From Octopus vulgaris (taxonomy: Eukaryota): 64,000 bases of DNA. Position numbers and translations under genes: made by a program. The stretch lies in assembly GCA_951406725.2 (NCBI GenBank), contig OX597815.1, forward strand, positions 100,936,001-101,000,000. Reading direction: 5' to 3'. Positions 1 through 64,000 of this stretch are shown here, piece after piece. The notes beneath the pieces are model-generated. The model saw only the letters and a list, made by a program, of their open reading frames with translations. It ran no database searches and was not told the DNA's origin. Numbering within the stretch: position 1 is the stretch's first letter; every line of letters begins with the position of its first letter.

Positions 1-2362
1 TCATACACATGCGTCATACAGTCTACCTTTTACTCTGAATGAGAGGCCCTTTGTCACCAGCAGAGGAAAGAGCTCTCTGAACTTTGTCCAGGCTATTCTT
101 ATTCTAGCGGCTACACTTTCAGCACACCCTCCCCCGCTACTGACTTGATCACCTAGGTAATGGAAGCTATCAACTACTTCTAGCTTTTCTCCCTGGAATG
201 TGGTAGAAGTTGTTCTGTGTACATTTTCAGTGTTTATTGCTCCTGAGCATCTGCCACATACAAAAACTATCTTCCCTGTTAGCCTTCCTTTGATATTGCT
301 GCACCTCTTATGTGTTCATAGATTACACTGGGTACATCTTTTTGAGTTTCTATCTATGCCTTTTCTACAGATCGAGCAGGGCCATCTACCTGAAGGGACT
401 TGTGGTTTGCCAGCCTTCCTATTTATTAGGACTTTGGTTTTAGCTAGGTTGACTCTAAAGCCCTTCGATTCTAATCCTTGTTTCCACACCTGAAACTTCT
501 CTAGTTCTGATAGTGACTCAGCAATTAGAGCAAGGTCGTCAGCATAGAGGAGCTCCCAGGGGCATCCTGTCTTGAATTCCTCTGTTATTGCCTGGAGGAC
601 TATGATAAATAGGAGGGGGCTAAGGACTGAACCTTGGTGGACCCCTACCTCCACCCGCAATTCTTCACTGTACTCGTTGCCAACCCTCACCATACTGACA
701 ACGTCCCTGAACATGGCTTGCACAGTTCTCACTAACCATTCATCTATCCCTAGTTTCCTCATTGACCACCAGATAAGGGATCGGGGGACCCTGTCATAGG
801 CTTTCTCCATGTCAACAAAAACCAGGTACAGGGGCTTATCTTTGGCTAGGTATTTCTCCTGCAGCTGTCTTACCAGAAATATAGCATCAGTGGTGCTTTT
901 CCCTGGTATGGACCCAAACTGCATCTCATCAAAACTGACTCTCTCCCTAATTAGTTGGGCTATGACCCTCTCCTTGACCTTCATTACCTGATCTAACAAC
1001 TTGATACCTCTGTAATTATTTGTATCTAGAGCGTCACCTTTACCTTTGTAGCAGTTGACTATGATGCTGCTACACCAGTCATTGGGTATAACTCCTTCGT
1101 GTATCACCTGGTTAACTATACGGGTGACTAGGCTATAGTCAACATTGCCAGATATTTTAAGCATTTCTACAGTGATTCCTGATGGGAGTTTTCCCTGTCT
1201 TCATACTCTTAATTGCTTTATCTACCAAGGTACTGTCAACTTGGATAGCTGGTCCCTCTGTTGGATTGACATTCAGCAGACTCTCTTTCTCCCATTCATT
1301 TTCTTTATTGAGCAACCTTTCATAGTGGCGTCTCCAAACCTCCATCATTGCAGCCTCATCTAGTGCAAGTGAACCATCATCCATGCGAACACATTTCTCT
1401 CCTACAATGTCATGATTCTCTCTCACACACTGTCTTGCAACATGAAATACCTCAAGTCTTTGGTCCTCACAGTGCAGAACATTGGCAAATTTTTTCTTAT
1501 CTGCTTCCCCTCTGGCTAAATAAACCTGCCTCCTAGTTTCCCTTCCGGCAGTCTGATACAATTCCCTGCTACCACCATTCTTCCAGTCCTTCCACGCCCG
1601 TTTATTTTCTCTAATAGCCCTGTCAACAACAATTGTTCCACCACCATGTTATTTTGGGTCGAAAGGGGACTTTGCACCATCCACAGATCTGGTCAGTGGC
1701 CTTCAGCAGATTATTCCGTAGAAACCTCCAGTTGTCCTCTACATTGTGTGAAGCTATATCCCCTTCTATTTCGTCAAAGGCTTCGAGTAATATGTCTCTA
1801 AATCTCTGTCCATTTGCAGGATCTTTAAGCTTCCAGACCCTTCTCCTCCATGCTGATCATCTTCTGGGCATCCACTTAGCCCTGATTGTAAAGTCAATAA
1901 CTACCAGTCTATGATGTGGGGTACATTCTTTGCCTAGGAAGGTTTTGGCATTTATAAGCAGCCATCTTTCCCTTCTTCTGGTGAGGATGTAGTCAATTTG
2001 GCTAGTGTGTCTGCCAGAATGGTAGGTGACTGGCAGGTTTTTTGAAGTTGGTATTGCAAACCATAAGATCATTTGCATCGCAGAACTCCAGCAGCCTGGC
2101 TTCCTCCTCATTGCAGGAGCCAAAACCGTAGCCGCCATGGAAGCCCCCGGCATGTTGTCCAACATGTCTATTGAAGTCACTAGCCACAAATAGAAGGTCC
2201 CTGTCATTCGTCAACGCAGTAGTTTGCAAGAGGGTATCATAGAATCAGTCTTTCTGTCCATTGGGTAGCCCTGGCTGAGGGGCATAGGTCGAGATAATGG
2301 TTGCTAACCCATGATGAAGCACTAATCTAATCTTAAGTATTCTGTCACATACTCTGACGAAG
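1..2362 (-). mobile_element. Decayed RTE-clade LINE (APE endonuclease + reverse transcriptase); runs off the window edge
   Basis: Frameshifted pieces: endonuclease-like IISTYAPQPG, SDFNRHVG, SQIDYIL, HHRLVV; RT motifs NYRGIKLL, QFG, FVDMEKAYD, GVHQGSVLSPLLF, LLYADD (316-1164), continuing after a stop as FHYLGD. Confidence 0.92.
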
Positions 2363-2433
2363 AGGTAAAAAAAAAGAGAATGAAAAAAATGGAGCAAGAC
2401 ACAAAATGTGTAAGGATTCAACATGATGAATAT

Positions 2434-2990
2434 ATCATCATCATCATCGTTTAACGTCTGCTTTGCATGCTGGCATGGGTTGGGTGCTTTGATTGAAGGC
2501 TGGCAAGCCAGAAAGCTGCACCAAGCTCCAATCTGATCTGGCAGAGTTTCTAATGCCAACCACTCCGAGAGTGTAGTGGGTACTTTTTATGGGAGCCAGT
2601 CAGGTGGCACTGGCAATGCCCATGCTTGAATGGTGCTTTTTACGTGCCAGTCAGGCGGTAGTCATTGACCACAACAATGACTTCACTTAACTCAACAGGT
2701 CTTTGCAAGTGCAGTTTATTGCCTAACGACTGAAGGGTACTCTTAGATGGGCTGGTTGTGCTGCACTGGCATAGTCCTTGGTTACGGTCTCACTTGGCTT
2801 GCCAGGTCTTCTCAAGCATAGCATATCTCCAATAGCATGACAGTACCAGCGCAGTTGTCTTTTTTGCACACCACATCTGATGCTTCTTATGTCAAACTTT
2901 TCTCTCAGGGCATTTACACTGTTGTGTATGCACACTGACATTACACATTCAGTGAAGCATACTAGCTTCATTCCTTGCAAGCTTACATAT
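2434..2990 (-). mobile_element. RTE LINE 3' end (ORF C-terminus, 3' UTR, (GAT)n tail)
   Basis: LREKFDIRSIRCGVQKRQLRWY at about 2830-2930; terminus ...CAACCCATGCCAGCATG...GACGTTAAACGATGATGATGAT is shared with other copies in the window. Confidence 0.8.
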
Positions 2991-3019
2991 GTCTTTAGCA
3001 GTCACGGTCCATGTTTCAT

Positions 3020-3209
3020 TGCCACTGCCTTAAAGGGTTTTTTAGTCGAAGAAACTGGCCCCAGTACTTACTCTTTGTAAGTCTAGTACATATTCTATCA
3101 GTCTCTTTTACCAAATCACTAAGTTATGGGGATATAAACACAGTTGTCAAGGGAAGGTTGGGGGGGGGGGGTGACAAACACAGACACAAAGACATACACT
3201 CATAAATAT

Positions 3210-3241
<32 letters not shown>

Positions 3242-3409
3242 GACAAGCTTCTTTCAGTTTCCATTGTTCATACACAAACAAGTCTGCTCACAAAGCTTTG
3301 GTTCCCCAAATCTATAATAGAAGAATCTTGTCCAAGATACCATGCAGTGGGACTAAACCTAGAATCATGTAGTTGAGAAAGAAAACTTCTTACCACACAG
3401 CTATGCCTA
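3020..3409 (-). mobile_element. tRNA-derived CORE-like SINE, diverged copy
   Basis: Reverse complement aligns along its length with the SINE at 32744-33135, including the internal microsatellite. Confidence 0.75.
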
Positions 3410-3581
3410 TAGATTTGGTTTATGTGCGGTCAAAAAATATACAAGGAAAAACAAGTAGAAGAACAACAGAATGTATTAGTTTAACACACAGGAAAAACGG
3501 AAGAGATCTAAGCAAATACATTCTGTTTGTTGTTCTTTTACTTGTCTGTGTATCCTTTTGTATATAAGTAATCAGCACATC

Positions 3582-3661
3582 TATGTGGCTGTTCCATGTT
3601 GCTACTAGTTTAACCCAGGCAGATCTGGGGTTAAACTAGTAGTAACATGGAACAGCCACAT
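3582..3661. repeat. Inverted repeat with about 35-bp arms
   Basis: ATGTGGCTGTTCCATGTTGCTACTAGTTTAACCC...GGGTTAAACTAGTAGTAACATGGAACAGCCACAT. Confidence 0.85.
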
Positions 3662-4199
3662 TGGTGTGGTGATTAACTTTACTTATTAGTATAGTTACTA
3701 CTCTCATCTCTTATTGAGACTTTACAACTAGCTATCTTACTCCCTCTCTCTCTTTCTATATATATATATTCATATTTGAGTGTATGTGGTTATGTCCATA
3801 TCAGTGACCCCCGAAAGGCTCTGAAACAGTGTGTCCTTGACAAAAATGAATTTGACTTTGCATCTCAAAGAGAAGGTAATCTGTAAATAATAGTAAAAAA
3901 AAAAAAATACAATTTGCTATGAGAAATAACTCGACTTTTAAATTGATAACTATCACCATCAATCTATTTCTCTTTATACTAGGTTCTGTTGAACCGTGTT
4001 GTGTTTGACCAATTGAAGCACATAGTGTGGCATTGATGTTATTTTTCCTTTCCTTCTTTTTCTCCCTCACAACATGCTATTGTAGTGTCTGATATATGAC
4101 TATTTGAAAAGAATTGAGATATTTTCCGTTTGGCTGCCAATTTTCAGTTTCTTCAATTCCTACTTGTATTGATTTCATATTTAGTTTAATGATATAGTT

Positions 4200-4845
4200 T
4201 TATATGCTAATCATTGCTTTGAAATTTATTTTTGCAATAAATCTTTTAAAGTTTGCAAACTTTGGGAAAATTTCACCAGTCATAAGCCACAGACACATTC
4301 ATGTCTGGGCCTTCTTAACAACTTTAGAGATGTGCTGTGTCCAGTGCAAATCGCTGCTGACAATAATGCTCAGGTCTCATTCACAAGAAGACTTCTTGAC
4401 ATTAGTGTTGTGGAGAGAGTATGTGGGTGCTAGGGTTTTTCCTCTCAAAATGCATGGTACATTTGTCCACAGCCAGCTTCAGTCCATGATTCATTGCTGC
4501 ATTGTGTCCATGTCCGATCGCAGGAAAGATTTATAGTGTTCAGGATCTGTCCTTCTTATCTCAAAGTACAACTTGTCCTCTGCACTGTGGTATTTCAGCA
4601 CTGTGGTATTCTTTAAGTTGGCAGCTATATCAAAATGCATGCACAAACAAAAGGGGACCAAGAACAAATCCCTGCGGTACACCAGATGACATCTCATAGG
4701 GTGATGAATACTGTCCTAGAACTGTGACAACCTCTTTTCGGCTGAGAATTAAAAAGATCATCTGTCACATCCATTGCAGAGAGCTTTGCCATGTCTTTTC
4801 TGTGGCACAGAATTAAAAGCTTTAGAAAAGTCAAGGTAAACAACA
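4200..4845 (-). mobile_element. Old CR1/L2-like RT remnant
   Basis: VVYLDFSKAFNSVP and SGVPQGFVLGPLLF motifs, broken by stops and frameshifts. Confidence 0.75.
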
Positions 4846-4908
4846 CACACACACATATGTACATATATATATATATGTACATACACACACATATATATAT
4901 ATGTACAT

Positions 4909-4943
<35 letters not shown>

Positions 4944-4945
4944 CA

Positions 4946-5122
4946 CATCATTATCATCATCGTTTAACTTCTGCTTTCCATGCTGGCATGGGTTGGACGG
5001 TTTGACTGAGGACTGGTGAGCCAGATGGCTGCATCAGGCAGCAATCTGATCTGGCAGAGTTTCTACAGCTGGATGCCCTTCCTAATGCCAACCACTACAA
5101 GAGTGTAGTGGGTGATTTTATG
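4946..5122 (-). mobile_element. RTE 3' UTR fragment with (GAT)n tail
   Basis: Same terminal sequence as 2434 and 26600-26775. Confidence 0.75.
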
Positions 5123-5132
5123 CTCGAATGTT

Positions 5133-6580
<1,448 letters not shown>

Positions 6581-7166
6581 TGGCGCTGAACTAACAACAA
6601 GTGTGTTAACGTCTTTCTCCTAAACATTAAGGAAGTCCTTCCAGAGATCGATGTTATCAGAAGCGAAATTGTCTGCAAAGCGAATATAAGTGAAAGTACA
6701 ACAAGTCACTGTATTTGAGAAGAATATTTTCGCTTTTGATATAGTGTTTTGCAACTAAAACATACTCGTGAATACACGTGTTAAAACGCACGTGTGTTAC
6801 TTTCCCGAAATCGAAGTGAATTTTATTCTTCGTCTGTGAATCAACAAGACACAGGATATTTTCGTTTTGATGTATATCTGCGTGTTCTGAAAAAAGCCTC
6901 TGAAAAATTTGCTGCTTAATACCAAATCGCTTAGGGAAATACAGAAAGTATTCCTCAAACTGTTGCACGTGCTAAATCGAAACTCAAATCCCTTTTGTTT
7001 ACAAAGTGCGCTTGGGGAAAAAAAGGTCTGTCTTGTCTATCTATCTTCCTTTCTCATAAAAAGGAATCGCGTAAGTACTCTCTCTCAGCCGGTAAGGTAA
7101 GGAAAAAAAAAAATATTACTTATTTTGTTATCATTAGTGTTCTTTCAAACAGAAAATAATAATATA

Positions 7167-7420
7167 TCTATGTGTATGTATATGTGTGTGTTAGAAGTAT
7201 AGCCGCAATTATTTTTAGAAGACATTGTTTTAGCGACGGACAAATGTATATCTTCTTTTCTCTTTTTCTCTGCTTAAATTCTGTAAAATCTCTATGTGTA
7301 TGTATATGTGTGTGTTAAAAGTATAGTCACAATTAGTTTTTATTTTAGAATACATTGTCTGTAGCGACAAATACATATTTTCTTTTCTCTTTTTCTCTGC
7401 TTAATTTCTGTAAAATCTCT
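7167..7420 (+). repeat. Tandem duplication of about 125 bp in the putative LINE 5' UTR
   Basis: TCTATGTGTATGTATATGTGTGTGTTA..AGTATAG...CTGTAAAATCTCT occurs twice. Confidence 0.85.
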
Positions 7421-7770
7421 TGGATTGTTTTCTTTCAGCTATTTCATTATTATTATTATTGTTTCTTTATATACTCACTTGGTACTACTGTTTATATATG
7501 TGCGTGTGCACACATGTATATATGTGTGTATGTGTATGTATGTATACGCGTGTGTGTGTGTGTACAAATAGCTTCGCTTAGAATTCTCCCCTCTCTCTCT
7601 CTCTCTGTCTGTCTCTTCAGTTTCTCTCACTCACGCTTCTCCTTGTCTCTTCATAGCTCTCATTCTATCTTACTCCCCTCTTTCAAATATATAAATTCTC
7701 TCTATATTTCTTCCTTCTCTCCCTATCTCTTCAGTTTCTCTCCCGCTTCTCCTTGTCTCTCCATTTCTCT

Positions 7771-8060
7771 CTTCTAACTTACTCTCCTCTCTCGGATACA
7801 TATAAGGACATAGACGCTTTCTCTCTCTTCCTTCAGCTCTCGGTCTCTCCTCTTCCTCTTCTCTCTTACTCTCGGCTCCCAATTTCTCCTTAAGTACATA
7901 GACGCTCCCTTTCTCTTCTAACTTACTCTCCTCTCTCGGATACATATAAGGACATAGACGCTTTCTCTCTCTTCCTTCAGCTCTCAGTCTCTCCTCTTCC
8001 TCTTCTCTCTTACTCTCGGCTCCCAATTTCTTCTTAAGTACATAGACGCTCCCTTTCTCT
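7771..8060 (+). repeat. Near-perfect 144-bp tandem duplication in the putative LINE 5' UTR
   Basis: CTTCTAACTTACTCTCCTCTCTCGGATACATATAAGGAC starts at 7771 and again at 7915. Confidence 0.9.
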
Positions 8061-8214
8061 ACTTTCTCCCTACCCCCCTATTGCACTATTAGATTAATAT
8101 AAATTAATATAATATAATATAATTCCTCCCTTCCTCACAATCACAATCTCTTCCTCTCTCCTCCCTTCTCCCTTTTTCCCTCACAGCTTCTCTCTCTCTC
8201 CCCGCTACAACGGA

Positions 8215-9150
8215 ATGGACAACATGCAAAAATTAGAGGTGAATGCAAACACTGGCGTCAACAAAAGCCAGCGTAACTGGACGAAAGTAGAGCTGGAAGT
8301 TTTCATCAGAGGATGGAGCTCGGCCGACAGATCGCAACCAACTAAAAACATAGCGGCGACCCTGAAAAGCCATGGCTTTATGAGGACGTTGGCGCAAGTA
8401 GAGAGGAAGAAAAGAGAAGTCGAAAGGGCCTACACTCTCATTGCACCACACATGGCTTTGCTAAGCCAAGTCCTCAAGGTGGACAAAGACAAAGAGAGAG
8501 AGATGGAAACAGGAAACACCAACCACAGAGTGTCAAAAAATGACACGCCCACTGCCACAGTCGAAGAAGGCAAGCAGGGCAAACAACAGATAGGCGGCAA
8601 TGGGGAAACAGAAAATAACCACCCGGATGAAAAGACCTATGCAGAAAGGAACCAGTGGACAACCGTCCAACGGAGGAAGAAAAAACAGAGAGGAACTGGG
8701 GACAAGAAAACCCAGATAACATGCAAATTCTTCCGGAATGGAACCTGCTGGCATGGAGAAACAGGGGAAGGATGCAGGTTCGCTCATCCCAGGCCCTATG
8801 GAAATTGCATCAAACCCACTCGACCAAAATGCCTTAACCAAAACCAGAACAAATACAAGCTGCCCCAGAAATATGCAGACATAGTGCGTAATGCCCCAAC
8901 AAGGAGAAGGTGCACATTTGCAGAGGAAATGCAGACGGCGGCAGCAGAACAAAGAAATTTTGTGGAAATGGCAGAGAAAATTGTGGGACAACTGGCCTGG
9001 ATACATCGTCTTCAGAGCCAGGGGCACTCACAACAGCACTCAAGACCACCACAATCAAGGGACCCAGGGTGGCCACCGCTGACGCCGGCCCAGGTGCCAC
9101 ACCGTCAGCCTTTATTGACACCCCGGGTGTCTCACCAGTGCTTCTGCTGA
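8215..9150 (+). CDS. LINE ORF1, 311 aa: Myb/SANT-trihelix-like N-terminus, basic linker, CCCH zinc finger
   Basis: ATG start; RNWTKVELEVFIRGW...IAATLKSHGFMRTLAQVERKKREVERAY; CKFFRNGTCWHGETGEGCRFAHP; homologous segments at 25278 and 33138. Confidence 0.85.
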   Translation: MDNMQKLEVNANTGVNKSQRNWTKVELEVFIRGWSSADRSQPTKNIAATLKSHGFMRTLAQVERKKREVERAYTLIAPHMALLSQVLKVDKDKEREMETGNTNHRVSKNDTPTATVEEGKQGKQQIGGNGETENNHPDEKTYAERNQWTTVQRRKKKQRGTGDKKTQITCKFFRNGTCWHGETGEGCRFAHPRPYGNCIKPTRPKCLNQNQNKYKLPQKYADIVRNAPTRRRCTFAEEMQTAAAEQRNFVEMAEKIVGQLAWIHRLQSQGHSQQHSRPPQSRDPGWPPLTPAQVPHRQPLLTPRVSHQCFC

Positions 9151-12092
9151 ATGTCAGAGGTCTGGTGAAACCCACTAATATGGGTAAAATTCCTTACCTT
9201 AGGGACTTGAGCACAAGCAACCATGCAATATGCATAGCGCTGACTGAAACGCACCTGTCAAGCAGTATAGCAGATGCAGAAATACACATACCGAAGTATA
9301 CTGTTTTTCGGTCGGACAGGAAGGAAAGAACTCATGGTGGGGTTGCCCTGTACGTCCGTGAAGATGTCACACCCATAGTACTGTTGACACACTCAAACTC
9401 AGTCTGTGACACACTGATAGTACACATGAAACAACCGAAAATAGTAATATGTGTCACATATCGGCCACCAGACACCCCTAGTCATGAAGGAGTGTTTGAA
9501 GATAGCCTCAGAAGAATAGAAGAAGTCCTGGACAAACTGGACCAGGGTAACACCATTCTACTGCTGGGAGATTTTAACCTTCCGAAAGTCAAATGGCCAG
9601 ATGGCCATCTCCTCCCTGGAATGACATCACTTGAACAGAGACAGACAGAGTCCTTGTTGGCTCTCACACGCAAGTTTTTCATGGAGCAAGCAGTGCTTTG
9701 GCCAACAAGAGGTGAGAATGTCTTGGACCTCTGTTTCACAAGCAACCCGATGCTCATCCACAACATAATGGTAACACCAACAATTCTCTCAGATCACAAC
9801 TTAGTAGAGGTAATGATATATGGTATGAGAGAGTTAGTTGAGACGCAGCCATTAGAAAATACCACAGGCCTATCCAGTCTAAACTTCCATAAGGCAAACT
9901 GGAAGAAGATCAACGAAGAGATCCGAAAACATGACTGGAGTGACTTCATCACCACACAAGACACCAACACACATTTCCAACATTTCATGACAACAATACA
10001 GAACATATGCCATAAGTTTGTCCCGGAGAAAAAAGCCAGCGGGCATAGGAACGTTATTCCCAGAGACAGGAAAATACTTATGAGGCGAAGAGCTAAGCTC
10101 TCGAAGCAACTGAATGCACGGCAGAGAAACAATGAGGGACTCCACCTGAAACTTTTTGAAACGGAAACTGCACTCAAACTTTCCTATGAGAAGGAGAGGG
10201 CAGAGAGAGAAGCCAGGGCCATAGAGAATATTAAAACAAACCCTAAAGCCTTCTTTAAATTTGCGAAAGAAACCACCTCGGTACACTGCAAGATTGGCCC
10301 ACTCTTTGATAAAAAGGGCTCTCTAACTGAGGACCCCCAAGGGATAAGTGAAATACTAAAGGAACAGTATAAAAGTGTGTTCACATCCCCTCTGGGGCAC
10401 ATGCAAATCACAAACCCAGAAGTTTTCTTTGATGCCACAACACTCCAAAACCAAACAACAACCATCGACCACATAGACATAACAGAGAGGGATGTAATAT
10501 CTGCCATAGAAGAAATGAGAATAAACTCAGCTGCTGGACCAGATGGATTCCCAGCAGTCCTCCTAAAAACATGCAGGCATGCCCTAGCGGGACCACTGAA
10601 GAAGCTCTTCAGTGGTTCCTTGGCTAACGGTAAACTGCCCAGGGCGCTAAAAGAAGGCACCATATGCCCTATCCACAAAGGAGGGAGTAGAGCAGAGGCC
10701 AAAAACTACAGGCCAGTCTCCCTGACGTCACACATAAGTAAGGTCATGGAACGAATCATCAGAAAAAAACTGATCACGTTCCTCGAAGAAACTAACCGTC
10801 TCACTGACACACAGCATGGCTTTCGCCCAGGAAGAAGCTGCCTTACGCAGCTGTTACAACACTACGACTGGGTACTGAAACAACTACTGGATCGCTCACA
10901 GGTGGATGTGGTATATCTCGACTTTGCGAAGGCCTTTGACAAAGTCGACCACGGAGTGATATGTCACAAATTACTCAGACTCGGCATAACAGGAAAAGTA
11001 GGTGAGTGGATACATGACTTCCTGAAGGACAGAAGCCAGATGGTTGCAGCCAATGGAGCCCTCTCGGGAAAGACACCAATAGCAAGCGGGGTGCCACAGG
11101 GCACAGTCTTGGGACCCTTGCTGTTTTTGGTGGCGCTCTCTGACATGCCCTTGGTAGCACAAACAACATCCCTCACTAGCTATGCTGATGACACAAAGGT
11201 AGCACAGGCAATCAAAAACCCAGCTGATGCTGACCTTTTACAACAAGATCTGGATGCCATATACAAATGGGCTGAAGACAACAACATGCAATTTAATGCT
11301 GGCAAATTTCAAGCCTTACAATATCAAGCTGTAAACACATATACATTACAACACAACTATACTGGTCCAGGAGGGATCGAAATCCCAGTATCGAAATCAA
11401 TACGGGACCTGGGGATAGACATGAGTGACGATGCATCTTTTTCTTCACACATCGCGAAGGTGGCGACAATGTGCAGACGACTCACTGGCTGGATCCTGAG
11501 GACATTCCGGACAAGAGACTGCGAGACCATGTTGACACTATGGAGGACATTTGTCCTAAGCCGCCTGGACTACTGCTCCCAACTGTGGTCACCGCATAGT
11601 GTCAAACTAACCACAGAGCTTGAGACAATCCAAAGACATTTCACCAAGAGGATTTCCACCATGAAAGAAAAGAACTATTGGGAGAGGCTTAGGGAACTCA
11701 ATTTGTACTCCTTGGAACGAAGACGAGAGAGATATGCAGTGATATACATATGGAAAATCCTGGAGGGACTAGCACCAAATTTTGGAATTGAGAGCTGTTC
11801 CAATCCCCGTACAGGACGTCACTGTGTGGTGCCAAAGGTCCCGTCTTCCACATCCAGGGTAAGGAGCAGATACTGTAATAGCCTGGGGTTCAGGGGCCCT
11901 CAGCTTTTCAACAAACTGCCAAGAAAACTAAGAGATCTACATGATGCGGATGTGGACATTTTCAAAAAACATCTAGACAAGCTGCTTTCCGGGATCCCAG
12001 ATGAACCCACTGCAAGGTACGAAGGTAACCTAAGGGCAGCAGCTACAAACTCTCTCTTAGATCAGTGGCCAGCCACGGCAAACTGGACTTAG
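8910..12092 (+). CDS. LINE ORF2, uninterrupted APE endonuclease + reverse transcriptase (true start uncertain)
   Basis: [39 protein letters not shown]; [48 protein letters not shown]; CR1-type [10 protein letters not shown]...SLERRRER C-terminus. Confidence 0.96.
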
Positions 12093-12164
12093 AGAGGGTA
12101 GCAACAAGGGCGGTGCCCCAGCATGGCCTCAGCCGGATGGCTGAAACAAGTAAAAGTAAAAGAG

Positions 12165-20230
<8,066 letters not shown>

Positions 20231-22452
20231 TAAGCCAACTGGAAGTCGATTGAGAAAGAGATCCTCAAACAGGATTGGCCTGAATGTCTCTCCATACCGG
20301 ACATAAACATGAAACACAAACACTTCATGTCCATAATACAAGCCATATGTGACAAATATGTCCCAATGTGCAGGGCCAGCACACACAAGAATAAAAACAG
20401 GATCCCTAGAGAAAGGAGGATTCTTATGAGACGACGGACAAGGATTGCAAACCGCCTGAGCAAGCACGCCAAAAGTGGTGAGAAGTCTCGGCTCGAAAGA
20501 ATGCTAATGGAAACTGAGAAAAGTCTACATCAGTCCCATGAAAAGGAGAGAGCAGATAAAGAAGCTTGGGTAATAGAAAATATAAAATCAAACCCTAAAG
20601 CTTTCTTTAAGTTTGCCAACAGCCACAGTGCACCAGAAATAGACCTCTCTTCCAAAAAGATGGCTCTCTCACAGGAAATCCCACGAGGATAAGTGAAATA
20701 CTGAACGAACAGTAGTGTTCACTACACCTCTAGGACACAGGCAAGTAAACAACCCAGAAGAATTCTTTGCCACTTTACCAGACACAAACTCGAAGAAGAT
20801 GATATCTGCCATGATGACACTGATGGATTCCCAGCGATCCTTCTCAAATCGTGCAAACGAGCCCTTGCAAAACCGCTACAGCTTCTTTTTCAGAGCTTTC
20901 TTGCAAGTGGTAAGCTCCCAGTCAAACTGAAAGAGGGGGTAATATGCCCTATCCATAAGGGAGGTAGCAGAGCAGATGCTAAAAATTATAGGCCTATCTC
21001 TCTGACCTCACACATCAGCAAAGTCATGGAACGAATAGTCCGTAAGAAACTAATCATGTTCCTTGAAGAAAATGACTTACTGTCTGACACCCAGCATGGA
21101 TTTCGACCAGGTAGAGGCTGCCTAACACAGCTCCTGCAACACTATGACTGGGTGTTGAAACAGCTACTAAATGGCTCAAATGTGGATGTAATATATCTTG
21201 ACTTTGCAAAAGCCTTTGATAAAGTCGACCATGGTATGATCTGTCACAAACTGCGTGGTCTCGGCATAGGCGGGAAACTTGGAGAGTGGCTGCACAACTT
21301 CCTAAAAGACAGAAAACAGGCAGTTGTGAGCAATGGAGCCACCTCCAGGGAAACGCAAATAACAAGCGGTGTCCCACAGGGCACTGTCTTGGGGCCACTG
21401 ATGTTCATAGTGGCCCTTTCAGACATGCCTTCAGTTGCTACGATGACCACCCTTGCTAGCTATGCAGATGACACAAAAGTCTCCCACGCAATACAAAACC
21501 CTGAAAATATTGCGTATCTGCAACATGAGCTGGACACAATATACAGGTGGGCTGAGGACAACAACATGCAGTTTAATGCAGGTAAGTTCCAGGCCCTGCG
21601 CTACTGGCACACAAAGGTAAATGACGTGAAGACTGGATACACTGGCCCAGGAAGAATTGCAATCCCTGAGTCAAAATCAGTGCGTGACCTGGGCATTGAC
21701 ATGAGCAATGATGCATCTTTCCAAATGCATATTGCTAATCTGGTGATAAAATGCAGACGGCTAGCTGGATGGATTCTCCGAACTTTCAGAACAAGAGAGA
21801 AGGAGACACTGATGGTCCTATGGAAAACATTTGTCCTCAGCCGCTTGGACTACTGCTCCCAACTTTGGTCACCACACAATATAAAACAAACAGCAGAACT
21901 CGAAGCAACTCAGAGAAGCTACACAAAGAAAATCGTCTCAATGCAAAATGTCAGCTACTGGGAAAGACTGAAGGTATTAAACCTCTTCTCCCTGGAGCGG
22001 AGGCGGGAGAGATATGCAGTGATATACATCTGGAAAATCCTGGAGGGTCTTGTCCCAAACTTTGGCATTCAAAGTTACTCCAACCGCAGAACGGGGCGCC
22101 GCTGCGTGGTGCCAAGGATTCCAACATCACCATCAAAATACAGGTCCAGATACTGCAACAGCTTGGGTTTCAGAGGACCACAGCTCTTTAACATCCTCCC
22201 TAAATGCCTGAGAGACTTACATGGTGTGGATGTGGGTTTCTTTAAAACTAAACTGGATCTCTTCTTGTTGGGAGTCCCAGATGAACCTACCTCACGACAG
22301 GAGACACGGATGCGGGCAGCAGCATCGAACTCCCTTGTTGATCAAGTGCCACGTATCAGAGGTGGATTCACAAACTAGTGTGGCTCATTCAGCGGTGGTG
22401 CCCCAGCATGGCCGCGGCCTTCGGGCTAAAACATTTTTAAGGATTTAAGGAT
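20231..22452 (+). mobile_element. 5'-truncated CR1-group LINE, related subfamily
   Basis: Open RT and C-terminus (21026-22378) clearly homologous to ORF2; upstream part frameshifted; conserved 3' motif GGTGCCCCAGCATGGCC at about 22397. Confidence 0.93.
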
Positions 22453-23241
<789 letters not shown>

Positions 23242-23389
23242 AAAAGCAATAAAGATTCAAGTTAATTTAAATGAATTTACTTGAATATGGTACCTAACTT
23301 AGATGCACCAAAAAAAAACTATACTGATTTAACAATACAGTAATGTGGGGTGATTATAAGCGAGAATGAAGCAACAAGAATGGATAGGT

Positions 23390-23480
23390 TTTTAGTACGA
23401 TCGTTTCATACAAGGACAGGTTTTATTAAAAGTTGCAAAAATTACAGCATATAAACGTGTCCCGTACTCATCAGCTAAAA
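23390..23480 (-). ncRNA. Minimal type I hammerhead ribozyme motif
   Basis: Minus strand: TTTTAG CTGATGA GTACGGGACA...TGTCCTTGTAT GAAAC GATC GTA CTAAAA; stems I and II pair, short palindromic stem III. Confidence 0.75.
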
Positions 23481-23873
23481 TACATGTGAGTCCTCTAGAC
23501 ATCCTAGTTGTTGAGGCTATACTCATGAAGTAATGTAGATAATTAAGTAACATAAACAGATTTCAGAAGTTCATTAAAGTTCTTTAAAGATGATGTACAG
23601 TCTTATCACAGAATTTACCTAATAGTGCACATATGGATTAGGTCACCTTCTGTGATGCTATTAAGACTTTTTAAAATTCTATAATGTTATAATTATGAGT
23701 ATAGCCTCAACCACTAGGATGTCTAGAACTCACATGTATACAGTCTTATATATATATATATATACATATATACATATACATATATATATATACATATATA
23801 CATCAAATATACATATACATATATATATATATACATATAATAGCATCACAGATATAAAAAAATAAAAAAAAAA

Positions 23874-23936
<63 letters not shown>

Positions 23937-23937
23937 C

Positions 23938-25250
<1,313 letters not shown>

Positions 25251-25277
25251 GATAAACGGATAGACGGATTATCCAGC

Positions 25278-25834
25278 ATGTCCAGAGCATGGAGACGTGA
25301 CGAGCTGGATTTATTCGTACGAGCATGGGAGTGCGCCGGCGGAGATAGCCCTAGGGAGGTGATTGCGGCTGCGCTGAAGAGCAGAGGCTACAAGAGGACA
25401 GCGGCTCAGATGGAGCGAAAGAGACAGGAATTCGTGCGCTCATATGCGCTTGTACGGTCGCACATTGGCGCACTTGATGCCATCTTTGAGAACGAGCGGA
25501 GCAAAGATGGCAAGAATGGAGACGATGAAAGAAGTCACTCCCACCTGGTGGACGCCCGGGAGGAGGTTTTGAATGAGAAACCTGCCCGGGGAAGTGAACC
25601 CAGGTGCAAGTTCTCCAACCGGCAGCAAGGGCCATGGAGACGGAGAACCCGGTGAAGAGGTAGAGGGAGGAAGTAGAACTAAAAGAAGGACTGGAAGAGC
25701 TAAAGGAAAAGAAAAAGCTCAAGCAGGACCAAAGAGTGAAACAACCAGAAATAGAAGTGGATCCGCAAAGGATGGAACCAAACAGCGCACACGGGTGTGT
25801 ATGTTCTACCTGAGTGGTTCCTGCTGGCATGGAA
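25278..25834 (+). pseudogene. Divergent homolog of LINE ORF1 (one frameshift; cut by the assembly gap)
   Basis: RAWRRDELDLFVRAW...IAAALKSRGYKRTAAQMERKRQEFVRSY aligns with the 8215 ORF; VCMFYLSGSCWHG in another frame matches TCKFFRNGTCWHG. Confidence 0.8.
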
Positions 25835-25934
25835 NNNNNNNNNNNNNNNNNNNNNNNNNNNNNNNNNNNNNNNNNNNNNNNNNNNNNNNNNNNNNNNNNN
25901 NNNNNNNNNNNNNNNNNNNNNNNNNNNNNNNNNN
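25835..25934. other. Assembly gap (100 N)
   Basis: Run of N. Confidence 0.99.
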
Positions 25935-26775
25935 ACGTGAGAAGACCAGGCAGGACAAGTGAGCCCAGCCCACTTATGAATGCCTTTCCTCCCTTGGACA
26001 CAAAGACCGGTTGAGGCAAGCGAAGTCGATATAGAACCTCATCCGACGACAGACACCCATGCCAACCCCCCATGCTTGCGAAGACATGTTGGGGCAATCG
26101 AAATCGAAACCGAATTGAACCAGCCAGGATCCCTGGCCTGGTGGTACGTAAAAAGCACTATCCGACTCGTGGCCGTGGCACGTAAAATACTCCAATGCGA
26201 CCGTACGACAGGCACCCATGCCAACCCCCTTTGCTTGTGAAGACATGTTGGGGCAAGCGAAATCGAAATCGAATTGAACCAGCCAGGATCCCTGGTCTGA
26301 TGGTACGTAAAAAGCACTATCCGACTCGTGGCCGTGGCACGTAAAATACTCCAATGCGACCGTACGACAGGCACCCTTGCCAACCCCTTTGCTTGTGAAG
26401 ACATGTTGGGGCAAGCGAAATCCGAATTGAACCAGCCAGGATCCCTGGTCTGGTGGTACGTAAAAAGCACTATCCGACTCGTGGCCGATGCCAGCACCGC
26501 CTCGACTGGCTTCCGTGCCGGTGGCACATAAAATACACCAATCTGACCGTGGCCGTTGCCAGCCCCGCCTGGCACCTGTGCAGGTGGCACGTAAAAAGCA
26601 CCCACTACACTCACGGAGTGGTTGGCGTTAGGAAGGGCATCCAGCTGTAGAAACATTGCCAAATTTAGACTGGAGCCTGGTGCAGCCTTCTGGCTTCCCA
26701 GAACCCCGGTCGAACCGTCCAACCCATGCTAGCATGGAGAACGGACGTTAAACGACGATGATGATGATGATGATG
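25935..26775 (+). mobile_element. RTE LINE 3' UTR with internal ~158-bp tandem repeat and (GAT)n tail
   Basis: GCTTGYGAAGACATGTTGGGGC at about 26074, 26233 and 26391; ends GGACGTTAAACGACGATGATGATG. Confidence 0.8.
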
Positions 26776-27715
26776 CATACATACATACATACATACGTAT
26801 ATACATACATATACATACATACATATACATACATACATATACATACATATATAAATACATACATATACATACATATATAAATACATACATATACATACAT
26901 ATATAAATACATACATATACATACATATATAAATACATACATATATATACATATATAAATACATACATATATACATACATATACATATATAAATACATAC
27001 ATATATATACATATATAAATACATACATATATATACATATATAAATACATACATATATATACATATATAAATACATACATATATATACATATATAAATAC
27101 ATACATATATATACATATATAAATACATACATATATATATATACATATATAAATACATACATATATATACATATATAAATACATACATATATATACATAT
27201 ATAAATACATACATATATATACATATATAAATACATACATATATATACATATATAAATACATACATATATATATACGTACATATACATATATAAATACAT
27301 ACATATATAAATGCATACATATATATATATATATACATATATATACATATACATATATACACATATACATATATACACATATATACATATACATATATAC
27401 ACATATATACATATACATATATACATATACATACATATATACACATATATATACATATACACATACATATATATATACATATACCTACATATATATATAC
27501 ATATACCTACATATATATATACATATGCATACATATATATATATACACATATGCATACATATATATATATACACATATATACATACATATATATACACAC
27601 ATATATATACATGCATATATATACATACATATATATACATGCATATATAAACATACATATATATACATATATATATACATGCATGCATATATATATACAT
27701 GCATATATATATACA

Positions 27716-27763
<48 letters not shown>

Positions 27764-28010
27764 TATGCATACATACATATATATATACATACACACATAT
27801 GCATACATACATATATATATACATACACACATATATATATACATACATATATACATATACATGATGATGGCCGTCCACTCGTGACCGAGGATACATACAT
27901 ACACACACACATATATATATACATACATACATATATATATATATGCATACATACATATACATACATGCATATATATATATATATATACATACACATGCAT
28001 ATATACATAC
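26776..28010. repeat. TACA/TA microsatellite with a ~26-bp higher-order unit
   Basis: Repeated ATACATATATAAATACATACATATAT. Confidence 0.92.
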
Positions 28011-28013
28011 ATA

Positions 28014-28405
28014 TGATGGATGGAAGCACTCCGTCGGTTACGACGATGAGGGTTCCAGTTGATCCGAATCAACGGAACAGCCTGCTCGTGAAATTAACGT
28101 GTAAGTGGCTGAGCACTCCTTCAGACACGTGCACCCTTAACGTAGTTCTCGGGGATATTCAGCGTGACACAGAGAGTGACAAGGCCGGCCCCTTGAAATA
28201 CAGGTACAACAGAAACAGGAAGTAAGAGTGAGAGAAAGTTGTGGTGAAAGAGTACAGCAGGGATCACCACCATCCCCTGCCGGAGCCTCGTGGAGCTTTA
28301 AGGTGTTTTCGCTCAATAAACACTCACAACGCCCGGTCTGGGAATCGAAACCGCGATCCTATGACCGCGAGTCCGCTGCCCTAACCACTGGGCCATTGCG
28401 CCTCC
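28014..28405 (-). mobile_element. tRNA-derived SINE, second family
   Basis: Minus-strand head GGAGGCGCAATGGCCCAGTGGTTAGG (A box)...GGTTTCGATTCCC (B box), followed by about 300 nt of non-tRNA body. Confidence 0.8.
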
Positions 28406-28421
28406 ACTATACATACATATA

Positions 28422-28452
<31 letters not shown>

Positions 28453-29009
28453 ACATATACATACACATATATATATACATACATACACATATATATACAT
28501 ACATACACATACATATATACATATAACTCCAAGAAAGCTAGGGGCCGTGAATCCAACTCACTAAGGGATAATATCTATCCATTATACTGTTGGTAGAATA
28601 CCCAATTATCAATACACAAGTGTTTTTTTTATTGCATTGCAATTACATCACCTAGTGTATTAAATGGGTGAAGATGCTATATGTATGTATGTTATTATAA
28701 TTATCAGTTTAATAAATAAATAAATAAATGAGTTAATATTTTAATGTCCAAAAGATGAACCACCTATTGTTCTCTTCCATTTTCTTATTTACACACACAC
28801 ACACACACACATATGTATATATATATATAGATGAAGCACGGAGTTTTGTCAGTGAACAGATCGTGGTCTCAAAGCGACGAAAATATTTTGACTAATTAAA
28901 TTTAAATGTAGAAGTGAATCTAACGGTTTTTGTGTGTTTCTTAAATGGCTTGTAAACACCTTCCCCGCTGCAATCGTTATATATATATATATATATATAT
29001 AAAATAAAT

Positions 29010-29210
29010 AAATAAATATAAGAGAGTGGTCACTATATTGATCACCCTAGCACCAGTTAATCAAAAGGTTTCAACCACGAAAATACATGTTTCCCATGAA
29101 AGCCAGTACGACTCTGGCTTTCATGGGAAACATGTATTTTCGTGGTTGAAACCTTTGGATTAACTGGTGCTAGGGTGATCAATATAGTGACCACTCTCTT
29201 ATATTTATTT
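29010..29210. repeat. Long palindrome: 97-bp arms, 7-nt loop, one mismatch seen
   Basis: Arms 29010-29106 and 29114-29210. Confidence 0.93.
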
Positions 29211-29328
29211 TGTGAAAATATTATAATATGTTATAAAATATTATAATAATCCAGGTTTCTCGTAGCACTAGGCCACTTGGTGTGGAATAAATATACTATT
29301 AAATTAGTATCTAATTCTCTCACCCTTA

Positions 29329-29391
<63 letters not shown>

Positions 29392-29595
29392 TATATATAT
29401 ATATCTAAGTTATGAGAGGTAATGGTGTCAACAAGACCCAAAGGTGTCAGGTAATGCTTAGTAAGTGCTATGGACAGACTATAGTTATGCTCTAGGTTTG
29501 GTGATTATGCGAATGAGGAGTCCAACGTAGGTCATATATCAGCATATGTATATATATATAAAATTTCAGTATGAGATGAAAATCCAAGGCTGTGA

Positions 29596-29802
29596 AAGAT
29601 TTCAGAACATTTATAAATAGGTCTTACAACTGTTTCCGGGATATTTTATATATCCCTTCATCGGAGACGGTGTGAAAAAATGGTTAAGCAATAGTTATTC
29701 TAGATAAGATATGAATATCTAGAATAACTGTTGCTTAATTATTTTCTCACACCATCTTCAAGAAACAGCTTGAAGACCTATTTATAAATGTTCTGAAATC
29801 TT
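29596..29802. repeat. Imperfect fold-back element containing a degenerate hammerhead (29621-29668, minus)
   Basis: AGATTTCAGAACATTTATAAATAGGTCTT / AAGACCTATTTATAAATGTTCTGAAATCT; minus strand GTCT CCGATGA AGGGATAT..ATATCCCG GAAAC AGTT GTA AGAC. Confidence 0.7.
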
Positions 29803-30418
29803 AAATTCCTTCCAACTATTCAAATTTTCTCACAATTTCACCTGAATATTTTTTCAAAACTGTTGTTTTGACTGAGTTTTGTACACGAAAATTGCACTAA
29901 TGTTTTCGAAAAAAAAATCTCAATAAAGATTGCAAGCTGAAACTATTTGTTTTCATGGTAACTACATTGTATCGTTGGCATAGAACGATGAACCAGTATA
30001 CTTTAATAAATATGTTAGTTATGGGTGAGCTACTTCAATTTCGGATTCTTTCATATAAGATATAACATATATGATCAGCCAATCATTCAGGTCATGCTAT
30101 GTGGTTACTCAATAAGAATATTTAAAAATAACGAGAAGGCGAAAAAAGAAAAAGAAACAATAAGAAATATACTTTGTAATGGGAACTAATTCCGTACTTG
30201 GATGTCAGGTTGTGTCCCTTTAAAACTTTCTTATTTTTTAAAAACCTATTTATATATCATCATTGTTTAACGTCCGCCTTCCATGCTAGCATGGATGGAC
30301 TGTATATATGTGTGCGTGTGTGTGAGAGAGAGAGTGTGTACACACACGCACACATATATATATACATATGTATGTATATATATATATATGTATGTATATA
30401 TATATATACATATGTATG

Positions 30419-30449
<31 letters not shown>

Positions 30450-30454
30450 GTATG

Positions 30455-30485
<31 letters not shown>

Positions 30486-30493
30486 GTATGTAT

Positions 30494-30524
<31 letters not shown>

Positions 30525-30559
30525 GTATTTATATATATATATATATATATATACATATG

Positions 30560-30643
<84 letters not shown>

Positions 30644-30974
30644 ATCCAAACAAGAAAACACAGAAAAAAAGAGAAAAAATGAGAAAAAAACACAGCAACG
30701 CAGGACGTGGAACAATTAAAGTATTATTGACGCTCAGGAAAGAAGGGAATATATATTGGAAGGTTTGGAGATGATGTACAGGTATTTTATATTAGAAGAA
30801 ATGAGGTACTCAGAAATTCGGATGGTTTTATATTTACTGATATTTATTTGTATATTACATGTTTTTATACATCATATAACATATATCATATATATTAGCG
30901 CTTGCGTCTATTCAGGTGGAGTTTTCAAATTGAACAATTTGAAAACTCCACTTAGAAGAAATGAGGTACTCAGA

Positions 30975-31223
30975 AATTGGTGGCATGTAAAAAACACCAT
31001 TTGAGCGTGGCCGTTGCCAGTACCGCCTGACTGGCCCTCGTGCCGGTGGCACATAAAACCACCCACTCCACTCTCAGGGTGGTTGGCGTTAGGAAAGGCA
31101 TCCAGCTGTAGAAACTCTGCCAGATCAGATTGGAGCCTGGTGCAGCCATCTGATTCGTCAGTCCTCAGTCAAATCGTCCAACCCATGTCAGCATGGAAAG
31201 TGGACGTTAAATGATGATGATGA

Positions 31224-31225
<2 letters not shown>
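30975..31225 (+). mobile_element. RTE 3' UTR fragment with (GAT)n tail
   Basis: Matches 26500-26775. Confidence 0.8.
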
Positions 31226-31293
<68 letters not shown>

Positions 31294-31372
31294 GTTAAAC
31301 CAAACATGCAAACACAAAGAGAAAAACTAAAAAAAGATATGCATGTATACATACATATATGTACGCACATTC

Positions 31373-31418
<46 letters not shown>

Positions 31419-31460
31419 CTAGAGGACGTCACAAAATGTAAACAATATGTTATATGAAAA

Positions 31461-31511
<51 letters not shown>

Positions 31512-31613
31512 CAATGAGAGGCTTCCAAATGGGAAAGCATTATGCTAGAACACAAAAAAGGATAAATACACGAAAAGAATGAAAATTAAAAACATTTACC
31601 ATCTCAACTATTT

Positions 31614-31681
31614 CCCAGACCGACGGTTTCTAACTATTTTCAGCAAAAAAGTTTTTGCTGAAGGCCAGTTTCTTCAGTGGG
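31614..31681 (-). ncRNA. Minimal type I hammerhead ribozyme motif
   Basis: Minus strand: CCCA CTGAAGA AACT..TTCAGCAAAAA C TTTTTTGCTGAA..AGTTA GAAAC CGTCG GTC TGGG. Confidence 0.75.
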
Positions 31682-31867
31682 ACAGCCTTAAGAATCCTGA
31701 CATACAGACTGCTAGATCCACATGTAGACCTAACGGTTTGTAAATCCTAACTTTTCAAACCACTGCGCAGATGCAGATTATACCCAGCGACAGAGAGGAT
31801 GCCGGTAAAAATTTTGAACAAATTTATCAAATAATGTTGAACCATTATAATAAATTTATATATATAT

Positions 31868-32071
31868 ACTCTTTTACTTCTTTCAGTCATTTGATTGTGG
31901 CCGTTAGTCAAGTAAATCGACCCCAGGACTTATTCTTTATAAGCCTAGTACTTATTCTATTGGTCTCATTTGCCGAACCGCTAAGTTACGGAGACGTAAA
32001 CACACCAGCATCAGTTGTCAAGCGATGTTGGGGGGACAAACATACACACACACAATCACACACATACATAC

Positions 32072-32113
<42 letters not shown>

Positions 32114-32279
32114 TACAATGGGCTTCTTTCAGTTTCCATCAACCAAATCCACTCACAATGCTTTGGTTGGCCCAAGGCTATAGTAGAAGACACTTGCCCA
32201 AGATGCCATGCAATGGGACTGAACCCAGAACCATGTGGTTGGTAAGCAAGCTACTTACCATACAGCCACTCCTATGCCC
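31868..32279 (-). mobile_element. tRNA-derived CORE-like SINE
   Basis: Reverse complement of the 32744-33135 family. Confidence 0.85.
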
Positions 32280-32462
32280 ATATATATATATATATATACC
32301 GGAGTAAACACATAAATGTGAAACAAGGTGGAAAAAAGAGTACTCAAATACCAGGGGTAGAGTAATATGCTTTATTTAAAAGCAGCAGAAATTCAACAAA
32401 ACCTGTTACTCGGAGCTTCACGTTCCTGTTCGTCGGACAATTTCTGCTGCTTTTAAATAAAG

Positions 32463-32513
<51 letters not shown>

Positions 32514-32516
32514 ATA

Positions 32517-32563
<47 letters not shown>

Positions 32564-32743
32564 ATATATATATATCTAAGAGAACAGCCGAAATTGCGAG
32601 GATGATCTGGTTCTTGACTGAGGAAAGAAAGCTTCAAATGACCCGTCCTTGCTTTTTTTGTATCATCTATCTGAATGTTTTGTTGTCCATTTTTGTATCA
32701 CCTAGTTGTCCAGATGTTATGTGTTCTTGTCGCATTTTGGAAT

Positions 32744-33135
32744 AGGTGCAGGAGTGGCTGTGTAGTAAGTAGCTTGCTTACCAACCACATGGTCCCGGGT
32801 TCACTCCCACTGCGTGGCACCTTGGGCAAGTGTCTTCTACTATAGCCTCGGGCCGACCAAAGCCTTGTGAGTGGATTTGGTAGATGGAAACTGAAAGAAG
32901 CCCGTCGTATATGTGTACATATATATATATATATGCGTGTGTGTGTTTGTCCCCCTAGCATTGCTTGACAACCGATGCTGGTGTGTTTACGTCCCCATAA
33001 CTTAGCTGTTCGGCAAAAGAGACCGATAGAATAAGTACTGGGCTTACAAAAGAATAAGTCCCGGGGTCGAGTTGCTCGATTAAAGGCAGTGCTCCAGCAT
33101 GGCCGCAGTCAAATGACTGAAACAAGTAAAAGAGA
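32744..33135 (+). mobile_element. Full-length tRNA-derived CORE-like SINE
   Basis: A box TGGCTGTGTAG, B box GGTTCACTCCC, CORE-like CCTTGGGCAAGTG, central TA/TG tract, LINE-like tail GTGCTCCAGCATGGCCGCAGTCAAATGACTGAAACAAGTAAAAGAG. Confidence 0.88.
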
Positions 33136-36100
33136 ATATGTTCCAACATGTTATTGAAAGGGCAGCTGCTGAACAACAATCTTTTTTGTGCATGGCACAA
33201 AAGATTGTACAGCAGCTGACCTGGCTCCATCAATCTCACAGATGGGACTTTCCACAATACACAAGACCACCACAACAAATAGACCCAAGGTGGGCACCAC
33301 TGGCAATGACACACATATCACATCGGTGCTCTTACTGAACATTAGAGGACTGCTAACACTCAGTAACAGGTCAAAAATTCCTTTCTTGAGAGACCTTGTT
33401 GCATGCAATCAAGCCTTATGCATAGCACTTATGGAAACACATCTGAAACCAGATATAGCAAACGCAGAAATACACATACCACAGTATGTTGTATTACGGA
33501 CCGACAGGAAAGAAAGGAGTCATGGTGGAGTTGCTATGTACATCTTCGAAGACCTCACACCCCAGGTCCTTTTGTCACACTCAAATTCAGTATGTGACAC
33601 ACTAATTGTACATATAAGGCAACTCGGTGTAGTTATATGTGCTACATATCGCCCTTCAGAAGCTCCAAATCATGTAGGCAAGTTTGAAGACTGCCTTACG
33701 AAAATAGAAGTTCTAATCACATTAGAACGACACATAATTGTACTTCTTATGGGAGACTTCAATCAGCCCAATGTCAGATGGCCTGAAGGCCTTTCTCTCC
33801 CAGAAATGACACGATGCGAACAAGGACAGATGAAGGCCCTCCTGAACCTCATCAACACTTTGTACATGGAGCAAATAGTACTTCACAAATAATATGGATC
33901 TCATCCATAATGTGAAAGTGACACTGATGCTACTCTCAGATCACAACATGGGAGAGCTGACCATGTACGGGCCAAAGGAAAGCATGGACATGCAGCCTAC
34001 AAGAAACTCTCGGAATCTTTCCAGCTTGAACTTCCATAGGGCAAACTGGAAACAAATTGAGAAAGAGATCCTCAAACAAAACTGGCTTAAATGTCTCTCC
34101 TCACTGGACATCAACATGAAACTTCAACAATTCATGTCTGTAATGCAAGCCATATGCTACAAATGTGTCCCAGAGAGAAAGGCCACTGTACACGAGAACA
34201 AAATCCCCAGGGAGAGGGAAATTTTTATGAGACGGTGTACAAAAATTTCAAATTGCCTAAACAAACAAATTGAAAGCAGTGAAAAGTCCCGCCTGAAAAT
34301 ACAACTGCTGGAAATTGAAAAAAGTCTGCAACTCTCCCATGAAAAAAAAAGAGCAGACTAAGAAGCCTGGGCTATAGACAATATAAAATCTAACCCCAGA
34401 GCTTTCTACAAGTTTGCCAAAGAAACAGATTTGGTGCACTGCAGGATAGGGCCACTCCTCGAAAAAGGTGGTACACTCACAGGAAATCCAATGAGGATAA
34501 GTGAAATGCTAAATGAGCAATTCAAGAGTATTTTCACTCCACCCCTAGGGGACTTTCAAGTCAGCAATCCAACTGACTTCTTTATCACTGCAGATATAAA
34601 AACAGAGGCAATGATGATTGATTACATCAATGTATAGGAAGACGATGTAATAAGGGCTATAAATGAAATGAACCCAAATTCAGCTACTGGCCCTGATGGA
34701 TTCCCAGCAATCCTTCTAAAAGTTTGTAAGCGAGTCCTAGTAAGACCACTGCAGTCCCTCTTTCAGAGCTTCCTTGCAACTGGCAAACTTCCAAGAAAAC
34801 TGAAGGAGGGTAAAATATGCCCTATTCATAAAGGACGTAGCAGAGCGGAGGTCAAGAACTACAGACCTATCTCTCTGACCTTACACATCAGCAAGGTTAT
34901 GGAACGAATAGTCAAAAGAAAACTAATCGCCTTCTTTGAAGAAAATGACTTGCTGCCTGACACCCAACATTGTTTCAGACCAGGAAGAAGCTGCCTAACT
35001 CAGCTCTTACAAAACTATGACTGGGTGCTGAAACGACTGCTCAACCATTCAAATGTGGAAGTGATATATCTCGACTTTGCAAAGGCATTTGATATAGTTG
35101 ATCATGGAATGATATGTCACAAACTGCATGATCTTGGCATAGTTGGAAAATTGGGAGAATGGCTTCATGACTTTCTGAAGGATAGAAGTCAGGTGGTTGT
35201 AGCCAATGGGGCCACCTCCAATAACATGCAAATAGTGAGTGGTGTTCCGCAAGGCACTGTTTTGGGACCACTACTGTTCATAATGGCCCTCTCAGACATG
35301 CCCTCAGCCACACAGAGAGCCACAATCACAAGTTATGCAGATGATACAAAAGTTTCACAGGTAATGCAGAACCCTGAAGACACTATGTACCTGCAATGTA
35401 AGCTGGATGAGATATACAAGTGGGCTGAAAAAAATAGCATGCAGTTTAATGCCGAAAAGTTTCAAGCTTTGTGCTATCAGCATGCAAAACTAAATGCAAT
35501 ACCCAATAAATACACTGGACCTGGAGGGATTGCAATCCCAGAGGCACAATCAGTGCGAAACCTGGGCATTTACATGAATAATGATGCAACCTTTCATATG
35601 CATGTTCCTAAATTGGCAATGAAATGTAGGTGGCTGACCGGATGGATTCTTAGAACTTTTAGAACAAGAGACCAGGAAACCATGATGGTCCTCTGGAGGA
35701 CACTTGTCCTAAGCCACTTTGACTATTGCTCTCAGCTATGGTCACCAACCAGTGTCAAATTAATCTCAGAACTTGAGGCAATCCAACAAAGCTACACGAA
35801 GAGGATAGCCTCTATGCAGCATATATTCCTTAGAGCGTAGGCGAGAAAGATATGCCATATATACATCTGGAAGATCCTGGAAGGACTTGTCCCAAACTTT
35901 GGCATTGAGAGTTACACAAATACTAGAACTGGGTGCCACTGCATAGTGCCATGAACTCCAAATTTGCCATCAAGATGTAGGACAAGATACTGCAATAGCC
36001 TGGGCTTCAGAGGTCCACAGCTCTTCAATATCCTCCCGAAGGACCTGAGAGAGCAATCTAATGAAGCTACACGAAGAAGATAGCCTCTATGCAGCATATA

Positions 36101-36232
36101 AGCTATTGGGAAAGACTCAAGAGATTAAGACTCTATTCCTTAGAGCATAGGTGAGAGAGATATGCCATAATATACATCTGAAGATCCTAGAAGGGCTTGT
36201 CCCAAACTTTGGCATTAAGAGTTACACAAATA
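33136..36232 (+). mobile_element. 5'-truncated, decayed CR1-group LINE (ORF1 C-terminus + ORF2) lacking its 3' UTR, with an internal 3' duplication
   Basis: AAAEQQSFLCMAQKIVQQLTWLH matches the ORF1 end; endonuclease and RT motifs with stops; about 36064-36232 repeats about 35791-35920. Confidence 0.92.
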
Positions 36233-37548
<1,316 letters not shown>

Positions 37549-39905
37549 TGATTGATTGATTCTAGTTTCAGCCTACGAGCTGTGGCCATGCTGGGGCACC
37601 GCCATTTGTTGTTGCTACATGGTTTTACTTCACGAATGCTTTTTAGCAACTGCCATTTGGTGCATGAGAGAGTTCGATGCAACTGCCCTCATCTGCACCT
37701 CCTGCTGTGAAGTTGCTTCATCTGGGATACCTGACAAGAAGAGATCCAGTTTCATTTTAAAGACATCTGCATCCACCCCATGCAGGTCTCTTAGGTTCTT
37801 CGGGAGGATATTGAAGAGCTGTGTGCCTCAGAAGCCCAGGCTATCACAGTATCTTGTCCTACATCTTGGAGTCCTTGGCACCACGCAGTGGCGCCCAGTT
37901 CTGGCATTTTCTGTAATTCTCGATGCCAAAGTTTGGGACAAGTCCTTCCAGGATCTTCCAGATGTATATTATGGCATATCTTTCTTGCCTACGCTCCAAG
38001 GAATAGAGTTTTAATCTCTTGAGTCTTTCCCAGTAGCTTATATTCTGCACACAGAGGCTATCTTCTTTGTGTAGCTACGTTGGATCGCCTCAAGTTCTGT
38101 GATTAACTTGACACTGGATGGTGACCATAGCTGAGAGCAATAGTCAAAGTGGCTTAGGACAAGCGTCCTCCAGAGGACAATCATGGTTTCTTGTTCTCTT
38201 GTTCTAAAGGTTCTAAGAATCCATCCGGCCAGTCGTCTACATTTTATTGCCAATTTAGCAACATGTACACGAAAGGTTGCGTCATCACTCATGTAAATAC
38301 CCAGGTCACGCACTGATTGTGCCTCTGGGATTGCAATTCCTCCGGGTCCAGTGTATTCATTGGGTATTGCATTTAGTTTTGCATGCTGATACCATAAAGC
38401 TTGAAACTTTTCAGCATTGAACTGCATGCTATTCTTTTCAGCCCACTTGTATATCTCATCCAGCTCACATTGCAGGTACATAGTGTCTTCAGGGTTCTGC
38501 ATTACCTGTGAAACTTTTGTATCATCTGCATAACTTGTGATCGTGGCTCTCTGCGTGGCTGAGGGCATGTCTGAGAGGGCCATTATGAACAGTAGTGGTC
38601 CCAAAACAGTGCCCTGCGGAACACCACTCACTATTTGCGTGTTAATGGAAGTGGCGCCATTGGCTACTACCACCTGACTTCTATCTTTCAGAAAGTCATG
38701 AAGCCATTCTCCCAGTTTCCCAACTATGCTAAGATCACGCAGTTTGTGACATATCATTCCATGATCGACTTTATCAAAGGCCTTTGCAAAGTCGAGATAT
38801 ATGACTTCCACATTTGAGTGGTTGAGCAGTCGTTTCAGCACCCAGTCATAGTGTTGTAGGAGCTGAGTTAAGCAGCTTCTTCCTGGTCGGAAACCATGTT
38901 GGGTGTCGGGCAGCAAGTCATTTTCTTCAAGGAAGGTGATCAGTTTCATCTGACTATTCGTTCCATGACCTTGCTGATGTGTGAGGTCAGAGAGATAGGT
39001 CTGTAGTTCTTGGCCACCGCTCTGCTACCTCCTTTATGAATAGGGCATATTTTACCTTCCTTCAGTTTTCTTGGAAGTTTGCCAGCTGCAAGGAAGCTCT
39101 GAAAGAGGACCTGCAGTGGTCTTGCTAGGACTCTCTTACATACTTTTAGGAGGATTGCCGGGTATCCATCGGGGCCAGTAGCTGAGTCTGTTTTCATTTC
39201 ATCTATAGCCTTTATTACATTGTCTTCCTTTATATCGATGTAATCTATTGTCACTGCCTCTGATTTTATATCTGCAGAGGTAAAGAAGTCAGTTGGATTG
39301 GTGATTTGGAAATGCCCAAGGGGTGGAGTGAAAACACTCTTGAATTGCTCATTCAGTATTTCACTTACCCTCATTGGTTTTCCTGTGAGTGTGCCATCCT
39401 TTTCAAGGAGTGGCCCTATCCTACAGTGCACCGTAGCTGTTTCTTTGGCATACCTGTAGAAAGCTCTGGGGTTAGATTTTATGTTGTCTATAGCCCAGGC
39501 TTCTTTGTCTGCTCTTTCCTTTTCATGGGAGAGTTGCAGACATTTTTCAATTTCCAACAGTTTTATTTTCAAGCGGGACTTTTCACTGCTTTCAATTTGT
39601 TTGTTTAGGCGATTTGAAATTTTTGTACGCCGTCTCATTAAAATTTTCCTCTCTCTGGGGATTTTGTCCTTGTGTACAGTGGCCTTTCTCTCTGGGACAC
39701 GTTTGTAGCATATGGCTTGCATTACAGACATGAATTGTTGAAGTTTCACGTCGATGTCTGGCGAGGAGAGACATTCAGGCCAGTTTTGTTTGAGGATCTC
39801 TTTCTCAATTTGTTTCCAGTTTGCCTTATGGAAGTTCAAGCTGGAAAGATTCTGAGGGTTTCTTGTAGGCTGCATGTCCATGCTTTCCTTTGGCCCGTAC
39901 ATGGT
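37549..39905 (-). mobile_element. 5'-truncated CR1-group LINE, same subfamily as 33136-36232
   Basis: ORFs 38946-40019, 38038-38949 and 37859-38050; 3' motif GGCGGTGCCCCAGCATGGCCACAGCTCGTAGGCTGAAAC followed by an (AATC)n tail. Confidence 0.93.
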
Positions 39906-39911
39906 GTCTAT

Positions 39912-40945
39912 TGGTGTCTCAGGGAACTGTACTGGGACCACTACTATTTGTGATGGCCCTCTAAGACATGCCCGCCAGGTTACAGTCAGCCAATCTGACC
40001 AGTTATGCTGCTGATACAAAACTATTGCAGGCAGTTAGGAACCCAGAGAACATCATAAAACTGCAAAAAGACCTGAACGAAATCTACAAGTGAGCTAACA
40101 AAAAATAACATGCAATTCAATGCTATGAAATTTCAGGCATCCCACTATTGGTCTAACACCAGGCTAAAATCAGAATACACTTGACCAGAAGGTAATATGA
40201 TCCCAGAATCAGAGTTGGTGCATGACTTGGGGGTTCACATGAGCAATGATGCAATATTCCATATGCACATTACCAAGATGGCAACACTGTGCAGGCAAGT
40301 GGCTGGATGGATTCTGAGGACATTCAGAAGCAGGAAAAGGGAAGCCCTGCTGTACCTATGGAAGACCTTCATTCTCAGCTGCTTGGACTACTGCACCCAA
40401 CTATGGTCCCCAGAGAGTGTGAAACAAATTGTTGAACTCAAAGCAATCCAGCACCAATACACAAAGAAGTTTGACTCGATGCAAAAGATGGGCTACTGTG
40501 AGAGGCTAAAGGAGCTGAGTCTCTATTCTCTGGAGAGAAGATGAGAGAGAAATGTGGTGATATATATTTGGAAGATCTTAGTGGGTTTAGCTCCCAATTT
40601 TGGAATTGACAACTATACCAATCCTCGAACTGGATGGCACTGCATCATACCAAAGATCCTGTCTTCCTCATCTAAAATAAGGAAACAGCACTGCAACAGT
40701 CTGGGTTTCAAGAGCCTGCAATTGTTCAACATTCTACACGGTGTTGATGTGGAAGTTTTCAAGGAATGTCTGGACAGGTTTCTATCTGAAATACCAGATG
40801 AACCTACATTGCAGCATGAGACGCAAAGAAGAGCAGCTCCGTTGCTATTTCACCAAAAACAATATTGGAACAACACCAAGTAACTACAGGTGGTGCACCA
40901 GCATGACCTCAGCCCTGTGTTGAAATCAGTAAAAGATAAAAGATA
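39912..40945 (+). mobile_element. Older CR1-group LINE 3' half
   Basis: [28 protein letters not shown]; 3' motif GGTGGTGCACCAGCATGACCTCAGCC and (AAAGAT) tail. Confidence 0.85.
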
Positions 40946-40949
40946 TATA

Positions 40950-41180
40950 AATTACGCCAACATCAACGTCATTACTATATTCCTGATGGGTATCTTCAAC
41001 TTCCCCAACATCGGGTGGCCTGAGGGCAACATAACCCCAGGAATAACGAACAAAGAGCGAAATCAAGCAGAATCTCTACTTGATGTTACAAAAATGCTAT
41101 TTATGGAGCAGTTCATATTCTCTCCAGTCAGGCACAAAAATATCCTGGACCTCTGTTTTACAAACAATGTGGAAATTAAC
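40950..41180 (+). mobile_element. CR1-group endonuclease fragment
   Basis: LMGIFNFPNIGWPEG...MEQ...NILDLCFTNN aligns with ORF2. Confidence 0.8.
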
Positions 41181-41184
41181 ATTT

Positions 41185-41940
41185 TTCTTGTATTTCTCAA
41201 GAAGCAAAAGGAACACCAGGATTTAAAGCTAAAAATCATGTGATGCTTCTTCTGAGAGGAAATACTGAAGGTAATATGAAATAAAAGCTCCTATTTGTCT
41301 ATCACTCTGAAAATTGAAAGGCCTTCAAGATTTACAGAACATTTAGTCTACCCCTGAAATGGTGTTCAAATTAGGGAGGCATGGATGACTAAAACCCTAT
41401 TCAAAGAGTGGTTTACAAGCATTTTTGTCCTGATGTAGAAAGGTACAGTGCCAGACATAATATTCCCAAGAAAGAACGGCTTCTTTTAGACAATGAATCA
41501 AGCCACCAACTGTACTCTGATGAGCTTTGTGATAATGCAAGGTTAAAATATATCTCCAAGAATACAACTTCTAAGCTCCAACCAATGGATCAAAGTGTGA
41601 CAGTTATCACGAAGGCAAATTATTCGAACTTTCAAACAACTAACAAGGAGATAGAGACCTCTGGAAGATATCCAACTTAAAAGAGTCATGGGATGAAGAG
41701 AAACTCTTAACTTTGAATGATGCTTGGAAAAATATATAGCCTAACTGTATCCATAACTTTACAAGTATTCTACAAACAGAAAATACAGTGACACTTGCAA
41801 ATGATAAGGGGTTTAAAGCAGTCACAGAGAATGGTGTAGTTGAGTTGCTAGTGTCCTATACAGAAAGTTCATCTAGCAAAAACCTGATGTTGTTGGAACA
41901 AGAGCAAACTGACAATACAGATGAAAATAGGAAAATTCAT
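41185..41940 (+). mobile_element. Decayed Tigger/pogo (DDE_1) transposase
   Basis: ISQEAKGTPGFKA..LLLRGNTEG..KLLFVYHSEN; LLLDNESSH; NTTSKLQPMDQ. Confidence 0.85.
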
Positions 41941-42164
41941 TGAAACTACATTTAACTTTCTTGCATTGTTGGGATTAATTCATAATTCATCAGAATGCAG
42001 TAAGAATCCAATGCATTTGGTGAATCACTACAGATGATTCAAATGGAAAATCTTGAATGTATTGTGTAAGCAGGTATTATCCAAGTATTAGACAAAATTA
42101 TTTCTTTCTATATCCCATGTGTTGGTGGGTAGCAGTTTACTGCAATGTTGTTATGGAGCAGATC

Positions 42165-42880
42165 AGTGTCATCATCTTCATCATCATTTAATGTCTGCTC
42201 ACTATGCTGGCATGTGTTAGATGGTTTGACATGGAGCTGGTTAGCAGGGAGCTGTCCAGATTCCAACTGTCTGTTGTGGCATGGTTTCTATGGCTGGATG
42301 GTCTTCCTAACACCAGTCACTTAGCAGAGTGTGCTGGGTGCTTTTTACGTGCCACCAGCACAAGTACGTTAACACAGCACTGGCATGGATGCTTTTTATG
42401 TGGCGCCAGCACCTGAAAGGACAAGCCTGTAAGCATGGAAGACAGAGATTTTCCTTAGCTTAACATGTCTTATCAAGTACAGCAAATCGCCACATCTCCC
42501 AGTCCTTTATCATTTCCTCATTGAAGTCCAGCATCAGAAGATCCTTTCTCACCACTTCATCCCACGTCTTGGGTCTACCCCTTCCACAGCTACCCTCTAT
42601 AATTAGAGTTCAGCACTTTTTATGTAGCTGTCCTTGTTCATATGCATCACATGACCAAACCAGCACAGTCTTCTCTCTTGCACACATCTGATGAATCTTA
42701 CACACAGCTTTCCTCTTAAATCATTTACATTCTGTCATGCATTCACACTGACATTACCCACCCAATGGAGAATGCTAACTTTATTTCTTTCAAGCCTTCA
42801 CAAGTCTTCTGTAATCACTGCTATGTAACATGGTTATAAAGTACACAGGCATCCTATAATCAGCCTTTCACTCTGAGGGT
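42165..42880 (-). mobile_element. RTE LINE 3' end, diverged
   Basis: GHVMHM...EGSCGRGRPKTWDEVVRKDL followed by the RTE-type 3' UTR and (GAT)n tail. Confidence 0.8.
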
Positions 42881-43479
42881 CATGAGAGAAACAATAAATT
42901 AACTGGTATAATTACAGAGGTTTTAAGTAGTATATTGATCATCCTGGACAGATTGGCGGGAACAATTTACACAATTTGTTAAATATTTTTGGCAATACTA
43001 TCCTCCCTAATTCTTATAATTTAGTTTATTATTAAACAAATGAAAAACGTAAATCAAAAGTATCATACAAAAAAAAAAAATTGGATTTTACCATTGTCAT
43101 TTTGTAATAAGTTCATATCACTTTCTTCATACCCACTTAATTCTTCCTAAAATAGTTCATACCCCCTTAATTCTTCATTTTCAACTTTTTTCACAATTTT
43201 TTTTCAAAATATGCGGAAAAATATGGATATTATGATTCTGAAAGAAGTTTCCAAAAATTTTTCGACTTAGGGTTGGGGTTTAAGGGTTAGGTATACAGAA
43301 AAAAAATGGAAAATGAAGAATGGGGGGGGGTTCCAAAATTCCGATTTTTGGCAAAAAAAAAATTATAAAAAAAAAAAACCCAATAATTTGTGAGAAAATG
43401 GTGAGGGGGAACAGGAGGAAATCTTTCCAAAAGGGTGGCTGGTGGGATCGTTAGCTACCGGACAAAATGATTAGTTTCA

Positions 43480-43620
43480 TTCAAATGCTCTGAAATCAAC
43501 TTTGCATTCCATCCTTTCAGGGTTGATGAAATAAGTGCCACTTGAGCACTGGGGTCGATGTAACTGACAAGCCCCCTCTCAAAGAATTTCAGGCATTGTC
43601 CCTATAGTAGAAAGGGTTAT
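43480..43620 (+). mobile_element. SINE 3' portion with Nin/Deu-like central domain
   Basis: CAACTTTGCATTCCATCCTTTCAGGGTTGATGAAATAAGT resembles the Nin domain as I recall it; related minus-strand pieces near 48110-48200 and 49445-49545. Confidence 0.55.
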
Positions 43621-43783
43621 GTGACGTAATAATCAATTAGATTGCATTCGTGGACAAGAATATCCATACAAATAATGTATTTATTATATTTGATTGACTA
43701 TAGCTTACCTATGTACAAAGGTCTATTTATATAATGTTAAAGAACATCTGTGTGTGTCGGTATGTTGCATGTGTCCTGCATTA

Positions 43784-44615
43784 TCTCTCTATATATAAAA
43801 CTGAGAATGTGTGTCTGTCTGTCTGTGTGTTTCTCTAAGACTTGAGAACTACACAACCAATTTCATTCAAATTTTACACATGCCTTACTTAGGGTCCGGG
43901 AAGTGTCATCGGCAAAAAAAATTTTAACTTCTTGTCTAGAGCGAGCCCATAGCAATATCATATCTTCTCCACTATTTCAGTATTACGTGTTAAAAGTAAA
44001 ACAAAAACATTTCTCTATTTTATGTCAGATACTTTCACTTTAATCTAGGATAACACTACCAAACGAAATAAAAAATAAAATTAAAGAAAAGACTATTGTC
44101 TATAAAGTATACAATGTAGAGAAAAAAAGATTTGAACACCTGGAGGAAAGCACCATTGAAAAGTGTCTTGGTGCGACTATGAAAGATATCAAGTATCTAA
44201 CCAGAGGCGGTAAATTCGCCACAATAAAAGCAAGGTTCGAGTCAATGGAGCGTGCAAGGAAGTACTCAACTCGAACCTTGCAAAGTGGAAATATTTTATT
44301 TTTACCTTTATATCTGGGATGTAGGATGTCCCGGATAAAAATTAAAAATATCCCCCCAGAAGTAGAGGTAGGCTGGATTGTAGCCACACTTCTATACATG
44401 AGGGAGGACAAGATACTATTGATCGAAATTGCAAGAGACAGGCCTACAATTCCAGTCTCTTATATATTTTGAGTATTGTTATCACTAGCGATATCAAGAT
44501 ATAACTTTGTATTTTGTATTTTATGTGTAGTTGTATATATATATGTACATGTAATATGTACACATATATACATGCACTAGCACTATGACCCAGCAACGAC
44601 GGGTCATAATGCTAG
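43784..44615 (+). mobile_element. Non-autonomous Helitron
   Basis: A|TCTCTCTATATATAAAA start, GTCT microsatellite, 3' hairpin TATGACCC...GGGTCATA and CTAG|T end. Confidence 0.85.
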
Positions 44616-44689
44616 TTAAAGAATAAATGATGAATATAAATAATAATAAAGAAAGAATAGAGTAAAGGAAAGGATAGGACTTTCTTCTC

Positions 44690-45615
44690 TTCTGCCTTTT
44701 ACTTCAGTGATTGAAATGCAGCCATGCTGGGGCACCACCTTGAAAGGCTTTAGTTGAACAAATCGATTCTAGTACTTAGTTTTTAAAAAAACATACCTAT
44801 TCTTTCGATCACTTTTTGCCAAACCGCTATGTTACGGGAATGTAAACAACCAACACCGGCTGTCAAGTGGTGGTGTGGGATAAACATAGAGATACGTGCA
44901 TGCGTGTGACGGGTTTCTTTCAGTTTCAGACCAACTAAATCCATTCACAGCTAATACTGATTGACCAATAAATGTTTACGTAAGTGTTTATACTTTTATG
45001 GTTATATATAGGTGCAAGCCTAGCTATGTGATAAGAAGTTTCTTTCTCAATACACGGTTCTGGGTTCAGTCCCACTGCAAGGTACATTGAGCAAATGTCT
45101 TCTACTATAGACTCTGGGCTGACCAAAGCTTTGAGAGGGAATTTGGAAGACGGAAACTGCAAATATGTTGTATATGCATGCGTGTATTCCCCACCACCGC
45201 TTGGTAACCAGTGTTGGTTTACTCACGTCCCCGAAAGTTAGCGGCTCGGCAAAAAAGACCGATACAATAAGTATCAGGCTTAAAAAAAGCGTAAAAACTG
45301 GAGCTGATTTGTTTGACTAAACCTTCAATGCGGCGCTCTTGCACAGCTGCTGTCAAATAACTGAAACAAATGAAAGAGATAAAAAGATATGAACAGGCTG
45401 TAGCTCACAGCTGGAAATCCAAACGAAGTGGTTTCAATGGAGGCAGAAACCTGTTAGATATAATTTCCCATAACAACAACAAAAGAATACCACAATTTTA
45501 AAAGGCAGCTACAGACATTTGTCTTTTATCTTTTACATGTTTCAGTCATTAGACTGCAGCCATGCTGGGGCACTGCCTTGAAGAATTTTTAGTCAAATGC
45601 ATCGACGTCAGGGTT
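44690..45615. mobile_element. Cluster of CORE-like SINE copies (minus 44690-44950, plus 45011-45390, minus tail 45520-45615)
   Basis: Similarity to 32744-33135, including the CCAGCATGG tail. Confidence 0.75.
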
Positions 45616-45789
45616 GTTCAGTTTAGTTATATAAAAAAAGTAAATAAAATTAAGGGGAGATAAGTAATAAAAGAAACAGCTTTTTATACAGCATAAAGAT
45701 TGGCGATTGCTGCCAGAAAGTGAACAAATATCTTCTTTTTCTCAGTGGAATTATGCCAGAAAAACTCATGCAGATATGAAACAAACAAT

Positions 45790-46030
45790 TCGTCTAATGT
45801 CCCAAACTGTCTAAACCACATATTGACTGTGGATGATATTGAGGATCAAGAAAATGTTGTTGGTGTATAATCACCTCGTGCATGTAGGGACTACCATTGA
45901 GGATACCAACGTTGTTATATGCTCGCTATCCATCGATGACTATGTGAGTGAGACCCAGGCAAAATCTACCTTTGTATCAGTTCAGTTGAAGTTTCTTCGG
46001 TGCAGTCAAGTACTTCGACCAGAAATCACT
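45790..46030 (-). mobile_element. Merlin/IS1595-like transposase remnant
   Basis: Allowing a 4-nt insertion: LIQR*ILPGSH/IVIDG*RAYNNVGILNGSPYMHEVIIHQQHFLDP. Confidence 0.65.
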
Positions 46031-46189
46031 TTCTTGAGACTCTCTCTATGCCACCACATGCCCTTTGCTTCTTTTACTACTTATTTTCCCCATAATTTTT
46101 ATTTCCATTTTTTATTACCCTGGCATCGATACATTCAACTAAAAGGCTCTTCTATTACCGAGCCAGTACATATTTTAAAGCGGCGATAT

Positions 46190-46512
46190 ATATCATCATT
46201 TAACATCCGTTTTCCATGCTGGCATGGGTTGGACGGTTTGACTGGGGTGACTGGCAAGCCATCAGGCTGCACGAGGCTCCAATCTGATCTGGCAAGGTTT
46301 CTAGTTTGATGCTCTTCCTAACGCCAACCACTCCCAGAGTGTAGTGCGTGCTTTTTACGTGCCACCGGCACAGGAGCCATTTAGGCGGCACTAGCATCGA
46401 CCATGTGCGGATGGTGCTTTTTTCATACCACTGGCACAGGAGCCAGTCGGGGGGTGGGGGAGACTGGCATCGACCACGTTCGGATGGCACGGGGAGTCAG
46501 TTAGGCGGCATA
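46190..46512 (-). mobile_element. RTE 3' UTR fragment
   Basis: Matches the other RTE tails. Confidence 0.75.
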
Positions 46513-46529
46513 TTAAATTAATAATTATA

Positions 46530-47239
46530 CCGTAAGTCCTCGAGTATAGTCCGCCTTTGAGTATAATACGCAAGGGAATTTTAGGGGGCTGTACCTCTGA
46601 AAAGCCTAAGCCTAGTGTATAATACGCACCCCTTCTCTAACTGGAGTCAAGGAGGTCTATATAACATCCTTGGTTTGTAAAAATGTATACGGTAACGTCC
46701 TTTATTATTACTGCATATATAACAATGCAAACGTGTAGCTTTTTTGTGTATTTTGTTTGCAGAAAATAAAGAAATAACAGTAATAACGTCAGTAAAAAAT
46801 AAATATTAAGTAAACTGCCTTTACATATTTATTCCTATCAGTTACAAAAGCAAAAACATTTATTCAAATCCTTCAAATTCAACATCACTTTCAGCATCAA
46901 ATAACTGTTCTATTTGTTTCTCCGTAAACATGTCAGCATCACTGTAGTGTAAATCTCCGTCATCGTCAGAAGATTCACTTTCATTTATTTCTGAAAACTT
47001 TTATTTTAATAAATGTTGCTTACTGCAAGTTATGGATGATTCTTTTATGACTTCATTGCTTTCAGGCTTAGCTGAAGGTATTTTCGCGCCCGACATCACA
47101 ATATGCATCTGAATAAACATTGCCGGACAGCAAATAAAGACTCGGACCGGCTTAGAGAATATTTTTCATTTTTAAGCTCGTATATAGTACGCACTAGGGA
47201 TTTGGGGGGTGGGGGTGGATTATACTCGAGGATTTACAG
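46530..47239 (-). mobile_element. pogo-like non-autonomous DNA transposon
   Basis: TIRs CCGTAAGTCCTCGAGTATAGTCC / GGATTATACTCGAGGATTTACAG, TA on both sides; internal acidic end ...LFDAESDVEFEGFE* on the minus strand. Confidence 0.85.
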
Positions 47240-47607
47240 TATATATAAGTATATAATTATATTAAGGGAGCAAGGGCGAAAAAAAAAAAAAAAAACCGAC
47301 CCATCTCCAACGTGCCGAGGCATTCAGATACGACCGAAAACTCCAAAAATAAACATGGATTGTAGGCGAGCGGGTGAAAAAAAAACCCTAAAAAGACTTC
47401 ACGTTAATCGTGAATTGGGTCCAATTTCTAGATTAAAACCGCAAAACATGCAGATTTCCTTCGTCAACAAAATACTCGAGATACATAAATAAAATAATTG
47501 TACATATCCGTACAAAACAGATCCGCACGTCCACATACTAATATTTGCACGTATAGATCAATAGATTAATACTTTTTCACGTCAGACATGTATATTATCA
47601 AAATTAA

Positions 47608-47663
<56 letters not shown>

Positions 47664-47823
47664 TATTAAGGGGGCAAGGGCGAAAAAAAAACGACCTATC
47701 TCCAACACACATATATGTGTCTGTGTTTGCCTCCAGCACCACCGCTTGACAACTGGTGGTGGTGTGTTTACGTCCCGGTAACTTAGCGGTTCGGCAAAAA
47801 TGTTCGGTAGAATAAGTACGAAG

Positions 47824-47861
<38 letters not shown>

Positions 47862-50262
47862 GACAGGCTTCTTTCAGTTTCTGTCTGCCAAATCCATTCA
47901 CAAGGCTTTGGTCGGCCCGAGGTAGAAGATTGCCCAAAGTGTTACTCAATAGGGCTGAACGTGGGGACATGTAGTCGGGAAGTCACGCCTGCAAATCGTT
48001 AATAAAAACATACAATTCATATTTGGTAAATTCAATAAGCTTATGTTTCTGTATAAATTCAACTTCTTTTGAACATTTTCATTTGGCAACACAGCGTGTA
48101 AAACATCAAACCACTTGATTGACTTCAAATTTTGACACAAGCCCAGCAATTTAAGAGTAGAGGATAAGTCGATGACACTGACCCCAGTGTGCAACTGGTA
48201 AGGAAGTCTTTCCTACCTGAGGTACACAAAAAGATTTTCTTTTATATATTTTTTGTTTACATGCATTTCAGTAATATTACAGAGTACAAACATATAAAGA
48301 GAAAACAAACTCAATTACACAACCAGACCCATGCACTTTATCAAATGAAAAAGTAATTTTTACAAGCGAAAACAATAGTTTTCAGGACACGAAGACATTA
48401 CCAACATGTCTTTTGCTACCATTTTGCAAGAGGGAACTGTCAGAAGTTAGCAGCCAGTAAAAAATGTGAGTGGTAAGTCACTAAAGCAAGTGCTTCTTTA
48501 ACTGAGGGAATAACCGAAGAACAGGTAAAACCTGCTTCAATTATTCTCATAAGACCAGTTGAATGAGGCTCTAGATGACGTATAGAACGAGGTTTCTTCT
48601 CTTGGTCGGGCAGGTCAAATGAGTCTGGTTTTCAGGACCAAGGAAACAGGCAGTACTAGTGCATTACACACATGCCCACCTGTCTGTGTACCAATCCATG
48701 AGATAATGCAGCAGTGTCACGGCAAAGAAAATTAGTTGCGACAGTGATCTTAGCTTCTAATCTTCATGGCATGGTGTGAGCAGGTGGTGAGCTCCGTGAT
48801 ATCAGGGACGATATGTTGTCCGGTGAGGTCTACATGTACATGTTGTTGTTGATGAACCTCGATGACCCTCGAAGAGCTTAAAGTAATCCAAGTGCTGCAT
48901 TTCATACCGGGTGCAGAGAGAAAGGCATTTAGACTATATAGTGGTGTAGGGTAAAAGGTCTAGCTGTTTATACGCGTTGTGGTTAGAGCCAATTGAAAGC
49001 TTTCTGCCGAAAGGAACTAAAAAAACAATGGAAGAAACTGGGCAACGACAGATACAGTAATAACACTAGCACAAAGAACTGAGGAGAAAAAAATAGAGCC
49101 AGAATTTAAAATAAAATAAAAAAAATATAGATGATAGACTGTTTGGTCAAAACCTCACCGATGGTCTAGCATTGTCTGAAAATGGAATGCGCAGAAGAGG
49201 ATGTCCAGAGAATCTTCTGGATGTACAAGGTTTCAGTACGAGGCTGAGAAGGTAATGGAGATTGTAAGAGGCTCCGATCCAACCTAAATGGTAGCTTCTC
49301 GTGCGTTTGTGTGCGCGCTGCTCTTATTTACATTGTTTTCATTTATTCATCTTTTAATTATGAATGCGTGCGCAGGAACATACACACACACACATACATA
49401 CATATATATATATATATATGTACTCACTACATATGAGTAACTGGTTCTAATTTAGGCACTAGGCCAGCAATTTTGAGATTGAAGGGAAGGGATTAGTCCA
49501 TATCATCGACTTAGCTGGTACTTTATTTTATCGGCCTATATGATCAGAGGGACATGACCAAGAAGGTAAACTGAAAGGACAGCAATGAGAGATGGTCTAG
49601 GTAGACTGGGCAAAAAGAAGTGAGAGCACTGATTAAAGTGACAGGTCGCTAGAAGAGGTAGAAATGGATTTGAACATAGAATCGGAAGAAATACTGCAAA
49701 GCATTTTGTCTGATGCTCTAAGGACTGCCAGTTCACTGCCGTTTTGGGTAGTTGAAAATACAATTAATGCGTCTTAATACATTGTTAATGACTCTTGTTT
49801 TCACAAATTTGTATCACGCGATTTGTATGAATATATGAATAGGTACTAATTGTAAGATAAACCAAAGATGATTTCTTTTATTAGCCACAAAGGCTTGAGA
49901 TGTTGGGGATATTACCAAGACAAAATATAAAGTAGTGGGAGAAGTTCATCAAGTAAAAAAAAAAATGAAAATAAAAACCAAAAACATCAATACATAAAAT
50001 GTCAACAAGAAAAGATTCCCAATAAAAACCACATACGTTAATACGGTGGAAATCCAACACAAAATCCAGGTTTACACTGATGCAGCGAAGGATTATCCTC
50101 AGTCACTCTCGTTTCCTATTTAGCAGCTAAGTAATAAGTGGTAATCAATATAAGGATATCTTAACAGGCAGCTGATGTCACCTTTAAGTTTTTTCGTTTA
50201 TCTTTATAAGGAAAATTATTGAATGAACTTTTAAAGAATCGCCCAACCATGTAGAGGTTGAA

Positions 50263-51417
50263 TCATAAAACAGGATTTTTTTTAAAGCAACCGCAGATTA
50301 GGAAGATTATAATTACATATAATAAAGCGTCATGGGTAGAAATATTTTTAAAAACTAATATCTTTTCAACTTTGCATTTATCCTGGAATATTGAAACATA
50401 TCTCTTAAAAGGTTCGAACATTTTTAGAATTTCCATATTTTTAGTGTAGTCACAACTTGAACTTGATTTACTTCCAAACACATACATAAGGATTTGAAAT
50501 GTGGAAATTGTTTGGTTTTGCGGATATTTTTCAAGAATTTCTTTAAAAACTTCTTCTTTAGGAAAGTTTTGTAACATAAATTTATGAAATTTTGTTTTAT
50601 CAAAATCATGTGTGGCAAATAGCCACATTAATTTTTCACATGAGTAATATTTTTTATCAGAATCAGGCTTAATTACTATCCATTCTAAGGGAAAGACTAA
50701 CCTGGAATCGTAATGATATTTAGCAGCTGATGGTAAATATTGAAAGGCAAACTCAACAGGAGCATTTTTTAGTAATTCTACTGCCATATCACTTAAGTCT
50801 TTTTTAGTAAGATCAACAAATACTTCTTTATCGTACTCTTTAAGTGAACAAAAATTTCCAAGATAATCGAAGAATCGTTCGGGAGTGTGTTTCATTTGCC
50901 ACCCAAACACTCTCAGTTGTTTTTCAGTTTTACCGTCTTTGAACTTCTTTTCAATCTCATCCAATTTCTTATATTTGTCACAAGTTTGCTGCGACCAGCA
51001 TCGAAAATCTTCTTCAATTTTCATACCACAACCATGTTTACCGATTTCGCGAAATATATTCACAATCTGCTCGACAGTTTTTTCGTCGCCTTCATGACTC
51101 ACCAAAATATAGTTTGTCAACATGATTTCCCCTAATCTTTTTATATCCATGCTGTTATCTCTCATTACACTATCAACAACATCCCACGAAAAATTCATGC
51201 GGATGCCAAGATTGATGATATCTTCGGTATCATTAAAGTATTCTGAAAGATTTTGTAAACGATATTTATCGAAGAATCCAACACATCTAAGATAGGTAGC
51301 ACTTACTTTATGGTAGCTCCAGAAAATGTTACTCATTTCCATCAACGATTCGGGATGAGTTTGCCAATACCTATGGCGAAATTGTTCCAAAGAAATAACA
51401 CACCTCTCGCTGGTCAT
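50263..51417 (-). CDS. Intronless 384-aa ORF; death-domain-like N-terminal region and C-terminal hydrophobic segment
   Basis: ATG-to-TGA ORF of 1155 bp in AT-rich, non-repetitive DNA; residues ~49-137 follow the death-fold pattern; ALLYVIIIFLICGCF-KK at the end. Confidence 0.7.
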   Translation of the reverse strand: MTSERCVISLEQFRHRYWQTHPESLMEMSNIFWSYHKVSATYLRCVGFFDKYRLQNLSEYFNDTEDIINLGIRMNFSWDVVDSVMRDNSMDIKRLGEIMLTNYILVSHEGDEKTVEQIVNIFREIGKHGCGMKIEEDFRCWSQQTCDKYKKLDEIEKKFKDGKTEKQLRVFGWQMKHTPERFFDYLGNFCSLKEYDKEVFVDLTKKDLSDMAVELLKNAPVEFAFQYLPSAAKYHYDSRLVFPLEWIVIKPDSDKKYYSCEKLMWLFATHDFDKTKFHKFMLQNFPKEEVFKEILEKYPQNQTISTFQILMYVFGSKSSSSCDYTKNMEILKMFEPFKRYVSIFQDKCKVEKILVFKNISTHDALLYVIIIFLICGCFKKNPVL

Positions 51418-52739
51418 TATTAAAGATTAATAAATTAATAATAATTTAAAAAAAGTTATATATTAATTCAAATGTATTTAGAAATTTCAAATACAAAATA
51501 GTTTTTGTTGTGGTTTTAAACATAAACCTATGAAAAATACTAAACTGCGATAGATTAGTATGACATTCACAAAAATTAGAGCTGGTAAAAGATATTGGTC
51601 ATTATTTTTCTTTGGGTTTTATCTTTCTTTTATCGAAGTAAATTGTTCTTCACTGGATGATATCACAACGCAATTCAGCAAGTGGACTGCGCGACACTAG
51701 GTTGATGTCCCAAGTGTTATAGAAGAAATGCAGTTATCTCCCCTTGACACTTGTATTAAGTGTGTGAGACATACACACATTCATGTACGCTCACACGCAC
51801 GCGTCCTGAGAGGTGGAATTAACATGTGGTAGCCGACAAGAAGCATAAGAGCTTTAAAGAGCGCATTGCAAGGCCTTTGCCTAAACTAAACTGAACAGAT
51901 GGATAATAGTGATTGCTGAGGCTGCAGCGGAAGTCACTTCCAAAATTATAGATTTTAGAATTTAAAAAAAAAATAAGAGTCTCTTATTGTTTTTAATTAC
52001 TTAATGCTAATAAAAAAATCTGAAAAATAAATAGTGTATGTGTTCATGCATAATGTACATAAATGGATACATACGGCGAGGTGAAGGGGTTTAAAAAAAT
52101 CATATATTTTCAAAAATGTTTCCATGAAAAGCTAACTGTATGGTGAAGAAGGAAAATGAAAGATCCCCTTTCGAAACGGAATAGGCGACCTGTTCCAGAC
52201 CTCCGAACAAATATTTTCTTTTAAAAACATTGCAGAGTTCCAGTTCGAAAGCATTAAATCTTTGGCATAGTTTCGGTTGTAGTAGCACAGATTTCGAAAC
52301 TTCGCCTCTTTCTTTGAATGTATAAGATAAATAGATAAATAAATAAAATACAAATAAAAAAGTTCTGAAAATGTATATGTATATAACAGAAATCCGGTTA
52401 GTTAGATATATTGTTATGCGTAATTATGTTCACTGGAAGCATATATATATATGTGTGTGTGTGTGTGTAAGTATATATATATATGTGAGTTTGTGTGTGG
52501 TTATACACACATAGACATGCATAGGAATATCTATTTACTAATACACAAACACAAGCATACACACCAACGATCGCGTATTTCCCCTAATCTATTTATAGCG
52601 AATTTGTTTTTGTCAAGGCTATGATCTATTAACATCGAGGAAACGTTGCTAGCAAAAATTAAAATGTCTTCGGAACTATTACAGAGTTTTAAAATTTTTC
52701 GTTGGCGACATTTAACAAAAAACTCAGCACATCTAAGAT

Positions 52740-52895
52740 GTGAATGTGGAGCAAGGAGCTTGCTTCACAACCACATGGTTCCTGGTTCAGTCCCACTGCA
52801 TGTCAACTTGGACAAGAGTCTTCTGCTATAGTCACAGGCCGATCAAAGCCTTATGAATGAATTTTTGGTAGACAGAAACTAAAGAAGTCTGTAAT
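52740..52895 (+). mobile_element. CORE-like SINE 5' half
   Basis: CAACCACATGGTTCCTGGTTCAGTCCCACTGC matches the 32744 family. Confidence 0.7.
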
Positions 52896-53012
52896 ATCTT
52901 GTCAAATATATATATATATATAAGGTTAATCCAAACGGGAAAACAGAAAAAACAACAACACGTGGAACAATTAAAGTATTATTATTAGGCGCTCAGGAAA
53001 AAGGGAAGAAGG

Positions 53013-53114
<102 letters not shown>

Positions 53115-53133
53115 ATATATATGTATGTATATG

Positions 53134-53190
<57 letters not shown>

Positions 53191-53258
53191 GTATATGTAT
53201 ATATATATGTATATATATGTATATATATATGTATGTATATGTATATATATAATATATA

Positions 53259-53319
<61 letters not shown>

Positions 53320-53804
53320 GTATATATTCTAACGAATTTTTCCACCGTCTAGGCTTAAAAAATAGCCCTTATTGTTGGTTTCCTTGTCCTGTCTTTTACT
53401 GTTTTTATCTTTATTTGTACTGTTTTTTTTCTTCATTTGTATTCCTTTTACGTCCTGTTCTTGTCACTTTTTTTACCCCTACGCAAAAAATTTTTATTCA
53501 ATTCATTTTGCGGGAAGGATTGTTTCGGTCTGGCCGTGTTCTGCCCTTACCTTCGAAACACGCATTGAGTCGAAACAGGGGCAGCTGATGAAGGGGAATG
53601 TTCCTTGTATTGTTTGTCTTGTACTCTGTTTTTTCGTTGTTAAAAAAAGTCCGTTTCCTTGTTTGATTTTATGTTTTCGTTTCTCGTTGTGTTCTACGTT
53701 TATTTGTGGTGTCCTGTACTCATAAATGCATGTATATATACATATAGATGTAGGTATGTACATATATGTATGTATGTATGCATATGTTTTATTTATTAAA
53801 TTAT

Positions 53805-53839
<35 letters not shown>

Positions 53840-54195
53840 GTGTGTGTGCATGTATGTGTGTATGTATGTATGTATGTATATAAATAAACTAGAGAAAAAC
53901 TACTATTACGCAATTCAAACAATGATAGACATAAACCAAATCATAAATAAAAAATAAATATATTTTAACACATAACTAGATCTCAAAAAGTCCAAAAATG
54001 AATAAACAATATATAAGTAAAACGACTACGTACGTTTCATTTAAATTCGAATTTCAATTAAATTTAAATCTTGATAACCAGTGTTGGCGTGTTTATGTCA
54101 CTGTAACTTAGCAGTTCGGCTAAACAGACCGATAGAATAGATAACAGGCTTTAAAAAAAAAAACAGGTCTCACGTGCGCGCGCGCGCACACACAC

Positions 54196-54244
<49 letters not shown>

Positions 54245-54439
54245 CACACACTCTCGTACACCCGAAACATTCAATTGCACGATGTATATATTTATGTATG
54301 TGTATATGAAAGTTAATGCGTGTACGTGAGTGGGTAACTACAGATACATAAAGCTGAATACGCTCGCATACCCCCCCCCCACACACACACACACAAACGT
54401 ATACCCATTATCTTTCATATACACGTACATGCATAAATA

Positions 54440-56786
54440 GGATCTTTTCCTGTGGCTCGGCAGGTCGATAAATTATTTTTTTTTTAACTAAACACTTTCA
54501 AACTTCGGATACTGGTAGAATATGTCATATAGAACATCTTTTACTCTTAGCGTTGTTGAGAAAAGTTTCTCTTTACGAAGTTATTTCGTGTTAAAATTGT
54601 CGTATTTCGGTAATTTCAACTAATCAATGACGTATATTCAGCTGAATTAAATTACTGCTGTTGTTTATCAACAACAACTATCGGCGGTGTATATTTCATT
54701 TGTCACTGTTATTTATGACATCGTTCGTGCGTTTGTACAGGTTTTAGCTTTAGGATTTTAGGGTTAGGGTTAGGGTTAGGTGTTTATAAGCCATTTAAGA
54801 AACACACAAAATCCGTTAGAATCACTCTAACATTTAAATTTAATTTGCCAAAATAGTTTCGTCGTTTTGAGATCGCGACCAGTTCACTGACAAAATCCCG
54901 TGCTGCAGCTTTTTGGTATTGAACTGATGAGCTTTGCGATTGTCTCTTGTGGAATTTCTGCTCACTTTTCACGCAAAAATCGAAACAATTCATCATTAGA
55001 TTTAGGTTTCTGTCAAGTTTTTCGTATAACTCTATCTAGTATGCTCCAAAGATTTTCAATTGGGTTCATGTCAGGAGATTAGCTCGGCCAAGGAAGCTTT
55101 CTGATTCCATTTTCAGTCAGCCATTGTTGATTCCTTTTCGCTGTGTGGCATCGAGTCCAATCTTCCATGAATAAAAACTGTTTTCGTTATGTTATCGTGT
55201 GAATACATCGGAAGTAGTCAACAATTAAGAAAAAAAATTAGGGTTAGGGTTAGGTTGAGGGTTAGTGACAGGATGTTGTCTCAGTTTTAGACGCAGCAAA
55301 TGATTTTAGCTCAAAAGAGAGCATAGGATTGGTTAAACTTCGAAAAATTAAACTACGTTAAACAAACAAATTACAATTTTCTCAATAAAGCCAAGAGAAA
55401 AAAATGTTTTATTATGACACATTCTACCAATATACGAAGTTTTAAAGTGTTTAGTTAACTAGAAATTGTCTGCCGTTCAAAAGGAAAAGATCCCTCAGCC
55501 GTGTTCCAGTTCCAGCGACAGACAACCAGCCATGCTTCTGCTTCAGCTATGACGACGCCAATGTACACCAGCAGCGTAGGACGTCTCCACCACTGTCGCC
55601 ATTACTACCGTCAACTTCAAATATGTACACATCAACATCGACCAGGTTTTAAAACTCCATGCTGTTTGTGAATATTTCACCGAGGTAAAATAGCTACAGT
55701 CTACCTGAAAGAATTTTCTGTATCAAGAGACTCGACACAGCATTGAAACCCCAACCGCTGCACATGTGCCCAACCGGCCTCTGTCTCGTGTCCACAACAT
55801 CTTGTTATAGAATTTGCTATCGTGTACCTCACTTACGAACTGGTAAAGAAATTCCATCTTAACTCAATATGCTGAAAAACGTTTTAAAGGAGGCATTTGT
55901 CACCAACTCCTTACGTACGGTCGTATTACCTACACGTCCACTGTCTGAAAATAATGCAAATCTGGATTCATCTGAGAAAATGAACTGGATTTTTCTGACA
56001 TCTCCTAAGCCAATTTCTTTCTTTTCATGATATTAATTGGTTGAAGGAGAGGTTTTCTTCTAGCTGTTCGTCCATAACACCGAAGTTTATGCAGATATGT
56101 AACACACGTTCTTGGATTAACTTCTACCTGTTTTGCAATGTCAGAAGCCTTTGAACGGGGTTCGTCTTCCACAATTCTCTTCAAACAGTGAAGCCTCATT
56201 TCCAAGGGTCCAGGTCAGCCGGGACAAGAATTTGTTGATTCTTTTCCTTGGCTTTTGAATTGCACTATAATTCTATTAACAGTAGCAAGAGGAATTTGAA
56301 GATTTTCGGCAATTTTTCGCTGGCTAAGACCAGCCTCAGATTGCCCAATCTAACAGTTCTGCTGAATTTTTTGTGCCGTGGCATGGTTGCTCTTCGCAAA
56401 TGTTTAATATAATGACACCTGGAATGAAAAAGAATAATTACGTTGCAAATTCTACACCGCTGAAAACACGGAAATTTTGAAAATTAAAGGTGTCTATTTA
56501 CTTCCTGCATGTCTGTGTAAATACATAAAGCTGAATACGCTCGCGCGCACTCACAATGGCGAAGGTAAAGAATACACACACCACCCGTTTTCAACGTAAT
56601 CCTAACCCTAAACACCGGGTGTGCGTATTGTTTACCTTCGCCCCCACAGTGTATGTATTTATGGGGTCTTTTCCTTTTGAATAAAAGTTGTTCTATATGA
56701 CACATTCTACCAGTATCCGAAGTTTGAAAGTATTTAGTTAACAAAAATAATAATTTATCGACCTGCCGATCAAAAGCAAAAGATCC
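54440..56786. mobile_element. Composite element with ~110-bp terminal inverted repeats (GGATCTTTT...) and internal TTAGGG repeats
   Basis: Left end at 54440 is the inverse of right ends at 55493 and 56786; (TTAGGG)n at 54758-54780 and 55238-55265. Confidence 0.75.
54880..56519 (-). mobile_element. Fragmented Tc1-family transposon
   Basis: ATG at 56384; [36 protein letters not shown]; C-terminal WPS*SPDMNPIENLW near 55050-55095; Tc1-like terminus near 56519. Confidence 0.85.
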
Positions 56787-56793
56787 ATGAATA

Positions 56794-57129
56794 TCTCTCT
56801 CTATATAAACGGCAGTTTGTCTGTCTGTGTGTCTGTGAGTCTGTCAGGTTGTACCCTCACCCTGACCACGGCTTTCAACCGATTCTGATGAAACTTGACA
56901 CACACATAGCCCAATGTCATAATTCAAAACTAACGCAGCGAAAATTTTGAAAAGTTCCCCCAGTTCTGAAAAAGAACGATAAATTCGACATGGGGTCGAG
57001 AATCTAAGCTTTTTATATGCAACACATTGTCTTGCAATCTTTTCAATAGTCGTTCACTCTGTCCGTTATCAGACCTGCGTTCTTTTTGTTCGTGCCCATG
57101 TGTGTGCGTTAGTGTACATGTCTATATAC

Positions 57130-57160
<31 letters not shown>

Positions 57161-57889
57161 TGTATATGTATGTATGAAAGTGTATGTGTGTATGCGTATG
57201 TATATGTATGCGTGTGTACGTCTGCATGTATACATGTATTCTGCATATTCATGTTTGAGTGTTTATGTGTATGGTTTTGTGTGACTATGTATGTGCGTCT
57301 GTTATGTATGTATGTGTGCCTCCATATGTGTCCTTGTGTGTGTGTGTGTGTGTGTGTATGTGTGTGTGAAGTGTGTGTGTATATGGTCGTGTGTTTCAGT
57401 CTTCAGTTGTGTGTGTGTGTGTGCTTGTCTGTGTTACCCATGTACCCATCTATTTGTTTATCTATCCGTTTACTTTCATATCCATTTACGTGCGTATACA
57501 CACACATACACATATATATCTCTCTATATATAAACGGCAGTTTGTCTGTGTGTGTTTCTGTGTGTCTGTTAGGTTGTACCCTCACCCTGACCACGGCTTT
57601 CAACCGATTCTGATGAAACTTGACACACACATAGCCCAATGTCATAATTCAAAACTAACGCAGCGAAAATTTTGAAAAGTTCCCCCAGTTCTGAAAAAAA
57701 TCGATAAATTCGACATGGGGTCGAGAATCAGAAACACAAACCACAGACTGTCTAGGGGACGCAACTCGACCGTTTTAACTAAAAAAATTTACCATCATTT
57801 TTTTTCCCCATTTTTTGGCTATAACTCTCTAAAAATGCTTTATAGTTATTTCCCTTACAAATCCGAGCAACGCCGGGCGATACTGCTAG
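56794..57889 (+). mobile_element. Non-autonomous Helitron (57519-57889) with an upstream partial 5' duplicate (56794-57005)
   Basis: Two near-identical TCTCTCT..ATATAAACGGCAGTTTGTCTG starts; 3' CCGAGCAACGCCGGG hairpin and CTAG|T. Confidence 0.85.
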
Positions 57890-57893
57890 TACG

Positions 57894-58872
57894 TCTATAT
57901 AATAGCTTACTAAGAACTCTACCTGCGTGAATATAAACTGTGGGGATTGGGGTATGACTACTTTCTACGTATATTTCCTATTTAGTACTGTGGATGTTTC
58001 ATTTATGAGGACGTACTCCTGTATTTGTCTGAGTGTTGGGTCCTTCGGGTGCTTGGATAGAATGCGGATGTCAAGTTGACACAGTGTACGTCCTTGTTGG
58101 ACTTTGGCATGAGTATGAGGATAGGTTTTTGTCGTCATGTTGTTTCAAATGTTCATTTAGTCTTTCCGCAATGCTTCTACCACAAAAGAATGCTATACAT
58201 CGGGCACGCAACGCTGCATGCACTTCTGCTACGAGGGCCGAAAAATCCCCAGAAGAGAGTACTATCCGTCAGGCACGCAACGCTGCATCCACTTCTGCCG
58301 CAATGTTGGTAGATGACGATAACCATCGGATGATGAGACTTCAGTTTAATGTTCACTGGAAGGGTCTTGCCCACAGCTATTGGAAGCCATCGAGTAGTCG
58401 ATGGACATCAAAGGCGCCCAACTATGATCCTGCCAAGGATTATGCCACTCGTTGAGAGACTGTTACAGGGGTTATGTCTGTAATATGTTCGTTTTGCAAG
58501 GCCTTCAAGTGGTTGGAGAATCCAGTAGCTTATGCTGCTCAAACGGAAAGGTTTGCTTGCCTGACTTGCAAAACGCACCTCAGCCTTTCCTCTCTTTACC
58601 CCTTGGTCAACAACCTGATTAGCAGCAATTTATACAGAAAATTCGCGCTTGTAACTCTGCTTTCCAGATGACATGATTCGGTCACAAACCCATTCATGAA
58701 GTCTCCTATATGTCAACGTTCAAAATTCGGGGCCAAACCTATCATCGGATAGGCTATATTCTTCCTATCAAAAACGCTAAACAGCTCGCTGAGCTCAGGT
58801 GGCACCTGAAACAAAGTGAAAAAATACCACCAAAGCAACTTGAACCGTCGAAAGGACGGGTGCATTTGCTAG
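57894..58872 (+). mobile_element. Helitron deletion derivative retaining the RepHel N-terminus
   Basis: YDPAKDY..MSVICSFCKAFKW/GESSSLCCSNGKV; NSAFQMT*FG; MSTFKIRGQTYHRIG; hairpin CCGTCGAAAGGACGG and CTAG|T. Confidence 0.88.
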
Positions 58873-58874
58873 TA

Positions 58875-59960
58875 GTATATATAAATCACAGTATGTGTGT
58901 GTATAATGACTAAGGCATACATTTCCACTATTCTTAACCGATTTTCTCCAAACTCTACATCACTTATGTCCCAAGGATGGTCATGCACTATAACATTTTG
59001 ACCAGAGCTTCCGCGTAAATGGATGTAAATGGGCATAGTTATTTGTATGTAGGGTCTTCCATACTTTTAAATTAATAAAAAAATAAAAATGAAAAGATTT
59101 TGTCTATTTATTTCGACTGCCACCTGCGGCGGTTATTAAATTGACTAGGAACACTGAACGCATACATTTCCACATTTCTCAACCGATTTTCACCTAACTT
59201 TACATACACATTACTTGCACTATAACATTTTGCCCTGAGCTCCCGCGTAAATGGACGTAAATGGACATAGTTTTTTTTTGGGGGGGGGGGGGGGATGTAG
59301 GATCTTCTATACTTTTTGATTGTTTTATAAAGGTGAAAGGATTTTGTCTTTTTATACCTGCAACGCTGATTAAATTGACTCGGAACACTGTGCACGATGA
59401 ATGTCCAATACCAAACAATCTTAATTTCCTTATTTAAACTGCATTAAACTTTGGCAAGCTTACCATTACCTATTCTGAGTTACTTGAAAGGTGATGTTCT
59501 CTTCCCTCTCTTCTATTTGTTGATACCTTTGTTTACCTGCCAATGTATTGTTTCACTTTAAGGATGCTTATTGGATCTTTTCGGTTTGAACGGCATGTTG
59601 TTTCAAATGTTCATTTAGTCTTTCCGCAATGCTTCCACCACAAAATAATGCTATACGTCGGGCATGCAACGCTGCATGCACTTCTGCTACGAGGGCCGAA
59701 AACCCCCCAGAAGAGAGTGCTATCGGTCAGGCACGCAACGCTGCATCCACTTCTGCCGCAATGTTGGTAGATGACGATAACCATCGGATGATGAAACTTC
59801 AGTTTAATGTTCACTGGAAGGCTCTTGCCCATGGCTATTGGAAGCCAACGAGTAGTCACTGGGCATCATAGACGCCCCACTATGATCCTGCCAAGGATTA
59901 CGCCACTCATCGAGTGTCTGTTACAGGGGATATGTCTATAATATGTCCATTTCGCAAGAA
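58875..59960 (+). mobile_element. Further Helitron-related segment with a ~245-bp tandem duplication and a second RepHel N-terminal fragment
   Basis: About 58915-59160 is repeated at 59160-59395; 59594-59960 duplicates about 58135-58500. Confidence 0.7.
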
Positions 59961-61061
59961 AGATCAATCATTTTTTAACATTTCAAAAATATTTTTTTAA
60001 ACATTTTCATAATTGAAGCGTCTCTGACATTTTCTTGATGTTGTAAATTGACTGTAATAAACAAAAGAAAAAATCCTGTGCGAAGAACTTCTAACTAGAT
60101 ACTGTTGTAGAGAGTTAAATAGTTACTTTTGATAAAGTTTACCCTTGACTTTTCGTTATCAACATAGTGAAGGTAGGGCTGATGACATTACCATAAAGTC
60201 AAGAGCGGTTGTGTAGCAGATGCTTGTAAGCTGAAACAGGAACAAGCAGAGTGACTTGCTTTTATGAAAAAGTCAGTGATAGATTTCTTTCTATCTTTCT
60301 GAAATGATAGAAGGGAAAGAAGAGAAGATGTATGAAAGGAAGAAAAAAAATACGGAAAGAAAGTGAGAGAAATAGAATAAGAGAAAAGAGAAAGTGAAAG
60401 AGAGGGAAAGAAAAATGAAAGCGTGAAAGAGAGAAAGGAAAAGAGAGAGAGAGAGAAAGAGGAGGGAAAAGAATGTGAAAGAAGAGTGGAACAAAGAGAA
60501 AGAAGATGAAAAAGAGAAGAGAAAAGGGGGAAAGAAAGAAGGAGTAAGAAGAGGGAAGTGAGAGATTGAGAGGGAGGGAAGGAGAAAACGAGGAAGAGAG
60601 AAGGATGAGAAGGAAGAAAAAGGAAGAGTGGAAGAGAGTGAGGTGAGTGGTGGCGTGCGCATGTGTATGTATGTGTCTGGGCCATTGTGTCTTCTGCCCC
60701 ATGGCTTTTTTTTATATCTGCATAACAAAGCTGTTTGGAAGAACTAAAACCCCTATATTACATGGCTACAATCTAATGACTGAAACAAAAGATGAAAGAT
60801 AATATTGCCCCAGCATGGTTGCAGCCTGACGCAGTCTACAGAATGAAACAAGTGAAAGACGAATAGATAAAAAGGTAAGTGTGTGCGCTTGCGCTTGCGC
60901 ACGCGCGTGTGTAAACCGTATAAGTAAAAATCCCAGCTAGCTCTGAGGAGCACAAGGTTACATAATCGGACTGTTACTTAACACTCTGTTGAACCCCTAA
61001 TGCGAAACCCAATGGTAAGGTCGGCCGAACGGATACATAATATTGTACAGTTCGATTAATG

Positions 61062-61237
61062 CATACATACATACATGCATACATACATACATACATAAAT
61101 ACATACATACATACACACACACACACATACATACACACATACATACACACATACATACATACATACATACATACATACATACATACATACATACATACAT
61201 ACATACATACATACATACATACATACATACATACATA
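61062..61237. repeat. (CATA)n microsatellite
   Basis: Direct inspection. Confidence 0.95.
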
Positions 61238-61520
61238 GGAAAATAAAACAAGGTAGAAAATGCTAAAATAATTTTATCATGAAGAACATTTTAGCACCGG
61301 TTTCAGTCTTTGCAACTTTTTCAACTTGGAGTAAAGCATGAAAAACAATTAAATTGTGGAAAAATTAAATGAAATGTTTTTAAAAAATATTTCCATAGTT
61401 TTCAAATGCAAGGGACATTTTCTTTTTTTACTGTCTGTTTTTGTCACTCTTTTTAACTCTTGTGAGCTCTAGGTAGTTAGCAGCAACTAGTTTGATATGA
61501 ATTCTTGTCTTTGATTGTTT

Positions 61521-61556
<36 letters not shown>

Positions 61557-61646
61557 AAAAAGAAGGCGGCAAAGAAGAAGAAGAAGAAGAAGAAGAAGAA
61601 GAAGAAGAAGAAGAAGAAGAAGAAGAAGAAGAAGAAGAAGAAGAAG
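61521..61646. repeat. (AGT)n and (AAG)n trinucleotide repeats
   Basis: Direct inspection. Confidence 0.95.
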
Positions 61647-61728
61647 ATAGATGAATGAAAAAGGAAGGAGCGCTTGAACTGTGTGAGTATGTGTATGTAG
61701 TAAAAGGGAGGTATGTGAATGTTTGTGC

Positions 61729-61772
<44 letters not shown>

Positions 61773-62401
61773 GTTTAACAGGAAAGATACAACCTGCGAG
61801 CCAGACAACAACACCTGTCTAACAGCGTTACGGCAATCTCTGTCTTCGTCGCCACAATCATCTCTCTACGTACATAGCTCCTGCAACACCGCACAGGTTC
61901 TAACATAGCGCTGTTCGTGAATTACTTCATCATGGTTAAAAGCAAATATATAACCTGCGAGAACTCCTGTATCAAGTATCCCAGGCAGCAGCATTACAGC
62001 TACAACTTCGTACGACATGTACCGCAACCGGCTCTGCATTATCGCCACAACTTCTTGTTATAGTATTTCAATACCCGTGTACAATTGTCTACGAAATGGT
62101 ATTTCTTATTCTTGTGTCTATGAACATTCGTCTAACTTCTCATTATGGACACTCATTTTCTTCCTCATTGTTGTTCTTATATGTAGAACACGCATACATC
62201 CATGCACATACACATACACTTTGTTCTCATGACGGCCTGTTATTTATTCTGTATACATGACGTGCACGCTGACACGTTAAGCTGTCAAGCATCCTACTCG
62301 GTTGTGTGTCTCTCTCTTTTCCCCACTGGCACATTATATGTATTATTTCAGCCTTCTGAACGGAGCGTGCTATTCTACTGCACGTGGCGCGAGAGGCCAC
62401 A

Positions 62402-64000
62402 GTTCGAGTGAGGAAGCTAATTGCAAGAATTACGACAAAGTGAAGCAAAAGTTTCAGGAATTCTGTGAACCTAAGAAAAATCTGACGATCGAGAGACATG
62501 CATTTTTCATACAATCTCAGAAATTAGGAGAGACAATTGGTGAGTATGTTACAGATTTAAAGAATAAATCTAGAACTTGTGAGTTTGGGACATTGAAGGA
62601 TGGGCTCATTAAAGACAGAATCGTCTGTGAAATTCTTAGTGATAACCTCAGAATGCGGTTATTGAGAGAACATGATCTTGATTTGGAAAAAAATGTGCAG
62701 ATGTGTAGAGCTACAGAAGTAAGTGTAGACAATTGAAAGTTCTTAATGATGAACAGTCAACCATATCTAAAGAAATCAATGCCATGAATGCCAGTAGGGG
62801 TCAAAGAAGAAAGTATGGACCTAAAGGTAGAACAAAAGAATACCTTCAGTGTAGAGAGTGTGGTTACAAACATGCTAAAGACAAGTGTCTAGCTGCAGGA
62901 AAAGTTTGTGGCAAATGCAGTGGTAAACATCATTTTGACAGCTTGTGTAAAATTAGAATACCATCTAGGCTTGGCAGACAAGACACTAGAGAGAGAGAAA
63001 ACATTAAAATGTTCACACTGTTGACAATTTGAAGAATTTGAAGAATTATTCATTGGACAGATGACCACTGATAAAGGTGATGAAGACTGGTATGAGACTT
63101 TATTAATCAACAATAAACCAGTGAAAGTCAAACTGGATACAAGCGCACAGTGCAATATTATTTCCAAATCAATGTTCGACAGTTTGAATCTGAAGAATAA
63201 GGAACTGCCAAGATCAAAAGTGAAACTTGTATCATACTTCGAAGAAAAGTGATTCCCGCTTGGAAAGATAGAACTCTCAGTTTCATGTGAAATCAGTGGC
63301 ACTTTGAATGAAATACTTACTATTCCAGGTTGTGGAGGAAAACGATCAAGCATCCTGGGAAGAAAAACCTATGAGAAATTGAAGTTCGTACAGCGAGTTC
63401 ACAACATTCAGAAAGTGAATACAGACATTCTGGGAGAATATCCAGAGCTGTTCCAAGGACTCGGATGCATGTCTGGAGAACACCACATAGAATTAGTGGA
63501 CAAAATCACACCCGTGGTTCACTCGCCGAGAAAAGTACCCGCTGCTTTGATGGACAAGGTGCAAGCAGAATTTAATCGAATGACCAAGCTTGGAGTTGTC
63601 GTCCAAGTGACTCGACCCACAAACTGGGTGAATAGCATGGTGACAGTAGTGAAATAAAGCAAGATTAGGATCTGTATAGACCTAAAAGATCTCAATCGTG
63701 CCATAAAAAGAGAACATTATTCCATGAGAACTGTTGAGGAAATTATGTCACGAATGCCAGGTGCCAAGTTGTTCACCGTTCTTGACGCAGTCTGGATTTT
63801 GGCAGATGCAATTTGATGAAAGCAGTTCCAAATTGTGTACAGTCAGTACCCCGTTCGGTAGATACCGATTCACTCGACTACCTTTCGGAGTGAAGTCGGT
63901 GCCGGAGGTATTTTAGCGAACAATGTCACAGATCCTAGAAAGTTTATCAGGTAGAGAATGTATTGTTGGTAACATTTTGATTTGGGGTACAGATGTCAAA
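62402..64000 (+). mobile_element. Decayed Ty3/Gypsy (Mag-like) LTR retrotransposon: gag, protease, RT; runs off the window
   Basis: Gag ERHAFF..Q..GETI..YVTDL..CEFG..IKDRIV; knuckles CRECGYKH..C and CGKCSGKHHFDSLC; protease KLDTSAQCNII; RT WVNSMV, IRICID, GFWQ, TPFGRYRFTRLPFG; stops and frameshifts. Confidence 0.92.

Follow-up and report, generated by a model that had tools for sequence, protein, structure and literature searches.

CR1 elements carry an ORF2 without RNase H or a C-terminal CCHC motif and end in a short tandem-repeat tail, and Kibi and Koshi, from the R1 and Tx1 clades, are APE LINEs that target microsatellites. The ORF1 proteins of the CR1/L2 lineage have been sorted into types I–V, which use RRM, CCHC, PHD, Tnp22 and esterase domains (Metcalfe and Casane, 2014, PMC4120745); the words Myb and CCCH have no occurrence in the main text of that survey. 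LINEs of this lineage have two ORFs, an APE endonuclease with a reverse transcriptase (RT), and a modular, exchangeable ORF1, as does the octopus LINE described here, but no strong target preference is described for them in the available text (PMC4120745), in contrast to the TA bias of the octopus families A–D. R2 and R4/Dong elements have a Myb/SANT-like domain in N-terminal position, for which the authors propose a targeting role, and Dong targets (TAA)n microsatellites (Schoen et al., 2021, PMC7998251). These elements are single polyproteins with a restriction-like endonuclease (PMC7998251), hallmarks absent from the octopus LINE, which has an APE domain and two overlapping frames with the Myb domain in a separate ORF1.

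TRE5-A of Dictyostelium is an APE LINE whose ORF1 protein is tied to target choice and whose ORF2 needs a −1 frameshift (PMC5911963). Unlike the octopus LINE it belongs to the L1 clade, its ORF1 protein has TFIIIB proteins near tRNA genes as binding partners, and the available text reports no Myb domain for it (PMC5911963). Coccomyxa L1s have an HTH_1 domain in ORF1 (PMC5203782), likewise a helix-turn-helix in a LINE ORF1, but one of the L1 clade, algal, of another domain family and without CCCH; Myb, SANT and CCCH are absent from the available text of that paper. Microsatellite-targeting APE LINEs such as Waldo occur in the R1 and Tx1 clades (PMC3812793, PMC13295347). These share a preference for simple repeats with the octopus families but belong to other clades and use other repeats. 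Among APE LINEs, only those of R1 and Tx1 are said to be site-specific, and the endonuclease is credited with this (PMC13295347, PMC4640811).

Recent CR1 activity in Octopus vulgaris is already known: Bonar et al. (2026, PMC13282606) list 13 CR1 families that were active recently, and 787 near-full insertions. The terms ORF1, Myb and microsatellite are absent from the supplement of that study, and its available text holds no ORF1 or target analysis. Families A–C described here are probably among these 13 young families. Neither a Myb plus CCCH ORF1 nor a TA-targeting CR1 was found in the literature searched, and within that literature the architecture looks undescribed, though Repbase, Dfam, the Zenodo octopus repeat library and most subscription papers could contain it.

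The window, the whole stretch of 64,000 nucleotides of O. vulgaris DNA that was analysed, contained a full-length LINE of family A together with the following features:

6300–6577, no strand: (TA)n array at the 5' junction of the LINE, continuing farther upstream.
6578–12164, + strand: full-length LINE of family A; 5' start common to 7 of 20 family-A copies, 3' end from the tail in 30 of 30 loci.
6578–8214, + strand: 5' UTR of 1.6 kb with internal repeats; first ~580 bp common to family B.
8215–9150, + strand: ORF1, 311 aa.
8272–8478, + strand: Myb/SANT-like (trihelix-type) domain, aa 20–88, called from a sub-threshold Pfam match, a predicted fold and hhalign.
8722–8787, + strand: CCCH finger C-x7-C-x8-C-x3-H, read from the sequence; Pfam CCCH matches sub-threshold.
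8892–12092, + strand: ORF2 frame, with the APE endonuclease from 9141, the RT at about 10671–11321 and YADD at 11181.
8911–9033, + strand: C-terminal ORF1 helix, conserved, in the overlap with the ORF2 frame (predicted helix 233–273, low to moderate confidence).
8955–8961, + strand: candidate frameshift site, the in-phase −1 slippery heptamer A_AAT_TTT.
9069–9071, + strand: GTG in the ORF2 frame, a candidate alternative ORF2 start; families B and C have ATG there.
12151–12164, + strand: 3' tail of the (TAAAAGAG)n type.
12165–20226, no strand: (TA)n-derived array of about 8 kb at the 3' junction (sequence to 13500; GC 0.03–0.13 to 20000; its end is the next element).
20227–22460, + strand: 5'-truncated family-B copy, 97–99.5% identical to B, with TA arrays on both sides.
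24754–25834, + strand: 5' part of a family-C copy; its ORF1 starts at 25278, has a frameshift and is interrupted by an N gap.
32745–33134, + strand: SINE with a family-A type tail, matching the LINE end at 86% identity over its 3' 51 bp.
37542–39905, − strand: 5'-truncated family-C copy, 94% identical to C, with its 3' end running into TA.

Five copies of families A–C lay in 35 kb of the window, and the TA-derived array of 12165–20226 filled the space between the family-A tail and the truncated family-B copy. The element at 6578–12164, which we take to be a CR1-type LINE by its C-terminal motifs, had an ORF2 frame that overlapped ORF1 and was open for 1066 codons from stop to stop. The initial annotation had reported 1060 uninterrupted codons; the first ATG (9180) lies inside the endonuclease, which starts at 9141, so that the coding length is about 983–1000 codons instead. 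Pfam matches and sequence identified RVT_1 (106 bits), Exo_endo_phos_2 (48 bits) and YADD, as in an APE-type LINE. No Pfam domain besides endonuclease and RT was found in ORF2, and RNase H and a C-terminal CCHC were absent. Truncation of the 5' end within 1.5 kb was seen in 11 of 30 family-A loci, and the common tail in all 30. An RT tree grouped families A–E against three outgroups at 77/93, weak support in a set without reference CR1 elements. RTE-2_OV was rejected as an identity for the LINE, as it has a single ORF and belongs to the RTE clade (PMC9115989). Near the beginning of the 5' UTR, at 7070–7100, there were splice-donor-like motifs, and a pyrimidine tract that ends in AG stood at 8140–8186, directly ahead of ORF1; family B has these as well. 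The sequencing-run contigs showed no spliced joint across the 5' UTR.

Family A is a young, intact and recently active LINE, in keeping with its first description as potentially active. Many near-identical copies were present in the 2.8-Gb octopus genome. A search with ORF1 residues 17–90 gave 1352 candidates, of which 150 were scored and 27 were identical over the whole query, and a 301-bp 3' piece had 40 scored matches, every one of them 100% identical. The main alignments of 20 family-A copies were 97.5–99.5% identical to the window copy; both frames were intact in 10 of the 20, a sample mostly picked for long ORF1 frames. Runs labelled as two further organisms contained contigs with a single difference across 378 bp. 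ORF1 was covered by contigs in three of four runs of presumed RNA origin, which is evidence neither for nor against expression. One contig of run X19 (L071:1531–1771) had 20 differences from the LINE 3' region, of which 16 were T>C (A>G antisense), a pattern that looks like ADAR editing.

At least four families in the genome had a Myb-bearing ORF1: A, B, C and D. Their ORF2s were 65% (B and C) and 38–40% (D, an older family) identical to that of family A. Families A–C have one CCCH finger after the Myb domain and family D has four in tandem, the spacing in A–C being that of D's second. The same layout as in A–C was seen in two proteins of 25–31% identity (P0023, P0024). The nearest named protein, 98% identical, was labelled Octopus vulgaris, and one relative was labelled O. 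sinensis. Protein searches gave three matches with the whole ORF1, five with the alignment, one with the CCCH region and, at E≤0.001, 31 with the Myb profile, none of them named outside Octopus; two of the 31 (P0027 and P0033) look like chance repeats. The ESM Atlas gave no usable match for A or D, which indicates neither absence nor novelty.

Profile searches and a predicted fold support ORF1 residues 20–88 as a Myb/trihelix-type domain. The motif comprised W22, E26, F30-I31, W34, I46-A47, L50, G54-F55, R57-T58, Q61, K65 and Y73. Pfam Myb_DNA-bind_4 (PF13837) scored 16.4 bits (E 0.012) on the window ORF1 and 20.1 on the domain alone, below the cut-off of 27. The model matched 13 of 13 aligned A, B and C domains at E≤1 (best 3e-4), all three family-D ORF1s above the cut-off (29.9–33.6 bits), and P0026 at 29.3 bits. 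With hhalign, the A–C alignment matched that of D at 97% and host-like Myb/SANT loci at 94%. The model of residues 14–92 had a pLDDT of 88.9 and helices at 10–21, 28–38 and 45–78, the third being long. The Myb/trihelix call of the initial annotation is thus supported in the window copy by the family-D scores and the predicted fold, despite the sub-threshold Pfam score.

Foldseek, proposed earlier as a check, returned MYB domains as its top rows but nothing at E≤0.001, and a sequence search of the PDB gave nothing significant. The top VIA-align matches were TEAD4 (Z 7.6, rmsd 5.1) and RAD MYB (Z 7.2, rmsd 2.4, 58 aligned), followed by LUX, ARR1, DNAJC2 SANT and GT-1 (Z 6.0), that is, MYB, GARP, SANT, TEA and GT-1 types; Z values of 6.0–7.6 are in the middling range. 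The core Trp of host-type helix 3 ('KW') was absent, its position aligning with Lys in A–C and Ile in D. Residues R57, R64 and K65 were invariant in A–C. In a genome search with PF13837, the best 30 of 43 matches included 23 homologous to the A–C domain (E≤7.5e-8) and five host-like ones, counts that leave out L229 and L234. The five host-like Myb/SANT loci (L211–L215) were above the PF13837 cut-off and had no LINE ORF nearby; they were rejected as donors of the domain, being far from it (E 9e-4 to 0.5).

The CCCH finger that follows (C170-x7-C178-x8-C187-x3-H191) was borne out by its ligands, which are conserved across families (B, C, P0002, P0023 and P0024), and all Pfam CCCH models stayed below cut-off on the window ORF1, its homologues and family D. 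The C-terminal helix was 52–93% identical in amino acids between families. A and B were 49% identical over the Myb domain, 63% over the CCCH finger, 54% over the C-terminal helix and 14% over the linker, while their synonymous sites were close to saturation; this pattern indicates that the ORF1 domains are under selection. No domain of ORF1 types I–IV (RRM, CCHC, PHD, Tnp22, esterase) was found by Pfam at E≤5, and no sheet-rich domain appeared in the low-confidence full-length ORF1 model (pLDDT 53.5). Formally, ORF1 is of type V, unclassified. The annotation of this ORF1 as unusual agrees with the ORF1 survey, in whose available text Myb and CCCH are not found (PMC4120745).

A captured DNA-binding domain had been proposed for the window family. 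A Myb-bearing ORF1 was present in four families, and the sequences indicate that the Myb plus CCCH architecture is old and its capture not specific to family A, because it is common to families whose ORF2s are only 38–40% identical. RT trees joined D with E at 61 and at 44/45, and a tree holding A–D together, apart from E, had a p-AU of 0.55; with these values, single capture and transfer of ORF1 both fit.

The ORF at 25278 had been described as a divergent copy of the window LINE that retains the motif. The two ORF1s were 38% identical over 81 aa (E 4e-16) and the motif residues were present, with F-V in place of F-I at 25278. A decayed copy of the window LINE was nevertheless rejected, since the 25278 copy matched family C, a young family in its own right, at 98.5% identity; 150 of 150 scored matches for that family had 89–100% amino acid identity. 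Its PF13837 score was 18.9 bits (cut-off 27). The conserved C-x7-C-x8-C-x3-H was confirmed in the window ORF1 but not at 25278, where a frameshift lies between the Myb and CCCH regions, the finger is interrupted by an N gap (25836–25935), and an RTE 3' end follows in place of ORF2. A complete family-C CCCH was present only in C copies other than this one.

Insertion sites were scored as arrays when at least 60% of the steps in the 30 bp after the tail were TA/AT. In 20 arbitrary 10-kb stretches, 4.2% of the 398,800 positions scored as array, which gives the background rate. For family A, 30 loci were picked by their 3' end and 29 were scored: 23 had a 3' flank in a (TA)n array and six lay outside arrays. 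Family B had 12 of 13 scored copies in arrays (of 20 loci, the rest without a readable tail), family C 12 of 14 (of 15) and family D 9 of 15 (of 20); the B, C and D loci were picked by ORF1 matches and not at random. Pooled, 56 of 71 scored copies of A–D were in arrays, against the 4.2% background. At the 5' junctions of family A, 21 of 29 scored as TA arrays, and five of the eight misses were not true junctions. Families A–D are thus target-biased (60–92% of scored copies), strongly though not absolutely. Pairing between tail and target was rejected as the cause of this bias, as four different tails share one target and the (ATT)n tail of a further family, E, does not.

Family E served as a Myb-less CR1 control. 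It is a young CR1 with an (ATT)n tail and poly-Q tracts in ORF1 (L247:64–700 (+), L366–L374), and only 2 of 30 copies were in arrays (Fisher p 7.5e-9 against A). Its ORF1 matched neither the Myb profile nor a Pfam PHD model, and was read as PHD-like from its cysteine pattern. As its RT was 35% identical and its endonuclease was also different, the effects of ORF1 and ORF2 are confounded in this single control. In a Tx1 control, 1 of 11 readable 5' junctions was TA-rich. In a Tx1/L1-like family (L306–L335), several copies were followed by one and the same sequence, perhaps a target that they share. An RTE family had 10 of 30 copies in TA arrays; young RTE sequence with a (GAT)n tail was present in the window at 25936–26770 and 1–2400 (−).

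The SINE that shares the family-A tail is an abundant tRNA-type element, found at 32745–33134 and in about nine other places; its partner LINE is likely to be the A lineage, judged from the 86% tail match only. Only 3 of 30 SINE copies were in arrays, yet 22 of 30 started with TA (background 10%). Bystander SINE copies were in arrays in 9 of 47 cases, above background. Family D, at ~92% similar in divergence to the SINE, had 9 of 15 copies in arrays against the SINE's 3 of 30 (p 7.5e-4), so that age alone does not explain the gap between SINE and LINE. The SINE's combination of 22 TA starts and 3 array sites suggests that ORF2 alone gives a preference for TA steps and that something travelling with the LINE RNA adds the preference for arrays. 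For this factor, an ORF1 with a basic Myb helix would be the obvious candidate.

We give a probability of about 0.42 to targeting assisted by ORF1, in which TA steps are where the endonuclease cuts, and the preference for arrays is added by the ORF1 protein, its Myb domain binding DNA. The endonuclease would nick at TA steps, the CCCH finger would bind the element RNA, the Myb domain would hold the particle on TA arrays, and a predicted −1 frameshift might fuse the Myb-bearing ORF1 to endonuclease and RT. Myb-guided targeting, as first proposed, accords with the strong (TA)n bias in four of four Myb families, with four different tail repeats on one target, and with the near absence of bias in the Myb-less CR1. 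Counting against ORF1 assistance is the presence of the RTE in TA arrays, which may attract many elements.

Nearly as likely is a reading in which the endonuclease and easily unwound TA arrays alone decide the target, and ORF1 only packages RNA, binds DNA unspecifically or a partner, or aids nuclear entry. Specificity set by the endonuclease is the rule in APE LINEs as far as described (PMC13295347, PMC4640811), and this reading draws as well on the RTE control with its 10 of 30 TA flanks, the TA-step preference conferred in trans on 22 of 30 SINE copies, and the loss of the helix-3 Trp. It accounts poorly for the same-tail SINE (3 of 30) beside family A (23 of 29) and the equally old D (9 of 15), and for family E, whose 2 of 30 indicates that TA arrays do not draw every CR1.

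The bias could also have arisen after insertion. If the arrays grew at the insertions, were added by the reverse transcriptase, or remain because other copies were purged, no real targeting took place. Insertion polymorphism, a check proposed earlier, did not yield an empty allele: no empty-site joint was found at L071 in four runs. Junctions lay inside TA runs, where a target duplication is unreadable, and arrays of several kb stand beside the window copy. The two flanks of one copy had array interruptions in common (mean Jaccard 0.26 against 0.10; 0 of 2000 permutations, 27 copies), which fits arrays that predate insertion; a short duplication, later expanded, could also leave such shared interruptions. 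The interruptions were locus-specific, however, copies 99.5–100% identical already had long arrays on both sides, and short truncated E copies of similar length had none. We consider an origin of the arrays without targeting improbable.

The 5' UTRs bear on a further alternative. Their first ~580 bp (6578–7160; L051, L053, L060, L068) were 91–94% identical between A and B, with 91.7% over 589 bp at the UTR start, at an ORF2 identity of 65%. Four A copies (L042, L045, L046, L050) had another upstream UTR and a near-identical ORF1. Together these findings point to an exchange of 5' UTRs between families. The Myb domain might serve self-regulation, binding the internal repeats of its own 5' UTR and controlling transcription, with the TA bias unrelated. 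Harbinger Myb-like proteins bind the ends of their own element, which gives this idea a precedent. The 5' UTRs were swapped between families, A and B having only the first ~580 bp in common, while the Myb domain was conserved, and we hold self-regulation to be a poor candidate for the role of the domain. Separately, four family-D 5' parts (L241–L243, L249) had the same several-kb non-D sequence downstream, which suggests a unit that is composite or was duplicated.

ORF2 lies in the −1 frame relative to ORF1, and within the overlap every family had an in-phase slippery heptamer. Family A carries A_AAT_TTT, families B and C share T_TTT_TTG, and family D has T_TTT_TTA; in the last three families the heptamer stood 1–4 codons past the opening of the ORF2 frame. 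The heptamer was kept in 16 of 20 A, 13 of 20 B and 15 of 15 C copies, and a T6-A run in 13 of 20 D copies; the background was 13 heptamers in 3941 ORF2 codons. By a rough count, the chance of one heptamer in each of three independent overlaps is about 1%. A downstream stem-loop was predicted only in A (z −2.9 to −3.2 in two longer windows), farther 3' than usual, and none in B, C or D, in folding without pseudoknots. Family A has no ATG before the endonuclease, and an in-frame ATG in B, C and D could start ORF2, so that a separate ORF2 start is the alternative. From these sequence features, we put the predicted −1 ribosomal frameshift at slightly better than even odds. If true, a single chain would carry the Myb domain, the CCCH finger, the endonuclease and the RT. 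An ORF2 made only as a fusion would give the SINE the Myb domain too, and the weak array bias of the SINE counts against ORF1-assisted targeting by such a fusion.

It is doubtful, though conceivable, that a CR1-type lineage independently rebuilt the R2/Dong design, with a captured Myb/trihelix domain in ORF1, a conserved −1 frameshift fusion to APE and RT, and insertion aimed at (TA)n. LINE target choice and the roles of ORF1 beyond RNA packaging are open questions, and this one genome holds four Myb-bearing, TA-biased families, a CR1 control that lacks Myb, a SINE with a shared tail, and intact copies, which make the role of ORF1 testable by mutation or swap. A swappable DNA-binding domain on a LINE is of interest for retrotransposon-based gene insertion. 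The finding also bears on the origin of octopus microsatellites and LINE clusters. If the R2/Dong-like reading were true, these elements would form a target-specific lineage outside R1 and Tx1, with targeting by an ORF1 DNA-binding domain.

Follow-up and report, generated by a model that had tools for sequence, protein, structure and literature searches.

A single-exon octopod gene with a predicted death domain and a tail-anchor-like C-terminus

We found that a 64,000-nucleotide stretch of the Octopus vulgaris genome (G000:C2:100936001-101000000, hereafter the window) carries an intact gene, conserved across octopods, whose product joins a predicted death domain to a hydrophobic, tail-anchor-like end. 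This protein is best read as a lineage-specific adaptor, and we propose, a little short of calling it probable, that this octopod single-exon gene encodes a membrane-held death-domain platform capturing death-domain adaptors. The initial annotation had suggested a lineage-specific immune or apoptosis adaptor; the death fold and the conserved, unspliced tail-anchor-like end have stood, while strict orphan status, kinship with MAVS and viral cargo have not.

Gene structure and transcription

The 384-residue coding sequence occupies a single exon on the minus strand (50263..51417, read from 51417 to 50263), and the protein ends in ALLYVIIIFLICGCF-KKNPVL. It had been singled out as the only long non-transposon open reading frame of the window, and inspection of 132 frames of at least 100 residues agrees: by our own reading, the remaining long frames are microsatellite read-throughs or transposon-like pieces. 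Six of these other frames were scanned with Pfam, which recognised reverse transcriptase in two; the four without a match were judged transposon pieces by eye.

The gene is probably transcribed without splicing, as indicated by contigs of putative RNA origin. In four runs, one from each of four studies, a single contig spans the reading frame (49864-51711, 49850-51695, 49858-51707 and 49905-51707), all free of internal joints, and these unbroken contigs together with the conserved frame bear out the earlier description of the gene as intronless. They outline a probable unspliced transcript of ~1.85 kb (49850..51711, minus strand as inferred from the reading frame) with a 5' UTR of ~290 nt and a 3' UTR of ~400 nt. 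The RNA status of the four runs, which belong to 14 guessed to be RNA overall, is the tool's guess; the runs measure only 14-115 Mb against a genome of 2.8 Gb and have no cover at 47362-47723, and a genome-sized run extends beyond both transcript ends. The runs were chosen because they contain the stretch, so they are uninformative on expression level or tissue, and the lack of cover over the reading frame in three further runs, compared at 80% likeness, likewise says nothing on expression. A likely polyadenylation signal, AATAAA, lies at 49877..49882 (minus strand); three of the four contigs stop 13-27 bases beyond it, at 49850-49864, and the fourth stops at 49905. In two of the studies, 22-26 letters of the contig at the presumed 5' end (51707-51711) do not align and are either adaptor or a small upstream exon; the leader holds three upstream ATGs (51602, 51566 and 51523).

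A public gene model from NCBI (P0003) reads the locus differently. It places a donor after 50702 and joins it to a terminal exon peculiar to that model (45405..45450, minus strand, with GT/AG ends), so that the P0003 protein ends in FLPPLKPLRLDFQL and residues 241-384, including the hydrophobic tail, would be deleted. The true gene would then consist of the death domain and the central module without a tail. The good GT donor at 50701 and the AG acceptor at 45451, both used by the public model, speak for this structure, but contigs in all four runs read through the donor, and the frame past the donor is conserved up to the stop in three orthologs. Because of these contigs and orthologs the spliced model is contradicted as the main form, and we consider it hardly credible as the true gene, although a minor tail-less isoform may exist, as contigs drop rare variants. 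Removal of the tail by splicing had been named in advance as a way in which the adaptor reading could fail; the tail survives, since the contigs are unbroken across the donor in four of four runs.

Relatives and constraint

In the databases searched, relatives of the gene came exclusively from octopuses and the paper nautilus. A protein search (5.8 billion) gave three matches among 3124 candidates and, using alignment, five among 4810; a profile run against 1.84 billion representatives had three matches, all octopod. The O. bimaculoides ortholog, obtained by cluster look-up, has 384 residues, is 91% identical and carries an identical tail, and the Argonauta ortholog (380 residues) is 54% identical end to end with the frame kept. 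The gene is not a strict orphan: three or more other octopods have an ortholog, and its wider kin comprise a paralog lacking the tail, a partial copy that is broken, and a relative with twin death domains.

The paralog (C2:100928296; L002:1486-2553, P0005) lies on the plus strand ~7 kb left of the window and 57 kb from the gene, in convergent orientation and with repeats between the two. It is intronless, encodes 355 residues and is 32-36% identical. The paralog possesses the death domain and the central module and lacks the hydrophobic tail, as does a 55%-identical relative known from another source. The broken copy (C14:6100171-6101223; L017:171-1223) is 5'-truncated, covers the 3' half of the gene at 94-96% identity, is split by a repeat insertion and is frameshifted. 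Between the gene and this copy there are 11 synonymous and 17 non-synonymous codon differences (pN/pS ~0.35, p 0.009), as expected if the window's gene remained under constraint. The copy has several residues in common with the O. bimaculoides ortholog and is maybe about as old as that split.

The twin-death-domain gene (C1:198186490; L010:793-1935, P0007) encodes 380 residues that include two death domains plus a linker rich in Cys. UniRef labels it 'Death domain-containing protein', and the orthologs recovered come from O. bimaculoides, Argonauta and one further source only. It resembles the window's gene in being intronless, about 380 residues long and recovered only from octopods; it differs in having two clear death domains, in ending without a hydrophobic tail, in having nothing that matches the central module and in lying on another chromosome. 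In a tree of 25 domains, the gene family and the twin-domain gene stood together, apart from 11 canonical domains (support 89/96, unstarred, with a long-branch warning), and a common octopod origin of the two is plausible from these sequence comparisons.

A predicted death domain

Residues 45-146 (50980..51285, minus strand) are predicted to form a divergent death domain of six helices with a net charge of -7. Residues ~49-137 had been assigned to the death-domain pattern; the six-helix segment is real, and its structural limits are ~45-146 instead. The AlphaFold2 model, which was built from four sequences and is confident for residues 47-145 only, shows six helices at pLDDT 69-88 over the domain. 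Among 48,161 solved chains, the best structural match was the FADD death domain (3ezq_B; Z 11.4, rmsd 2.3 Å, 99 residues aligned (VIA)), followed by PIDD1 (2of5_H, Z 10.7) and ankyrin-G (4o6x_A, Z 10.1), with p84 at Z 9.3. The top five are all death domains (Z 9.3-11.4) and 48 of the best 50 are named death-fold proteins, on a scale where Z below ~13 can arise for helical bundles. The best chains of the other subfamilies, compared with the same predicted model, reached Z 9.2 (CARD), 8.6 (DED) and 8.1 (PYD), and on this model the fold belongs with the death domains rather than with CARD, DED or PYD. Foldseek placed the same chains on top, FADD first at probability 0.99 and E 0.26, its E-values not being significant. 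The structural check proposed at the outset thus yielded a death-fold match, with death domains ranking highest.

Profile comparison gave independent support. A profile of 16 octopus death-domain sequences, drawn from the 24 of 52 candidates that matched Pfam Death, near-copies being omitted, aligned to the domain at probability 84.7 (E 6.7e-6, 85 columns), and none of 60 nulls did as well; in a second test with canonical octopus death domains, none of 500 nulls was as good. The canonical octopus sequences that match best are L027, L024 and L020, then the FADD-like L018, all weakly. The domain also aligns at probability 88 to the second domain of the twin-death-domain gene, and both domains of that gene align to residues 45-146 (probabilities 96 and 81); its Argonauta ortholog exceeds the Pfam Death cut-off (28.7 bits vs 22.6). 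Taken alone, our domain scores 13.1 bits against Pfam Death (PF00531), its only Pfam match, under the same cut-off of 22.6, and Pfam did not detect a death domain in the full-length proteins. Canonical death domains are marked by a Trp in helix 2 and another in helix 4; both are substituted here.

Sequence searches of the PDB returned chance matches only. Death clusters turned up in the ESM Atlas at 0.79-0.89, to be taken as no more than a lead, and residues 150-384 had no match there. Two Pfam candidates far under cut-off were rejected, PI3_PI4_kinase on the whole protein (E 0.036) and 2CompARG on the paralog (E 0.022). Pfam found no effector domain (DED, CARD, TIR or kinase) in the protein.

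A predicted tail anchor

A hydrophobic helix of 15 residues, A364-F378 (50284..50328, minus strand), is followed by the basic tail KKNPVL and the stop codon (50263..50283, minus strand), confirming the hydrophobic run of about 15 residues plus KK that had been noted at the end of the protein. Its mean Kyte-Doolittle value is 2.95, with hydropathy as the sole measure applied to the tail; of 2000 shuffled sequences, 4 reached this value at any position and none did so in the last 30 residues. The two orthologs measured give 2.86 and 2.39. The helix is the only strongly hydrophobic stretch and has six residues after it, and the orthologs are alike in this. The net charge of the basic tail is +2 (+2 and +3 in orthologs). 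All four orthologs have the tail, and both tail-less paralogs are without it.

A single hydrophobic helix within 30 residues of the C-terminus, with none elsewhere, is the pattern of a tail-anchored protein, and on this sequence pattern we predict a membrane anchor. It is unlikely, in our view, that the helix is instead buried or lipidated, which would make the protein a death-domain adaptor of soluble or peripheral type, resembling its paralog. The uncharged stretch is indeed short for a membrane span (15 residues, and 12 in Argonauta, where the helix includes an Asn), and a Cys ahead of the tail lysines is conserved; however, the helix is hydrophobic on every face, terminal and followed by basic residues, and its absence from the paralogs implies that the shared core does not need it. 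Among tail-anchored proteins, high hydrophobicity favours the ER, and the tail charge averages 2.5 in proteins shared by mitochondria and peroxisomes (PMC5450235). The predicted target is about equally likely to be the ER or mitochondria/peroxisome, because hydrophobicity points to the former and a tail charge of +2 to +3 to the latter.

Central module and flanking segments

Ahead of the death domain, residues 10-36 (51310..51390, minus strand) form a two-helix segment in the AlphaFold2 model (helices 10-20 and 23-36, pLDDT 48-69). Behind it, residues 147-237 (50707..50979, minus strand) constitute the most conserved module of the protein: the O. bimaculoides ortholog differs at 1 of 91 positions here, whereas the death domain shows 13 differences in 102 (p 0.002), and two other orthologs trend likewise. 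A model without the N-terminus predicts a small helical bundle at residues 146-220 (pLDDT 69-86). When residues 146-384 were folded separately, no clear fold match was obtained, the best being a designed protein at Z 6.1.

The module contains a hexamer, PVEFAF, at residue 220 that fits PxExxZ, a TRAF6 motif (PMC6125299). It is present in four of four tailed orthologs and at that place in neither of the two tail-less paralogs, which have lost the Glu; one of them has a PxExxZ match at another position. Our protein has matches at 220 and 286, both in predicted helices, at a chance rate of ~0.2 per protein, and the conservation of the TRAF6-type hexamer at 220 could be chance.

Residues 255-350 (50368..50655, minus strand) may represent a second, decayed death domain, a reading that we regard as evenly balanced. 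Its helices start at 0/13/27/43/62/74 vs 0/13/27/41/61/77 in the first domain (in a low-confidence part of the model), and the segment aligns with octopus death domains in the register of helices 3-5, block-shuffled nulls being as good in 3 of 500 and 1 of 500 cases. The hhalign probability is only 2%; Pfam gave no match for the segment, and the 146-384 model gave no fold match. Two degenerate repeats had been suspected further along the protein than the first domain. One, EILEKYPQ...FQILMY, is weakly upheld as helices 3-4 of the possible second domain. The other, DLSDMAVELLK, finds little support (hhalign probability 0.2-0.4; nulls as good in 15-16 of 60 and 16-26 of 500) and falls in the separate conserved module.

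Proposed function and alternatives

We propose that the 15-residue helix and basic tail would insert post-translationally and leave the remainder of the protein in the cytosol. There, the acidic death domain could co-assemble with basic death domains of FADD-, CRADD- or MyD88-type adaptors, as family knowledge suggests, and the conserved central module might bind a conserved downstream partner, possibly, and speculatively, TRAF6 via PVEFAF. The tail-less paralog, which is without the Glu of PVEFAF, may compete as a soluble regulator. Candidate partners for such a platform include a FADD-like gene with DED and death domain, as well as the Pfam Death matches of the genome. FADD has been reported in molluscs including a cephalopod (PMC11463336).

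The foremost alternative shares this anatomy. The protein could be a membrane-tethered decoy that traps death-domain adaptors on the membrane and, instead of passing the signal on, dampens apoptosis or NF-kB signalling; as the protein has no effector domain that Pfam recognises, such a decoy fits equally well as far as domain content goes. Death-fold-only proteins often act as inhibitors, and the death domain has diverged more quickly than the central module, as that of a decoy might. However, a near-invariant module of 91 residues is not obviously needed by a decoy, and we hold this explanation to be rather less than likely while taking it seriously. A non-immune structural or developmental scaffold, using the death domain as in ankyrin, UNC5 or p84, seems to us quite unlikely. 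The Z scores of ankyrin-G and p84 are near that of FADD, and the best-matching canonical octopus sequences rank ahead of the FADD-like one, all weakly; against a scaffold, lineage restriction, duplication and fast domain turnover would be more typical of immune or cell-death genes. The boldest version of the platform reading, which we consider improbable, is an octopod-evolved MAVS-like protein, tail-anchored and with two death domains, that would nucleate a membrane signalosome, recruit TRAF6 and be checked by the soluble paralog at the same locus, in a clade of intronless death-domain genes undetected by Pfam.

Comparison with known systems

The likeness to the death domains of FADD, PIDD1 and ankyrin-G lies in the six-helix fold over residues 45-148 (Z 10.1-11.4, rmsd 2.2-2.3 Å). 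Identity is only 12-14%, and the octopus protein has no DED, ZU5, LRR or ankyrin repeats, whereas it adds the central module and the C-terminal hydrophobic tail. A FADD-type adaptor was rejected as its identity, since it has no DED and a separate DED plus death-domain gene exists on C26.

With MAVS, it shares an N-terminal death-fold domain, a C-terminal membrane tail (predicted here) and a candidate TRAF6 motif, and the tail-less paralog is a possible counterpart of MAVS50, the built-in antagonist of MAVS (PMC4519330). However, the octopus domain is a death domain, not a CARD (Z 8.1 for the MAVS CARD vs 11.4 for the FADD death domain), and its tail is shorter and more hydrophobic, with no sequence similarity found. 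MAVS has a long Pro-rich linker, whereas the octopus middle is predicted to be helical, with 2.6% Pro and at most four Pro per 40 residues. None of the genome's 12 PF16739 matches falls at this locus. The proposed MAVS-type adaptor thus comes down to an analogy, the domain being no CARD and the Pro-rich linker absent. A replacement of a lost RIG-I/MAVS arm was considered and dropped, as a RIG-I-like CARD and C-terminal domain exist on C2. At C2:137.54-137.67 Mb (L042, L054), CARD_2 and the RIG-I C-terminal domain lie on the same strand, likely in one RIG-I-like receptor gene.

NRADD/NRH2, p75NTR, BFAR and BAP31 are membrane-bound regulators with a death-fold or death-fold-like domain; they differ in being receptors with a C-terminal death domain or multi-pass proteins with DED-like regions. 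We know of none among such regulators with an N-terminal death domain and a single terminal anchor, and no description of this layout was found in the literature searched. No description of the gene itself was found in the literature covered, although it could figure in supplementary tables as an uncharacterised transcript.

Cephalopod inventories of immune and cell-death genes would miss this gene because they rely on homology; one of them omitted sequences without the usual domains (PMC11463336). The public gene model, moreover, removes the tail. If the protein does signal, it would count as a convergent equivalent of MAVS. The pair of paralogs, one with the tail and one without, would offer a natural experiment on how membrane tethering affects death-domain signalling, and the fold of the near-invariant central module would be worth determining.

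Origin and genomic context

A captured viral or mobile-element gene, such as a vFLIP-like decoy or Polinton cargo, had been raised as a source, with which the lack of introns and the very AT-rich leader were held compatible. The gene is indeed intronless, the window is rich in retrotransposons, and the MC159 vFLIP is among the structural matches (Z 8.6), but the match is closer to cellular death domains than to vFLIP. Searches for viral relatives came back empty in BFVD, in IMG/VR (none of 34 pattern matches confirmed) and among the 1.84 billion representatives, and no Polinton-type reading frame could be discerned in the window or within 20 kb of either end. A GC content of 26% in the leader is unremarkable at this locus, where the reading frame has 32% and the 1-kb bins of 49001-53000 have 31-36%. 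Intron-free death-fold genes are not rare here either, because the FADD-like gene (C26, L018:1201-1755) and two CARD-DD-like genes (C14, L028 and L035; the CARD is our own reading) each have a single open frame. Viral or mobile cargo thus finds no support, and we regard it as very improbable, although an ancient capture could escape the sequence libraries.

The origin is most simply explained by the duplication of a death-domain gene that was already without introns, and an old retroposition is possible. None of 11 and 17 candidates is exon-split as an intron-bearing parent would be, and a poly(A) remnant was not seen beyond the 3' end; such marks of retroposition would be lost, because the gene predates the split of Octopus and Argonauta.

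Elsewhere in the genome, near-identical death-domain exons form expanded arrays, mostly on C29 and C31 (L026, L029-L034, L036-L041), and C24:38.85-39.06 Mb (L043-L053) holds 11 near-identical CARD-bearing exons above the Pfam CARD_2 cut-off within ~200 kb. The neighbours of our gene are remnants of retrotransposons and DNA transposons and an intronless ELL gene, the reading frame of which lies 5.4 kb right of the window (L014:5420-6691; Pfam ELL, E 1e-42). Within the window, an apparently intact two-ORF non-LTR retrotransposon occupies 8113-12092 among several decayed copies; its first frame encodes 345 residues, and the second, with endonuclease and reverse transcriptase, encodes 1066.
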